A stretch of DNA of 64,000 nucleotides from positions 64,001 through 128,000 of the forward strand of contig CAVYTU010000011.1 in NCBI GenBank assembly GCA_963771465.1. Direction: 5' to 3'. Origin of the DNA: an uncultured delta proteobacterium (GTDB lineage Bacteria > Desulfobacterota > Binatia > UBA9968). Below the pieces are notes generated by a model. The model saw only the letters and a program-made list of their open reading frames with translations. It searched no databases and was not told where the DNA came from. Shown one piece after another: positions 1-64,000 of the stretch; the first letter of the stretch is position 1, and every line of letters begins with the position of its first letter. Made by a program: the position numbers and the translations under genes.

Positions 1-29
1 AGTGACGGTTCATTTGTAGCGGAGGAGGT

Positions 30-1286
30 TTGATTATGGCTAAATCCATGCTCAGGACGCCGATAAGCGCGGCGTTCGTTCTGTTCGTTTTATTCCTACT
101 CAATTCTAAGTTGTCGTTTGGTCAGGATTCCGAGATCGAATCGTTGCGCTCGCTGGTCAAAGGGATGGAGCAGCAGCTGCAAAAAGCGTTGCAACGGATC
201 GATCAGTTGGAAACAGAGCGCGCGTCGGCCAGCGTCCGGGTCGACCAGGTTGAAAAATCGGTGAAGGCGACGCAGAGCGCGCCATCCGCATTAAACCCAG
301 CCATCGGCTTGGCCATTGACGCCACCGGCGAGCACCGGAGCAAAGCGGGCGGAACGTTCAATTTCCGCTCGGCCGAGATTGGTATTTCGGCATCCATCGA
401 TCCGTACGCGCGCGGCTACGCATTTTTTACGGGTAGCGGCGAGGGCGTCGAGGTCGAGGAGGCGGCGATGGTGACGACATCTTTGCCGTGGAACTTACAG
501 GTGCGTGGCGGGCGGTTTTTCGCCGACTTTGGCCGCTTGGCTAAGTTCCATCCCCATGAATACGCGTTCGTGAATACACCGCTGTCCTTGGAACGTATCG
601 TCGGGGGCGAATCCAAGGCTGACGGTGCGGAAGTGAGCTATCTGTTCCCAACGCCGTTTTTCTTGCGCGGCACCATCGGCGGGTACAATAAACTCGGCGC
701 AGAAAACGAGCGCTTGGATGACACCAAGTCCCGTTCGTGGAGCCGGTTTACCTACCTTGGTCGGCTCAACAGCTATTTGGATCTGACCGACAATCAGAGC
801 ATTGAACTCGGGACGAGCCTGGCTTACACGCCTTCGATACGCGTGCCGGAAGACCCGCATGGCGGCAGCCGGGCTCTGAGCGGGATGGACTTGACCTATC
901 GTTATCAACCGCTCGGCAGCACCCTGCATCAAGGCCTGACCATCGGTGCCGAGCTGTTTGGCAATAGCGAGCGCATGGAGCGCGAATCGGGTTTCCGCCG
1001 CATGTTCGCGCTCGGCGGCTACGCCTATGCCGAAGCCAAGCTCAACCGCGAGTGGGCCGCCGGGCTGTTGTACGACAACGCGCCGAGCCTGGCGAGCCCA
1101 GGCAAGAAGACCCACAGCTACTCACCCTTCTTAACCTGGACGCTGAGCGAGTTTAACCGGCTGCGCCTTCAATACAGTTATCTGGACGACAAAGTGCGTG
1201 ATGACAAGGCGGAACGCGGTCATCAATTTTTTCTGCAATGGACGACTGTGTTGGGTAGCCACACGCATGGATTTCGTACCCGCTAA
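30..1286 (+). CDS. Outer-membrane beta-barrel/porin associated with Zn/Mn ABC uptake operons
   Basis: Signal peptide, N-terminal coiled coil, amphipathic beta-strands, His-rich C-terminus (GSHTHGF); first gene of a metal ABC operon. Confidence 0.7.
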   Translation: MIMAKSMLRTPISAAFVLFVLFLLNSKLSFGQDSEIESLRSLVKGMEQQLQKALQRIDQLETERASASVRVDQVEKSVKATQSAPSALNPAIGLAIDATGEHRSKAGGTFNFRSAEIGISASIDPYARGYAFFTGSGEGVEVEEAAMVTTSLPWNLQVRGGRFFADFGRLAKFHPHEYAFVNTPLSLERIVGGESKADGAEVSYLFPTPFFLRGTIGGYNKLGAENERLDDTKSRSWSRFTYLGRLNSYLDLTDNQSIELGTSLAYTPSIRVPEDPHGGSRALSGMDLTYRYQPLGSTLHQGLTIGAELFGNSERMERESGFRRMFALGGYAYAEAKLNREWAAGLLYDNAPSLASPGKKTHSYSPFLTWTLSEFNRLRLQYSYLDDKVRDDKAERGHQFFLQWTTVLGSHTHGFRTR

Positions 1287-1317
1287 CGCTTTCTCGATCT
1301 AATAAGGAGCAACAGCG

Positions 1318-2244
1318 ATGCAAAACTTTCGAAGAAATTTTCTCGGGTGTCTGTTCTTGCTGATCGGCTCGGTTGGTTGGTTCGGCTTGGCCGAGGCGCA
1401 ATCGATCCGGGTGATCGCGACGACTCCCGACCTGGCAGATATAACCAAGCAAATCGGCAAGGAATTGGTCGACGTCGAGAGTCTGACCAAAGGCGTTGAG
1501 TTTATGCACGCGGTGCCGGTCAGGCCGAGCTTCGTGCCCAAACTCAACCGCGCCAATTTATTAGTGGAGATGGGGCTCGATTTGGAGGCGTCTTGGTTGC
1601 CGGCGTTAATGGAGGTCGCCAACAACGCCAAAATAATGGTCGGGCAGCCCGGCAATATCGATTGCTCCAACGGTATCGCAGTCCTCGATGTGCCACGGAC
1701 TGTCGATCGATCCGAGGGCGACGTTCATCCCAAGGGCAACCCGCACTATAATTTGGACCCGCTTAACGGCAGAATCATCGCGCGCAATATCGCCGACGGT
1801 TTGGCGCGCAATTATCCGCAGCACAAAGCCGTGTTCGAAAAAAATCTTGCGGCTTACGTCGCTGACTTGGACAAGGCGATTAACCGGTGGCAAGGCTTGG
1901 CAGCGCCGCTGAAGGGCACAAAGTTTGTCGCCTACCACAGCGATTGGGCGTACTTTGCCAATCGCTACAGCCTGCAGCAGATCGGCAGCATCGAGCTAAA
2001 GCCCGGAATCGAGCCGACACCGAACCACGTGGTGGGTCTTGTCCAAAAAATGCAGCAAGAAAAAGTGCAACTGATCATCTACGGACCGCAGAGCGACCGC
2101 TATCCGCGCCAGCTCGCGGCTCAGACCGGCGCGACCGTGGTGCGCTTACAAAGCACCGGCGGCGCCACGGCGGAAACCGATACTTATATCAAGTTCGTCG
2201 ACTACAACCTAAGGAGTTTGCTTGCCGCGCTAAAGAGGAGTTAA
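1318..2244 (+). CDS. Metal (Zn/Mn) ABC transporter substrate-binding protein, ZnuA/TroA family
   Basis: VIATTPDLADI N-terminus, GDVHPKGNPHYNLDP and AYHSDWAYF motifs. Confidence 0.92.
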   Translation: MQNFRRNFLGCLFLLIGSVGWFGLAEAQSIRVIATTPDLADITKQIGKELVDVESLTKGVEFMHAVPVRPSFVPKLNRANLLVEMGLDLEASWLPALMEVANNAKIMVGQPGNIDCSNGIAVLDVPRTVDRSEGDVHPKGNPHYNLDPLNGRIIARNIADGLARNYPQHKAVFEKNLAAYVADLDKAINRWQGLAAPLKGTKFVAYHSDWAYFANRYSLQQIGSIELKPGIEPTPNHVVGLVQKMQQEKVQLIIYGPQSDRYPRQLAAQTGATVVRLQSTGGATAETDTYIKFVDYNLRSLLAALKRS

Positions 2245-2293
2245 TGAATATATTGAATTCAACCCGGTGTAGAAACTCTAGACGGGAGCTCGC

Positions 2294-2974
2294 GTGAGTG
2301 ACGCTCTCACCTTAGTTTCTTTGCGCGCCGCGAGCCTCGGCTACGGCGGCGCGCCGGTTTTGCAGTCCGTTGACTTGGATATCTCTGCCCGTGATTTCAT
2401 CGCCATGGCCGGGCCCAACGGCTCAGGCAAGACAACAATCTTTCGGACGATCCTGGGATTCTTGCCAGTGATTGACGGCGCGCTGGCGCGCAATTGCTCA
2501 CTTAACGAGTTCGGTTACGTGCCGCAGAGTTCCGCGCTGGACTCGACCTTTCCGATCACCGCGCGCGAAGTGGTGGCGATGGGCGGCTATGGCCGGCTGA
2601 GGCCATATCGGGGTTTACCGGTTCGAGAGAAGCAACGTCTCGAAAACGTGCTGCAACAGGTGGGGCTCTCTCATCTCGCGGGCCGCGCGTTTTTCTCGCT
2701 CTCGGGTGGCCAGCGTCAGCGCATGTTGATCGCCCGAGCGCTCATGGTCGGCCCAAAGATACTCATCCTCGATGAACCGTTATCCGGCGTCGATCCGGAA
2801 TCGCAGAAAGCGATTAGTGAACTCTTGCTCAAGCTCAACCGTGAGGAAGGGAAAGCGATCTTTTTTTCTAGCCATGATCTGCGTATGGTCCGCAGTGTCA
2901 GCGATAAAGTCTTGCGCGTCGATGGCGGCAGAGTGAGTTGGGAAGGAGAGTCGACAGCACAGCATCCATGGTGA
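2294..2974 (+). CDS. Metal ABC transporter ATP-binding protein (ZnuC-like)
   Basis: Walker A GPNGSGKT, signature LSGGQRQR, Walker B ILILDEP, SHD H-loop. Confidence 0.93.
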   Translation: MSDALTLVSLRAASLGYGGAPVLQSVDLDISARDFIAMAGPNGSGKTTIFRTILGFLPVIDGALARNCSLNEFGYVPQSSALDSTFPITAREVVAMGGYGRLRPYRGLPVREKQRLENVLQQVGLSHLAGRAFFSLSGGQRQRMLIARALMVGPKILILDEPLSGVDPESQKAISELLLKLNREEGKAIFFSSHDLRMVRSVSDKVLRVDGGRVSWEGESTAQHPW

Positions 2975-4410
2975 CTTTTCTGGAAATTCTTAGCCCGTCG
3001 TTTTTGCTTTTTCCGGCACTATTGGGCAGCGTGATTCTCGCCTTCGTCTGTCCCTTGGTCGGCGCGCACTTGATGCTGCGCCGTCGGGTTTTCCTCGGAC
3101 TCACACTGCCGCAGATCGCGGCCTGCGGCGTGGCGTTTACATTTTGGGTTTATCACGCCGCCGGTTTCGATCATGGCAGTGGCGGCGAGCGCCTTTTGGC
3201 GATGGCCGGCTCGCTGCTGTTCACGCTGGTCGGTATGGGACTGCTCGCTTATCTCGATCGCCATGCGACTGGATCGCCGGAAGGCCGGCTCGCGGCGGCG
3301 TACGCGTTGGCGTCGGCGTTGACGATCTTGTTTATCGTTTTCAATCCCGCCGGCGAGCTGGAGATCCTCAATTTGCTCAAAGGCGAAGTGATTTCACTAT
3401 CCATGGAAGAGCTGAAGCTGCTCGCGATCGTTTACGGCGTGGTTTATTTCGGCTTGGTGTTGTTTCGCCGTGAGTTTTTACTGAACTCGTTTGATCGCGA
3501 TCTGTCGTTTTTGCTCACCGGCGGCAGCGCGCAGTGGAGCTTTTGGCTCTACGTGCTGTGCGGATTTAGCATCGCCATCGGCGTCATTATGGCCGGCCCG
3601 CTGTTAGTCTTCGGCTTCATGGTGCTGCCGCCGCTTGCGGCGCGCACCTTGGCGCGCGGCATGAGCTCGTTTCTTTCGCTGTCCTCCTTGATTGGGCTAG
3701 TCATCGCGGTTCTCGGTTTTTATCTATCCGTGCGACTCGATCTGCCGCTTGGGCCCACCGACGTCGCATTCGGCTGCGTGTTGATCTTCGTCGTCTACGC
3801 CGTGCAACTAATCGTGCGCAAGAGTCGCGGGTCCATTGGAGTTTTGGTGGTGCTTGTGTTTCTCGGTTTCGGCTGCAGCACGCAAAAACTCGCGCCACTC
3901 GACGTGCAGGCGTTGAGTCAAAATACGGTATGGCTGGCGCCGGTGCGCAATAGTACTGGCGCTGATTTGCGTCTGCCGGGCACCAATCCGCTTCGTTCCC
4001 TTGGCGAAATCGCCGGAAAAATTTCTCAGGATTACCGGCCGACAGTGATGGATCTGCTGCGCGGTTCGGTGAAACGAGAGTTAGAGCAAAGAAAGATTGT
4101 CGTGTCGTTTCCTGAGGAGCGCGATGCGCGCCTTCAGTCATTGCCATTCGAAGCGGGCAGTGCGGCGACCAACGCGCGCGCCGCGAATCTTTCCGGTTGG
4201 TTGCTGCTTGCCGACATTCGCCGGTGGCACACCGATGGCCGCTCGCCGCTGCGGACTTGGGTCGATGTGCGCTTGGTGCGGATTGACGACGGCGCTGTCA
4301 GCTGGGATAAACAAATTCAGAAAACCACACCGTTGGTCGGCGCGGGACGTTTGGATGAAGTGTCAGCGGACGCGGTGAAAGAGATATTGCGTAACGTTTT
4401 TGGCTCGTGA
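2968..4410 (+). CDS. Metal ABC transporter permease (ZnuB/ABC-3) with fused C-terminal lipoprotein-like domain
   Basis: ATG at 2968 overlaps the ATPase stop; about 8 TM segments with FDRD..G and GLLVF..MVLPPLAAR ABC-3 motifs; then FLGFGC and a ~175-aa soluble domain. Confidence 0.85.
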   Translation: MVTFLEILSPSFLLFPALLGSVILAFVCPLVGAHLMLRRRVFLGLTLPQIAACGVAFTFWVYHAAGFDHGSGGERLLAMAGSLLFTLVGMGLLAYLDRHATGSPEGRLAAAYALASALTILFIVFNPAGELEILNLLKGEVISLSMEELKLLAIVYGVVYFGLVLFRREFLLNSFDRDLSFLLTGGSAQWSFWLYVLCGFSIAIGVIMAGPLLVFGFMVLPPLAARTLARGMSSFLSLSSLIGLVIAVLGFYLSVRLDLPLGPTDVAFGCVLIFVVYAVQLIVRKSRGSIGVLVVLVFLGFGCSTQKLAPLDVQALSQNTVWLAPVRNSTGADLRLPGTNPLRSLGEIAGKISQDYRPTVMDLLRGSVKRELEQRKIVVSFPEERDARLQSLPFEAGSAATNARAANLSGWLLLADIRRWHTDGRSPLRTWVDVRLVRIDDGAVSWDKQIQKTTPLVGAGRLDEVSADAVKEILRNVFGS

Positions 4411-4501
4411 GTTTTCACTCCGGTTCTGCCACTGTCGGCGGACTGATGTGGGGTTTACTGGCCAAGTCACTTTGATATAGTTCCGGCCAAGGTTAGGCGC
4501 G

Positions 4502-5674
4502 ATGAGTTCCATTCTAATCAAAAATATTGGCACGTTCGTCACCGGCAAATTGGAAAACCCGCTCAGGCAGGCGGATTCGATCTTCATCAGGGATGGAATC
4601 GTCCAGGCGATCGGCACCGGCTTGCTTCAAGCGGCCGATCAGACCATCGACGCCAACGGCATCACCGCGATGCCCGGATTGATCGATTCCCACTCGCATC
4701 CGTCCATCGGCGAATACACGCCGGCGCAAAATTCGCTCTCGTGGATCACCAACTACATGCACGGCGGCGTCACTGCGCTGATTTCCGCGGGCGAGTTGCA
4801 TTTACCGGGTTTGCCGTTGCCGCCTGACGCCCGCACGGCGCTATCCGTCGCCATCGTGACCAAGAAGTGTTACGACAACTTGCGCCCATCGGGCGTGAAA
4901 GTGCACGCCGGTACATTGCTATTGGTTCCAGGACTAACGGAAAAAGATTTTGACGAGATTCAAGCGCTCGGCATCAAGCTGGTCAAGTTTATCTTTTACG
5001 ACTATAGCTTGCTGCCCAACGGCGAAGCGAATCGTTACGTCGAGTGGGCGCACGCGCGTGGCATAAAAGTAAAGATTCATTCCGGCGGGGTGTCGCGCTC
5101 GGGTGTGAGCCAAGTGGCCGGCTTCGACATGGTGCAAAAAATCCGTCCCGACATCATCGGCCATATCACCGGCGGGCCGATCCCGATGCCGGAGGAGGAC
5201 ATGATCCGCATTGCCAACGAGACGGAATGCTTCATGGAGATCTGCACGTCGGGGAATTATCGCTTGGCATTGAGTCTTGCGCGTGTCGTCAAGGCGAAAG
5301 GTTTGCATCACCGCGTGCTGCTCGGCACCGACACGCCAGGCGGAACCGGCATCGTGCCGCGCGGTATTTTGCGTGAGATAGCTTTTCTATCCGCGGTGGG
5401 CGAGATCGAGCCGGAGAAATCCATTTGCATGGCCACCGGCAACGTCGGTCGCGCCCATGAATTGAATATCGGCATTCTCGAAGAAGGCCGTCCTGCCGAT
5501 ATCGTCTTGCTCCACAAAATCACCGGCTCGGTTGCCAAAGATGCCTTGGACTCGTTCGCCAAGGGCGATTTGCCGGGTATTTCCTATGTGATCATCGACG
5601 GCGTGGTGCAGGTCGCGGGGCGCAGCCAGCAAACGCCGCCGCCCGAACGCGTCGCCAGCGAGTCTTGTTGTTAA
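4502..5674 (+). CDS. Metal-dependent amidohydrolase, enamidase-like
   Basis: PGLIDSHSH (HxH), ISAGELHLPG, HSGGVS, GHITGGP, GTDTPGGTG motifs. Confidence 0.85.
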   Translation: MSSILIKNIGTFVTGKLENPLRQADSIFIRDGIVQAIGTGLLQAADQTIDANGITAMPGLIDSHSHPSIGEYTPAQNSLSWITNYMHGGVTALISAGELHLPGLPLPPDARTALSVAIVTKKCYDNLRPSGVKVHAGTLLLVPGLTEKDFDEIQALGIKLVKFIFYDYSLLPNGEANRYVEWAHARGIKVKIHSGGVSRSGVSQVAGFDMVQKIRPDIIGHITGGPIPMPEEDMIRIANETECFMEICTSGNYRLALSLARVVKAKGLHHRVLLGTDTPGGTGIVPRGILREIAFLSAVGEIEPEKSICMATGNVGRAHELNIGILEEGRPADIVLLHKITGSVAKDALDSFAKGDLPGISYVIIDGVVQVAGRSQQTPPPERVASESCC

Positions 5675-5686
5675 AGGAGTCATTAC

Positions 5687-6679
5687 GTGAGCGCATTTGA
5701 ATTCGGCGTCGGCCTTTTCCCCACCGAGCCGCTACAAAAGATGATTCACCTCGCCAAAGTCAGCGAAGCAGTGGGCTTCAGTCACGTCTGGGTTGGCGAT
5801 TCGCATCTAATTTGGCGCGAAGCGTACATCAACATGGCGGCGATGGCGCTCAACACGACAAAAGTAAAGTTGGGCACGGGTGTGACCAATCCGTTAACGC
5901 GCCATCCGTCCGTGGTCGCCAGCGGCTACGCGACCTTGGAAGAATATGCACCGGGCCGGATGATCGTCGGCATCGGCTTGGGCGATAGCTCGGTGGAAAC
6001 CATGGGCATGAAGCCGTCGACGCTCGCCGCCTTCGAAGCGTCGCTTCAGCAAATGCGCGAATTATTCGCCGGCAAGGAAGCCGAGTTGCCGACCGGCCGG
6101 ATTCATTTGCTTCACCCGTGCAAAGGCAAGGTGCCGATTTACATCGCCGCCAGCGGACCGAAGATGTTGGAACTCTCCGGGCGTATCGCCGACGGCATCA
6201 TAATTCTCGTGGGCGTGGCGGATGAGTATATTGCCCACGCTAAAGAAAAGATTGCCGTTGGCGCACAGGCCGCGGGACGAAAGTTGAACGATATCAACTT
6301 GGTGCTCTGGGTGCCCTGCGCGGTTTCCGATTCCGCTCCGGCAAAGGATGCGGTCAAGGCGCATGTGGCGCGCGTGGTTGCGCATCCATTGCCCTACGTG
6401 CTCGATCCCAAAGAGCAGGAGGTTTTACAAGAGATTCGCAAGACCTACGACTACTACCATCATATGGATCAGCAGGCGAATCATGCTGAGGTGATTCCCG
6501 ACTGGCTGGTCGACAAGTTCGCCATCGCCGGCACCGTCGCCGAGTGCCGCGCGCAAATCGAACGGATCAAGAAGACCGGCATCCAACAGATCGCGATCAT
6601 CCCCTACAGCCCGCCGGGCGGTAGCCGCGAAGAAACCATTCGCGCTTTTGCCAAGGCGATGCCTTCACCCCGCCCCTAG
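5687..6679 (+). CDS. LLM-class flavin/F420-dependent oxidoreductase (Mer-like)
   Basis: WVGDSH, LGTGVTNPLTRHPSV, PIYIAASGPKMLELSGRIADG motifs. Confidence 0.9.
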   Translation: MSAFEFGVGLFPTEPLQKMIHLAKVSEAVGFSHVWVGDSHLIWREAYINMAAMALNTTKVKLGTGVTNPLTRHPSVVASGYATLEEYAPGRMIVGIGLGDSSVETMGMKPSTLAAFEASLQQMRELFAGKEAELPTGRIHLLHPCKGKVPIYIAASGPKMLELSGRIADGIIILVGVADEYIAHAKEKIAVGAQAAGRKLNDINLVLWVPCAVSDSAPAKDAVKAHVARVVAHPLPYVLDPKEQEVLQEIRKTYDYYHHMDQQANHAEVIPDWLVDKFAIAGTVAECRAQIERIKKTGIQQIAIIPYSPPGGSREETIRAFAKAMPSPRP

Positions 6680-7041
6680 CGAATTTGTCCAATCATATGA
6701 GCGGCACGGCCGGACCCCAATAGTGCGGTTGCAAAGTTAAGCTGCATGGTTGGTCAGTGGTTGCGATGGTTCCGAGGGACTGCTCGCTGGGCAACGATGT
6801 CGGTTGCTAGCTCATAGGCAGAGACGCATTGTCTCTACCACGTGAGGCACACGCCTTTGCTGAGTCAATTTCAACTGTGGAATTCGGTCTTGGCGCTCGC
6901 GCTCTGCCCATCCGCCCCTGAATGAAATGAAGGTGCCTGCACCGCCGGGTGCGTTCAGACAATTTTGTTGCCAGATCGACAGTTTTGCACAAAAAAAGCT
7001 GCTTTGAGGCAGGTAACCCCCTTCCTCTCCTGGGGAAGGTT

Positions 7042-7056
7042 TGGCACTGGTATTGC
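7042..7056 (+). promoter_or_regulatory. Putative sigma-54 (-24/-12) promoter for the response regulator/hybrid kinase operon
   Basis: TGGCAC-TGGTA-TTGC with exact GG-N10-GC spacing about 180 bp upstream of the ATG at 7235; GACAATTTTG/GACAGTTTTG direct repeat at 6958 and 6978 may be an activator site. Confidence 0.6.
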
Positions 7057-7234
7057 CTCTTAACCATTTGCTACCACCGTCGGGCACGTTGAAAATCCGT
7101 TGGGGATTTAAAGTGTAAACAAGTCTGTCGACTACGGCGAGTCTGCGGCAGGTAAAACAACCAAGTAAGTTTCGGTTAAAGAAGAACGCGCCCGAGTCGT
7201 ACGGTATCCGATAGACGCCAAGGAGAGACTAAAT

Positions 7235-7930
7235 ATGAAAATATTGATCGTGGAGGACAATCCCATTAGTGCGACAGTGCTGGAACACACTCTCGATAAA
7301 CACGGCTACGAAACGCTTACTGCGCACGACGGCGAAGAGGCATTAGCCCATCTCGAGTCACACCCGGAGATTGAACTAATCATCACCGATTTGATGATGC
7401 CCAACACCGACGGCATCGAGTTGGTGCGCCGCATGAAAGCGCGTAAAGAATGGAATGCCATCCCGGTCTTGGTTTGCACCTCGATGCCGCCTGAGAACGC
7501 CAATCAACGGCTCAATGGTCATGGCTGGAAATACATACTCAAGCCGATCAATGCCGAGAGTCTTATCCAAAAAGTGAATGAAACGATCGCCCAACAAACC
7601 ATGGTGTTGCAGGACCCGGCAATCACTATGACCCAGATCGGTATTGATCCCGGGGCATTTGCTGAAGTCGTGGAAAAATTTGCCGAGACCGTTAATGAAA
7701 AAATAATCCGTCTCGAACAGCAAGCTGACAATGTATCGGCCAATGCGGTGGATTTGAGAGATCTCTTGGAAGGCGCCAAGCTGGTGCGAGCTGAACGGCT
7801 TACCAAAGTCCTCACTAGCCTGGAAAATAGTTGGGATGAGCAAGATCAAGAATTGGTTCGTTCGACCACGCCTTTGTTATTGAGGGAACTCAAAGTAATG
7901 CAGTATCATCTCAACCTCTATTCCTCCTAA
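7235..7930 (+). CDS. Response regulator: REC domain plus degenerate HPt-like helical domain
   Basis: ILIVEDN, ITDLMMP (phospho-Asp), KP motif; C-terminal helical bundle without the HPt His; RBS AAGGAG. Confidence 0.85.
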   Translation: MKILIVEDNPISATVLEHTLDKHGYETLTAHDGEEALAHLESHPEIELIITDLMMPNTDGIELVRRMKARKEWNAIPVLVCTSMPPENANQRLNGHGWKYILKPINAESLIQKVNETIAQQTMVLQDPAITMTQIGIDPGAFAEVVEKFAETVNEKIIRLEQQADNVSANAVDLRDLLEGAKLVRAERLTKVLTSLENSWDEQDQELVRSTTPLLLRELKVMQYHLNLYSS

Positions 7931-7957
7931 TTATCGCGTAGAATTCGAGACCCGCCA

Positions 7958-10900
7958 ATGACCGTGATCGGTAAGATCACCATCTCATTTGTTATTTTTG
8001 CGTCCGTCAGCTTGTTGTCGATGATCATGAGCTTTGATGGTCTGAACGACATCAAGCGCGCCATTTTCCGAGTCAGCGTCGTGGAAGAACCGATCAGCGC
8101 CGCGGTCTACGAGATGCAAATCAAGATCAGCGGCAGCAGCGTAGCCGTACTCAAATATCTTGAAACGGGGGAGTCCGAATACCGCCAGCAGGTTGCCAAC
8201 GATAAAAGCGACTTTGAAATCCTTAACCGCAAGTATGAAAGGTTGGCAACCAAAGAAAAGCAAAAAAAATCGGGTGAAGATATTGGCGAGCTGTACGGGG
8301 AATATCATCGTATCGGTCAGTCCTTGATGAACCAGAAGGAAGAGCAGGAAAATCTCGCCAGCAAAATCATCAAAAGCATCGAAGCGCTCGATGAGATGCT
8401 CGATGACCGAGTGCAATATGGCCAAAGTCCGGTTGGCAGCGACGGAGTCAAGAAAACCGTGATCGCCGGTGAATTGGGCGGCACCAACGCCGCGGTGGGA
8501 ACTTGGCTTGGCCATTTTCTGCGAACCTCGAAAAAAGAATACAAAGATCGAATATTTGACAGCGCCAAGGAGTTTCGCAGGCATCTCGAGGCGCTGAAAA
8601 TGTTTAAATTGGAATCGAGAGAACAATTCTGGGTGAGGGACCTTGAGGTGCGCTTTAATCGGACCATGTCCATGGTCCAGGCGGTTTTGGCGATTCATGA
8701 CTCGCTGCAACGAGGGCAAGATCAGTTTCTCAACGCGCGCGCCAAAATGGAAGTGCTGGTCAATGATGACTTACAACCCTCGGCGGCGCAAAATCTAGAT
8801 CAATCCAAGAAACAAGCCGACGCGGCATCGAACTACATTATTTGGATCTACAGTCTGCTAATTCCGTCGTTTATTATTATTTCGATTGGCGCGGCGCTGC
8901 TTATCATCCGGAGTATTCGCAGACCGCTCGATCAGCTAATGAAAGGCACCGATGCCGTAAGCAATGGCGATCTGACTTATCGCTTGTCGATTGGCGGGCG
9001 CAATGAGTTCGCGGAACTGGCAGAGAATTTCAATCAAATGGTGACTCGATTGCAAGCGACTACCGTTTCCAAGCAAGTTCTGGAGTTGAGTGACGCGCGC
9101 TTGCGCGAGGTAAATGGCGAACTGGTTCGGGAGGCTACCGAGCGCAAACGGGCGCTGGCACAGTTTCAACTTCTGGTGGAGTCGGCGCCCAACGGCCTTT
9201 TGATGGTCAACAGCACGGGTACGATCGTCTTGGCTAATACCCAGATCGAGAAAATCTTCGGTTATAGCAAGCGGGAACTGCTAGGTCAGCCGATCGAAGT
9301 GTTGCTGCCGGGCAGCTTCCGCGGCCCGCATCCGTTTCGTCGGGAACAATCCTTCACCGGACCTGAGAGCCGGACGGTGGGTGCCGGGCGGGAACTTCGC
9401 GCCACGCGCAAGGACGGCAGCGAGTTCCCTGTTGAAGTCGGCTTGAACCCAATCGAGACATCCAACGGATCTCACGTGCTCGCGAGCGTCATCGATGTCA
9501 GTGAGCGCAAAGCGGCGGAGAATCGCCAACACCAAACCGAAGAGCGTTTTCGTGCGACCATCGAAAACGTTCAGGACCACGCGATCTTTATGCTCGATCC
9601 CGCCGGCCAGGTGCTGACATGGAATAAGGGAGCTGAACGGATGCGGGGATATCGCGCCGATGAAATTATTGGTGAACCCCATTCGACTTTCTTCTCGGCG
9701 GAAGACCAGAAAAGCGGCAAACCCGATCAGCTATTGAATACAGCGATTACAGTCGGTCAATGCGAAGACGAAGGTTGGCGTTTGCGCAAGGATGGATCGA
9801 AATACTGGGCCAGCACCGTGTTGACCCCGGTGTACGATCGGGTCGGGCAGTTAACTGGCTTTGCGACGGTGACCCGTGACCTCACGCGGCACATACAAAT
9901 AGAAGACGAATTGAAACAGGCCAAAGATGCGGCTGAAGCGGCGAACGAAGCGAAGTCCGAGTTCTTGGCCAATATCAGTCACGAGATTCGCACGCCGATG
10001 GCGGGCGTGATCGGCATGTCGGGACTATTGTGTGAAATGGACCTCACCGCTAAGCAGCGGGAATACTGCGAGATTATCAGACGGTCCGGCGAATCGTTAC
10101 TGACCATCATCAACGAGGTCTTGGATTTTTCCAAGATCGAGTCGGGTAAGCTGGAGATGGAGATTATCGATTTCGATCTGCGTAGCGCGGTGCAAGAGGT
10201 GGTCGAATTATTCGTGCGCCAGGCGGACGACAAGGGAATTGAGCTGATTAATTTTATCCGCCCCGACGTGCCGACGAATGTGCGCGGCGATCCCGGACGA
10301 CTCCGGCAGATTCTCTCCAACCTGCTCGGCAATGCGCTTAAATTTACGACCACGGGAGAAGTGGTTGTTGGAGTCGATGTTGTCGAGCAGAACAACAATT
10401 CGCTTACCTTGCGATTCGAAGTGAACGATACCGGGATCGGTATCGCCAAAGACAAAATTGATAAGCTGTTCAACGCATTCACTCAAGCAGACTCGTCGAT
10501 CACACGAAAGTACGGCGGGACCGGCCTTGGATTGGCGATTTGTAAAAAGTTCGTCGAACTGATGAATGGCGAGATCGGTGTCAGCAGCGAAGCTGGTCGT
10601 GGCAGTAGTTTCTGGTTCACCTTGCGTTTAGAGAAAAGCCCTTTGAGTGAGCCGCGACCGAATCATGCGGATTTAAGCGGGCTGCGCATGCTGATCGTCG
10701 ATGATAGCTCAACCAACCGCGCGTTGCTGGAAAGCTACCTAGGTTCTTTGGGAATTCACAGCCAGAGCACAGGCGACGTTTCTTTAGCGATAGATAGTTT
10801 GCGAGCAGCTGCGAAAAGCGCCAAACTGCCGCACCTGATTTTATTGGATTCAACGTTGCCAGGGATGAATGGTATCGAATTGGCGCGGCAGATCAGGCGA

Positions 10901-11911
10901 GAGAGCGAGACAGGCGAGCTGAAGCTCTTGCTCATGACGAAGGCGAGCAAAAAAATTGATCTTGGATTGCATGAAAATGCCGGCATCGACGGGTTTCTCA
11001 CTAAGCCAATCGGTTTGGCGCATCTGCTCGAGAGTTTGACCGTGGTGATGGGGAAGGCGGCAACCACGCAGGATTCAAATGGCGTGACTTCGCCGCTCAC
11101 CAAACCGGATTCTACCACGCAGCGGCCGCTACGGATTCTCGTGGCCGACGATAATCACATCAATCAAAAGGTCGCCGCGAGTTTGCTCGAAAATTTCGGC
11201 CATCGCGCCGACGTGGTGGCCAATGGGCACGAGGCGATCGAGGCTTACAAGCTAGTGCCTTACGATATCGTTCTGATGGACGTGCAGATGCCGGAATTGG
11301 ATGGCTTTGAAGCGAGCCGGAAGATTCGTGCGCTGGAGACAAAAAAGAACCGCCATACACCGATCATCGCAATGACTGCGCATGCCAGAAAGGAAGACAA
11401 AGAGAAATGTCTGGCGGCGGGCATGGACGATTATGTGTCGAAGCCGGTTAAACCACAGGATCTGAAAGCCGCTATTGCGCGCAGAGTCGCTGCAACGATG
11501 GTCATTCAGCAGACGATCGAGCCTCCGACAGAAGCGCCAGCGCAGGCCGACGTACTTAACTTTTCACACGCGTTGGAGTTAGTCGATGGTAACCGCGAGC
11601 TACTTTGTGAAGTGGCGCGCATCTTTCTCAACCAGTATCCGAAAGTAATCGAAGAGACCCGGCGCGCGCTGTCGCGGGAGGATTACGACACACTGACCAG
11701 CGTAGTCCATAGCTTGGTCGCATCTGTGGGACAGATCGGCGGTCAAAGGGCTTGTACCGCAGCGCGCAAGTTAGAACTTATGAGCAGCGAAGGGGACCGT
11801 TCCCAGGTTCCGGCTGCCCTCGCCGAGTTGGAAAGAGAAATCATGTGGCTCAGATCGGCGATGTCCGATCCGGCTTATTTTCGATTGCAGCCCGACGAAT
11901 CCCTCCACTGA
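7958..11911 (+). CDS. Hybrid sensor histidine kinase (TM-periplasmic-HAMP-PAS-PAS-HisKA-HATPase-REC-REC-HPt)
   Basis: H-box FLANISHEIRTPM, N-box LRQILSNLLGNALKFT, G-boxes DTGIG and GGTGLGL, two REC domains, HPt VHSL. Confidence 0.95.
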   Translation: MTVIGKITISFVIFASVSLLSMIMSFDGLNDIKRAIFRVSVVEEPISAAVYEMQIKISGSSVAVLKYLETGESEYRQQVANDKSDFEILNRKYERLATKEKQKKSGEDIGELYGEYHRIGQSLMNQKEEQENLASKIIKSIEALDEMLDDRVQYGQSPVGSDGVKKTVIAGELGGTNAAVGTWLGHFLRTSKKEYKDRIFDSAKEFRRHLEALKMFKLESREQFWVRDLEVRFNRTMSMVQAVLAIHDSLQRGQDQFLNARAKMEVLVNDDLQPSAAQNLDQSKKQADAASNYIIWIYSLLIPSFIIISIGAALLIIRSIRRPLDQLMKGTDAVSNGDLTYRLSIGGRNEFAELAENFNQMVTRLQATTVSKQVLELSDARLREVNGELVREATERKRALAQFQLLVESAPNGLLMVNSTGTIVLANTQIEKIFGYSKRELLGQPIEVLLPGSFRGPHPFRREQSFTGPESRTVGAGRELRATRKDGSEFPVEVGLNPIETSNGSHVLASVIDVSERKAAENRQHQTEERFRATIENVQDHAIFMLDPAGQVLTWNKGAERMRGYRADEIIGEPHSTFFSAEDQKSGKPDQLLNTAITVGQCEDEGWRLRKDGSKYWASTVLTPVYDRVGQLTGFATVTRDLTRHIQIEDELKQAKDAAEAANEAKSEFLANISHEIRTPMAGVIGMSGLLCEMDLTAKQREYCEIIRRSGESLLTIINEVLDFSKIESGKLEMEIIDFDLRSAVQEVVELFVRQADDKGIELINFIRPDVPTNVRGDPGRLRQILSNLLGNALKFTTTGEVVVGVDVVEQNNNSLTLRFEVNDTGIGIAKDKIDKLFNAFTQADSSITRKYGGTGLGLAICKKFVELMNGEIGVSSEAGRGSSFWFTLRLEKSPLSEPRPNHADLSGLRMLIVDDSSTNRALLESYLGSLGIHSQSTGDVSLAIDSLRAAAKSAKLPHLILLDSTLPGMNGIELARQIRRESETGELKLLLMTKASKKIDLGLHENAGIDGFLTKPIGLAHLLESLTVVMGKAATTQDSNGVTSPLTKPDSTTQRPLRILVADDNHINQKVAASLLENFGHRADVVANGHEAIEAYKLVPYDIVLMDVQMPELDGFEASRKIRALETKKNRHTPIIAMTAHARKEDKEKCLAAGMDDYVSKPVKPQDLKAAIARRVAATMVIQQTIEPPTEAPAQADVLNFSHALELVDGNRELLCEVARIFLNQYPKVIEETRRALSREDYDTLTSVVHSLVASVGQIGGQRACTAARKLELMSSEGDRSQVPAALAELEREIMWLRSAMSDPAYFRLQPDESLH

Positions 11912-11968
11912 AATTCCCTTCACAAACTATCGGTCGCCAGTTCCGGCAATCTGCCGAGCCCTCCTTGA

Positions 11969-12026
11969 CAGGCTAATTCGATCTTCATCAAAGACGGGAT
12001 AGTCCAGGCGATTGGCACCGGCTTGC
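11969..12026 (+). pseudogene. Relic fragment of a second amidohydrolase gene (paralog of 4568-4625)
   Basis: 58-nt ungapped match to 4568-4625 with 8 mismatches; QANSIFIKDGIVQAIGTGL vs QADSIFIRDGIVQAIGTGL. Confidence 0.8.
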
Positions 12027-12069
12027 GAGACGAAAGTTGGACGATATCAACTTGCTACTCTGGCTGCCC

Positions 12070-13842
12070 GGTTGAGGCGGGAAAGCTCGATCTGGAGATC
12101 ATCGATTTTGATCTGCGAAGCGCAGTGGAGGAAGTCACGACTCTGTTCACCCAGCAAGCCGCGGACAAAGGCATTGAGCTGATGAATTTTGTCCGTTACG
12201 ACGTGCCCGACAAACTCCAAGGCGACCCGGGCAGGCTGCGCCAAATCCTTTCCAACCTCGTCGGCAACGCACTTAAGTTTACGACGAAGGGCGAGGTGGT
12301 AGTTCAGGTCAACGTCATCGAGCAAAACAATACGTTCGCGACGCTTCGATTCGAGGTAATCGACACCGGGATTGGTGTTGACCGTGAAACGGTCGGTAAA
12401 CTCTTTAAGGCCTTCATTCAAGCCGATGCTTCGATTACCCGAAAGTACGGTGGGACTGGGCTCGGGCTAGCGCTATGCAAGAAATTCGTCGATCTCATGG
12501 GGGGACAAATCGATGTAACCAGTGAGGTCGGTCGGGAAGCAACTTCTGGTTCACCATTCAGTTATTTAAGAGCCAGGATGGCAGACGGACATCACCGCAG
12601 TCCCGCGCCGATCTCTCCGGCTCACGGATGCTCATCGTAGACGGTCACACGACAAGCCGCGCCGTGCTGGGTCACTACCTTCGCCATTTGGGGATTCGCG
12701 GCGAGAGCGCGGAGAATGGCCGAGTTGCGTTAGAGCGATTGCAAGCATCGCTGGACAAGGACGAGCCTTACGACCTGGCGCTGCAGGAACGAAGATACCG
12801 GGGCTGGGTGGCATCGAACTAGCTCGTACCATTAGGCAAAACCCGAGATTTGCTTCCATCAAATTATTGCATTTGACTACCGTGGGTAAGAGAGGCGATG
12901 GAGCGTTGGCGCAGCAGGCCGGAATCGACGGTTACCTAACCAAGCCACTTGGGGTATCGCAATTGCAGGAATGCCTGGCGCTCATGCTGGGGCGGAGTCC
13001 AACCATCGGTGCTTGCGGCTTCCGTAGCGGAGCGAAGGGGGCAGCATCGTCTGCGTTTCCTCGTGGCTGACGATAACCACATCAATCAAAAAGTCACCAC
13101 TAGTTTGCTTGAGAAAATGGGCCATCGAGCCGATGTTGTCGGCAATGGCAAGGAGGCGGTGGAGGCGTATAAACTAGTTCCCTATGACGTCGTGGTCTTA
13201 GATTTGTAAATGCTGGAGATGGATGGCTTTGAAGCGTGCCGGCAAATCCGGTTGCTCCAGCAAAATCGCGATCATCAAGCGATAATCGCCGTCACGGCTC
13301 ATGCCGTCAATGGATTCAAAGAAAAATGTCTGCGCGCCGGTTTCGACGACTACGTGGCGAAACCGATACTACCATTGGAATTGAAAGCGGCCATCGAAAG
13401 AACCGCAATAACGAACGACGGCTCGAATGGGTTGGCGCAATCGCCCAATCCGGCCACCCACGGCATTGTCGATGTTGCTGATGCTCTGGCTCGGCTTGAG
13501 GGAAACCAAGTACTGCTTGACGAAATCGTGCAAATATTTTTGCAACAATATCCGCGGCTCCTGGCAGAAATTCATCAATCCTTGTCATCGGCGGATTGTC
13601 ATGCTCTTACCAGCGCCGTCCATACCTTGGGATCTTCGGCGGGACAAGTCTGGGTCACCAACGCTCTTGCGATTGCTCGACGGATTGAGGGGATGGGTGA
13701 TCGGAAAGATCTCGCCAGTGTGCCGGAGACCCTCGCACAGTTGGGGGCGGAACTTGCGCTCGTGGAATCAACCTTGGCCACCATGGCTTTCGATCGACGC
13801 GCCCCGACCGGCACATCTAATATTTCGACACAGGGTACGTAG
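12070..13842 (+). pseudogene. Decayed copy of the HATPase-REC-REC-HPt half of the upstream hybrid kinase
   Basis: Colinear with about 10136-11900; no H-box or start; frameshifts near 12535, 12600, 12790 and 13010; in-frame TAA at 13207-13209 (DL*M for DVQM). Confidence 0.88.
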
Positions 13843-14197
13843 TGCGGATCGCCTCTCGCATCTCCCATGCTGGATTCGTCGTCATGAGAGCATCGATTTA
13901 CAACCCACCTTGCCACAACCATCGCGTGGTCGCGAGCCGCAATTACGAACTTCCAAAACGTTGACGAGTTTTCCATACATAACCGAAGGACGTTACTGCA
14001 GGATCGCGCCTAACTCGGCGCACACAATTACGTCAACCGAGGAATCCGGACTGAATCGATGCCCGAATGGGTTTGAGACCGTTGACCCGCAATCGACGAA
14101 AATCTAAGATTTGTCCTAGGAATTGTAAAGCTTACGGAATCCCAGTACACCATTTTGAGATCAAGACCGGACTGATGATTGTCGGCCATAGGAGTCA

Positions 14198-14593
14198 ATG
14201 ATGAAAATCGTTCACACGATGATACGAGTCAACGATCTCGCGGAAAGTTTGAAGTTCTATTGTGACGGGCTTGGCATGAAACTCTTAAAGAAAAGAGATT
14301 ATGAATCAGGCCGTTTTACCAACGTGTTTGTCGGCTATGGATCGGAAGAGACCGATGCGGTGATCGAGCTGACTTACAATTGGGACACGCATTCATACGA
14401 TCTCGGCAACGGCTTCGGCCATATCGCGCTTGGCGTGCCTGATGTTTATAAAACCTGCGATGAGTTGCGCGCCAAAGGCGTCAAGATCGTGCGCGAACCG
14501 GGTCCGATGAAACACGGCAGCGGCAGTAACGCCATCGCCTTCCTGGAAGATCCCAACGGTTACAAGATCGAGCTGACGACGCGGGCGGAGTAG
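14198..14593 (+). CDS. gloA: Lactoylglutathione lyase (glyoxalase I)
   Basis: HTMIRV, ELTYNW, GNGFGHIA, REPGPMK, EDPNGYKIEL. Confidence 0.95.
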   Translation: MMKIVHTMIRVNDLAESLKFYCDGLGMKLLKKRDYESGRFTNVFVGYGSEETDAVIELTYNWDTHSYDLGNGFGHIALGVPDVYKTCDELRAKGVKIVREPGPMKHGSGSNAIAFLEDPNGYKIELTTRAE

Positions 14594-14644
14594 CGCGTTA
14601 TGTATGGATCGATGGCCGCCGGTGGCCTGGGATCGCTCGCGTCG

Positions 14645-15373
14645 TCAGAATTTTTCATGCTCGACTTGCTCGATGGCGATGCGTTCCTTGCTAACCGTGC
14701 TCTCGGTCGCTGCCTTTTTCACGTATTTCTGGAGGCGTTCGTCGAATTGAGATTCTGTGACGATCTTTCGGCCGGTTAAAAAGTTCGTGCTTTGTTCAAC
14801 CCGCGCGCCGGTGGCTCGATCTCTGTCGGCGAGATCGACGCCAATGAGCCAAAACTTGTCCGTCCTCGAGTCGTATTTGAAACGAAAGGTTTGCTCAACA
14901 ACGTTTCTAGAGCCGCGCTCTTGCATGACGATCAAAATTCCTTTCAAGATCGTCACTTTTGCGGGTGCGTTGGTGACACCGTAGAAAGCGCCGCCGCAGG
15001 TTGAGCACTGGAGCAGTCGTTCGGTGAAAGCGGCGCGGCGCAACCGGCCGTCGTGTTGGCGCAGCAAAATTAGCAGCCCGCGCCGGCGCTCGGCGCCGCC
15101 AATCTCTTCAGCCGATGAGTTAGCCTGGCGCAGCGTGAGCGCAACGTCGGTTCGCTTGTCGCCATTCAAGTCGCCGAGACTTTGCGCTTCGATGTTCCAG
15201 CCAGGTGGAACCCATTCGCGCTGGCTTGCCACCGTCGACGGGAAGAGCGCCGTTGATGAGATCCTTTGCGGTTGAACGGCTGCGCCCGAGGATGGCGACA
15301 GGAGTGACAACACGACGATCAGCGACAAACTCGTCGTCGGTCGTAACTTGGGATGCATTACGTACAACTGCAA
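14645..15373 (-). CDS. Exported hypothetical protein with GDLNGD Ca-binding-type loop and CxxC; candidate lysozyme immunity protein
   Basis: Signal peptide, WVPPGW, GDLNGDKRTD, CSTCGG; 29 bp downstream of the GH19 gene on the same strand. Confidence 0.6.
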   Translation of the reverse strand: MQLYVMHPKLRPTTSLSLIVVLSLLSPSSGAAVQPQRISSTALFPSTVASQREWVPPGWNIEAQSLGDLNGDKRTDVALTLRQANSSAEEIGGAERRRGLLILLRQHDGRLRRAAFTERLLQCSTCGGAFYGVTNAPAKVTILKGILIVMQERGSRNVVEQTFRFKYDSRTDKFWLIGVDLADRDRATGARVEQSTNFLTGRKIVTESQFDERLQKYVKKAATESTVSKERIAIEQVEHEKF

Positions 15374-15402
15374 CTGTGAGATTTTTGCCGCGATGGCAAT
15401 TT

Positions 15403-15960
15403 CTAAGTCGTGTAGCTAATCGCGGCGTAATAACTCTTGCCGTAACCGGCAATCAAATTGGCTTTGTCCAGACCGTTGATGATCCTGCGCGCGTTCATCC
15501 AGTCATCCTTGTTGGGATTGAAATAAGTACTTAGTCTCACACCGGTGAAGGTACCTTCCATCATGCCCTGAAAGAGAATCCGCGTGGCGACTTTCAGGCC
15601 GAGAGCGAGTTCCGGACGGTTAACCAAATCGACCTTGAGTTTCTTGCCCATGGATTGGTAGTTACTTTTCCAGGTGAGTTGGACGAAACCACGACCGTAG
15701 TACGTATGACCGGTAACAGAGTCGGCGACACCGTAGGTCCGCCCCTTGCCTTTGCCGTATTCCTCGATCGGCTGCATGGTTCGATCGGTCTCGTGGTGAG
15801 TCGTCGCGAGCATGTAGGCGAGCCAGCGATCATCTTTTTTGGCGTACTTGCGTTCCCATTCGGCAAGGATGGCGTTGAAGCCGTCGACATGGCTTTGACG
15901 CAATTTGCCGTCGAATAGATGGCAGCGCACGTGGTCGAAAAAAAATTTTCGATTGATCAT
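15403..15960 (-). CDS. Glycoside hydrolase family 19 (phage-type endolysin/chitinase)
   Basis: AYMLATTHHET, YYGRGFVQLTWKSNY, ARRIING motifs; strong RBS GGAGGA. Confidence 0.88.
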   Translation of the reverse strand: MINRKFFFDHVRCHLFDGKLRQSHVDGFNAILAEWERKYAKKDDRWLAYMLATTHHETDRTMQPIEEYGKGKGRTYGVADSVTGHTYYGRGFVQLTWKSNYQSMGKKLKVDLVNRPELALGLKVATRILFQGMMEGTFTGVRLSTYFNPNKDDWMNARRIINGLDKANLIAGYGKSYYAAISYTT

Positions 15961-16053
15961 ATCATTCCTCCCCGTATGAATTTAGTCTTCGTGTCATTAC
16001 AGTGAATTGGCGCCGATGATTGACTAATTTTAATTCGTGGCTCGCTGAAAAGC

Positions 16054-16088
16054 CAGTTCCGTGAGCGCTCAATTGCGCTCCGGAACTG
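16054..16088. other. 14-bp inverted repeat with a single bulged base
   Basis: CAGTTCCG-T-GAGCGC-TCAATT-GCGCTC-CGGAACTG. Confidence 0.5.
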
Positions 16089-16496
16089 TCGAGCTATTGG
16101 CGTACAAGAGAAAAAAAATGATGGCCCGGGTCATTTTAGCTGATACCGTCGAATCTTTATTGTGGCGGAAATTATTTTTAGCTACCTTAACGTCCATGGC
16201 ACATATTTCATAGCGCAGCCCATCGTTATTCCTGCTGCGGGCCAGCCGCCAAAGATCATCGAAGAATATCTCGGCATCGTGCATGCTGGAGAATGGGTGC
16301 GATACAGTCACTCCTGTCACGGGCGATGCTGGCGGCGGAAGTCTGTGAGTTCACCCGGGCGGCGCGGAGCAAAAATTCCTGGTGTCCTGTTTTCGCGTTC
16401 AGATGACGGATTACCTTGTAAAGCGAGCTAATCTCTGGCTGGAAATAGCGCCCTTCTTCGGTTAGCGTAATAGTCTGACTCCTTGCTGGAAAATCC

Positions 16497-18549
16497 ATGA
16501 TCATGAACATTTGGTCCAATCGCCGGTTGAATCTCGCCAGTATCGGCTACCGGTTGCGGCAAAGTGGGTTGCTGGAGCCGTCGCCGGGTCCCACGAGCCG
16601 CCGCCGTATTCGGGTGTTTGGGCTGGTTTTCTTAGTTGCTGGTTGCACCAGCTTGTTCTATACCTTCATCCGTCCGGCGATCTACCGCGCCACCGCACGG
16701 CTTGAAGTCACGCCTGCGTTGGCCGCTCCCCAGAACAAAGACAAAGTTTCGATCTCGGTGGGCGAGAAAGGTTCGCAAGCTTTTCTTACCGAAGTTCAGG
16801 TGCTCACGAGCCGGCCGCTTCTGGAAAAAGTAGCCGAGCGTCTGAGCAAATCGACCAGCCTGGCGCAAGATCTCGGCGCCGATGCGGTGACGCGCATGCA
16901 GCAAATGCTCGCCGCCTCGCCGGTGGAAGGGACCAACGTCGTACTGTTGAGCGCCGAGGGCCGACAGCGTGAATTCTTGCCGGAGCTCGTTAACATGGTT
17001 GCCGAAGTCTACCGCGATCAACTCATCGAAACGTTCCAGAGCGCGACGCGCAACGCGTCGGGAGGCGCGGGTGAAGAGGTGCGCGTCTTGGCCAAAAAAA
17101 TAGCCGAGAAACGCGAAGTCGTGGAAGCTTATCGCTTGCTCCACAACATCGTATCGCTGGAGCGAGATGAGAATCAGGTGTTGTCGGGTTTGAAAGGTTT
17201 GGGCACGTCGCTCAATGCCGCCAATGACCGGGCGGCGAGCGCGGAAGGAAAGCTTCAAGCGATAAAAAGCTCCATGGCAGCAGGCAAGTCCGTGGTGCGC
17301 GCTAAGGATAACCCAACGATCGCCAACATGGAGCAGCGTGCCTCACAGATCAAAGAGGAGCTGCGCGATCTCGAACGGCGCTTCACGCCTCAATACATGG
17401 CTAAAGACCCGCAAATCAAATCAATGCGAGCGCGGCTGGAAAACCTCGATCAGCAGATTAAAGCTGAGCGCCAGGCGAGCCAAAAGGCCGCTTTAGATGA
17501 AGCTCAAGAAGAACTCATGAGCGCGCGCGAGGCGATCAATCGGCTACGCCAACAGCTAACGAACGACAAGCAATCGGCGCAGGCTTTTACCTCGCGTTTT
17601 AACGAATACAAGTCGATGCAGAGAGGAGTTGAACCAGTTGGAAAGCGCCCATCGTGCCGCGCAAGAGCGTTTGGCCAATCTCGAGGCGAGCGCGCGAACG
17701 CGCAGGCCACAGTTACAAATTCTCGAGGCGGCGACAGTGCCGCTCGAGCCGTCGAGCCCACACTATCTGCGCGACGCCGGCATCAGCGTGGTCGGCTCGC
17801 TAGTGCTCGCGTTTATGGCCGCGTTGCTGGCCGATTTTTTCTACCGCGGCGAGCCCCAGCCGGCCATGGTAATGACGCAACCCTGGATATCTGTGCCGTT
17901 CTCCCGTGAGATCGACGTGACGCAAGCGCAGGCGCTGCCGAGAGCACCGGTCAACGCGTTGCCGCCGGCGCAACCGGCGCCGCGGGAGCTTTCCCAGGAG
18001 GAACTCTCGGCACTGCTCACCGCCGGTACCGACGACGGTCGAATAGCGGTCGCGGGTTTGCTGATAGGTCTCACGTGTGATGAATTGATAAAACTCTGTT
18101 GGCACCATGTTGACCTCGATGGCGGTAAAATTCATGTCGCTGGAGATTCGCAGCGCAACTTGGCAGTGAATGAAACATTGGCCCATTTTCTGAATTCCGT
18201 CCGCGGTGATGCCAACCAACCGGAGACCACCGTCCTCAGCGACGGACAGGGCAAACCATTCACGGTCGACGATGTCAGAACTTTGATCGTCTACACGTCA
18301 CTCGATGCCGGGATTGAGCACGCGCAGGAGATCACGCCTCAAGCCATTCGCTACAGCTACCTCGCGTTTCTTTTGAGCCAGGGCGTTCGCTTCGCCGATA
18401 TTGGTAGAATCGTCGGACGGCTTACCACCGACGAGATGGCGGCGTGCGCTGGGTTGGTCTCACCACAATTGCAACATGTGCCGCTGGAGCAGGTCGAACG
18501 AATCGTGCCTGCGCTGCGCGATTTCAAGTTTGCGGAACGCGCCATCTGA
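16497..18549 (+). CDS. Wzz/GumC-like polysaccharide co-polymerase-type membrane protein fused to a degenerate tyrosine-recombinase catalytic domain (about 683 aa; 1-nt insertion near 17621)
   Basis: TM1, then PAIYRATARLEV and EVQVLTSRPLLEKVAERL (Wzz), long coiled coil, ILEAATVPLEPSSP-TM2, then integrase box I/II-like sequence from about 17983; ATGCAG-A-GAGGAGTTG joins the two ORFs. Confidence 0.8.
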
Positions 18550-18588
18550 GTTAGCGATCAAGCCGAATTGCACTTCGGAAGTGTTTGA

Positions 18589-19017
18589 TTATTGTTCATT
18601 TCTCTGTCGAAGGACGATATTCGTTGCCGATTCGACGCAGATCAAACGCATCACACCAGGTTTGTCGTTGGCGAATGGACAGACAGTGAATTCGGCGAAT
18701 AGCTCGTCGTCAAGACTGCCGAGTCGTGCGCGGACGTGGGGCGGAATATTGTCGATATCAGGGTGAGCGAAACGGCCTTCAGAGATGCCGAGCAAGCGAG
18801 TCGTTCCTACCGGCCAGATTCTCAAGCTCGGTGTCCCGTTATAGATCGATAGTCGTCCGCGCAGCTTGAAGCATGGACCGGAGAGTTGCGGATGCTCCTT
18901 GCAGGATTTTATCCTGATCGATTCCCCAGCCTGGCACAGACCATAAATTACCAAAAAGACCGCCAGGTTTACGGCACCGAAACTCATCAGTCGATAAACT
19001 CCCGCCTGATGTTTCAT
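18589..19017 (-). CDS. Exported Cys-containing hypothetical protein
   Basis: ATG at 19017, 8 bp after the DUF456 stop; hydrophobic signal and 4 mature-domain Cys (GPCFKLRGRL...VCPF...ICVESA). Confidence 0.6.
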   Translation of the reverse strand: MKHQAGVYRLMSFGAVNLAVFLVIYGLCQAGESIRIKSCKEHPQLSGPCFKLRGRLSIYNGTPSLRIWPVGTTRLLGISEGRFAHPDIDNIPPHVRARLGSLDDELFAEFTVCPFANDKPGVMRLICVESATNIVLRQRNEQ

Positions 19018-19025
19018 GGCCCGGT

Positions 19026-19511
19026 TCAAAAAAATCGCACCACAGCGAAGATGCCGAGCATGGTTAACGCCAGGGCGATCTTGAGCGCGGCGCCGAGGAC
19101 GAGGCCGATCGTGGCGCCCATGCCGGCGCGAGCGGCCTGTTGGAGATTCCTGCGCGCCGAAAGCTCGCCGATGACGGCGCCGATGAATGGGCCGAAGATG
19201 ACGCCTGGAAGACCAATAAAAATGCCAGCGATGGCGCCGAGCAGCGCGCCGATGATCGCGCGCTTGGAAGCGCCGAATTTTTTCGCGCCAAACATGGTCG
19301 CCCAAAAATCGACGCCGTAAGTGAAGAGCGCCAAAATTGCCAACGCAATGATCGTCCATATCCCGACGTAGCTGAATCCCTCGGCCCACGCCGCTAAGAG
19401 CAGGCCGGCAAAAATTAGCGGCGCGCCGGGAATTGCGGGTAGCACCAGCCCGACTAGACCAATCACGACCAGCGCGGTGGCGCCGACCCAGTAAAACAGA
19501 AGACCTTCCAT
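19026..19511 (-). CDS. DUF456 family membrane protein
   Basis: GLVLPAIPGAPLIFAG, GAKKFGASK, GPFIGAVIGEL. Confidence 0.88.
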   Translation of the reverse strand: MEGLLFYWVGATALVVIGLVGLVLPAIPGAPLIFAGLLLAAWAEGFSYVGIWTIIALAILALFTYGVDFWATMFGAKKFGASKRAIIGALLGAIAGIFIGLPGVIFGPFIGAVIGELSARRNLQQAARAGMGATIGLVLGAALKIALALTMLGIFAVVRFF

Positions 19512-19544
19512 GTCGTTGCGCCGCTATATCGGCGGCCTTGTCTG

Positions 19545-20339
19545 CTAACGCGCTTTGCGTCGCTTAAGCCTATGGATTTTTCTGTGCTGAAAGTCGCTGG
19601 GGTTTGGCAGTAGGGGTGTCATTTCTCTTTGGGTGAGGCGGAGCGCGATAATCTTGTAGACCTCCGGCGAGAAACCGAAACCGAAATGGGTCGTTTTGAC
19701 TTCGATATGCTCGACATTGGGAGTTTCTCTATCGATACAGGCTTCCCAGGCGACTACCGCGTCGGCTCGGGAATAGATCGCGATGACGGGAATTTCCAGG
19801 ACGGCGAGCTGATTGCGCAACTCGACTTCGGCGGCGATGGCCTCGATGTCGATGCCGCGCTTGCGATAGGATGCAGCGACGACAGTGTATTTCGGCCCGC
19901 CGATCACCGGCGTGCCGAGGGTGATGACCTGGCGGACCAGATCGGGACGTTCGCGCGCGAGCTCGCGGGCCAGGTAACCGCCGAAGCTCCAACCGATGAT
20001 CGTGACCTTTTGATTGGTGCGCCGTGAGAAAGAGCCGAGCCGCTTGAGGACGCGCGGCAACAGCTCGGTGACCGCGCCGATGTTTCTTCCCAAACCCCAA
20101 CCACGGGCGCGATAGCCGAGCAGCCGGAGATATATTTTGAGGATCGTCGTGGAGCCGTCGCCGGCGCCGTAGCCTGGCAGGATCAATACGGGATGCTGCG
20201 TGCCGCGCGGCTGCAACGCCAGCTGCGGCAAGCGGACAAGCAGCTTGGCCAACTCCATCACACCGAGCAGTTCTCGTATTAAGCCCGAGGAGTTTGGCGG
20301 TTGAAAACTGTCAACTATGGGGTTGTTCAAATGAGTCAC
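19545..20339 (-). CDS. Alpha/beta hydrolase (esterase/lipase family)
   Basis: PVLILPGY, nucleophile GWSFGG, ITLGTP, YSRADAVV, HFG. Confidence 0.9.
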   Translation of the reverse strand: MTHLNNPIVDSFQPPNSSGLIRELLGVMELAKLLVRLPQLALQPRGTQHPVLILPGYGAGDGSTTILKIYLRLLGYRARGWGLGRNIGAVTELLPRVLKRLGSFSRRTNQKVTIIGWSFGGYLARELARERPDLVRQVITLGTPVIGGPKYTVVAASYRKRGIDIEAIAAEVELRNQLAVLEIPVIAIYSRADAVVAWEACIDRETPNVEHIEVKTTHFGFGFSPEVYKIIALRLTQREMTPLLPNPSDFQHRKIHRLKRRKAR

Positions 20340-20429
20340 AGGTAATCAGAAAATCCCCGCTAGTTTACAGTGGCTGCGAGGTAAAGAGAAGAGCAAAGCG
20401 TCACAGTGCTAACGCCGCCGTCGCGGATA

Positions 20430-20876
20430 GTCAAAGAATCGCAGTGCCCTCTCGGAAGCGGGATAGCGGAGGTGGGCAACGATTTCCTTTTTCATCCGAC
20501 TGGTATCGGCGATGACCGAGGTCATGCCCCTCTCTATCATGTCACGGGTGAGTGGGCTGCGCGGGCCGGCGGCGAGTGCCGCGTCGACCAGGTTTTGCGT
20601 GTAGATGGTGTTGGTTCGGTGCAGGAACTCTTGCGGATGAGGTTAAAACAGAACGCCGGCGAGGTAAACGATGCAATCGATGTTTGCACAAACTGGCCGT
20701 AGCGAAGCGAGATCATTGAGATCGCCGCGGACAATTTCGGCATTAGCGCTCAGTGGCAAGTCGAAAGGCAGAGCTCGCTTATGCGTAAGCAGCCGAAGCT
20801 GATGCGGACTCGACAGCAGATGCTTCGTTAACAACGAACCGAGATTTCCCGTTGCACCGGCGATGAGAATGTTCAC
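20430..20876 (-). pseudogene. NAD-dependent epimerase/SDR pseudogene (nonsense codon plus large internal deletion)
   Basis: ILIAGATGNLG Rossmann start; TAA at 20645-20643, frame continues PHPQEFLHRTNTIYTQNLVDAALAAG then jumps to a C-terminal-like SPLTRDMI...ADTSRMKKEI..LRYP. Confidence 0.78.
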
Positions 20877-20883
20877 GCCATTT

Positions 20884-21528
20884 TCACGCTTTCGTCTTCC
20901 CAGGAAACGGGCAAATATCTTTGACTGTGCACTCGGGGCATTTGGGTTTTTTGGCGAGGCAGACGCGGCGGCCGTGGTACTGCATCAGGTGGCAGAAACG
21001 GACCCGTTGCTTTTCCGGGACGATGGCCGTCAGGTCGGCTTCGATTTTGTCGGGGTCGGTCTTTTGGGTTAAACCGAGGCGCTGTGACAGGCGCATGACG
21101 TGGGTATCGACGCCGATGGTTTGGCGGCCGAAGCTGTTGCCGAGGACGATGTTCGCGGTTTTGCGGCCGACGCCGGGGAGGTTGACTAGATCGTCTAGAT
21201 TGTCCGGCACTTTGCCGTTAAAGCGCTCGACCAGTTGCTGACAACAATTGTGAATTGCTTTGGCCTTGGTGCGGTAGAAATTGATCTTGCCGATCTGGCT
21301 CTCGAGTTTCGCCGGCGGCGTGCTGGCGTAGGCGGCGGCGCTGGGGTTGGCTTTGAACAACTCCACCGTGACTTTGTTGACCAGATCGTCACGCGCTTGG
21401 GCGGCAAGGATGAGCGCGATGAGCAGTTCCAACGGATTGGTAAAGTCGAGATCGAGTTTGGCGTCGGGATGAGCTCTCTCCAGCCGCGCGATTAATTTTT
21501 TTACGTCCATCTTCTTTTTTGCAGCCAC
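20884..21528 (-). CDS. nth: Endonuclease III
   Basis: HhH LPGVGRKTANIVL, VDTHV, 4Fe-4S motif CLAKKPKCPECTVKDIC. Confidence 0.96.
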   Translation of the reverse strand: MAAKKKMDVKKLIARLERAHPDAKLDLDFTNPLELLIALILAAQARDDLVNKVTVELFKANPSAAAYASTPPAKLESQIGKINFYRTKAKAIHNCCQQLVERFNGKVPDNLDDLVNLPGVGRKTANIVLGNSFGRQTIGVDTHVMRLSQRLGLTQKTDPDKIEADLTAIVPEKQRVRFCHLMQYHGRRVCLAKKPKCPECTVKDICPFPGKTKA

Positions 21529-21610
21529 GGATTCTCCCCCGGCGCGACGATTTTGGTTTTGGCGAAAAATATGGTAGCAAAAAGCCTGTCATAAATGGAG
21601 GAATTTAGAA

Positions 21611-21967
21611 ATGGAAGCTAATGCAACGACGACCGCGAAGCAAAAAATTCAGCAGCTGAAGAAGCAAAAAGTCGAGATTCACACCGCTTCGCTCGATCGT
21701 GTAAAAGTTAGAAGGATTCAGCGGAAAATTAAACTGCTTAAGCGACAAACCCGCGACCTCGCTGGGGCGAAGAAATTAGCCGCTGCGAAAGCCGCCGCCG
21801 AGGTCTCAGCCAAAGAGGCGGCCGAGAAGGCCGCAGCGGCTGCCGCCGCAGCAGCAGCCAAGGCCGCTGAAGCCGCACAGGCGGCAGAAGCAGCCGCCGC
21901 CGCCAAAGCCGCTGAGGCGGCCGAGGCAGCAGCCGCAGCCAAAGCCGCGGAACCAGCGGCCGAATAG
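21611..21967 (+). CDS. Small basic coiled-coil protein with Ala/Glu/Lys low-complexity tail
   Basis: RBS GGAGGA; Lys/Arg-rich N-half; AAAAKAAEAA repeats. Confidence 0.7.
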   Translation: MEANATTTAKQKIQQLKKQKVEIHTASLDRVKVRRIQRKIKLLKRQTRDLAGAKKLAAAKAAAEVSAKEAAEKAAAAAAAAAAKAAEAAQAAEAAAAAKAAEAAEAAAAAKAAEPAAE

Positions 21968-21976
21968 CCACTTGCC

Positions 21977-23032
21977 ATGAATACGCCGCCTCCTCTGCGC
22001 GGCCGCGGCTCGGCGAGCAATCCGAAGAACCGTTTCGAGTCCATCGAGCGGGTGCCCGAGCCGCCAGAGGATGATGACGACATCTCTTCGCCCCACACGC
22101 TGTTTTTCCCCGACAGCTCCAAATCCATCGTCGCCTACAACGACAGCCCGGACGTCGGCTTCGACGCCAGCGTCAATCCTTACCGCGGCTGCGAGCATGG
22201 CTGTGTTTACTGCTACGCTCGGCCCACGCACGAGTATCTCGGCTTCTCTGCCGGCCTGGATTTCGAGACCAAGATTATGGTCAAAGACGATGCGCCGGAG
22301 CTTTTGCGCCGAGAATTGTCGAGTCCGAAATGGAAGCCACAGTTGGTTTCACTGAGCGGCAACACGGACTGCTATCAGCCGGTGGAAAAACAGAAACAGT
22401 TAACCCGGCGTTGCCTAGAAGTGTTGCTCGAATTCCGCAATCCCGTGGTGATCGTCACGAAGAATCATTTGGTGACCCGCGACATTGACGTACTTTCGGA
22501 ATTGGCCAAGTTCGATTGCATCGGCGTGACGCTGTCGCTGACGACCTTGGATCACAAGCTGGCTGCGTTGATGGAGCCACGCGCGTCGCGCCCGTCGCGG
22601 CGTTTGGATGCGATTGGTAAACTCGCCGATGCCGGCGTGCCGGTCGGCTATCTGCAAGCGCCGATGATTCCGGGGCTGACGGATTCCGAGGCGCCGGCGA
22701 TCGCGCTGGCCGCCAAGAAAGCCGGCGCGACCTTTTCCGGCTACGTCGCGCTGCGCTTGCCGTTCGGCGTGAAAGATTTGTTCGAACAGTGGCTGCAACA
22801 ACACTATCCCGACCGGAAAGAAAAAATTCTCCACCGCGTGCGCGAAATCCGCGGCGGCAAGCTCAACGATGCCAATTTCAAATCGCGCATGCGCGGCGAG
22901 GGGATTTACGCCGAGCAGATGGCCAAGCTGTTCGATCTCGCGCGCAAGAAGTCGGGGATTACAGCCAGATGGCCGAAGCTCACGACCGAACACTTTCGCC
23001 GGCCGGGGAAGGATCAGTTGAGTTTGTTTTGA
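21977..23032 (+). CDS. PA0069/Rv2578c-family radical SAM protein (SplB-related)
   Basis: NPYRGCEHGCVYCYARPTH, NTDCYQPVE, C-terminal QLSLF clamp-binding motif. Confidence 0.93.
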   Translation: MNTPPPLRGRGSASNPKNRFESIERVPEPPEDDDDISSPHTLFFPDSSKSIVAYNDSPDVGFDASVNPYRGCEHGCVYCYARPTHEYLGFSAGLDFETKIMVKDDAPELLRRELSSPKWKPQLVSLSGNTDCYQPVEKQKQLTRRCLEVLLEFRNPVVIVTKNHLVTRDIDVLSELAKFDCIGVTLSLTTLDHKLAALMEPRASRPSRRLDAIGKLADAGVPVGYLQAPMIPGLTDSEAPAIALAAKKAGATFSGYVALRLPFGVKDLFEQWLQQHYPDRKEKILHRVREIRGGKLNDANFKSRMRGEGIYAEQMAKLFDLARKKSGITARWPKLTTEHFRRPGKDQLSLF

Positions 23033-23063
23033 CTGCGTAAATTGGCGCGCCAAACCGACGCGC

Positions 23064-23414
23064 TCAGTCGCAGTAATATTCAAGCTGGTAGCCGTTGGGG
23101 TCTGAAATATAGAGAGCGCTTTTGCCGCGGCGGCCTTCGATCTTTATGGCACTGTCGGTGAATTTTTTCTCCATCCGCTTCAGACCGGCGGCGGTCACTT
23201 TGAAGCCGATGTGTTCTAAGCCTTGTTTACCGGAAGTCCGTTGGGCAGCTTTGACGAAGTTCAACAAATCACCGCTGCCGGGAGTGGTGAGGAAGATCAT
23301 CTTCGGCGGATGGCGAAACGCGACTTTAAGGCCCAGAATACCTACGTAGAAATCTTCGGTTTTCTTAAGATCGCGCACTTTGAGGGCGATGTGGCTTAGG
23401 CCGGTTTTTGCCAT
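23064..23414 (-). CDS. VOC (glyoxalase-like) family protein
   Basis: LSHIALKVRDL, GLEHIGF, YISDPNGYQLE. Confidence 0.88.
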   Translation of the reverse strand: MAKTGLSHIALKVRDLKKTEDFYVGILGLKVAFRHPPKMIFLTTPGSGDLLNFVKAAQRTSGKQGLEHIGFKVTAAGLKRMEKKFTDSAIKIEGRRGKSALYISDPNGYQLEYYCD

Positions 23415-23561
23415 GGCTTGAACTCCCGTGTTCGTGTAACCCGTTCGTCAGTTGGCTTTTCTATACCTCATCGAATCTGCTTCATACAACCTGAATCCGT
23501 GCTTTTACAACCGCTGCGATACTTGCTAGTTTGACCACTCTCGCGCCGTGGTGACTCTGCT

Positions 23562-24872
23562 TTGAATGCTTCGTCGGTATCATCGGTTTCCTATCGCAAG
23601 CCAAAAATTTTCTATGGCTGGTACATCGTCGGCGTCGGTTTCCTTTCCCATGTCGCTTGCGCGTTTCATATGTCGAGCACGCTGAGCGTGTTTCTCAAGC
23701 CATTGACCGAGGACTTGGCGGTTTCGCGTGGCTTGTTTTCGCTGCTGCGCTCCGGCGAGATATTGATCGGCGCGGCGATGGCGCCGCTGGTTGGGCCGAT
23801 GGTCGATCGCTTCGGCGGGCGCTGGCTGATGGCCGGTGGCGCGCTGGCGGCGGGCATCGGTTTGGTGGCGCTCAGTCAAGTCAGTGCCTTTTGGCAGTTT
23901 CTCATTCTGCGCTGGACGCTAATCACCGTCGGCGGCGTGTTCATGTGTCATATGGTCGTGAGCGTTACGGTGTCGCGTTGGTTCGTGCACAAGCGCGGCC
24001 GGGCGATTGCGATTGCGAGCTTGGGTCAAGGTTTCTCCAAGGTTCTGATTCCAGTGGTCAGCGCGGCGCTGTTTGTCTCGGTCGGCTGGCGCTTCACCTG
24101 GGCGATCTTTGGCGCGATTACGTTGGTCATCGTTCTCATACCGGCGTTTATTTTCATGCGCCGCAGTCCGGAAGATATGGGAATGCAACCGGATGGTATT
24201 GACGAGCCCGTTGTCACCGCAAGTGTCGCACCATCGAAGCACGACACGAAGCCGGCCAAAGACGTTTCCACCGACGAAGTGGTCTGGACATGGCAAGAAG
24301 TGATGCGCACGCAGACGTTCTGGATTATTTGTTTCATCTACGGCATGGCCAACGTCGGCATCGCCGGGCTTAATTTGCACGTATTTGCCTACGTCACCGA
24401 CATTGGCTTTTCGGCCATCGTCGCCGCGACCGTGCTGAGCATTATCGCTTCGACGCAGCTCGGCTCAACATTAGTATGGGGCGTCATCAGCGAGCGCATG
24501 GAAATCCGTCGTTCCAGCATGCTGATGTTTCTCACTCAGGCGATCGGTTTAGCACTGGTGCTCGCGATGGATCGGATCGTGCCGCTGTACGCCGGCTTTT
24601 TGCTCTATGGTATCGGTCTGGGCGGCGGCTGGGTGTTGCAAGAACTGATCTGGGCAAACTACTTCGGCCGCGTGTCGCTCGGCATGGTACGCGGCCTCGG
24701 CATTCTTGTCACCCACGCTTTTGGCGCCGCCGGTGCGCCGTTCTTTGGCTTCGTGCATGATCTTACCGGCAGCTATCGGTCGTCCTTTCTGACCTTCGTC
24801 ATTGCGCTGCTGCTCTCGGCGTTGTTAAGTTTGATGGTACGGACGCCGCGAAAAAAGTCGTTGACGGCGTGA
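23562..24872 (+). CDS. MFS transporter (OFA/MCT-like)
   Basis: FYGWYIV, motif A GPMVDRFGGR, WFVHKRGRAI, 12 TM segments. Confidence 0.92.
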   Translation: MNASSVSSVSYRKPKIFYGWYIVGVGFLSHVACAFHMSSTLSVFLKPLTEDLAVSRGLFSLLRSGEILIGAAMAPLVGPMVDRFGGRWLMAGGALAAGIGLVALSQVSAFWQFLILRWTLITVGGVFMCHMVVSVTVSRWFVHKRGRAIAIASLGQGFSKVLIPVVSAALFVSVGWRFTWAIFGAITLVIVLIPAFIFMRRSPEDMGMQPDGIDEPVVTASVAPSKHDTKPAKDVSTDEVVWTWQEVMRTQTFWIICFIYGMANVGIAGLNLHVFAYVTDIGFSAIVAATVLSIIASTQLGSTLVWGVISERMEIRRSSMLMFLTQAIGLALVLAMDRIVPLYAGFLLYGIGLGGGWVLQELIWANYFGRVSLGMVRGLGILVTHAFGAAGAPFFGFVHDLTGSYRSSFLTFVIALLLSALLSLMVRTPRKKSLTA

Positions 24873-24929
24873 GTTGACCGTGGTTCCAGACGGGGCATAA
24901 TAAGATTCATCAGGCAACACGCTGACGAC

Positions 24930-26069
24930 ATGGCTTTATCCGCGCAAAACTCCTCAGTGCTTCGAACCGACACTTCTCGTGACGGCTCGACTCGTTTGAG
25001 CATCGTCGGCCGGCTGGATTCGACGACGACTGGTGGCATGTGGCGTCAAGCGACGGCAGCGCTCGGACGCGCCAAAGCTGTGCAGGTCACCGTCGATGCG
25101 TCGGGAATCGAATACTGCGACGGCTCGGGTATCGCCTTATTAGTGTACTTACGGAATTATCAAAGCGCGCGCGGCGGACAATTGACCATCGAGGGTCTGC
25201 ACCCTGAATTCGACGAACTGCTCAAGGACGCGACCGCGGGCGATTCGTTATCGCCGACCGCGCCCACCGCGGAACGCGCCAACTTTGTCGAGCAAATCGG
25301 CAAGGGCGTTTTCGATATTCTTCAAGATATTGGCGCGGTCATAAGTTTTGTCGGTGAGTTGTTCTTGGCCATGGTGCAGGCGGCGCGGCATCCGCGCCGG
25401 GTGCGTTGGCACGATACACTATTGATCGCCGAAGCGGTCGGCGTTGACGCCTTGCCGATCGTCATGCTGGTCGGCTTTCTCATGGGATTGATCATGGCCT
25501 TTCAGGCGGCGGTGCCGCTCGGGCAGTTCGGCGCGCAAATTTTTGTCGCCAATCTGATCGGTCTGGCGATCCTGCGCGAACTCGGGCCGCTGATGACGGC
25601 GATCGTTTTGGCCGGCCGCTCGGGTTCAGCATTCGCCGCCGAATTGGGCACCATGAAAGTGCGCGAAGAGATCGACGCGCTCAAGACCATGGGATTGGAA
25701 CCCGTGCGTTTTCTCGTCGTGCCGCGGGTCATTGCCGCGCTGGTTATGACGCCGCTGCTGACCGTGTTCGCCGATCTGGTTGGCCTGATGGGCGGCTCGG
25801 TAGTGCTGATGTCGCTCGGCTTTCCACTGATAACTTTTTTTAATCAGGTCCAAACCGCTGTGACCTACGGCTCGCCGGTAGGCGGTTTGGTGAAAGCTTT
25901 TTTTTTCGGCATTCTGGTCGCGGCGATCGGCTGTTTGCGTGGGTTGCAAACCAAAACCGGCGCCAGCGCGGTCGGTGTATCGACTACCAGCGCCGTGGTC
26001 AGCGGAATTATCTTGATCGTGATTACCGATGGGGTGTTTTCCGTCATCTATTACTACCTGTGGGTGTGA
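24930..26069 (+). CDS. mlaE: STAS + MlaE family ABC permease
   Basis: N-terminal STAS (DGSGIALL); RELGPLMTAIVLAGRSGSAFAAELGTM, EEIDALKTMG. Confidence 0.92.
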   Translation: MALSAQNSSVLRTDTSRDGSTRLSIVGRLDSTTTGGMWRQATAALGRAKAVQVTVDASGIEYCDGSGIALLVYLRNYQSARGGQLTIEGLHPEFDELLKDATAGDSLSPTAPTAERANFVEQIGKGVFDILQDIGAVISFVGELFLAMVQAARHPRRVRWHDTLLIAEAVGVDALPIVMLVGFLMGLIMAFQAAVPLGQFGAQIFVANLIGLAILRELGPLMTAIVLAGRSGSAFAAELGTMKVREEIDALKTMGLEPVRFLVVPRVIAALVMTPLLTVFADLVGLMGGSVVLMSLGFPLITFFNQVQTAVTYGSPVGGLVKAFFFGILVAAIGCLRGLQTKTGASAVGVSTTSAVVSGIILIVITDGVFSVIYYYLWV

Positions 26070-26081
26070 GCGCGAACACTT

Positions 26082-26843
26082 GTGGCCGGCGAAGCAATTA
26101 TCCACGTCGAAGATCTCACCGCGGACTACGGTGGCGATGTGATTCTTCGCGACATTAACTTCGAAGTGTTTGTCGGTGAAGTATTCGTGATCTTGGGAGG
26201 GTCCGGCAGCGGCAAGAGCACCTTGCTAAAGCATATGATCGGCCTGTACAAGCCGGCCAGTGGTAAGATTCTCATTGACGGGCACGATATCGTCAGCGCT
26301 GACGATCGGCAGCGCAAAGAAATTCTGCGCAAGTTCGGCGTGATGTATCAAAGCGGCGCGCTGTTCGGTTCGATGACGCTGCTGGACAACATCCAGCTGC
26401 CGTTGGAGGAATTTACCGATTTGCCGCCGGAGGCGGTTCGCTTGATCGCTTTGATGAAACTCAAGCAAGTCGGCTTGGCCGGATTCGATAGTCACATGCC
26501 GTCGGAGCTAAGCGGCGGCATGCAGAAGCGCGCAGCGATCGCCCGCGCCATGGCGCTCGACCCGCGGATTTTGTTTCTCGACGAACCGTCGGCGGGACTC
26601 GATCCGATTACGTCCGCGGAGATCGACGAGTTGATCATCAGCTTATCGAGCACCCTTAAAATGACTTTTGTCATCGTCACCCACGAGCTGCCGAGTATCT
26701 ATGCGATTGCGGATCGGGTGATTATGTTGGATAAAAAAGTGCAGGGCATCGTCGCTACGGGTAAACCGCAAGATTTGCGCGATCATAGCGACAATCCCTG
26801 GGTCCGTCAGTTCTTTTCGCGCCGAGCGTCGCGCGACAACTAG
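26082..26843 (+). CDS. mlaF: MlaF/Mkl family ABC ATPase
   Basis: GGSGSGKS, YQSGALF, LSGGMQKRAAIARA, DEPSAGLDP. Confidence 0.92.
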   Translation: MAGEAIIHVEDLTADYGGDVILRDINFEVFVGEVFVILGGSGSGKSTLLKHMIGLYKPASGKILIDGHDIVSADDRQRKEILRKFGVMYQSGALFGSMTLLDNIQLPLEEFTDLPPEAVRLIALMKLKQVGLAGFDSHMPSELSGGMQKRAAIARAMALDPRILFLDEPSAGLDPITSAEIDELIISLSSTLKMTFVIVTHELPSIYAIADRVIMLDKKVQGIVATGKPQDLRDHSDNPWVRQFFSRRASRDN

Positions 26844-26873
26844 CAAGCGCGCCGGTAATCGGTTGATTCGCCC

Positions 26874-27932
26874 ATGAGGAACTTTAGCTATTTCAAAGTC
26901 GGCGTGTTCGTCATCGCAGCCTCGGTGATCGCGGTTATCGGCGTGATCCTACTCGGGGTCGGCTCGGTGTTTCAAAAAGATATCCTGGTCGAGACCTACA
27001 TCGATGAATCGGTTCAGGGTCTCGACGTCGGCTCGCCGGTCAAGTTCCGCGGCGTGCCCATCGGCAAAGTCGAACAGATCACGCTCACCAGCGTCGAGTA
27101 TGCCACCACCAAACGTTACGTATTGGTGCGCACCGGCATTTCGCCGGACCTGTTCCACGGCAACTTGGCCGAGCTCAGCGCTTCCGGTTTCAAAGCGGAA
27201 ATCGAGCGCGGCCTGCGCTTGCGCATGGCCGCCCAGGGCCTCACCGGTGTCGCCTATCTCGAAGCCGACTACGCCGATCCGCAGCGTAACCCGCCGTTGG
27301 AAATCGATTGGCAGCCGAGGTATCCCTATGTGCCGTCGACTCTCAGCCGCATCACTCAGCTCGGCGAGTCGGTGGAGAAAATCTTGCGCGGCATCGAGAA
27401 CGTCGACCTTGGCCGTCTGGTCGACGGCATCGAAAAATCGTTGACCGCCATCACCAAAGTCGCCGAAGGGGCGAATCTGGAGAAACTGGGTAAAGAAGCG
27501 AATGCATTCCTGTCCGAGGTGCGCGACACCAACCGGCAACTTAAAGAGGTCGTCGGCAGCGCGGAGCTGAAATCGGTTATGCAAGATGGCGCAGGGGCGG
27601 CCAAAAGAGCGCGGGAAATTATTGATAACGCCGAGAAGCCCGTGAAGCAACTTCTGGTGGACCTGCCACAGGCGTCCGAGGGTTTGAACCGGCTGGTCAA
27701 GCGATTGGATTCGGTTGCCACCGATTTGCCTGAGACGAGCGCTCAACTACGCCAAACGATCCAGCGCATGAATCGCTTGATCGCGAACCAACAGCGAGAC
27801 ATCGAAAGGACCATGGACAACTTGCGAGCGATCTCGGACAACATGAAAGAGCTCACCGAGAACTCAAAGAAGTATCCATCGCAAGTGCTCTTCGGTGCGC
27901 CGCCACCACCTTCGAAGGCCATCCAACGATGA
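26874..27932 (+). CDS. mlaD: MlaD/MCE domain protein
   Basis: N-terminal TM, SVQGLDVGSPVKFRGVPIGKV, QGLTG, helical C-terminus. Confidence 0.9.
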   Translation: MRNFSYFKVGVFVIAASVIAVIGVILLGVGSVFQKDILVETYIDESVQGLDVGSPVKFRGVPIGKVEQITLTSVEYATTKRYVLVRTGISPDLFHGNLAELSASGFKAEIERGLRLRMAAQGLTGVAYLEADYADPQRNPPLEIDWQPRYPYVPSTLSRITQLGESVEKILRGIENVDLGRLVDGIEKSLTAITKVAEGANLEKLGKEANAFLSEVRDTNRQLKEVVGSAELKSVMQDGAGAAKRAREIIDNAEKPVKQLLVDLPQASEGLNRLVKRLDSVATDLPETSAQLRQTIQRMNRLIANQQRDIERTMDNLRAISDNMKELTENSKKYPSQVLFGAPPPPSKAIQR

Positions 27933-28549
27933 AGCGATCGCACCAGCGAATCTGCCGCGTTATTCTGTTGCTCTTGATCTCTTGCTACGGCTGCGTCTCT
28001 TTGGAACGGAGCTATCCGGAGAAGCGCTACTTTGTCCTCGAAGCTGCACAGAACGTTGTCCCGGCCAACCCGCCCGGTGAGCGAATCCTGTCAGTTGACA
28101 ATCTGCGGGTCTCGCCTCGATACGCCGACAGAAGTTTTGTTTATCGAATCTCGGAAGCGGGATACGAGACCGATTTTTATAATCAGTTTCTCACGGCGAC
28201 GGACGTGATGATCGGCGAGGAGGTGCGCCGCGGGCTCGGAGCGTCGCAATTTTTTAAATATGTCGTCGGTTCCTCGAACCAGCTGCAACCCAATTATGTT
28301 TTGGAAGGGTCCATTAACGCACTTTACGGCGACTTCCGTAATCTCAATGCGCCGGCGGCGGTGCTAGAAATCGAATTTTTCCTGCACAACGAAGATGCCG
28401 CCAATCCGGGCATTGCCTTGCAAAAGCGCTATATGAAGTCGGTTGCGATCGACACCCGATCGCCCGACGCGCTGGTCAAAGGCTGGAATGCCGCGCTGAA
28501 CGAGATCCTCGCCGCATTGCTTGCGGATATGAAAGCCGTGAAGCTTTAA
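27929..28549 (+). CDS. ABC-type transport auxiliary lipoprotein (PqiC-like)
   Basis: Lipobox-like YGC; overlaps the mlaD stop (ATGA); typical fourth gene of MCE operons. Confidence 0.8.
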   Translation: MKRSHQRICRVILLLLISCYGCVSLERSYPEKRYFVLEAAQNVVPANPPGERILSVDNLRVSPRYADRSFVYRISEAGYETDFYNQFLTATDVMIGEEVRRGLGASQFFKYVVGSSNQLQPNYVLEGSINALYGDFRNLNAPAAVLEIEFFLHNEDAANPGIALQKRYMKSVAIDTRSPDALVKGWNAALNEILAALLADMKAVKL

Positions 28550-28685
28550 CTACCGGTGCGCGAAGGATGATATTCGGAAACGGAAATTTAACCGCAAAGC
28601 TTGTCCTGAGCGAAAGCGAAGGAACTTGAGTTGCCCATGGGCGCAACAGAGAATCGGCAATGTCAGCGGTGCTTAACGTCCATTG

Positions 28686-30081
28686 TCATTTCGCACGGGC
28701 CGCGTTCTCGCCAGCCAAGATTCCCGTTACTACCGCTTGCATGAGGCCGCCGGTGTAGCCGCCGCGGTGGCCGCCCATGAGACCGCCAATGGCATCGCCG
28801 GCGGCGTATAGACCGGCGATGGATTTTTCATTTTCGTCCAGCGCTTCAGCACGGCCGTTGATGGCGATGCCGCCCATGGTGAAGGTGATACCAGGGACAA
28901 CTCGCAAGCCGTAAAGCGGCGCGCGCAATGATTTAGGTTTTCCCGTGCGCGGTATTGCTTGCGTCTTCGCGGTGTTTGACTCAATGGCGCGATTATATTC
29001 TTCGACGGTTAGCTTGAAATGTGCCGCATTCAAGCCGAGCGCTTGGGCGAGTGTCTCAGCCGTATTGCGGCAGAAAATCTCGCCGCCGTTGTCGAGTATC
29101 CACGGATTGGGTGAAGGAATTTTTAGCGAAGTGGATGACGGACTGTCCTTGGACGCGGCCCAAGATTCGTGATCGAAGATCAACGTTGCGCCGGTGGGAT
29201 CGTCACGGCGGGAGAGATCGTTGGCCACCGCCACGTCGCCGCGGCCTTCGTCAACAAAGCGTTTGCCATGGGCGTCGATCAGAATGCCTTCGTCGACGAA
29301 TGAGTCCAGTCGCGGATAGGGCCAGAAGCGGTCGTCGGTGAGCGCTTTGCGCGCGATCAGATGGCCATAGAAATATTTGAGATTGACTGCCTTGGCGCCG
29401 AATGGCGAGCGCCATGTTGAGACCGTCGCCGGTATCCTGTTTCGAGCCGCGTAGTTTGCACCGATCGGCGTGCGGGCCGATGTATTTTTTGACCAGCTCT
29501 TTGTTGGCACTGAAGCCGCCGGTGGAAAGGATCGTCGCTCGGCTGCGCAATTCCATATCTTCGCCGTATTTCTTGCCGATCACTCCCACGACTCGGTTGT
29601 TCTCGACGATGAGCTTCGTGCCTACAATGCCGTTCAAGTAGCGCCCGCCAAGGGTTTGAAAACGTTTTTTGAGGCTTGTGAGCGCGCGGGTGCCGACGTC
29701 TCTTTTGTAAACCGGTCCAAGGCAGGTTTCGCTGGTCTGATCGAGCCAGACTCTCCCCGGCGCGGTCTCCTCGATGCTGACGCCTGCGCTGGTTAACCAG
29801 TCGATGGCTCGACCGCAGGTTTCCGACCAGGCCTTGACGAGATCGGGATAGCCGACGCCTTCCGACATGACAAAGTCGTAGAGCTCTTTTGAATTCGTCT
29901 TCGGACTCTTGCCGCCGGCGCGCAGACTGCCCGACGCCATCAGCACGTTGCCGTCGCCGAACTCGCCGTCACTTTTGTCGATGAGTAAAACTTGCGCGCC
30001 TTGCTCGCTGGCGCGCACCGCGGCGGTGAAGCCGGCCAGGCCGGCGCCGACGATGACGATGTCAGAGTTGATGGTGTTCAT
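28686..30081 (-). CDS. FAD-binding dehydrogenase (flavocytochrome c/TcuA/SDH-flavoprotein family); 1-nt frameshift near 29401
   Basis: IVGAGLAG, STGGF, DTGDG, TFTMGGI, GLYAAGD...YTGGL; the two ORFs join at ALAI/GAK. Confidence 0.88.
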
Positions 30082-30107
30082 GGAATAGCGTACTTGCATA
30101 AATTGAT

Positions 30108-30190
30108 TTCACCACGAAGGACACGAAGAGCACGAAGTTCGGAATATCAATTATCCGAACCCTTCGTGTCCTTCGTGGCTTCGTGGTGAA
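30108..30190. repeat. Periodic inverted repeat (CACGAAG x3 / CTTCGTG x3)
   Basis: ttcaccacgaaggacacgaagagcacgaag-ttcggaat...tatccgaa-cccttcgtgtccttcgtggcttcgtggtgaa. Confidence 0.85.
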
Positions 30191-30225
30191 TACCAAAGCT
30201 TCATCAGGTCTAATGAATTTCATCG

Positions 30226-31226
30226 CTACTGCAGTTTGTAACCCAACTCCTTCGCCACTTCCGTTGCCAGACGGTCGTCGGCGACTTCGGCGAAATTTAC
30301 TTTGCGATCGGTGAAACGGCCTTGAGCTTGGAGCGAGCGGACCAGGTTGTCGATGCCGGCTCGATTGGGAATGCCGGTTGGATTGAGCGTCGTCTGGAAC
30401 GCGTCATAGGTGTCGGCGGCGCCTTCTTTGTCCATTTTTAGAAGCCGCATGATCAACTCGACGGTCTTGGGTTTGGATTTGCGCACCTCGTCCTTGGCGA
30501 CTTGCAGCGCGCGGATGACGCGGCGCGTTTCGGCGGGACGCTCTTGCACGGTCTTCACCATGGCGGTCAGCCCGCCGCCCGGCATCTCTACCATGGCACC
30601 GACGTCCAGCAGTTTGTGAAAACCTTTTTTCGCGGCGGTAAAAATATGCGGTGGCGACATCAGCGCGGCCTCGACGAAACCGGATTCGAGTGAATGGAGT
30701 ATTTGCAGTTGCTGGCCGGGGATTCCCACCATCGCATAATCTTTGGGATTGAAGCCCGACCGTTCCAGGGCGATCGACAAGGCGACATGATTGGTGCCGC
30801 CGACGCCGCCCGACAGGGCGATCTTTTTGCCTTTGAGGTCATGGAGCGTTTTGTACTGCGCCGGCGCTTGCAGCCAGTAGGAAATGCGATCGGAGGAAAA
30901 CCAAATCGCCCGCGACGGCAAACCGGTGAGCGTCGCCGCAACGGATGCCGGGCCGACGCCGGCGACGTAATCGATGTCGCCCTGATTCATGGCGGCGGCG
31001 CCGAGGGGCGGGCTCATGACGACGATCTCAACGTCGAGACCATTCTCTCTAAAGGTGCCCCAATCGCGCGCGGCCAACAGCGGCAGCGCCGTGATCGTCA
31101 AGCCGGCGTTGGAGATGCGCACCTTGGTGCGTTTGTCTTGGCTGATTGCCGGGAGAGCGATGATAATAATTACGAGCAGTGCGAGCAAATTTGCCAGACT
31201 AATTTTTGCGGTGATAATCGATTCAT
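30226..31226 (-). CDS. SsuA/NitT/TauT-type ABC substrate-binding protein (probable frameshift in the signal peptide)
   Basis: Close paralog of 33495-34496; ATG 31226 (MNRL, as in the paralog) with RBS AAGGA is out of frame with the body. Confidence 0.85.
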
Positions 31227-31243
31227 GACTGTCCTTATCGCAT

Positions 31244-31285
31244 TTGCCCTCACCCTCGCCCTCTCCCACTTCGTGGGCGAGGGAA
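31244..31285. repeat. REP-like palindrome, copy 1
   Basis: TTGCCCTCACCCTCGCCCTCTCCCACTTCGTGGGCGAGGGAA. Confidence 0.88.
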
Positions 31286-31335
31286 ATAAATGCAATCTAA
31301 AATCTTTTTATCGCCTAACGCTTGTTGCCGTCATT

Positions 31336-32330
31336 TTACTTGATCAACTTGGTCGCCCGCGCCAGCAACTCTGGCGGAATCGTCAGGCCGATTTTCTTAG
31401 CGGTCTGAAGGTTGATCACGAATTCGAACTTCATCGGCTGCTCGACTGGCAGATCGGCGGGCTTGGCTCCCTTCAGGATTCTGTCCACGTAGTATGCGAC
31501 GCGCCGGTAGCTTTCCGCTGACGTCCGCCCCGTAGAACATGAGCCCGCCGGCATCTACAGCTTCTCTGTTGGTATACACCGCCGGTAACCGGCTCTTTAA
31601 CGCAAAGCCGACAATCCGTTTTTGGTTAGCATTCAATAGGCCGCCCGCCGGCACATAGAGTCCATCCGGGCGCTGCTTGCCCATCGCAGCAAAAACTCTA
31701 TCGAAATCGTCCGCAGCTCGAACCTCCCAAGGCTGAAGAGTCAACCGCAGCGCACGCGCCGCGACCGGGAGAACCTCTTTCACCTCGCGTACACTGGCTC
31801 GGATTGGCCGGATCGTAGAGAATCGCGACACGGGCAACTTTGGGAACGGCTTCTTTGAGCAGCTCCAGCCGCTTCCCGCCTAGTTCTCTGGAAAGGTTTG
31901 TAATGCCAGTGACGTTGCCGCCGGGACGGGCAAGGCTTTCAACTAGGCCTGCCTCGACAGGATCGATCCCAGGGCCCGCCATAACGATGGGAATCGTCTT
32001 GGTCGCATTCTTGGCCGCCAGGATCGGCCCGACCCCTCCTGCTACCACGATGATATCAACCTTGAGACGCACCAGCTCGGCCGCAAGCTCAGGGAGCCGA
32101 TCGAGCTTCCCCTCGGCATATCGGTACTCGGTGGCGATGTTCTGTCCTTCGATGTAGCCACGCTCGCGCAGAGCCAGCCGAATTGCCTCGGCACGGGTGG
32201 ACTCAGTAGCTGGATCGCCCGCCGATAGATACCCTATCCGCGGGACTTTCTTCGGCTGCTGCGCCCGAGCTGGAAAGGGAAGAGCCAAGAGCATCGAGCA
32301 AAAAACTCGCCGAGTGATTTTTTTGTGCAT
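31336..32330 (-). CDS. ABC_sub_bind (PF04392-type) substrate-binding protein, copy 1, frameshifts near 31519 and 31799
   Basis: [58 protein letters not shown]. Confidence 0.88.
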
Positions 32331-32340
32331 GGGGTTTCTC

Positions 32341-32382
32341 TTGCCCTCACCCTAACCCTCTCCCACTTCGTGGGCGAGGGAA
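32341..32382. repeat. REP-like palindrome, copy 2
   Basis: TTGCCCTCACCCTAACCCTCTCCCACTTCGTGGGCGAGGGAA. Confidence 0.88.
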
Positions 32383-32431
32383 TAAATTAAATCGAAATAT
32401 TTTTTATCGCCTAACGCCAGGCGTCTTTATT

Positions 32432-33422
32432 TCACTTAATCAACTTGGTCGCACGCGCCAGCAACTCCGGCGGAATCGTCAGGCCGATTTTCTTAGCGGT
32501 CTGAAGGTTGATGACGAATTCAAACTTCATCGGCTGCTCACCGGCAGATCGGCGGGCTTGGCTCCCTTCAGGATTCTATCCACGTAGTATGCGACGCGCC
32601 GGTAGCTCTCCGCGTGGTCCGCCCCGTAGTACATGAGCCCACCGGCATCTACAGCTTCTCTGTTGCTGTACATCGACGGTAACCGGCTCTTTAACGCAAA
32701 GCCGACGGTCCGTTTTTGGTTAGCAAACATTAGCGCGCCCCCGAGCACGTAGAGTCCATCCGGGCGCTGCTTGTTTAGCGCAGCGAATACCCTCTCGAAA
32801 TCGTCCGCGGCTCGTACCTCCCAAGGTTGAAGAGTCAACTTCAGCGCACGCGCCGCGACTGGGAGAACTTCTTTCACCTCGAGTACACGGGCCGGATTGG
32901 CCGGATCGTAGAGAACCGCGACACGGGCAAGCTTTCGGAACGGCTTCTTTGAGCAGCTCCAGCCGCTTCCCGCCTAGTTCTCTGCTAAGGGTTGTAATGC
33001 CGGTGACGTTGCCGCCGGGACGGGCAAGGCTTTCAACAAAGCCTGCCTCGACAGGATCGATGCCACGCGCCCATCATAACGATGGGAATCGTCTTGGTAG
33101 CATTCTTGGCCGCCCGGATCGGTGCGTCCCTCCTGCTACCACATGATATCAACCTTGAGACGCACCAGCTCGGCGGCAAGCTCAGGGAGCCGATCGAGCT
33201 TCCCCTCCGCATATCGGTACTCGGTGGCGATGTTCTGTCCTTCTATGTAGCCACGCTCGCGCAGAGCCAGCCGAATTGCCTCGGCACGGGCGGAGTCACT
33301 AGCCGGATCGACCCCGATAGATACCCTATCCGCGGGACTTTCTTCGGCTGCTGCGCCCGAGCTGGAAAGGGAAGAGCCAAGAGCATCGAGCAAAAAGCTC
33401 GCCGAGTGATTTTTTTGTGCAT
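32432..33422 (-). pseudogene. ABC_sub_bind (PF04392-type) substrate-binding protein, copy 2, about 6 frameshifts (true pseudogene or consensus artefact)
   Basis: About 90% nucleotide identity to copy 1 by manual alignment; indels near 32540, 32931, 33066, 33128, 33143 and 33313. Confidence 0.82.
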
Positions 33423-33433
33423 GGGGTTTCTCG

Positions 33434-33475
33434 TTGCCCTCACCCTAACCCTCTCCCACTTCGTGGGCGAGGGAA
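33434..33475. repeat. REP-like palindrome, copy 3
   Basis: Identical to copy 2. Confidence 0.88.
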
Positions 33476-33494
33476 ACGACTTCGATGGTGGAAG

Positions 33495-34496
33495 TTACGG
33501 AATCTTGTAGCCCATTTCTTTTGCGACTTCGGTGGCGAGGCGGTCGTCGGCGATTTCATTGAATGCAACTTTGCGGTCGACGAAGCGGCCTTGGGATTGC
33601 ACTGACTTCACCAAGATATCCATGCCGACGCGGGTGGGAATGCCGCTTGGACTGAGCGTGGTTAGGAATTGATCGTAGGTTTCGTTGGCCGCTTCGCGGT
33701 CCATTCTTAATAGTTTGATGATCAGCTCGACGGTTCTTGGCTTGTTCTTGCGGATTTCTTCTTTGGCGACTTGTAGCGAGCGGATGACGCGTTTGGTTTC
33801 CACCGGCCGTTCTTGAATCGTTCTCGCCAAGGTAGTCAAGCCGCCGCCCGGCATTTCCACCATCGCGCCGACGTCGAGAATTTTATTGAAGCCCTTTTTC
33901 TGCGCGCCGAAGGTCACCGGCGGAGACAACACGGCGGCGTCGACGTAGCCGGCTTCCAAGGAAATCAGTTGTTGAATTTGCTGTCCGCCGATGGACACCA
34001 AAACAAAATCTCTGGGATTGGCGCCGGCCTTTTCCACGGCCATGTTAAATGCCACGTGTACCGTGCCGCCGAGGCCGGTCACCGAAACCTTTTTTTGCTT
34101 GAGGCTTTCGAGAGTTTTGTACTGCGGTTTGGCCATGAGCCAGTAGGAGATGCGGTCGGAGGAGAACCAGATCGCGCGGGTGGCGAAACCGCTCATGGTG
34201 GCGTTCACCGACGCCGGGCCGACGCCGGCTTGATAGTCGATATCGCCTTGAGTCAGCGCCGCCGGCACCAAGGCGGACTGCATGAGGATGACTTCCATAT
34301 CCAAATTGTTGGCGTTGAAGATGCCCCATTCCTTGGCGGCGAGCAGCGGCAAGGCGGTGATGGTGAAGCCGGCGTTTGATATGCGGCTCTTGGTGCGCCG
34401 CTCCTGAGCATGGGTTGAACCCGCGCCAATTGCTATAGACGTGATCAGCGAGGTCGCAAACAACGCCGAGTTGAGGCGAAGGAATAATCGGTTCAT
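33495..34496 (-). CDS. SsuA/NitT/TauT-type ABC substrate-binding protein
   Basis: Signal peptide, LPLLAAKEWGIF..NNLDMEVI, GYVDAAVLSPP; RBS GGAG. Confidence 0.9.
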   Translation of the reverse strand: MNRLFLRLNSALFATSLITSIAIGAGSTHAQERRTKSRISNAGFTITALPLLAAKEWGIFNANNLDMEVILMQSALVPAALTQGDIDYQAGVGPASVNATMSGFATRAIWFSSDRISYWLMAKPQYKTLESLKQKKVSVTGLGGTVHVAFNMAVEKAGANPRDFVLVSIGGQQIQQLISLEAGYVDAAVLSPPVTFGAQKKGFNKILDVGAMVEMPGGGLTTLARTIQERPVETKRVIRSLQVAKEEIRKNKPRTVELIIKLLRMDREAANETYDQFLTTLSPSGIPTRVGMDILVKSVQSQGRFVDRKVAFNEIADDRLATEVAKEMGYKIP

Positions 34497-34629
34497 TGTT
34501 TACTCCCTGGGTTACGGGCCAAGCCATCTTACTAGCATTGCGACTACTTACGCTATATCACTGTTGCTTGACAACATTTTCGTTCCTTGAAAATATCGCC
34601 AAACCGTCCCCAGGAAAAAACCCATCTCC

Positions 34630-36390
34630 ATGAACCAAGCAGCTGCGCCAACCGCCTCTGAGAAAGTGCAAGTCGATCCGATCACCTTGGAAGTGATTCG
34701 TCATGGGATCATTTCGATCTGTGACCAGATCGACGCCAACATGACGCGCACGGCGTTTAGCCCGTACATTTACGAGTACAAAGATTACGCTGTCGGCTTT
34801 GTCAGCGCGGCGGGAGAATTACTCGCCCAATCCACCGGCGGCATGCCGGTGTTCGTCGCCGACTCGGTGGGGGCGGCGGTGAAAGATGGCTTGGCGGTTT
34901 ACGGCCGCGACAATCTCAACAAAGGCGACGTCATCGTCTGCAACCACGCGGCGATTCAAGGCCAGCATTTGAACAACACGGTCATGTACACTCCCGTGTT
35001 CGCCGGGCCCGGCGCTGACGAGTTGATCGGTTTCTTCGCCGTCAACTGCCACTGGATCGACATCGGCGGCTCGGCGATCGGCTCGGTGTCCTATTCTTCC
35101 ACCGACATTTTCATGGAAGGTTTGCAACTCCGTTCGATCAAGTTGTGGTCCAAGGGCGAACCCAACGAAGAAGTCTACCGGATCATCGAGAACAACACCC
35201 GTTTCCCACTGGAATTACTGGGCGACATCGAAGCGCAGTTGGGCGGCTGTTTCTTGGGCCGCGATCTCACCCAGGCGATGGCCGACAAGTACGCCCAAAA
35301 ATATTTCTCGGCACGCTCGATAGGATTCTCGACCAATGCGAAGCGGCGACGCGGGAAAAGATTCGCGCGATTCCCGACGGCGTTTACCAGCATGAAGCGT
35401 TTCTCGACAACGACGGCGTGCGCGATGAGAAGATTCCCATTCGCGTCAAAGTGATCGTCGCCGGTGACGAGCTGACCGTCGATTTCAGTGAAATGTCGCC
35501 GCAAGTGAAGGGCTGTATCAACTCCGGTTTCTACGGTGGCGGACGCACCTGCGTGCGGGTCGCGTTTAAATATTTGATCGCCACTGACGAGCCCGCCAAC
35601 GAGGGAACGTTTAGGCCGGTGAAAATGATTTTGCCCGAAGGCAAGTTGATCAGCGCCGAAGCGACCGCGGCGATGGGTTTGTACAGCATCCCTTTTCCAA
35701 CGGTTATCGATTGCATCATCAAAGCTTTAGAGCCAGCGCTGCCTGAGCAAGTCACCGGCGCGCACTTCGGCACGTTTTCGTCACTCAGTTTCGCCGGCAA
35801 ACGGCAGGACAGCGGCGCGGTGTTCAAAGCCAATGACAGCGGCCACGGCGGCTGGGGCGCCTGCGCGACCCACGACGGCGCCGGACCGTTTCGCACCATG
35901 GCGCACGGCGACACGCGGCTGATCCCCATCGAGCTGCAAGAGTCGATGTACCCGTTCCGCGTCGAAGAATTCCGTCTGCGCCAAGATTCCGGCGGCGCGG
36001 GCAAATGGCGCGGCGGATTGGGTTTCGACAAGCAATATGTTTTGCTCGCGCCCTGCGAGCTGTGGGCCAACTTCGATCGCATCGGCTGTCCGCCCTGGGG
36101 CGTGCAAGGGGCGAAGGAAGGCAAGTCGGGCCAGGTGCTGATCACCAAGAACGGCGCGAGCGAAGCCCGAGCTGCTTTACAAAACGGAAAATCGACCATT
36201 GCAGGCGGGCGACCGCGTGCGCATGTCTACCGGCGGTGGCGGTGGTTACGGTGATCCACGCGAGCGGCCTGTTGAGTTGGTTCAGCGCGATGTGACTCGT
36301 GGCTTCGTTTCAATTGACAGCGCGCGCGATAATTACGGCGTCGTGATCGGTGCGGATGGGAAAGCGTCGCGAAGAAAGGATAAGGGATAA
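34630..36390 (+). CDS. Hydantoinase B/oxoprolinase subunit; frameshifts near 35295 and 36168
   Basis: DPITLEVIR, RTAFSPYIYE, HLNN, HWIDIGG, DSGGAGKWRGG, TGGGGGYGDP. Confidence 0.92.
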
Positions 36391-36464
36391 AGTCAGAAGG
36401 ATAAAATCGCAACAGCGACTCTCTTACGCTTTCTTAGCCTTTATCCCTCACATCCTTCATCCTT
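36376..36464. repeat. Heptamer-periodic inverted repeat (AAGGATA.. / ..ATCCTT)
   Basis: aaggataagggataaagtcagaaggataaa ... ctttatccctcacatccttcatcctt. Confidence 0.65.
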
Positions 36465-36472
36465 GCCGAACT

Positions 36473-38525
36473 ATGAGCTACGCCATCGCCGTCGATATTG
36501 GCGGCACGTTTACCGATCTTGTCGCTTTCGATCACGAGACGCAAAAAGTTATCTATTCCAAAAGCCCGACCACCTACGACAATCTGGTCGAGGGAATTCT
36601 CGACTGTTTTCATAAAGCGAAGATCAAGCCGGCGGATGCGTCGCTGGTGAACCACGGCACGACGCTGGTGATCAATTCCCTAATCCAACGCAAGGGCGCC
36701 AAGACCGCGCTGGTCACGAGCAAAGGCTTTCGCGACATTCTGGAAATCGCCCGCGGCAACCGGCCCGATCCCTTCGATCTGTACTATCAGCGCGACGAGC
36801 CATTGATTCCGCGCGAGCTGCGCCTCGAAGTCCCTGAGCGTATGGGCAGCAAGGGCGAAGTGATCACGCCGCTCGATACACCGGCATTGGAAAAACTCGC
36901 CGGCGAAATCAAAAAACTTGGCGCCGAATCGGTGGCGGTTTTTTTCATGAACTCTTACATCAATCCAGTGCACGAAGAGGCGGCCGCCGAGACCTTGCGC
37001 GAACTTCTGCCGGACACCTATGTGACCTTCAGCACCGAGCTGACGCGCGAATGGTACGAGTACGAGCGTTGTTCCACCGTGGCCGCTAACGCTTACATCG
37101 GGCCGCAGGTGAGCACTTACATTCGCCGCTTGGACAACGATTTTAAGCAGCAAGGATTTGGCGGTTCGTTATTCATGATGGGATCCAACGGCGGACTGCT
37201 TTCGACCGATCGCACTTGCCGCCAGCCGATTGGTCTAGTCGAGTCCGGTCCCATCGGCGGCTGCATCGGCGCCAGCGCCTACGCGGAAAAACTTGGGATT
37301 CAAAAACCTCGTCGCCTTCGACATGGGCGGCACCACGGCGAAATGCGCGCTGGTGGAGAACGGCCGCTTCTCAGTCAATTCGCTTTACTACGCCAACGGC
37401 TACGTCAAAGGATTTCCGATTAAATCAGCCGTCATCGATATCGTCGAGGTGGGCTCCGGCGGCGGTTCCATCGCTTGGCTCGATTCGCAAAAGCGTTTGC
37501 ACGTCGGGCCGCAAAGCGCAGGATCGACTCCTGGACCCGTGTGCTACGGTCGTGGCGGCACCGAGCCGACCGTGACCGATGCCAACTTGGTTCTCGGTCG
37601 TCTCAATCCCGCCAATTTTCTCGGCGGCGAGATGCAGCTCGACGTGAGCGCGGCGGAGCGCGCCATCGCCGAGCGCATCGCCACGCCGCTCGGTTACGCG
37701 GGTGAAGGCGGCATGGTGCAGATGGCCGATGGAATTATTTCCATCGCCACCGTGATTATGGCGGGGGCGATTCGTAAAGTTTCCGTCGAGCATGGCCTCG
37801 ATCCGCGCGATTTTATTCTTTTCAGTTACGGCGGCGGCGGGCCGCTGCATTCCTCGGCGCTGGCCCATGAGCTGTCGATCCCAACCGTTGTCATTCCCCC
37901 CGAGCCGGGAAACTTTTCCGCCATCGGCATGCTGCTCGCTGACGCGCGCATCGATACCTCGAAGACCTTCGTCGGCATTCTCGACGACAAGTCGGTGCCC
38001 AAGATGGCCGAGACTTTCGCGACGCTGGAGCAGGAAGCGCAGACCGCGCTGGCGAGCGAGTTCGGCACCAGCGATGTGTTTTTCGAACGGCACGCCGAGA
38101 TGCGTTACCGCGGCCAGCGCCATAACATCAAAGTTCCAGTGTCAGGATTGAAGGATCGAGAAGCGATCCGCGCCGCCTTCGAGCGCGACTACAAGCGGCG
38201 CTACGGCCACGCCGACGCCAAGGCGCCGGCGGAATTTCAAGCGCTACACTTATCCGCCTTCGCGCGCTTGAAGCAGCCCGACGTCGCGCGCCTACCGCGC
38301 GCGGCGACACCAGCGGAAACGGCGCAGACGCGGCGAGTCTACATCGGCAATGCCGGCGGTTGGCTCGATGCGAAGATTTATCATCGCGACGCGCTGGAAC
38401 CAGGATTGAGTTCAGCCGGGCCGGCGGTGATCGAAGAATACGGCTCGACGACTGTGGTGTGGCCGGGCGATAGGTTTGAGATCGGCGCGCTGCGCGAGAT
38501 TAGGATTTCTTGTGCGCCGAAGTAA
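36473..38525 (+). CDS. Hydantoinase A/oxoprolinase subunit; frameshift near 37292
   Basis: VDIGGTFTD, HGTT, ESGP, DMGGTT, SAGSTPGPVCYGRGG, YGGGGPLH, MRYRGQ. Confidence 0.92.
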
Positions 38526-38782
38526 GTTTCGTTCCCACTAACAATTGCTGTCATTCCCGCGCGCGCGAAAATTCAGGTTCTGTCGTCATCTGGATGGCGG
38601 TTTTCATCGGCCGGACGAATTTTACGGCGTTCCTTTACTTATCGCCCAATCCCTTTACGACACGAGCGGAATTAAATCCTTCGCAACTAAACCTTGACGC
38701 TTGCCAGCTCCACGTACTAATTACCGGAGCAAGCGAGCAGCGTGAAATTGCTCAAGCCAACAAGGACAAGGAACAAATCGCT

Positions 38783-41014
38783 ATGGCTGAATTCAAAGTG
38801 ATCGGTACCGCGGTGCCGCGCGGCGAGGGTAAGAACAAAGTGAGCGGGGAGACGGTTTACGCCGCCGACTTAAAGTTGCCGAATTTACTCTGGGCGAAGA
38901 TTTTGCGCAGTCCCCATCCCCATGCGCGCATTGGCCGGGTCGATGTTTCGAAAGCTCTGAAAGTTCCCGGCGTGCGTGCGATTATCACCGGGGAAGACGT
39001 GAAAGGCCATCTGATCGGCAAGCAGATTCGCGATCTGCCGGTGCTGTGCTGGGATAAAGCGCGTTTTGTCGGTGATCGGGTTGCCGCGGTGGCCGCGGAG
39101 ACGGTCGATGCGGCGGAAGAGGCGGTTCACTTGATCGAAGTCGATTATGAAATTCTTCCCGCCGTGTTCGATCCGCTCGAAGCGATGGCACCGGGCGCGC
39201 CGCTGCTCCATGACAACGTTGCCGAGTATGACGGCGCGCCGAAAAATATTCTCGCCGCCGACCTGCGCAACGGCTTGACCCGGTTGGCGTGGAAGAAAGG
39301 AAATATCGAGCAAGGCTTCCGCGACGCCGATCTAGTTTTCGAACATACCTTCAACGTGCCGGCGCGCCATCAGGGTTACCTCGAACCGCACGCGGCGACT
39401 GTCGCCATTGAACCTGACGGCCACGTTCAAGTCTGGGCTTCGGTGAAAAATCCTTTCGGCGTGCGCAGCCAATTATCCAAGTGCTTGAGCTTGCCCGAAG
39501 CGCGCATCCGCATGAACGTGGTCAACGTCGGCGGCGAGTTTGGCGGCAAGGGCGACGGGGTGGATTTACCGATTCTCTACTTTCTCGCGCAGAAGTCCGG
39601 TCAGGCGGTGAAGATCGTCATGACCTACGCCGAAGAATTATCGGCGAGCAATCCGGCGCACCCGACGGTGATCACGATCAAAAGCGGTGTAAAGCGCGAT
39701 GGCACGATCGTCGCGCGCAAAATGCGCGCGCTGCACGCCAGCGGCGGCTACGGCGCGCTCAAGTCCAACACCTCATTGGCGACTTGGCACTACGCCGGCG
39801 GCCAGTATCGCATCGAGCACGCTGACGTCGAGTTCATGCAGATTTACACCAACACGGTTCCCGGCGGTTACTACCGCAGCCCCGGCGCGGTGGCGACGGC
39901 GTTCGCGGTGGATTGCCACACGGACATCATCGCTAAAGAATTAAAGATGGATCCGGCCGAGTTTCGCCTAAAGAATTTTCTCAGCGAAGGCGAAACCGAC
40001 GCTGTCGGTCAAGAACTAAAGGACGTGCGCTTTCGCGAGGTGTTGCAAGGCGCGCTCGATGCCGCCGGTTGGAAAAAACCGAAGAAGCGCAATCACGGCC
40101 GCGGTATCGCGCTCTCGGGCCGCCATATCAGCGGCGGCGACACCGGCGTGATTCTTAGCGCCGAGGCAGATGGCAGTTATTTAATTATCAGCCCAAGCAT
40201 CGATCAAGGCTCGGGCACGCATACCATCTTGCGCCAACTTGTCGCCGATCGAATGAAAGCCGGTATCGATCAGGTTCGCGTCGTCATTGGCGACACCGAC
40301 ACGGCGCCGCGCGACGGCGGCATGCGCGCTAGCCGCATGACCTATGTGGCCGGCAACGCCATGGTCAAAGCTTGCGACCAGCTGCGCGACAAATTATTCG
40401 ACCAAGCGGCGCGCATGTTGGAAAGCCGCACGGTTGAAATTGACTTCGACGGCGGCAAGTTTTCGCTACGCCAAGATCCGGGGCAACACGTGCCGCTGCC
40501 TCGTGTCGTCGCGCAAACGACGGAGCCGCTGCAAGTCACCGTCTATGAAGACTATCGCGCGCCCGACGAGTTTTCTTACATCTGCGCTCAAGTCGCTGAA
40601 GTCGAAGTTGATCCGGAAACCGGCGCGGTCAAACTGCATCGCATGGTGACCGCGCATGATGTCGGCACGATCATCAACCCGACGGCGCACCAGGGTCAGA
40701 TCGACGGCGCCGCGGTGATGGGCGTCGGCCAGGGATTGATGGAAGAGATTGTCATCGATCAAGGCCGGGTAACGAATAATAATCTCGGTGATTACAAGCT
40801 GCCGTCAATCGCCGATCTGTTCGAATTGAAAACAGTGTTAGTGGCGTCGGCAGGCGGCGTCGGCCCGCACAACGCCAAACCGATTGGCGAATTCGCCAAC
40901 AACGCGCCACCGGCGGCGATCGCCAATGCGATTGCCGATGCCGTCGGCGTACGGCTCTTCGATCTGCCGGTGAAGCCGGAGCGGATTTACCAGGCGTTGA
41001 GAGAAAAGCGTTGA
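38783..41014 (+). CDS. Xanthine dehydrogenase/CoxL-family molybdopterin-binding large subunit
   Basis: RSPHPHARI, HQGYLEPH, VGGEFGGK, YRSPG, DQGSGT, GQIDG, IGE catalytic Glu. Confidence 0.93.
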   Translation: MAEFKVIGTAVPRGEGKNKVSGETVYAADLKLPNLLWAKILRSPHPHARIGRVDVSKALKVPGVRAIITGEDVKGHLIGKQIRDLPVLCWDKARFVGDRVAAVAAETVDAAEEAVHLIEVDYEILPAVFDPLEAMAPGAPLLHDNVAEYDGAPKNILAADLRNGLTRLAWKKGNIEQGFRDADLVFEHTFNVPARHQGYLEPHAATVAIEPDGHVQVWASVKNPFGVRSQLSKCLSLPEARIRMNVVNVGGEFGGKGDGVDLPILYFLAQKSGQAVKIVMTYAEELSASNPAHPTVITIKSGVKRDGTIVARKMRALHASGGYGALKSNTSLATWHYAGGQYRIEHADVEFMQIYTNTVPGGYYRSPGAVATAFAVDCHTDIIAKELKMDPAEFRLKNFLSEGETDAVGQELKDVRFREVLQGALDAAGWKKPKKRNHGRGIALSGRHISGGDTGVILSAEADGSYLIISPSIDQGSGTHTILRQLVADRMKAGIDQVRVVIGDTDTAPRDGGMRASRMTYVAGNAMVKACDQLRDKLFDQAARMLESRTVEIDFDGGKFSLRQDPGQHVPLPRVVAQTTEPLQVTVYEDYRAPDEFSYICAQVAEVEVDPETGAVKLHRMVTAHDVGTIINPTAHQGQIDGAAVMGVGQGLMEEIVIDQGRVTNNNLGDYKLPSIADLFELKTVLVASAGGVGPHNAKPIGEFANNAPPAAIANAIADAVGVRLFDLPVKPERIYQALREKR

Positions 41015-41065
41015 GCGTGAAGAGCTGATTGAGATATCAATCATTCGAGGAGCGGGAGTGAAAAT

Positions 41066-41152
41066 ACGCAAAGGGCGCAAAAAGAAATCGGCTTCGCAAG
41101 GGCGCAGCATGCTGCGCCCTGCTTTTTTGCGATCTCTGCGTTGTTTGCGGCT
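41066..41152. repeat. CGCAAA/TTTGCG periodic inverted repeat with nested palindrome AGGGCGCAGCATGCTGCGCCCT
   Basis: Perfect 22-bp palindrome at about 41099-41120 between convergent genes. Confidence 0.7.
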
Positions 41153-41161
41153 AAGACGTTT

Positions 41162-42319
41162 TTATGCCGGCACGAGCTCCGGATCGACGGGGTATTCGGA
41201 TAGGATTTCAGCGCCGTCTTGGGTGACGCGCAGCAAGTGTTCGAGCTTGACCGGGTAATGATTGATCTCGCAGGCGACGATCATGTTTTCTTCCAGCGAG
41301 ATCATGTATTTCTCCGGGTCACCGCCGCGCAGCCAGGGTGATTCGTAAATGCACAGGCCGACGCCGTGAAAGCCGTCGAAGCCGAGCAATCTATTGGTCG
41401 CGCCTTTGCCGAAGCGGTCGAATGCTTCGGCGCATGAGCCTGGCTTCACCAACTGCACCGCTTCTTGCAGCGAGTGATAGGCTTCCTTGTAGCGTTGTTT
41501 GGTTTCCGCGGTGGGCGCGCCGTGGCTGAAGGTGCGGGCGAAGTCGCTGTAGTAGCCGCCCGGGCCGGCGACGGTGGCGTCGCAGATCACCAAATCGCCG
41601 TCGCGCACCACCAGATCGGCGCCCATGGGCTCGTTGTGCGGCCGGCTGTCGGCGAGGGAGGAATCGTAGATCGAAATAAACTCACTGCCGGCTTCAAAAC
41701 CTTGGTCCATCAAATAGTCGAGCATGATGCGGCTTAACTTATCTTCGGGCGGATCGGCTTTGCGCAATGCTTCGCGCACGAGATCGTAGCCGCGCGCTTT
41801 GGCTTTGGTCGTCCAGCGGATCAGTTGCAATTCGTCGGTGGTTTTGACCACCCGCGCCTGGTGGATCGCCGGGCAACCGTCGACCAAATTGATTCCTGCG
41901 CCTTTCAAGCCATCGATCGCGGTGAGATTCAAATAATCGACGCCGATCCGCTCGCCGACCGCGCCCAACTCTTTCAGACCGGCGACCGCTTGAGCGACGA
42001 AATCTTCGGTGGCAATCGGCGGGCGCATGGCGAACATGTAGGCGTCGAAGCGCAGACTACGATAGTCGCTCTTGCGCGACAGTTCGCGCTGGCAAACGAT
42101 CGGCTCGCCTTGGGCGGGAATCAACGCGAAACGCTGGATGCCAGTGGCGCGCAGGCCGAGCATCATGACGGTATTGGTCGCGTAGCGCACGTTCAAAAAA
42201 TCGCTGAGCAAGAGCGCGCCGAGTCTTTCTCTCTTCATCTCGCCTTGGAGTCGAGCCAGGCGCTCGTGTTTCAGCCGCACCATGTCGACGCCGAACGGAG
42301 TTAGATCAGGGTAGAACAT
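41162..42319 (-). CDS. M24 (pita-bread fold) metallopeptidase-family enzyme, DddP/creatinase-like
   Basis: N-terminal VDMVRLKHERLARL..NVRYAT; metal ligands in CDAT, YSDFART, FHGVG, ACE, KLE. Confidence 0.85.
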   Translation of the reverse strand: MFYPDLTPFGVDMVRLKHERLARLQGEMKRERLGALLLSDFLNVRYATNTVMMLGLRATGIQRFALIPAQGEPIVCQRELSRKSDYRSLRFDAYMFAMRPPIATEDFVAQAVAGLKELGAVGERIGVDYLNLTAIDGLKGAGINLVDGCPAIHQARVVKTTDELQLIRWTTKAKARGYDLVREALRKADPPEDKLSRIMLDYLMDQGFEAGSEFISIYDSSLADSRPHNEPMGADLVVRDGDLVICDATVAGPGGYYSDFARTFSHGAPTAETKQRYKEAYHSLQEAVQLVKPGSCAEAFDRFGKGATNRLLGFDGFHGVGLCIYESPWLRGGDPEKYMISLEENMIVACEINHYPVKLEHLLRVTQDGAEILSEYPVDPELVPA

Positions 42320-42494
42320 TTTTTTTCTCCTTTGATTTTGCCGTTGGTATCGGCAATCTGTTGTAGAGTCAAGGCGGCTTACGCCGCTTAGAGTCTAGGG
42401 TCGGTTATTCAACTCTTGACGCTAAACTCCAGACGTTGAACTTCGCGCTGCCTTGACTTTTAGCCCCGATTCAGTTTGCTAGTAGTCAGATGAG

Positions 42495-44120
42495 ATGACC
42501 ATGGATAACACGCTGCAAAATATTCATACCCTGGTGGAAAAGGGCACCATCGAGCAGCGCTGCGCGGCGTTGCTCGTGCTCGGTGCTCTCAAAGTCAACA
42601 ACGCGGCGACCACCAAACTGATCGGCACGATCCTCGACAGCCCGAACCCGGTGCTGAAGGATTACGCCCTGCGTTATTTCGAAGAGGTGCAGCCGAAAAG
42701 CAACACGACGCAGCTGCTCAGGATGCTCGATGACGGCGACCGCGACATTCAAGAGCGCGCGGTCAAATCCTTGATCGGCATCGGCCAGGCCGCGGTGCAG
42801 CCGCTGCTTCAAGGCGCCAAAGATGCCTCGCGCACCTGGCAGTTAAATTCCGCGCGGGTGCTCGCCGCGGTACGCGGCAAGCCGGCGCTCAAGGGCTTGC
42901 TGCAATTGCTTGTCGCCGGTACTGATGAGACCAACAAAGTCATCTGCGATCTGATGACCCCGGCGTTGCGCGAGATGGAGGCTAAAGATCTCGACGCGCT
43001 CTACGACGAAGTCGAGGAGTTCGCGGCTAAGCTCGATGTCAAACAGCAACGGCCGGCGGCAGTTTCGTCGATGCGTCTGCTGGGGCAACTGGGCCGGCCG
43101 CCGGCGCGCCGCTGGTTGTTTAAATTCGTCGGCGCCGAGCACCATCCCGCCGTGCGCGCCCATGCTTTGGTCGCGCTGCTGCGCTGTTTGCGCGACCAGG
43201 AGATTCGCAAAGACGAATACGCAAAATTATTTCCCCTGCTCGAAGAAGCCGAGTTCAGCGAGGTGACGCGCTTGACCCTCGACCTGCTGGATGCCCATGA
43301 GCTGCCGGACGATTCGCGTTCGCTGTTAGCCAAGCTCATGCAAAGCCCGCATAGCGACGTGCAAAAATTCGCACTGAGGAAAATGGGCGATGTGGCGACA
43401 CCGGCGACCATCCGCACACTGGTCGAAGAGTTGGGCGACGCCGACTATCGCAAGCGCGACGTCGCCGCCAGCTCGCTGCGCAAGATTCCTGAAGCGCGCA
43501 ATGTTCTGATCAAAGAGTTAACGACTTGTGAAGACCCAAGCAAAGCCTGGAGCATCGCAGAATTGTTGCCATCCTTCGAAGGCAAATGGCGCCACGATAC
43601 CGTGGAGACGCTGTGGAAACGTTTGCAAGCGGCGATCGGCGCAGACGAGCGCATCCAGACCGCTTTTCTTCACGTGCTCAAGAGCGCCGATCAGGAATTT
43701 GTTTATGACAAGCTCGCCGAGCACGGCGCCAAACTGGTCAAAGGAAAAAAGTACAAAGAGGCGGTGGGGTTTCTCGCGCCGCTCAAAGAGTTTCCCGCGG
43801 GTAAGCCGGACAGCAAGTTTCACCTCGCCTTCGCGCAACTAAAACTCCACTCGCATACCGTGGCAACCCATCGCCAGCATCCAGCCATCGAGCTGTTCAC
43901 CGAGCTCTACCGAAACTCCAGCTATCCGGTTTTCGAGACGCTGCGCAAGGACAAGAGCCTCGCACCGGAGGAGCTTTTCTCTTTGGGTTTCGGCTTAGTC
44001 GAGCGCAGCGGTCAAGAGCGCGGTCTGGGCGTGGACCTGCTCGAACATGTCGCCGAAAAGTTTCCTCGCAATAAGATTGGCAAGAACGCCAAGAACAAGC
44101 TCAAGCTGGTTGGTGCGTGA
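42495..44120 (+). CDS. HEAT-repeat protein
   Basis: Repeated LxxLLxDxDxxVxxxAxxxL helices. Confidence 0.82.
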   Translation: MTMDNTLQNIHTLVEKGTIEQRCAALLVLGALKVNNAATTKLIGTILDSPNPVLKDYALRYFEEVQPKSNTTQLLRMLDDGDRDIQERAVKSLIGIGQAAVQPLLQGAKDASRTWQLNSARVLAAVRGKPALKGLLQLLVAGTDETNKVICDLMTPALREMEAKDLDALYDEVEEFAAKLDVKQQRPAAVSSMRLLGQLGRPPARRWLFKFVGAEHHPAVRAHALVALLRCLRDQEIRKDEYAKLFPLLEEAEFSEVTRLTLDLLDAHELPDDSRSLLAKLMQSPHSDVQKFALRKMGDVATPATIRTLVEELGDADYRKRDVAASSLRKIPEARNVLIKELTTCEDPSKAWSIAELLPSFEGKWRHDTVETLWKRLQAAIGADERIQTAFLHVLKSADQEFVYDKLAEHGAKLVKGKKYKEAVGFLAPLKEFPAGKPDSKFHLAFAQLKLHSHTVATHRQHPAIELFTELYRNSSYPVFETLRKDKSLAPEELFSLGFGLVERSGQERGLGVDLLEHVAEKFPRNKIGKNAKNKLKLVGA

Positions 44121-44175
44121 CCGAATCTTTGCTAGTCCCGCAATCTGTTTTTGGTTCCACTGCAAAGCAGAAATC

Positions 44176-44490
44176 ATGAAGGGCCTGGTTCTCTATACAC
44201 TGGCCGCGGCATTGTATGTCACCGGCGGTGTGTTCATGAAGCACTCCGCAGGACTGACGCGATGGTTGCCCGGGCTGGCACTGGTAGCGCTGTTCAGCGC
44301 CGGCGCACTGATGCAAGCCTGGGCGATGAAGCGCGAACCGCTGGGCTCGAGTTATGTTCTTGTGCTTGGTCTCGAAGCTCTGCTCGCGGTTCTTGCCGGT
44401 TACTTCCTTTTCGCCGAACAGATGACAATAAAAATGATTTCTGGTGTCGTCCTTGTGGTACTGGGAATAATTCTGCTGCGGCTATCCTAA
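44176..44490 (+). CDS. SMR/DMT small multidrug-resistance-type transporter
   Basis: 104 aa, 4 TM segments, MKHSAGLTRW, GYFLFAE, GVVLVVLGIILL. Confidence 0.8.
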   Translation: MKGLVLYTLAAALYVTGGVFMKHSAGLTRWLPGLALVALFSAGALMQAWAMKREPLGSSYVLVLGLEALLAVLAGYFLFAEQMTIKMISGVVLVVLGIILLRLS

Positions 44491-44512
44491 AAGCTAAGAC
44501 CGATGCGCCTGA

Positions 44513-45583
44513 CTAGCGCTTTGGCAGCGGTCCTGGTCCGGAAAGCTTCTTGAACAAGTCGATCAGCTCTGTTTCGCGTGGCAGCTCGCGCAATTGTTTT
44601 TCAAAATCCTCCGACGCCAGAGGCATGGCGGGCTCCGAAGTGAGTTTCTCATAGGCTTTGACGTACTCCGGGTCAGCGAAGGTTTTGCGCATGGCTTCAC
44701 GCAAAATTTTCACTGGCTCCGCCGGCGTGCCCGGCGGCAAGACAAACGGCTGGCCGGTGTCGCGCGCGCCGCGAAAAAGATGGATGAGGCGGCGGTCTTG
44801 GTTCGAGCGAGCGAAACTCTCGATCTCGGGAAGCTTGGCCAGCCTGGCATCGGTGTGGTTGATGCCCTTAGGGATATCCATGGTAGCGTGAATGTTTATC
44901 AGATCTTTATCCAACCAATGCACGTTGCGGGTCAGCAAGCTGTCGAGAATGCTTACCCTGGCGTCGATTTCATTTCTTTCCAAGGCGAAGTCGATTTCCC
45001 GCGGCGTATAGCCCGTGACAAAACGGGGCTCTTTCATGTCCAACATGTAGGTGAACAGCCGGGCCATGGTGTAGAGACTGTGGCCCACGGCGGGAGCGCC
45101 GATACGAACGCCGCGGCTCGCAGTCAATTTTTCCGCGCTGTTGAATCCGGCAGCTTTGCGGGTAAGAAAAGCATAGGGCGCGTAGCGGGCATGGGAGCCG
45201 AGATAAATGAACTTATCTAGTTCATAGAGCACGTCGGTTTCGCCGAAAATCGTGCCCTGAACCATGCCGGTGAGCATGGCGCCGATGGTCAAACCGTCAG
45301 GCCGAACCGACTTGTACATGTGATTGGCGGCCTTGCGCCCGCCGGCGCCAGGCATGTATTGCACCACGATGTTAGGATGGCCGGGTATGTGTTTTTTCAA
45401 GACCGGAATCACTGCGCGAGTACGGAGATCGCCGGCGCCGCCGGCGTCAGTGCCGCTGACGAGTAGAATATTCTTGCCTTCGTAGACAGGCGTCTGGGCT
45501 ACGGCGATTGAGACCATGGCGAGCCACTGCGCCAGCAGAAGGAAAACGCTAAACCCGACGATTTGAAGTTTGAATTTATCCAT
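44513..45583 (-). CDS. TctC/Bug-like tripartite tricarboxylate transporter receptor
   Basis: YEGKNI, KHIPGHPNIVVQYMPGAGG, PDGLTIG, PPGTP, C-terminal GPGPLPKR. Confidence 0.88.
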   Translation of the reverse strand: MDKFKLQIVGFSVFLLLAQWLAMVSIAVAQTPVYEGKNILLVSGTDAGGAGDLRTRAVIPVLKKHIPGHPNIVVQYMPGAGGRKAANHMYKSVRPDGLTIGAMLTGMVQGTIFGETDVLYELDKFIYLGSHARYAPYAFLTRKAAGFNSAEKLTASRGVRIGAPAVGHSLYTMARLFTYMLDMKEPRFVTGYTPREIDFALERNEIDARVSILDSLLTRNVHWLDKDLINIHATMDIPKGINHTDARLAKLPEIESFARSNQDRRLIHLFRGARDTGQPFVLPPGTPAEPVKILREAMRKTFADPEYVKAYEKLTSEPAMPLASEDFEKQLRELPRETELIDLFKKLSGPGPLPKR

Positions 45584-46413
45584 TAGTTGGTTAGCTCCCA
45601 CCAATTTTTATCCAAGTCGCTGAAGATAAAACTCGTTTTGCCGTTGTTGTTTTCAAGTGTGCCAACCTCGGTGATGCCTAAATCATTTTGTCTCGCTTCG
45701 AACTCGCGATGCGCTTGTTCCACTTCCACGGCTGAACCCATTTGCAACGTGAATCGGTTGACCGGCGCCAGGTATTGGCGTGGGCTGCGTTGCAGGACCA
45801 CGATGTACCAAGGGGTGGCTGGATGTTTGATATATTGCGCCGTATTGAAGCCAGCGGCGATTTCCAGACCGAGCACCTCGACGTAGAAGCGCCGGCTGCG
45901 CTCGACGTCGTCGCATTGAAGCGTGCCGTGGGTAAAAGCCTGGGGTACGTAACCGCGGCCGGGAAATTGTTCACTGCTTAATGTGTTGTCCCAATGGCCC
46001 GCCGTGTGCGAGCGGCCGTGCAGTGCGCCGCCGGGATTGTAGTATTCGATTTCCAAATGATTGCCGCCGGGCTCGTGAAAATAGATCGAGTAGGCGAAGT
46101 GCGCGCTCTGCGGTTTGGTGATCTTGCTCAGGCGATAATTTTCTTTATTCGCTTCGACAAACTTCCACGCTGCTTCCACTTCCTCATGACTGGCGACGCG
46201 AAAGCCATAGTGGTTGTCGAAAGTTTTTTCCGGCGCGCGGGGACCGCCTTCGTGAACGATCAGCTTCCAGTCGGTGTTGGGATGCTTGACCGTCGCTTCA
46301 CCCGGTTTGCGTTCGATCACTTCCATGGCCAGGAGATCGGTGAAGACCGGCAGCGTTTCCTCAAACGAGCGGCATTCGTAATGGCCGGCGATGAGCCCGA
46401 TAGTTTTAAGCAT
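45583..46413 (-). CDS. Two-domain VOC family protein (extradiol-dioxygenase-like)
   Basis: HYGFRV, IYFHEPGGNHLEIE, THGTL..RFYVEVLGLE, DLDKNWWE. Confidence 0.82.
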   Translation of the reverse strand: MLKTIGLIAGHYECRSFEETLPVFTDLLAMEVIERKPGEATVKHPNTDWKLIVHEGGPRAPEKTFDNHYGFRVASHEEVEAAWKFVEANKENYRLSKITKPQSAHFAYSIYFHEPGGNHLEIEYYNPGGALHGRSHTAGHWDNTLSSEQFPGRGYVPQAFTHGTLQCDDVERSRRFYVEVLGLEIAAGFNTAQYIKHPATPWYIVVLQRSPRQYLAPVNRFTLQMGSAVEVEQAHREFEARQNDLGITEVGTLENNNGKTSFIFSDLDKNWWELTN

Positions 46414-46504
46414 GGCCTCTCTCCTCAAATCAATATGGCGATAAAATTACTTGTCTGACGCGCGGCGCGCAAGAGGAGCGGTTGCACGGCCGGATCTTTC
46501 GTCA

Positions 46505-47512
46505 TCAGTTTTTGTATAGAGTTTTAAGAAATCCTTCCTTTTCTAATTCGTCGAGGATGGTCGAATCGATGAAACGGCGCGGGTCGGCGGTTTTGGCGCC
46601 AGGGAGTTTCTCCATGCCTTCGAGAATCGTTTTCACTCCGTCGATTGACGTGCGCGGTATGCGGAGCATATGTTTCGCTTGGATGGCATAGGCTTCCTTC
46701 ACTTCGTCGCGATTTTTCGCCCGGGTCCATTTCTGAATTATCTTGATGCTGAACTCTTCGTCTTCGAGATAAGTCTTCATGCCTTCCAGGAAGCCGCGCA
46801 TGAATCGTTTCGCCGTATCGCGTTGGCCGTCGATGAAACGTTTGCGCGTGACCACGGTGCCGGTGATGTAAGTCTTGCCGATCTTGGTCATGTCGAACAG
46901 TTCGACGTAACCCAGGCTTTTCGCGCGCAAGTTGCTCGGTAGGGAGATCGGCGCGGCGTCGATGACGCCGTTCACCAGGCCTTGCACTAGCAAACCCATC
47001 TCGTTCAGTTGCACCATGGTGACGTCGGTGGCAGGGTCGAGATTCCATATTCTTAACATCGCGCGCGCCAGGGCATCGGGCGTGGCGCCGAAGCGGGTGA
47101 CGCCGACTCGTTTGCCTTTGAGATCTTGCGGCGTCTTGATTTTCGCATTGACGATGAAGCTGTAGAGCGGCTTGTCGAGGATCGCGCCCAAGAAGAGCGT
47201 ATCGGCGCCGCTCAGATTGGCGCTGACGCAAGCGTCGGTGACCGACTGAGCGATGGCGACTTCACCGGCGAGCAGCGCTTGCAGAGCGGTGATGCTGCTC
47301 GCGTGAATGAGCTCGACGTCGAGACCATGTTTTTTGAAATGGCTGGCGTCGTGAGCGATCCACGGTATCGCCTGGTTGACGGTGATGGCGCTGTAAGCGA
47401 GACGCAAAGGAGTGGGTTTTGCGGTCTCGGCCGCGTTTGCCGCCGGGCTTATAAAGAAAATCACGGCAAGCCCGGCAGTCAGGCTGCACAAGTATTGACC
47501 TCTAAGCTTCAT
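46505..47512 (-). CDS. SsuA/NitT/TauT-type ABC substrate-binding protein
   Basis: FKKHGLDVELI, DLKGKRVGVTRFG, C-terminal FIDSTILDELEKEGF. Confidence 0.9.
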   Translation of the reverse strand: MKLRGQYLCSLTAGLAVIFFISPAANAAETAKPTPLRLAYSAITVNQAIPWIAHDASHFKKHGLDVELIHASSITALQALLAGEVAIAQSVTDACVSANLSGADTLFLGAILDKPLYSFIVNAKIKTPQDLKGKRVGVTRFGATPDALARAMLRIWNLDPATDVTMVQLNEMGLLVQGLVNGVIDAAPISLPSNLRAKSLGYVELFDMTKIGKTYITGTVVTRKRFIDGQRDTAKRFMRGFLEGMKTYLEDEEFSIKIIQKWTRAKNRDEVKEAYAIQAKHMLRIPRTSIDGVKTILEGMEKLPGAKTADPRRFIDSTILDELEKEGFLKTLYKN

Positions 47513-47739
47513 TGTTCTTCCATTGAGGCAACGCCAACTCGAATTATGCTTGCCAGTCATCGAGCAAAGTATCGTCTTCGCTAAAGGTCTTGCAAGGCGG
47601 CGGTGGATTAAAGTTTGCGGTGATCCTGACCGATCTAATGTAAAGAAGTTTAACAACGCGGCAGACTCACCTTAATGCCAAGGAACATGCGAGAAGCTAA
47701 AGGAGCGCGCGTTAGTTAATACGCGCCGGTGCGAGTGGT

Positions 47740-48228
47740 ATGGATTTCGCTTCGTACAGGACTCTGGTTGATGCGATGAGCGGGCACCCCCATGTGGTCA
47801 CCATGGGTGTTCGGGAGCAAATGGTGAAACCGGCAGCCGAGTGCGCCGGATTTATTGCCATGAGCTCAGCCGCCACTTTATTCACGCCGCAACGATTCGC
47901 TAGATTACGATTATGCACGTGCGGATTGGTTTTCATCGCGCTGCTGGCCGCCGATAATTTTGAGTTTCAATCCAAGGCCGCCGATGCGGGGTCAGCTACG
48001 GCTAAATTCCGAGTCAGCGCGCGTGTGGTCAGAAGCTGCCATGTTTCGTCCCAGACATTGATCGCGCAACCGAGCGTCACGGCGAATGTGCCGGTCAACG
48101 TGAAGTGCGACAAGAATGCCCCGAGTCGCCTCTCCACTCTGGAGCCCGTCCGTGCCACGGTGAGTTATACTTGGCTCGAAGGCTCGGAAGATTCTGCCGG
48201 CACCAAGCTCGTCACATTACATTTCTAA
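47740..48228 (+). CDS. Short spore-coat-U/Csu pilin-like exported protein (start uncertain)
   Basis: SATAKFRVSARVVRSCHVS, VNVKC, terminal VTLHF. Confidence 0.5.
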   Translation: MDFASYRTLVDAMSGHPHVVTMGVREQMVKPAAECAGFIAMSSAATLFTPQRFARLRLCTCGLVFIALLAADNFEFQSKAADAGSATAKFRVSARVVRSCHVSSQTLIAQPSVTANVPVNVKCDKNAPSRLSTLEPVRATVSYTWLEGSEDSAGTKLVTLHF

Positions 48229-48396
48229 GCCAGTGACGAATTGCCATTTCTCAATTCAATTCTTCAGCACTTCATCGATCACTTTCAGCGGCGCCCCAGC
48301 CATGCAGGCGAATTGACTTAGCAAAACGGTTTCTTATACTCATGCAACTTTATCGCTAGCGGAGTAGAATTAACCGAACAAGAAAGAGGTGTAACG

Positions 48397-49416
48397 TTGA
48401 TTTTCTCGAACATAAAGAACGCAGTGAACCTCTCGGTGTGGTTATTGGCCATGGGCGGCCAAATCGCTTGGGCGCAGAGCGACGACCGCACCAAGATGAT
48501 CGAAGCGGCGAAGAAAGAAGGCAGACTGGTTTGGTATACGTCGACCAACCTGACTGAGTCCAAGCCGCTGCTTGACGACTTCGAAAAGCAATACCCATTT
48601 ATCAAAGGCGAAATCGTTCGCGCCAGCGGCGAGAGGACGCTCAACCGTATCGTCACCGAAGCGCGCGCGAACCACTCCGCGTTCGATATCGTGACGATCA
48701 GCGAGGTCGATGCTTTGATCAACGCCAAACTGCTCGCGCCGTATCGCTCGCCGGAGGCGGCAAGCTTCATTCCCGAATTTAAAGAGCCGAACGGTTATTG
48801 GTCGGCGGTTTACATCAATTACACCACGATCGGCTACAACCCAAAGTTGGTGAGCGAGAAAGATGCGCCCAAACAGTGGGAAGATTTGTTGGACCCCAAG
48901 TGGCGCGGCAAGATCTCCATCGACCAAGAGCAGTATCCATGGTTTGGCACGTTGCATAAAGCTTGGGGGCGCGAGCGGGCGCAGAAGTATGTGCGTGGGA
49001 TGGCGAAGCAAAACATTCAGTGGAACAAAGGCCACACGCTGATCGCCCAGCTGATGACGGCGGGTGAGTTCCCGCTTGGAGTTATCTATGCGCACCGGGT
49101 CGAAGAGATGAAGCAAAGAGGCGCGCCGATTGAATGGGTGAGTACCGTCAATCCTATCGTGGTGACCGTTAACGCGGCAGGCTTGAGCTCCAAACCGCAG
49201 CATCCGAATACGGCGAAGCTCTTCTACGATTTTCTCATGTCCCGACCGGCGCAACAGCGGCTGAGATCGTTGCGGCGAATTCCGGCGCGGCCCGACATCG
49301 AACCATTTTCGCCACGCATGGAGCAGTCGAAGCTGAAATTGCAGGTCGAGCCATCGCAGACCGGACCGCAGTTCAACGCGACGATCAAAGAATTCCGCGA
49401 GATTTTCGGACTGTAA
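48397..49416 (+). CDS. Extracellular solute-binding protein (AfuA/FbpA-like)
   Basis: AAKKEGRLVWYTS, WEDLLDPKWRGK, PQHPNTAKLFYDFLMS. Confidence 0.9.
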   Translation: MIFSNIKNAVNLSVWLLAMGGQIAWAQSDDRTKMIEAAKKEGRLVWYTSTNLTESKPLLDDFEKQYPFIKGEIVRASGERTLNRIVTEARANHSAFDIVTISEVDALINAKLLAPYRSPEAASFIPEFKEPNGYWSAVYINYTTIGYNPKLVSEKDAPKQWEDLLDPKWRGKISIDQEQYPWFGTLHKAWGRERAQKYVRGMAKQNIQWNKGHTLIAQLMTAGEFPLGVIYAHRVEEMKQRGAPIEWVSTVNPIVVTVNAAGLSSKPQHPNTAKLFYDFLMSRPAQQRLRSLRRIPARPDIEPFSPRMEQSKLKLQVEPSQTGPQFNATIKEFREIFGL

Positions 49417-49478
49417 GCAGGTCAGCCAGAGTTTGGGGTTAAGCGCCGAGGCTTGTCCCGAGCGCATAGGCGAAATCG

Positions 49479-49571
49479 GAGCCGGAGCAGTTCGTCGACC
49501 TGAGTTTTCTGCAGGAGTTGGAGAAGGAAGGTTACTTCAACGAGATGGCGAAGCCCTATCCCGCAAAATAG
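49479..49571 (+). pseudogene. 3' remnant of an SsuA-type binding-protein gene
   Basis: EPEQFVDLSFLQELEKEGYFNEMAKPYPAK*, matching the C-terminus of 46505-47512 (DPRRFIDSTILDELEKEGF). Confidence 0.72.
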
Positions 49572-49655
49572 AGCATCGGATATTTAGCTGCAAAGAACAC
49601 AACGTACGCAAAGGGAATACGAATACTTTACCACGAAGATCGACGCGGGCTTTGT

Positions 49656-49916
49656 CTACGCCGTTGCGTTACGGGATCTGAACTTCTGGACGATCCATAA
49701 CAAGAGAAATGCGCCGACGATCGAGCCTATCCAACCGGCGCCCTGGCCGGCGTCATACCAGCCCACTGCTTGACCGAGGTACGTCGCGACAATCGAACCG
49801 GCAATCCCGATCAAGGTCGTCAGAATAAATCCCATATTCTCCTTGCCTGGCATGATGAGTTTCGCAATCACGCCGACGACAAATCCGATGATAATGGTCA
49901 TCAAAAGGCCAAACAT
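49656..49916 (-). CDS. GlsB/YeaQ/YmgE (transglycosylase-associated) membrane protein
   Basis: IIIGFVVGVIAKLIMPG, GIAGSIV, GWIGSIVGAFLLL. Confidence 0.92.
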   Translation of the reverse strand: MFGLLMTIIIGFVVGVIAKLIMPGKENMGFILTTLIGIAGSIVATYLGQAVGWYDAGQGAGWIGSIVGAFLLLWIVQKFRSRNATA

Positions 49917-49982
49917 GATCGTCTCCTTTGTCTACCGAGCCCTCGCCGGGGAAGTAGGGCATCCGCGCCGAAGTCGCAACCG

Positions 49983-50438
49983 CTATTTTAGCAGTTCGCC
50001 ATTTGTCAGCGCGGACAACCCTTGGTCAATTTTCTGATCGCTATTTTCCGGCACTTGTCCCTGCGGCGTAAGTCGGTTGATGATGTCCGGCAACATCTGG
50101 GCCATTGCCGAATTCGCCTGGTCCCGCGGCATTCTCAGCTGGGACGCCAGATCGCTGATCGTCGACGAGCCGAAGACCTGTTGTAGCTGGTCAGCGGAAA
50201 TGTTCATGTTTTGGCCGGTGCTTACCCAGGAGTCTGCATGCTGCGCGAGGCCGCCTTGACGGAACTTGCCAAGCACTTCTTCCAAGCCGCCATTTTGCTG
50301 CAGCATGGACAGTGCGATTTGCAGCAGTAAGTTTCCACTCTGCCCTTGGTTGCGCGCGGCGCCGAATGGACTTTGAGCTTGATTGCCGTCCAACAAAGAG
50401 CCGATCACATTGCCTAAGGGACCATCCAATAATCCCAT
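49983..50438 (-). CDS. YidB/DUF937 family protein
   Basis: MGLLD, GGL..KFRQGGL..SWVSTGQN, LPDIINRLTPQG. Confidence 0.92.
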   Translation of the reverse strand: MGLLDGPLGNVIGSLLDGNQAQSPFGAARNQGQSGNLLLQIALSMLQQNGGLEEVLGKFRQGGLAQHADSWVSTGQNMNISADQLQQVFGSSTISDLASQLRMPRDQANSAMAQMLPDIINRLTPQGQVPENSDQKIDQGLSALTNGELLK

Positions 50439-50673
50439 GGCTATTCCGCTCCTTTCAGATTGACATCAATCTGATAGTCGCACCTCTAGAGACCGAGCAA
50501 TGACTCTATCAGCAACTCTTTATTGGAAGCAATCTTTTCTGGAGCTGATTGCTTCTGTTAACGCTTAGTTGGAGTTATATCGGAATGGTATTGTCGCTCA
50601 AAAGCTGACCGTGGTAGGGCGATTGCCTGCAGAATGAATTTGGCGTTTCTCCAAACCAAAGGAGGTAAGGCTT

Positions 50674-50973
50674 ATGCAAGATAGAAAGTCGTTGCAATTG
50701 ATCACGGTAGCCATCGCTGTGTGCCTGGCTGCACTGTTGGGAGCTTGTAAAAAGGGTCCTGATGACGCAGCGTTGACGGCCAGCGTGAAATCGCAACTGT
50801 CGGCGCAAAGTCCGGCCTTGGCCTCCATGGTCAATGTAGAGACTAAGGAGGGAGTCGTAACTCTTACAGGGATGGTCGATAACGACTCGGCGAAGAGTCA
50901 GGCGGAGCAAGCCGCCAAGAGTGTCGCCAACGCGACATCGCCAAGAAACGACGGCAAACCCGATCCGTCGTAA
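50674..50973 (+). CDS. BON-domain lipoprotein, probably C-terminally truncated
   Basis: Lipobox LLGAC, DDAALTASVK, VETKEGVVTLTG; final GVxxVxN strand missing. Confidence 0.75.
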   Translation: MQDRKSLQLITVAIAVCLAALLGACKKGPDDAALTASVKSQLSAQSPALASMVNVETKEGVVTLTGMVDNDSAKSQAEQAAKSVANATSPRNDGKPDPS

Positions 50974-51157
50974 ATCCGTCCGCCCTTGAGAATTAGCTCG
51001 TACATAAGTTCACCTCGGAAGACCGACTATATGGCGGCGATTATGTTCGCGCAACTGGTATGTCTTGCGACTATTCGTTCCACGCGATTCGAACTTATTG
51101 GGCGCAGTCAGTAATTCGATACATGTGACTTGCTTGTCGATTCAGTCGCAATGGCTC

Positions 51158-52447
51158 TCAGACTTCTTGTTGCAAAGTTTTAAGAGCGCGCAGAACCAGT
51201 TCCCGGCGGAATGCTTTTTCTTTGTCCGGCGACAGTTCGCGATTGCCAGTCGGGCTCGTGATGCCGCCGGAGGCGATGGCCCGCAGCGAGCCGACTTCCT
51301 TGGCGACGGGGATCATCGTGCAGATTTGCGTCACAGGGATTTCCAGCTTTTCTATTTCTTTGCTGATCGCTGCGCCGCAGCGAGTGCTGGAGCCTCAAGT
51401 AGACGTGAGGATCACGCCGGTGACTCCGGCTGCTTTTAACTGGTCGGCGATCTGCCGGCCGATCTGGGTGGCGTTTTCCACCGCGGCGTGGGCACCGCCG
51501 GTGGAGTGGACGAACTCATGCACTTTACCGATGACGCCTTCGCGTTCGAGCGCGCGCATAGTGTCGAGCGGCACTAAACGATTTGGATCTTGATTGGCGA
51601 ATGCAGTGTCGTAACCGGAGTGGACGGCGTCGTATTTGTCGGCGGTGAGAGAATTCACGCCGCTGATCGGAATAGTGGTGAAGCGCGTCGGTCGGCCGGG
51701 TTCGAGGTTGTCAGGATTGCCTTCAATCACCAAACCGCCGTCGGTGACCAGCGCGATCACGGCTGACTTCAGATCGCCTAGCGGCGCGGCTGGTTTGCTG
51801 CCGGCGAATTTCGGTGGCGCGATCTCGGAATGATATTCTTCGCCGCGCAATTTAGCGAGCAACATGTCGACGGCGCGCTCGGCGGGCGGCTTGGCGGCAA
51901 ACTCGTTGCGCTTGATACCGCGCGCCAAGTAGCCTTCGTCTGCTGGTTTGCCGATCGCTTCGCGGCGCGCCAGCTTCAATCCGAGCGCAGCCATGTGCTG
52001 CAGCGTTGGCACCATGCGTGCGATGGTCGCACCGGAATTGACGATGTAAATATGCTTTCGGTACAGGCTCGCGCCAACGTTGTCTTCGTCCATGCCGGCG
52101 ATGGCGGCGACGGCGAGTTTTTGCTGCGCCGCGTGGCAAATCGCGCCGCAGGCGACGCCGTAGCGGCCGCTCTCGAAAGCCGGACCAGCGACGACCAGAT
52201 CGGCTTTGAGTTCCGCCATGCGTTGAACCAATGCATCGTTGACTTCATCTTGATGCTCGGCAAAATAATTGTCGCCGCAATAGAGGGTCGCGACGACTTC
52301 GCCGTTGTCACGGAGCGCCTGTTGCAGCGCGCGCCCAGGACCGATGGGTCCGTCTTTGATGCCGGGACCGACATCGCCTTTTTCTTCACCACCGATCTGG
52401 GCGAAGAACTGATTCAAATAGTGGACGACGCGGATCTTTGTGCTCAT
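51158..52447 (-). CDS. Glycine/sarcosine/betaine reductase selenoprotein B (GrdB-like), 429 aa with Sec at codon 351
   Basis: VVHYLNQFF..GGEEK; ILTST-UGA(51397-51395)-GSSTRCGAAISKEIEKLEIPVTQICT... continues in frame to TGA 51160-51158. Confidence 0.92.
51367..51394 (-). promoter_or_regulatory. Bacterial SECIS element
   Basis: UGA + 11 nt + perfect hairpin UCGCUGC-GGC-GCAGCGA with G in the apical loop. Confidence 0.75.
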
Positions 52448-52477
52448 GGTGATAATTCCGAAAATCTACCGACTGAA

Positions 52478-52610
52478 AAATCCGAAATCCGAATGTCGAA
52501 ATCCGCAACCAACAAAGCCGAAATTCACAGCTCAAAATTTGAAACGTGCCGGTTTGGAATTTTCCTTGTTTTGATCATTTAGATTTGTTTCGAATTTCGA
52601 TTTCGAAATT
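52478..52610. repeat. Heptamer-periodic inverted repeat (AAATCCG/AATGTCG ... CGAATTT/CGATTT)
   Basis: aaatccgaaatccgaatgtcgaaatccg ... gtttcgaatttcgatttcgaaattt between the grdE-like and grdB-like genes. Confidence 0.7.
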
Positions 52611-52613
52611 TAC

Positions 52614-53888
52614 TTAGCTCATGTAACTAGTCAGCCTTGACGCGCCCACTTGGCTGATGGCACCGACCAGGTCGCCGATCCAAAGCGTAATTTCTTGCTT
52701 CGCCGGCAGCGGAGGCAATCCTGGGCTGGTGTTATCGGGATTTGTATTATCCAAGTGCAGCGTGTCGCCGCCGATGACGCGATCGACAGCCGGCAGCGTA
52801 ATCGGGTCGCGAGTGAGGCCGGGGGTGACCAGCGCGTCGACGTTTTCCGGCACGAAGGTGATACCGGTGTCGGGATAGCGTTCCATGATGATCAGCGTCG
52901 CTTTCATGCCCAATTCCTCGGCCCGCGTGTAGGTCATCATCAAGTCGGTATCGACCGCGCCGCCGCCGATTTTCGTGCCGATGATGCCGTCGGCGTTCAA
53001 GACTTCTTTGGCCAACCGGGCATTAAGAAAAGCATTGCGCTCTTTCTCTGCAACAACTGCAGGCGCTACGGTGAGGACGACGCCGGCGAACCAGAGATCT
53101 GTGCCGTGACGGCGGTACAGTTCTAGGATCACCGGATGATTCTGCGCGAACCAAGTGTATGCCGAGTAGGAAAACATCAGCGCGCCGTCGAGGATTTCAT
53201 TGGGATGGACGATGGTCGGCATGAAGCCTTGAATGTTGCTGCCGTAGAAGACGGTTTCGGTTTGCTGCGTCGGGTGCTGGTGCGAGTGCATCGGAAAGAT
53301 ATAGGCGATGCGCGGTAGATGTTTCGGGCCTTGGTTAACGGTAACCGGTGGCAATTCGAATACTTGAGTTTCATCGGGCGCGAGACTCTTTGCTGCTTGC
53401 GCGAGATACACCGAGGTTTTCAATCCCGCTTTCTTCACGGCGAGGCGATATTCATTTTTGTCGACGTTCGCTTTCGGATAGGGCAGCAAGACGACGTTGT
53501 GCGTATTGGCGATTGGCGAGTATGCCGCTGCCGGGCCGCTCATGTCGATCAAGCTGCGCGAACGGGGCGCGAGCTGATCGGTTTCCACCACGGCGACGTT
53601 TTTAAGCGCCCGGGTTTGACCATCGCCGACCAAACCGGTGCCGCCGAGCGCGCCGGGAAAGTTTTCACCGCGCATTCGATAACGCGGTTCAAGCACGTCC
53701 AGCACGCGCAGGATGCGACAGGATTCCCCGGGATGGGTGAGTTCGATCTCGACTCGCTCGAAGAGCGGGTCGGATTCGAGCAGCGCAATCAACTCTGTGC
53801 GATCGACCGATAGAACATGATCGTCGATTTTCGTTCTCGAGCTGAAGCAAATATTCTTTACGTAGATGTGCCCGAGATCCAACCGCAT
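52614..53888 (-). CDS. Glycine/sarcosine/betaine reductase component B alpha/beta proprotein (GrdE/GrdI-like)
   Basis: MRLDLGHIYVKNI, PGESCRI..DVLEPR, LPRIAYI, PTIVHPNEILDGA, QNHPVI..LYRRHG..FAGV. Confidence 0.9.
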   Translation of the reverse strand: MRLDLGHIYVKNICFSSRTKIDDHVLSVDRTELIALLESDPLFERVEIELTHPGESCRILRVLDVLEPRYRMRGENFPGALGGTGLVGDGQTRALKNVAVVETDQLAPRSRSLIDMSGPAAAYSPIANTHNVVLLPYPKANVDKNEYRLAVKKAGLKTSVYLAQAAKSLAPDETQVFELPPVTVNQGPKHLPRIAYIFPMHSHQHPTQQTETVFYGSNIQGFMPTIVHPNEILDGALMFSYSAYTWFAQNHPVILELYRRHGTDLWFAGVVLTVAPAVVAEKERNAFLNARLAKEVLNADGIIGTKIGGGAVDTDLMMTYTRAEELGMKATLIIMERYPDTGITFVPENVDALVTPGLTRDPITLPAVDRVIGGDTLHLDNTNPDNTSPGLPPLPAKQEITLWIGDLVGAISQVGASRLTSYMS

Positions 53889-53976
53889 GGGCCGATCATT
53901 ATCATCTATCGGTACGTGTGGGTAGGGGCGGGCGGTGCGGTCGATCGATTTGGACCGCCGGCTCGCGCAGCTGAGG

Positions 53977-54082
53977 TTCTAAACGCTCGCGTTGAGCGGC
54001 GGGCGATGAGCGTAGCGAGGAGGAGGGAACCGCAAGCAAGCGAAGCGCGCTTGCGGCCGTCCGCTCGAACGCGGGGTTAGGC
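53977..54082 (-). mobile_element. Integron attC site (about 105 bp)
   Basis: Minus strand GCCTAAC-CCCGCGTTCGAGCGGACGG...CCGCCGCTCAACGCGAGC-GTTTAGA, 16 nt after a small ORF; pairs with typical extrahelical bases. Confidence 0.82.
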
Positions 54083-54098
54083 GTGGTTCGAAATTCGT

Positions 54099-54302
54099 TT
54101 ACTTGGTCGGCGCGCGAGCCAGCTTCCACATCCAGAGACTCAGACCGCCCAGAATGATAAGAGCCAGCACACTTGGCCACAGCGGCATCGAATAGCCGGC
54201 GACGACCACCTCTGGGCGTATCAATAGCCGCGCCAATTGCGCGATGGCCATTAGACCAAACACAACACTCGCAGCTCGCAATCCAGTGGTTTGGGAGTTC
54301 AT
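54099..54302 (-). CDS. Small two-TM hypothetical protein (gene cassette ORF)
   Basis: 67 aa, two hydrophobic helices, PLWPS motif; lies between GTTAGGC (54353-54347) and the attC. Confidence 0.75.
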   Translation of the reverse strand: MNSQTTGLRAASVVFGLMAIAQLARLLIRPEVVVAGYSMPLWPSVLALIILGGLSLWMWKLARAPTK

Positions 54303-54446
54303 GCTGTCATCTTCCTTTGGTTTCGCCCTACCCTCCTGTGCAGTACGCCTAACTACTAATACACAGATCTATCTTTGCTGAATATTGATATCGGCAAAAG
54401 ATAGCCTGCAAGGTAAAGGCCGATAATCTAACGACCTGCTGTTCTC

Positions 54447-55430
54447 CTACTGAAGTTTCTTTAGAATGCTCATGTCCTCGAGGTCTTCCGGCCTGAACGC
54501 TTTGGCGACCTGGAGAGTCTCGCGATAGATCTCAATTTCTTTTTCAATGGCTGGTCGGGGCTTTGTGCCATTGGCGCTATAGGTCGTCAACATCGAAGCA
54601 AACGCCTTGTCGGCGACCGACGCGTCGATCTTAAAAGAACCCGTGATGTACTGAACCATCTCCCGGCGATTCTCCGGATTTCGCAGATACGACATGGTTT
54701 TAAGCAGCGATCGAATGACGGCTTGAACAGTGGCGGTTTTCTTTTCCAGAGCCTGCACGGAAGTCACGAGCCCAATCGTGCTAAGGGGCGCGTGGTCCTT
54801 GGCTTCCGCCAAGCGGCTATAGCCTTTTGCCTCGGCCTCCTCGGCATACGGCGGCGGCAGCAAGGTCGCCGCGACTCGTTTGCTGAGCAGCGCCCTGTAA
54901 GCATTTTCGGTGACCTGGGTCGAAAGGAAGGTTATCCGAGATGGATCGATGCCGTTGCCCTTCAGAATCAATTTCGCCGACATGCCCATAGCGTCGGTCG
55001 GCGCATTTACGCCGATGACTTTGTCCATCAGCTCACGGATTGATTTGATTTCCGGTTGTGCGGTGAGAGCGAATGTCGGATTGTGCTGGACATAAAAAAC
55101 ACGTTTGATCGCAGATCCCCGCATCATGGCGGAAGTTGCAGCGCCAAGGGTTGTCGAGAAGTCCAAATCTCCAGCCACTAGAGCAACAATGGCTGTGGGC
55201 GGTGCCATTGCCACGAGTTGCGCTTCGATTCCTTCCTGAGAAAAGAAACCTTTGTCCTTGCCGAAATAGAAAACCATCACCGCCAAGGTCTTACCAGGTA
55301 TATGGATGGTAATTTTGGTGGGGGACGACGCGCCCCACACAATCGGAACGGAGAAGATGAATATGATATATATGAAGACGGGCACAGCTGTCGCGTTTTG
55401 CAGGAATGTCGTCAGATATGCAAAAGACAT
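54447..55430 (-). CDS. SsuA/NitT/TauT-type ABC substrate-binding protein
   Basis: KDKGFFSQEGIEAQLV, ALVAGDLDF, LLPPP; RBS AAGGAGG. Confidence 0.88.
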   Translation of the reverse strand: MSFAYLTTFLQNATAVPVFIYIIFIFSVPIVWGASSPTKITIHIPGKTLAVMVFYFGKDKGFFSQEGIEAQLVAMAPPTAIVALVAGDLDFSTTLGAATSAMMRGSAIKRVFYVQHNPTFALTAQPEIKSIRELMDKVIGVNAPTDAMGMSAKLILKGNGIDPSRITFLSTQVTENAYRALLSKRVAATLLPPPYAEEAEAKGYSRLAEAKDHAPLSTIGLVTSVQALEKKTATVQAVIRSLLKTMSYLRNPENRREMVQYITGSFKIDASVADKAFASMLTTYSANGTKPRPAIEKEIEIYRETLQVAKAFRPEDLEDMSILKKLQ

Positions 55431-55566
55431 TGCGTGCCCTCCTTTAAAATTCAATCTCTCCAACTGGAGAACTCAAACGACTGTGACTAACTACGAATAT
55501 TGAGTAGGTGAAACACTTGCCTCCCTCCGATGATTTGAACGACTTGAACGTTTGAACCGGTTCGCG

Positions 55567-56604
55567 TTAGCGCGCCGGCACCGGTCCGGCGGCGTTGAGC
55601 TTTTTGAATAGCTCAACGGTCTCCGGATCGCGCGGCAATTCTTTGAGCACGCGTTCCATATCTTCACCTAACAACGGCGTCGGCTCTTCACCGACGAGTT
55701 TCTTGTACTCTTTGTGAAAGTCCGGATCGCTGTACATCTTCGCGGTCGCGGCGCGAAGAATTTTTACCGGTTCCGACGGTGTGCCCGGAGGAAAGAATGA
55801 CGCTGTGCCGAATTGGCGGAATGCGCGCACCATCGCCAATAATTTTTTCTCACGCTCGGATTTGGCGAACTCTTCGATTTCAGGCAGACGGTCGAAGCCC
55901 GGTTGTTTGAGACCGCGCGGCACTTCCATGATCGCGTGGATGTCGATCATGCCTTTGGCGAGCCATTCCGCGTTCCGTATCGTCAGCGTATCCGGATTGT
56001 TGATCCGGCCGTCGATCTCGCCGCGCATGAGCGCGATGTCGAGCTCGTTGCCGGAGTAGCCGACGACCATTTTGGGATCTTTGAAACCGATCAGAAGCGC
56101 GAACAGGCGGCCAACGAAATAGTTCGAGTGGCCGACGGTTTGCGCGCCGATTCTAATTCCATTTGCCGAGCGTAGGGCCTCGATACTTTTTAGCCCGGCT
56201 TCTTTACGCGTGATGAAGACCCAGTGGTAGGTGCTGTGCGGCGAGCCCAGATAGATAAACTTGCTGAGATCATACGACACGCCTTTTTCACCGAGCACGG
56301 AATTCGCGACCAAGCCACCGCCGACGCGGCCGATGGTAAAACCGTCGGGCCGGACGCCCTTGAAAACATGGTTGGCGGCTTTCATGCCGCCACCGCCCGG
56401 CATGTACTCGGAGACGATGGTCGGTTCGCCGGGAATATGCTTTTTCAGAAAAGGAAGTAGCGCGCGGGTTTGGACATCGGAACTGCCGCCCGGCTCAGTG
56501 CCCTGGACGATGGTGATGGTTTTGCCTTGGTAGAAAGGAGTCTGTGCGAACGCGGACGTGAGCGAGAACAAGATGTAAGTGACAAGCGTGAACGGCTTCA
56601 GCAT
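55567..56604 (-). CDS. TctC/Bug-like receptor
   Basis: FYQGKTI, HIPGEPTIVSEYMPGGGG, ALMRGEIDG, PPGTP, GPVPAR. Confidence 0.9.
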   Translation of the reverse strand: MLKPFTLVTYILFSLTSAFAQTPFYQGKTITIVQGTEPGGSSDVQTRALLPFLKKHIPGEPTIVSEYMPGGGGMKAANHVFKGVRPDGFTIGRVGGGLVANSVLGEKGVSYDLSKFIYLGSPHSTYHWVFITRKEAGLKSIEALRSANGIRIGAQTVGHSNYFVGRLFALLIGFKDPKMVVGYSGNELDIALMRGEIDGRINNPDTLTIRNAEWLAKGMIDIHAIMEVPRGLKQPGFDRLPEIEEFAKSEREKKLLAMVRAFRQFGTASFFPPGTPSEPVKILRAATAKMYSDPDFHKEYKKLVGEEPTPLLGEDMERVLKELPRDPETVELFKKLNAAGPVPAR

Positions 56605-56620
56605 ATCGGCTCCAGTACCT

Positions 56621-56683
56621 GTTCAAATCGTTCAAGCCGTTTTAAACGGAGTGGAGCGGTTGAACGACTTGACCGTTTTGAAC
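56621..56683. repeat. 9-bp-periodic GTTCAA/TTGAAC inverted repeat (family also at 55535, 60033, 61130, 62289, 63433)
   Basis: gttcaaatcgttcaagccgt...ttgaacgacttgaccgttttgaac. Confidence 0.8.
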
Positions 56684-56693
56684 CTGCTTTAGA

Positions 56694-57749
56694 TTACCGC
56701 GGCGGCAGCGGCCCTTGATCGGCCATCAGTTTGTAGAGCGAGATGGTTTCAGGGTCGCGCGGCAACTCGCGGATTGCTTTCTCCATGTCCTCTCCGGTTA
56801 GCGGCGTTGGATCGGTTGTCATCAGTTTTTTGAATTCTTTGTGAAAATCGGGGTCCTTTAACGCCTTCGCCATGGCGCCGCGCAGCGTTGCGACGATTTC
56901 TTTGGGCGTCGCCGGTGGCAAGATGTAAGGCCAACGCGGATAGATAAAGGCGCGAAACAGCGCGATCAGCTGGCGCTCCCTGTCGGTCTTCGCAAACGTT
57001 TCCAGATCGGGCGCTTTGGGCAAACCTTGGGCGAACTTGCCTTTGGGTATCGTGATCGAGGCGTGAAAATGTAGCAACGATAATAGCTGACCATCGCGGC
57101 CACGCTGGAAAATGGAATCGGCGCCATTGGCGCGCGCATCCAATTCGCCATTGCCCAATGCAACGTCGAGTTCCAGACCGCCATAACCGACGACCATTTT
57201 CGGTTCTTTAAGGCCGAGCAGATACGCGAACATGCGACCCGAAACAAAGATCGGGTGGCCAACGGCCTGCGCACCGATCCTGAGCCCCGTGGCAGCGCGC
57301 AATTTTTCTAGGCTATCCAAGCCGGATTCCTTTCGGCTGACAAAAACATAGGGGTCGCCGCTTTCGGTGGAGCCGAGATAGATGAGTTTGTCGAGTTCAT
57401 ATTGCGAGCCGGCGAGGCCAAGAATCGGTCCGGCGACGAGACCGGCGCCGACCGCGCCGATCGACAGGCCATCGGGCTTCGCCGTCGAATAAATATGATT
57501 CGCCGCTTTCCTTCCTGCGGCGCCGGGCATGTTCTCAATGATGATCGTCGGGTTTCCCGGAATATGTTTTTTCAGGGTGGGCAGCAACGCGCGTGCTTGT
57601 AAATCTCCCGTCCCGCCGGGCTCGCCACCGCGGATGATCCGAATGGTTTTATTTTGGAAATAGGGAGCCTGAGCGGCGGCTGAGTTCGCCATCATGCACG
57701 AAGCTAATAACAGCAAGAAGATTCCAGAACGGATTCTTGGCAATTTCAT
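56694..57749 (-). CDS. TctC/Bug-like receptor
   Basis: YFQNKTI, HIPGNPTIIIENMPGAAG, GELDAR, GPLPPR. Confidence 0.9.
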   Translation of the reverse strand: MKLPRIRSGIFLLLLASCMMANSAAAQAPYFQNKTIRIIRGGEPGGTGDLQARALLPTLKKHIPGNPTIIIENMPGAAGRKAANHIYSTAKPDGLSIGAVGAGLVAGPILGLAGSQYELDKLIYLGSTESGDPYVFVSRKESGLDSLEKLRAATGLRIGAQAVGHPIFVSGRMFAYLLGLKEPKMVVGYGGLELDVALGNGELDARANGADSIFQRGRDGQLLSLLHFHASITIPKGKFAQGLPKAPDLETFAKTDRERQLIALFRAFIYPRWPYILPPATPKEIVATLRGAMAKALKDPDFHKEFKKLMTTDPTPLTGEDMEKAIRELPRDPETISLYKLMADQGPLPPR

Positions 57750-57791
57750 TTTATCCTCCGCCGTTCGAAGAAGAATTACCGCAACGGACGC

Positions 57792-58260
57792 TCACCAGCC
57801 GAAAAGAAGTCCCGGCGGCCAGCGGGTCTCCAACATGTATTCGAACAGACCCCAGATGAGTACGTAGGCGCAGGCGCCGAGAATGAGCGAGGTGTACCAT
57901 TTTTCGCCGCCTTCGACGAGCGCGTAGAGAAAAACCAACAGCGGCAGTGTGATGACGATGCCTAAAAGCCAGATACCGAGCGCGCCGCCGATAAACCAAG
58001 CGAAGAACAAGAGCGTGCGTCGGCGCTCGGTCGCTTTGTCCAACTGGGAGTCGCTCACTTGATCCATATCCATGCCGGCGGTGTTCTTGCTGGTTTCCCA
58101 GCCGGTCATCTCACGAACGAGTTGAATCGAGACCATGATAAGTCCGGGGATGGCCGCGACGTAGACCGGCATGATCTTGGCGATGTTGGGCCAGTCCCAG
58201 CCCGAAACTGCAGCGACGACAAAAATGATCTAAAAGAAAGAGCGCAAAATTAGTTTTCAT
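57792..58260 (-). CDS. tctB: TctB small transmembrane subunit; frameshift near 58230
   Basis: ATG 58260 overlaps the tctA end; 4 TM segments, WLLG, LF..L...WPPG. Confidence 0.75.
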
Positions 58261-59792
58261 CCGGTGACCTCGCGATGGCGCCTTTTAATGTCGTTAATGG
58301 GTCTTCTTGCTTGGCGCGCAGCTTGCCGCGCAGGGTGAAAAAGAGCGATACCGCGGCGATTAAAAAATAATGATCACCGCCGGCCGGGTCATCCAGGTGA
58401 AACCGTAGCTCGCCACCGAACGATAGAGATATTTTTCCATCAGATCGCCGAGCACCAGGCCGAGAATCATCGCCGGTCGCGGGTATCCCGCGTGGCGCAT
58501 GAAGTAGCCGAGGATGCCAAACCCCACCAGCACGACGAGATCCAAGGGATCGCGGTTGACGCTGAAGGCGCCCATCAGGATGAACACGAACATGATCGGG
58601 AACCATGAAGGTGTAGCGCACCTCGGCGAGCTTGGCGAGTTGGCCGGCGAGGCAAAAGCCGACGAGCGTGCCGGCGATGCCGGCGACTCCCTGTATCCAC
58701 ACCACGCTGTAGATCAATTCCGGCGTTTTCTTGATCATCTCTGGGCCCGGAACGAAACCCCAGGCGAGCAATGCGACGATGAACAGCGCAGTGCTTACCC
58801 CCTGGGGAAATCCCAGCAGTAAGGTCGTCACCAAATCGCCGCCGTCTTTGGCGTCATTGGCGCTCTCCGGCGCGATTACGCCGCGCACGTCACCGGTGCC
58901 GAAAGTTTGCCGGCCGCCCTTACAGCTTTGCGCGGCGTGGCCATAGGCGAGCCAATCGACGACTTGGGAACCTAACCCCGGTACGATTCCGACCCAGACG
59001 CCGACAAAACTACAGCGCACTACCAGCCACCATTCACGCAGGGTGTCGCGAACGCCGTCGAATAGACTGCCTTTGAGGGGCACTGGTTGCTGTTCGACGC
59101 CGAGCTTGGTCAACGCGAGATCGAGCGCCGACGGCACGCCGAAAATCGCCAGGGCCATAATGCTGATCGACATGCCGTCGAGTAGATAGGGCTGGTCGTA
59201 AACAAAGCGCATGACGCCGCTCTGGGCCTGCTGGCCTATGGTCGCGAGCAAGAGTCCGAATGAAGTTGCGATCAGTCCTTTGAGCGGCCGACTGCCGGCG
59301 AGCACGGCGACCATGCTCAAACCCCAGAGCATGATGACGAACAGCTCCGGCGAACCCATCAGATAGATTAACGGCTTGGCAGCGGGTATCGCGGCGATGA
59401 GGGTAAACGTGCCGATCATACAACCCATGCCGCCGGCCATGAACGACGCGCCGAGGGCCCGCCGCCCCTCGCCCTTCTTACCCATCGGGTAACCGTCGAG
59501 CACCGTCGCTTGCGAACCCGAGCCGCCGGGGATGCCGAAGAGGATCGGCAGATAGGCGGCGCAAATCGCGCTTACTGAGCTTGCGCCGATCAACAGCGCG
59601 ATGCCGGTGAGCGGCTCCCATTTGATCACCACCGGCAGTAAAATCGCGTAGACTAAAGGTATACCCAAGCCTTGCGGCGCCACGGCGGTGAAGGTGCCGA
59701 TGCTGACGCCGATCATCATGGCGAAGAACACTTTTAGTTGAAGGATGTTTAAGAAACCTTTGATGGCTGCATCGAACAGCGATGATCTCCAT
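58250..59792 (-). CDS. tctA: TctA large permease; frameshifts near 59786, 58600 and 58360
   Basis: GIPG...ATVLDGYPM.KKG, GIVPGLG, GVIAPESANDA, FVPGP, YPRPAMILGLVLG. Confidence 0.92.
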
Positions 59793-60032
59793 GGAGAATT
59801 ATCCTTATCTGATTCTATTTTTGATTTGGCGCAGCGCGCAATAGACCATCATTTTGTCCGACGTTCCAGTGGGCCAAGCCGAGATGCAGCGCACTTATAC
59901 TGGTTTCCTGGCATGCGGTGCAAGTGCAATTTCAAAAATAATTGTCCTCCTGATCGACTCATTAAGGTATAGGTCAGCGCGCTGGCAACGGGCCGGCACC
60001 GGAAAGGCTGTTGAGTATTTCGACTACCTCTC

Positions 60033-60068
60033 GTTTTGAACGGAGTGTAGCGGTTGAACGGTTTGAAC
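60033..60068. repeat. TTGAAC-periodic half element
   Basis: ttgaacggagtgtagcggttgaacggtttgaac. Confidence 0.7.
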
Positions 60069-60077
60069 CTTCGAATT

Positions 60078-61112
60078 TTACCGCGGCGGCAGCGGTCCAG
60101 GGCCGGCGAATTTTTTATAAAGATCCACCGTCTCCCGGTCTCTCGGCAATTCGCGAATCGCCTTCTCATTTGCTTCCGGCGTAAGTGGACTTGGCTCATC
60201 GCCGCCGACTTTGCGGTATTCCTTGAAAAACTCGGGATCTTTGAAACTCTTGCGCAGCGCTTCTTTGATGATTTCTACCCGATCCTTGGGCATGGCGGGA
60301 GGAAGAATGAATGGCGCGCCCGTCACTCTGAAATTACGGAATATGGTCAGAAGCTTACGCTCCCGCTCGGTTTTGACAAAGCTGTCGAGCTCCGGCAAAT
60401 GGGAAAGACGCGGATGCTTTTCCTCTCTAGGAATGGCAACGATGACATGAATATCGATTAGACCCTTCTCAAGCCATTCGGCATCGCGACCCAAAATATC
60501 ATCGGAGCTCGCCAAGCCATCGATCTCGCCATTAAGCAACGCGGCCCTCCGCTCCGGATTCGTGAAGCCAATGATTTCCTTAATTTCTTTGAGCCCGAGG
60601 AGCCAAGCCATGATCCGCCCGACGGTATAGTTGGTGTGGCCGACGGCTTGATTGCCGATGCGTAAGCCCGAAGCTTGCCGGAGTTTATCGAGGGTTCTAA
60701 AGCCGGCCTCGCGGCGCGTCATAAAAATATAGTGCGTAACGCTGTAGGGTGATCCGACGAAATGCATTTTGTCGATATCGTACTGAACACCAACTTCGCC
60801 GAGTACCGCGCTTTCGACCACGGCGCCACCGACGCTGCCAATGGTTAGGCCGTCGGGACGGGCGGAATTGTAAATGTGATTGGCTGCTTTGCGCCCACCG
60901 GCACCGTCCATGTACTCGTGCACGATGGTAGGATTTCCCGGGATGTACTTGTGGAGAAACGGCGCCACCGTGCGCGCTCGGAAATCTCCCGATCCCCCAG
61001 CGGAGCGGCCATGAATAATGGTGACGGTCTTGCCCTGATAAAACGGAGCTTGGGCGAAGGCGAAAGTTAACCAGAAAAAACTGTAAGTGAGGAGAACAAA
61101 CGTCTTTAGCAT
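60078..61112 (-). CDS. TctC/Bug-like receptor
   Basis: FYQGKTV, YIPGNPTIVHEYMDGAGG, GEIDG, GPGPLPPR. Confidence 0.9.
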   Translation of the reverse strand: MLKTFVLLTYSFFWLTFAFAQAPFYQGKTVTIIHGRSAGGSGDFRARTVAPFLHKYIPGNPTIVHEYMDGAGGRKAANHIYNSARPDGLTIGSVGGAVVESAVLGEVGVQYDIDKMHFVGSPYSVTHYIFMTRREAGFRTLDKLRQASGLRIGNQAVGHTNYTVGRIMAWLLGLKEIKEIIGFTNPERRAALLNGEIDGLASSDDILGRDAEWLEKGLIDIHVIVAIPREEKHPRLSHLPELDSFVKTERERKLLTIFRNFRVTGAPFILPPAMPKDRVEIIKEALRKSFKDPEFFKEYRKVGGDEPSPLTPEANEKAIRELPRDRETVDLYKKFAGPGPLPPR

Positions 61113-61129
61113 ATTCCCTCCCTTAGCAT

Positions 61130-61209
61130 GTTCAAAACGTTCAAGCCGTTCAACCGCTACGCTCCGTTCAAACGTTTTGAACGAATTGAACTGCTCGAAT
61201 GGTTTGAAC
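61130..61209. repeat. 9-bp-periodic GTTCAA/TTGAAC inverted repeat
   Basis: gttcaaaacgttcaagccgttcaaccgctacgctccgttcaaac-gttttgaacgaattgaactgctcgaatggtttgaac. Confidence 0.85.
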
Positions 61210-61218
61210 CATTTTACG

Positions 61219-62265
61219 TCAGCGCGGCGGCAGCGGCCCAGGGCCGGCGAATTTTTTATAAAGTTCTACCGTCTCTGCATCTCTCGGCAGCTCGCGAATC
61301 GCTTTCTCGTTCGCTTCCGGCGTCAGCGGATTGGGATCTTCGCCGACGACTTTTCGATATTCCTTGAAAAACGCCGGATCACTGAAGCTCTTGCGCAGGG
61401 CTTCTTTGATGATCTCCACCCGATCCTTGGGCATAGCCGGAGGAAGAATGAACGGCGAGCCGGTCAATCTGAAGTTGCGGAACATGGTGAGTACCCTGCG
61501 CTCCCTGTCGGTTTTGACGAAGCCGTCGATTTCCGGCAAGTAGGAAAAACGCGGATGCTTTTCTTCTCTGGGAACGGCAACGATGACGTGGAGATCGACC
61601 AGACCCTTTTCCAGCCATTCGGCGTTGCGCGAGAGCAGATCGTCCGAGGAGACCACGGCATCGATCTCGCCGCGCATCAAAGCGACATCGCGCTCCGGAA
61701 TCGAAAAGCCGGTGACGTCTTTGGGGTCTTTTAATCCAAGCAGCCAACTGACGATGCGAGCGATATTGTAATTGGTATGGCCGACGGATTGGGCGCCAAA
61801 GCGCACACCCGAAGCTTGCCGCAGCTTGTCCAGCGTTCTGAAACCTGCCTCTCGGCGCGTCAGCAGGACATAATGGGTGGCGCTGTAAGGCGAGCCAACG
61901 AAAGGCATTTTGTCGAGATCGTACTGCACGCCTTTCTCGCCCAGCACTGCGCTGCCGACAACGCCGCCGCCCACGTTACCAATGGTTAAGCCATCGGGAC
62001 GGGCGGAATTAAAAATGTGATTGGCCGCTTTGCGCCCGCCGCCGCCGTCCATGTACTCGTGCACGATGGTAGGATTTCCGGGGATGTACTTGTGGAGAAA
62101 CGGCCCCACCGCGCGCACGCGGAAATCGCCCGATCCTCCCGCGTCGCGGCCATGAACAATGGTCAAAGTTTTACCCTGGTAGAAGGGAGCTTGTGCGTAC
62201 GCCGCAGTGGCGCAAAGAAGCAGCGCGCAGAAAGCGGCTTGGATAGTTGGTTTTAGTGTTACCAT
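61219..62265 (-). CDS. TctC/Bug-like receptor (recent paralog of 60078-61112)
   Basis: Long identical stretches shared with the neighbour (e.g. PFILPPAMPKDRVEIIKEALRKSF). Confidence 0.9.
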   Translation of the reverse strand: MVTLKPTIQAAFCALLLCATAAYAQAPFYQGKTLTIVHGRDAGGSGDFRVRAVGPFLHKYIPGNPTIVHEYMDGGGGRKAANHIFNSARPDGLTIGNVGGGVVGSAVLGEKGVQYDLDKMPFVGSPYSATHYVLLTRREAGFRTLDKLRQASGVRFGAQSVGHTNYNIARIVSWLLGLKDPKDVTGFSIPERDVALMRGEIDAVVSSDDLLSRNAEWLEKGLVDLHVIVAVPREEKHPRFSYLPEIDGFVKTDRERRVLTMFRNFRLTGSPFILPPAMPKDRVEIIKEALRKSFSDPAFFKEYRKVVGEDPNPLTPEANEKAIRELPRDAETVELYKKFAGPGPLPPR

Positions 62266-62288
62266 GACGATTACTCCTTACAAATAAC

Positions 62289-62368
62289 GTTCAAATCGCG
62301 CAAGCCGTTCAATCGCTTTGCTCCGTTCAAACGGTTTGAACGACTTGAACCGCTTGAACGTTTTGAAC
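62289..62368. repeat. 9-bp-periodic GTTCAA/TTGAAC inverted repeat
   Basis: gttcaaatcgcgcaagccgttcaatcgctttgctccgttcaaac-ggtttgaacgacttgaaccgcttgaacgttttgaac. Confidence 0.85.
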
Positions 62369-62377
62369 TCCCCAGTC

Positions 62378-63415
62378 CTACCGAGGTGGCAACGGTCCCG
62401 CTCCGATCAGTTTCTTGAAGATCTCGATAACGTCGGGATCACGGGGAATGTCTCTTATCGCCCGCTCGTTGTCTTCGGGCAAGAGCGGCGTTGCGTCCTC
62501 GCCGGTTAGCTTCTTATACTCGCGGGCGAATTCCGGGTCCTTAAAAGTTTTACGAAAGGCTTCTTGAAGAATCGCGACGCGATCCTTCGGCGTGCCCGGC
62601 GGCAGCACGTTGGGCGTGCCGCTAAGTCTAAACGAGCGCGCCAAGATGACCAGCTTGCGCTCCCTGTCCGATTTGGCGAAACTTTCTAGCTCGGGTAAAT
62701 GGGCGAACTGCGGATGCTTGTCTCCCTTGGGAGCTTCGATGATGGCATGAAAGTCGACTAGGCCTTTTTCAATCCAGTCGCGGTTGCGCAGGACGACAGC
62801 GTCAGCGGAGCTCGATCGGGCATCGATCTCGCCGCGCATCAAGGCGATGTCCAACTCCGGGCCGCTGTAGCTGGCAATGAACTTGGGATCGTTCAAGCCG
62901 ATTATATAGGCGAACAGGCGGCCTTCATTATAGTTAACGAACCCCACCGATTGGGCGCCGACCCTGACTCCAGTCGTGGCGCGAAGTTTTTCAATGCTGC
63001 TGAAACCGGCTTCTTTGCGGGTTACGAACAGGCCATGATACTGGCTGTACGGCGAGCCCATGTAGGAAAATTTGCTGTAGTCGTAAAGAATCCCCGAATC
63101 GCCCAGTACTGCTGAGGAAATCATGGCGACGCCTGGATTAGCCAGAGTCAGACCATCCGGGCGTGCGGAGTTATAAATATGATTGGCCGCCTTGCGCCCG
63201 CCACCACCCGGCATGTACTCGCTCACTAGCGTTGGGTTGCCGGGAATGTATCTTTGCAGAAACGGAAACAAAGCCCGGACGCGCAGGTCACCCGTACCGC
63301 CGGGGTCGCGGCCTTGGATGATCGTGATGGTCTTGCCCTGATAGAATAGGCTCTGGGCAGACGCGGCGGTCAACGAGAATAAAATGTAAGTGACGAGAAC
63401 AAACGTCTTTAGCAT
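62378..63415 (-). CDS. TctC/Bug-like receptor
   Basis: ATG 63415 with RBS AAGGAGG; FYQGKTI, YMPGGGG, GEIDAR, GPLPPR. Confidence 0.9.
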   Translation of the reverse strand: MLKTFVLVTYILFSLTAASAQSLFYQGKTITIIQGRDPGGTGDLRVRALFPFLQRYIPGNPTLVSEYMPGGGGRKAANHIYNSARPDGLTLANPGVAMISSAVLGDSGILYDYSKFSYMGSPYSQYHGLFVTRKEAGFSSIEKLRATTGVRVGAQSVGFVNYNEGRLFAYIIGLNDPKFIASYSGPELDIALMRGEIDARSSSADAVVLRNRDWIEKGLVDFHAIIEAPKGDKHPQFAHLPELESFAKSDRERKLVILARSFRLSGTPNVLPPGTPKDRVAILQEAFRKTFKDPEFAREYKKLTGEDATPLLPEDNERAIRDIPRDPDVIEIFKKLIGAGPLPPR

Positions 63416-63432
63416 GTTCCCTCCTTCGGCGC

Positions 63433-63509
63433 GTTCAAACCGTTCAATCCCCGCATGGTGGGCTTGTCGTACCATACGTTCCGTTCAAAACGTTTAGAAC
63501 GGCTTGAAC
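63433..63509. repeat. GTTCAA/TTGAAC inverted repeat with nested ATGGT..CTTGTCG.ACCAT REP-like core
   Basis: gttcaaaccgttcaat-...atggtgggcttgtcgtaccat...-gttcaaaacgtttagaacggcttgaac. Confidence 0.75.
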
Positions 63510-63519
63510 GCTGCTCGGC

Positions 63520-64000
63520 TTAGCGTGGCGGCAGCGGGTCTGCGCCGGAAACTTTTCTTAGCATGTCTTGCACCTCAACATCCCTCGGCATTTCCCGCAC
63601 GATCTTAGCCAAGTCGGCGGCGTTGAGAGGCGAAGGATCATCGTCCACCAATTTGCGAAAATACTTCGGGAACTCGGGATCGTTGAAGGTCTTGCGCATC
63701 GCCTCTTCGAGTATGGCGACGCGTTCCTTCGGCGTTCCCGGCGGCGCGACGTAAGGCGAGCCAACGCCACGAAAAGCGCGCCAAAGCCCAAGCAGTTTGC
63801 GCTCCCGTTCGTTCTTCACGAAGCTCTCGATTTCCGGCAAGTGGGCGAGTCGAGGATGTTTGAGCCCTCTGGGAATTTCCATGATCGCATGAAAGTTCAT
63901 TATCTTCTTTTCGAACCACTCGGGATTTCGCCGCAGGACGGATATTGCCGCATTGGCGCGCGCGTCGAGTTCGCGGTTCATTAGCGCGACATCGACTTCT
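63520..64000 (-). CDS. TctC/Bug-like receptor (partial; 5' end beyond the window)
   Basis: ELDARAN, FHAIMEIPRG.KHP, PPGTP, DPLPPR. Confidence 0.88.
   Translation of the reverse strand, partial: EVDVALMNRELDARANAAISVLRRNPEWFEKKIMNFHAIMEIPRGLKHPRLAHLPEIESFVKNERERKLLGLWRAFRGVGSPYVAPPGTPKERVAILEEAMRKTFNDPEFPKYFRKLVDDDPSPLNAADLAKIVREMPRDVEVQDMLRKVSGADPLPPR

Follow-up and report, generated by a model that had tools for sequence, protein, structure and literature searches.

Co-polymerase-like membrane proteins with a Xer-type recombinase-fold domain in the position of the BY-kinase

Polysaccharide co-polymerases (PCPs) govern how long the chains of capsules, O-antigens and biofilm polysaccharides become and how they are exported. 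They often form octameric rings; on the cytoplasmic side, they are known to be controlled by a BY-kinase, either fused to them or a separate partner, that autophosphorylates on tyrosine. In Wzc (E. coli K30; 7nhr, 9r68), the membrane topology and the periplasmic fold are the same as in the family described here, and a folded cytoplasmic domain likewise follows the second transmembrane helix (TM2). However, this domain is a P-loop BY-kinase in Wzc and a recombinase fold in the family, which also lacks the C-terminal Tyr cluster and, in most of its loci, does not have Wza, Wzy or Wzx as neighbours. The top-scoring curated family for the N-terminal part is TIGR03007, the chain length determinant of the XrtA system, which is found in the same proteobacterial genomes. 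Canonical TIGR03007 proteins, by contrast, are about 520 amino acids (aa) long without a C-terminal domain, and the family described here scores far under their threshold of 278.85 bits. A co-polymerase whose cytosolic domain has no catalytic activity is not without precedent: that of GumC has been read as a ‘pseudo-BY-kinase’ (PMC9800525).

With XerA, XerC and XerD, the family shares a homologous catalytic fold with colinear motifs, in which the second Arg, the His that follows it and the hairpin Arg are kept, as is the Tyr in most members. Unlike these recombinases, it has lost the first Arg, the Lys and both catalytic His, is acidic and membrane-tethered, and has no core-binding domain, the part by which recombinases clamp DNA. 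A domesticated, catalytically inactive tyrosine-recombinase fold is likewise described for MrpR/YopR (SPbeta) and SroF (phi3T) in PMC10516654. Those proteins are soluble DNA-binding phage repressors, whereas the C-terminal domain (C-domain) of the family belongs to an envelope protein and has a charge that speaks against DNA binding. The family is conserved and uncharacterised, and consists of inner-membrane proteins of about 680 aa. In keeping with the original prediction, which knew of no functional description, a literature search with subscription journals outside its coverage found no paper on a fusion of a co-polymerase to a recombinase domain.

The gene and its frame break

In the window, the whole stretch of 64,000 nucleotides that was analysed, a single gene of about 683 codons occupies positions 16497–18549 of the plus strand and is broken by one extra base. 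The ORF list of the window gives it as two overlapping plus-strand ORFs (16497–17909 and 17629–18549); the first frame gives ...FNEYKSMQ as far as 17621, and the other carries on with EELNQLESAHR... from 17623. An intact relative, P0001, is 681 aa long, is 90% identical to the window protein and reads KSMQEELNQLESAHR unbroken across the site. The two-frame reading together with the unbroken P0001 places one surplus base at about 17620–17622 of the plus strand, in a non-homopolymer context (CAG A GAG GAG in the window, where relatives read ...Q E E...). Reading through this base yields 684 codons including the stop, or about 683 aa. In three runs from as many studies (X2, X4 and X5), the contigs are one letter shorter at 17620, so that all three runs covering this position agree with the one-base indel originally predicted near 17621; X1 does not reach the site, and the runs come from other studies rather than from the genome's own reads, the best of them containing 0.65 of the sampled words. 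Three runs are on record as RNA, with 0.11–0.16 of the words, and one of them is probably DNA. A programmed frameshift was ruled out because near-identical relatives simply lack the base.

For the window copy, as distinct from the family, we also considered that the gene is a real pseudogene, acquired horizontally and decaying in a host that lacks its partner system, and we place the probability of this slightly below even. The position of the assembly frameshift outside any homopolymer speaks for decay, yet the lesion is single: both gene pieces are otherwise open and 83–93% identical to P0001, the second (17623–18549) being colinear with P0001 residues 379–681. Moreover, the near-identical contigs of the other studies are in frame (3/3), and the assembly (19 contigs, 6.9 Mb) may contain indel errors. 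Three other observations speak for a pseudogene. Exosortase (TIGR03109, PF09721) had no match in the window genome, which is likely of the Binatia, or in the two same-genus carriers. In the tree, alphaproteobacterial sequences form the sister group of the window clade and the two same-genus homologues branch elsewhere, which indicates horizontal transfer. A decayed partial duplicate of a histidine kinase 3.5 kb upstream of the gene indicates that real pseudogenes are present in this region. Two features of the surroundings were examined as well. GC content is flat over window positions 10–24 kb, and a foreign island was therefore rejected; an 87-aa antisense ORF at 16259–16519 has no Pfam match and was dropped as a candidate regulator fragment.

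Membrane scaffold and C-terminal fold

The first gene piece (16497–17621, plus strand, as are all features below) encodes a short cytoplasmic N-terminus, TM1, an alpha/beta base and most of a periplasmic helical domain, as delimited by the ORF, its frames and a match to Wzz (chain length determinant, PF02706). This match covers residues 35–115 of the piece (16599–16841; E 1.9e-7) and, at 31.7 bits, lies above the Pfam gathering score of 25.5. TM1 (16614–16670) is the hydrophobic stretch VFGLVFLVAGCTSLFYTFI, with RRRIR just before it, and corresponds to helix 30–56 in the P0001 model. The second piece, in the other frame, supplies the end of the coiled coil, a Pro-rich PCP motif, TM2, a linker, the recombinase-fold domain and the stop. 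The motif, ILEAATVPLEPSSP, precedes TM2 (AGISVVGSLVLAFMAALLADFFY; 17776–17844; helix 421–447 in the P0001 model), which is followed by a Pro-rich, poorly conserved cytoplasmic linker (17845–17982) with pLDDT below 50 over residues 451–484 of that model. All motifs quoted in the original prediction are present in the window translations. From the RRRIR before TM1 and from the family, we infer that the N-terminus and the C-terminal end are both cytoplasmic, with two TM helices flanking the periplasmic domain.

The full-length P0001 model (pLDDT 87.5) runs from TM1 through the base and the long helices to TM2, to which the C-domain is joined by a disordered linker. Its best Foldseek match was Wzc (9r68_I, E 1.8e-9), and further matches included XerA, WzzE (3.8e-6) and KpsE (2.1e-5). 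TM-scores for the PCP matches were low (0.2–0.3), as expected from the long flexible helices. Two TM helices, a Wzz signature, and a base with periplasmic helices like those of solved PCPs are thus all found. Taken together, these data identify the N-terminal two thirds as a Wzc/GumC/Wzz-type polysaccharide co-polymerase with an alpha/beta base and long periplasmic helical hairpins, in agreement with the Wzz/Wzc-like scaffold originally proposed. Homo-oligomer prediction with four copies of the C-domain scored 0.02 against a mark of 0.42, a value that speaks neither against self-association nor in its favour.

The remaining part (17983–18546) is a cytoplasmic Xer-type tyrosine-recombinase catalytic fold, as judged from Phage_integrase, the model, Foldseek and the family profile. 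On the window copy, Phage_integrase (PF00589) scores 25.5 bits, slightly below its cut-off of 27.1, and precomputed Pfam annotation lists it for 29 of the 44 full-length relatives. The AlphaFold model of the C-domain has a pLDDT of 91.3, and its top Foldseek match is XerA (5hxy, E 1.1e-7, TM 0.70); apart from SroF, a repressor with the recombinase fold, the matches listed at E <= 1e-3 are all tyrosine recombinases. Consistent with this, a family profile searched against the PDB found XerA at 7.8e-15. The C-domain is therefore descended from a Xer-type tyrosine-recombinase catalytic domain and sits where Wzc has its BY-kinase, the replacement that had been proposed. Only about 35–45 linker residues, disordered in the model, separate TM2 from the catalytic fold, which leaves no core-binding domain; matches to XerA and XerD begin at the catalytic domain (residue about 99–134 of those chains), and its predicted absence is thereby upheld. 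Neither a kinase family nor a helix-turn-helix or other DNA-binding family was found in the protein by Pfam or NCBIfam.

Catalytic residues and charge

The second Arg is the sole one of the six catalytic residues retained in the window copy, and the changes R>T, K lost, H>Q, H>R and Y>C are seen in the alignment to XerD and XerA. Across 69 family rows, the first Arg is kept in 3, the Lys in 0, the first His in 1, the second Arg in 59, the second His in 5 and the Tyr in 66. No row retains more than three of the six, and every member is without three to five of them. The original prediction of a catalytically dead domain thus stood for the window copy, and homologues with an intact set were not among the 69 rows, but loss of the Tyr is not a family trait. 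Replacement of Tyr by Cys is confined to 7 of 45 rows, the window copy and the six relatives nearest to it. Two other positions are conserved: the hairpin Arg (69/69 rows) and the His after the second Arg (66/69). IntDOT is an active recombinase without the first Arg, and a single missing residue is therefore no proof of inactivity on its own; here, four are missing. Among these are the Lys and both His, which recombinases need for phosphoryl transfer. The catalytic set (R-K-H-R-H/W-Y) is lost family-wide, and the retained Tyr, second Arg and hairpin Arg could serve residual chemistry or specific DNA contacts.

The original prediction had further envisaged a ring of DNA-binding pseudo-recombinase domains, an idea that the charge of the C-domain does not support. 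The domain is net negative in 68 of 69 family rows, with a median pI of 5.14 (net charge −10 and pI 4.95 in the window copy), whereas genuine Xer catalytic stretches from related genomes (n = 15) have pI values of 9.5–11.3 (median 10.2). This acidity relative to the strongly basic real Xer domains argues against a DNA-binding ring, although a net value leaves room for a local basic DNA-binding patch. Binding would make the oligomer a membrane–DNA tether, an envelope-coupled transcriptional regulator or a DNA sensor, similar to the domesticated recombinase-fold repressors. The fold is unmistakably of the DNA recombinase type, the C-domain has structural matches to YopR (8bpz, E 3.8e-3) and SroF (9rgl_G, 9.3e-4), and the retention of the hairpin Arg, second Arg and Tyr would fit such a role; in MrpR/YopR, a recombinase fold that no longer catalyses has become a DNA-binding repressor (PMC10516654). 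Given the acidic charge, the missing core-binding domain that would clamp DNA, the lack of any DNA-binding family in the Pfam and NCBIfam searches, and a proteobacterial co-occurrence with a polysaccharide and protein-sorting system rather than with mobile elements, we regard DNA binding as improbable.

Distribution, neighbourhood and possible role

The in-frame fusion, whose presence in independent genomes the original prediction had named as a check, is present in 44 full-length relatives of 557–711 aa and in 91 relatives among species-representative genomes. Clustering at 50% identity (E <= 1e-30) gave 257 clusters, and among the best 150 of these, 75 are at least 600 aa long with the domain at the C-terminus. 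The gene was carried by 14 of 401 genomes (~3.5%) in an order-level sample of one proteobacterial order and by 14 of 201 (~7%) within one family, two samples that overlap (G041, G126 and G261 are carriers in both). Open frames in the sampled carriers span 600–795 aa, save for one 255-aa frame at a contig end. Among same-genus genomes, the gene was found in 2 of 24, a count in which the unpublished G005 is a non-carrier. Mean pairwise identity is 0.407 for the C-domain and 0.411 for the periplasmic part, and is lowest of all regions for the linker (0.260); dN/dS is 0.14–0.47 in the 25 closest pairs. By these sequence measures, the C-domain is under purifying selection and still functional. A stand-alone C-domain was also sought: the short matches begin inside the periplasmic domain, TM2 or the linker, and 31 of 75 have no initial M. 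We read them as gene fragments, and a true stand-alone form may yet exist.

In the proteobacterial carriers, the family tracks the XrtA system. XrtA scored over its cut-off in 14 of 14 carriers and 102 of 387 non-carriers of the order-level sample (116 of 401 overall, these counts including the unpublished genomes G339, G071 and G424) and in 13 of 14 carriers and 71 of 187 non-carriers within the one family, an association that Fisher values overstate because related genomes are not independent. All five named carriers have XrtA, but only one of five further carriers has it over the cut-off (four from outside the sampled order, plus L065), and the link holds in most proteobacterial carriers without being universal. 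Among NCBIfam models, TIGR03007 (pepcterm_ChnLen) matches the N-terminal part best, at 54 bits for the window piece and 37–66 bits in 8 of 8 members tested (cut-off 278.85). A canonical TIGR03007 gene of about 520 aa is also present in all five carriers tested, which makes the fusion protein an extra paralogue.

The original prediction had noted that polysaccharide genes are absent nearby, and none was indeed found among the 10 neighbouring ORFs scanned at 7235–23029. All-against-all clustering of ORFs from 80 loci and the window showed that the neighbourhood, which had been put forward for comparison across homologues, is not conserved: the top recurrent cluster occurs in only 5 of about 73 loci with a called gene, and none in more than 5. 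By Pfam and NCBIfam, 30 recurrent neighbours are mostly unrelated housekeeping genes (ABC transporters, MurB, FadB, UvrC, PhnA, TrpBA, PHA synthase), and no kinase gene is a conserved neighbour in the clustered loci. With neighbourhoods this variable, operon-level support for a polysaccharide function is lacking in the window and in most of the genomes. At L035, the gene lies directly after an exosortase-A-associated O-ligase (TIGR03097, 558 bits), and this upstream cluster recurs in three loci.

The explanation we consider best overall, and for which the case is evenly balanced, is a co-polymerase-like oligomer at work in exopolysaccharide production, with the dead recombinase domain as a non-catalytic, non-DNA-binding module. 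The protein would oligomerize as other co-polymerases do and act in exopolysaccharide assembly or export, in Proteobacteria as an accessory paralogue beside the XrtA/PEP-CTERM polysaccharide system. Its C-domain would be a cytoplasmic module for regulation or protein docking, which may govern how the co-polymerase clusters, or bring in a partner, for instance a separately encoded tyrosine kinase, or take signals from one. Its pocket is partly conserved (second Arg, hairpin Arg, Tyr) and may be a binding site for an anionic or phosphorylated ligand. Such a module would be akin to the ‘pseudo-BY-kinase’ reading of GumC (PMC9800525). A more specific version is possible, although we hold it only tentatively: a new co-polymerase subclass in which a domesticated Xer domain takes over from the BY-kinase the cytoplasmic control of the ring, and its Tyr/Arg pocket reads, or itself takes, a phosphorylation or anionic signal and couples it to export in the floc-forming XrtA/PEP-CTERM system.

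It is also conceivable, but unlikely, that the pocket is still used chemically, on a non-DNA phosphoester, or that its Tyr is a phospho-acceptor, the tethered domain then serving a BY-kinase as substrate or docking site in place of the Tyr-cluster tail of Wzc. The selective retention of Tyr, second Arg, following His and hairpin Arg while the rest was lost would fit this, and the co-polymerase of the carriers' XrtA clusters, at about 520 aa, is too short for a fused kinase, which we take to be encoded separately in these clusters. A phage integrase is a reported target of phosphorylation (Kolot et al. 2008), and Wzc is reported to be the kinase. Yet in the window clade, Cys stands in place of the Tyr, and Tyr or Phe in place of the His that follows the second Arg, and the clade remains intact over 62–90% identity; the clustered loci have no kinase as a conserved neighbour, and the residues needed for phosphoryl transfer in recombinases are lost.

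If the module reading of the C-domain is right, a large family with an inactivated recombinase domain at the position of the BY-kinase would represent a new kind of control module and plainly illustrate how the fold of a DNA enzyme can be put to use away from DNA, and would be the first case in which the control of envelope polysaccharides has drawn on the fold of a DNA recombinase. Among the carriers are Accumulibacter, Zoogloea, Thauera and Aromatoleum, genera important in wastewater flocs; Aromatoleum buckelii, A. anaerobium and Thauera phenolivorans are cultured examples. With these floc-relevant genera among its carriers and its tracking of XrtA/PEP-CTERM, the family is a concrete, testable candidate for a regulatory component still missing from the account of how flocs and exopolysaccharide form. 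Some carriers are cultured, so genetics is feasible.

A conserved co-polymerase–recombinase fusion

Members of the family join a Wzc/GumC-like co-polymerase to an inactivated, acidic catalytic domain of Xer type; the fusion is conserved, and this domain is under selection. In the window, the gene (16497-18549, forward strand) is broken into two overlapping open reading frames on that strand, 16497-17909 and 17629-18549. The first reads sensibly to ...FNEYKSMQ at 17621, and the next frame resumes EELNQLESAHRAAQERL... from 17623. Because the closest relative, P0001 (681 aa; 90% identity to the second piece), is unbroken across the split site (...EYKSMQEELNQLESAHR...), one base is surplus at about 17620-17622; with that base skipped, the gene runs to 684 codons, stop counted. 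No public run matched the stretch exactly, the best sharing 0.65 of the sampled words. Contigs from three soil or rhizosphere metagenome runs of three studies (X2, X4 and X5) cross the split site with 1-4 other differences, and one letter is missing at 17620 in all three runs that cover it (a further run, X1, stops short). Near-identical organisms therefore carry the gene in frame. The frames, P0001 and these runs bear out the original prediction of one gene split by an indel; the extra base is either a fault of the assembly or a true mutation of this strain, and genuine gene decay would be a rival reading for the window copy only.

The N-terminal part scores above the cut-off of Pfam Wzz (31.7 bits, cut-off 25.5), and its best curated NCBIfam match, to the XrtA-system chain length determinant TIGR03007, reaches 54 bits, far below that model's cut-off of 278.85 bits. 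In a structure model of P0001 that used 76 family sequences (pLDDT 87.5), TM1 spans residues 30-56 and TM2 residues 421-447. Between them lie an alpha/beta base (60-153) and long helices (158-399); after TM2, a disordered linker (451-484, pLDDT under 50) leads to a compact C-domain (498-673). The model's top Foldseek match in the PDB is Wzc (9r68_I, E 1.8e-9), followed by XerA, WzzE and KpsE. Together with the Pfam match, the model and its likeness to Wzc support the proposed Wzz/Wzc-like architecture, the membrane and periplasmic layout being common to Wzc/GumC-like co-polymerases.

The second piece falls just below the Phage_integrase cut-off (25.5 bits, cut-off 27.1). The C-domain model (pLDDT 91.3, pTM 0.89) has 33 matches at E <= 1e-3, led by XerA (5hxy, E 1.1e-7, TM 0.70) and then other Xer, integron, Tn1549, lambda and Cre recombinases; a profile built on 69 C-domains of the family matches XerA at 7.8e-15 and XerD at 7.3e-11. 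These matches support the predicted tyrosine-recombinase fold. They start at the catalytic domain, which leaves no space for a core-binding domain, as had been proposed.

Catalytic residues, selection and charge

Catalytic columns were set by residue-by-residue alignment to XerD and XerA, in 45 rows (the window and 44 relatives of 557-711 aa, from a search limited to longer proteins) and in 69 rows (the window and 68 species-representative genomes). The first Arg is present in 0/45 and 3/69 rows, Lys in 3/45 and 0/69, the first His in 0/45 and 1/69, and the second His in 1/45 and 5/69; the second Arg is kept in 43/45 and 59/69, and no row of the 69 has more than three of the six residues. Tyr stands in 37 of the 45 rows, with Cys in seven (the window and its closest relatives, P0001-P0006) and Leu in one. 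The substitutions originally read from the window copy are thus correct, but loss of the catalytic Tyr is a trait of the window's clade and not of the family (Tyr in 66/69 rows). The beta-hairpin Arg is present in all 69 rows. Mean pairwise identity is 0.407 for the C-domain, 0.411 for the periplasmic domain and 0.260 for the linker. This equality with the periplasmic domain and dN/dS of 0.14-0.47 in the 25 closest C-domain pairs indicate purifying selection on the C-domain.

The conserved Tyr/Arg pocket might alternatively serve phospho-chemistry or as a kinase target. A second rival holds that the C-domain keeps DNA binding, as reported for MrpR/YopR (PMC10516654), and the acidic domain may have a local basic patch. 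However, family C-domains have a median pI of 5.14 and are net negative in 68/69 rows (window: net charge -10, pI 4.95), opposite to genuine Xer recombinases, of which 15 catalytic stretches, taken from relatives of the window, range from pI 9.5 to 11.3 and carry net charges of +5 to +17. This charge, the absent core-binding domain and the membrane tether make the predicted ring of DNA-binding pseudo-recombinases unlikely. The original observation is confirmed and the proposed architecture supported; the DNA-binding proposal is not supported.

Association with exosortase XrtA and proposed role

XrtA is present in all five named carriers, in each of which a canonical TIGR03007 gene adjoins it; the family protein is therefore an additional paralogue. 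Among 401 genomes of one order, carriers were XrtA-positive in 14/14 cases versus 102/387 non-carriers (Fisher p = 1.6e-8), and within one family in 13/14 versus 71/187 (p = 6e-5); these p values overstate the link, as relatives are non-independent and the genomes came without taxonomy, and the two samples overlap (G041, G126 and G261 are carriers in each). Elsewhere the association breaks down: XrtA exceeded its cut-off in only one of five further carriers, four of them labelled outside the sampled order, and no exosortase match was found in the window genome or in either of the two same-genus carriers. In several Rhodocyclaceae-type genomes (G041, G574 and G630), the gene and XrtA share a contig at a rather constant distance of 46-51 kb; in G058 and G167 they are only about 13 kb apart. 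This spacing suggests that the gene has a non-random place, bordering a large conserved exopolysaccharide region.

We infer that the family protein would form a co-polymerase-type oligomer in exopolysaccharide assembly, acting in Proteobacteria alongside the XrtA/PEP-CTERM system, with the dead recombinase domain as a regulatory or docking module. Such a module would resemble the GumC cytosolic domain, interpreted as a pseudo-kinase in PMC9800525. A literature search found no published description of the fusion; cultured carriers exist for testing.

Distribution, probable transfer and gene neighbourhoods

Scanning a single genome for each species gave 91 relatives (80 loci kept), mostly in Beta- and Alphaproteobacteria. 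Carriers include Thiobacillaceae, Gallionellaceae, Aromatoleum, Thauera, Accumulibacter, Zoogloea and Casimicrobiaceae, and single MAGs labelled Binatia, Verrucomicrobiia and Gemmatimonadota. Searching 1.84 billion representatives with a profile yielded 257 clusters at E <= 1e-30; 75 of the best 150 reach >= 600 aa and carry the domain at their extreme C-terminus, and the shorter members look like gene fragments. These clusters and the 44 full-length relatives show the in-frame fusion to be conserved, a point that the original prediction wanted tested. No NCBIfam model covers the family (8/8 members fell far below every cut-off), and ESM Atlas labels its clusters 'hypothetical' or 'putative GumC family'.

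The window probably belongs to Binatia: Nth homologues with 84-86% identity bear the names Binatia or 'Deltaproteobacteria'. A full-length homologue (36-39% identity) occurs in only 2 of 24 other same-genus genomes. A FastTree tree built on 75 full-length rows places alphaproteobacterial sequences as sisters of the window's clade (support 97). It puts the two same-genus homologues in a different clade, together with a Verrucomicrobiia MAG, while a Gemmatimonadota MAG and Burkholderiales sequences branch one step further out; this separation points to separate horizontal acquisitions. Between a MAG labelled Binatia and one labelled Verrucomicrobiia, the C-domain coding stretches (L019:10001-10561 and L024:5964-6524) show a dS of only 0.10, and the proteins are near-identical in the tree; either the gene crossed between phyla very recently or a contig was mis-binned.

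Neighbourhoods vary between loci, the commonest neighbour cluster occurring in five, and recurrent neighbours are housekeeping genes of various kinds. A subset of loci has the exosortase-A-associated O-ligase immediately before the gene: at L035 the ligase matches TIGR03097 (558 bits), and this upstream gene cluster recurs in three loci. Five loci of a betaproteobacterial subclade (L020, L038, L046, L061 and L070) are a second, different polysaccharide-flavoured setting: a protein called at 630-1208 aa precedes the gene, the 1208-aa one (L061) with VanZ, DUF4962 and heparinase II/III-like domains, and in the other four a GMC-type oxidoreductase and a short-chain dehydrogenase follow.

As predicted, no polysaccharide genes occur in the 10 ORFs scanned around the window gene; local GC content is unremarkable. 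Upstream and divergent lie a small protein with a weak glycoside hydrolase family 19 (chitinase/lysozyme-like) match (15406-15960, reverse strand) and a 242-aa protein without a Pfam match (14648-15373, reverse strand) that by eye looks secreted. Further upstream, an intact 1326-aa hybrid histidine kinase (7931-11911) is followed by an incomplete repeat of its C-terminal half (11969-13842, forward strand). HATPase, two receiver domains and an Hpt-like end are present in this repeat, the sensor and HisKA part is missing, and the sequence is scattered across four reading frames or more; it has the look of a tandem duplicate that has decayed into a real pseudogene.
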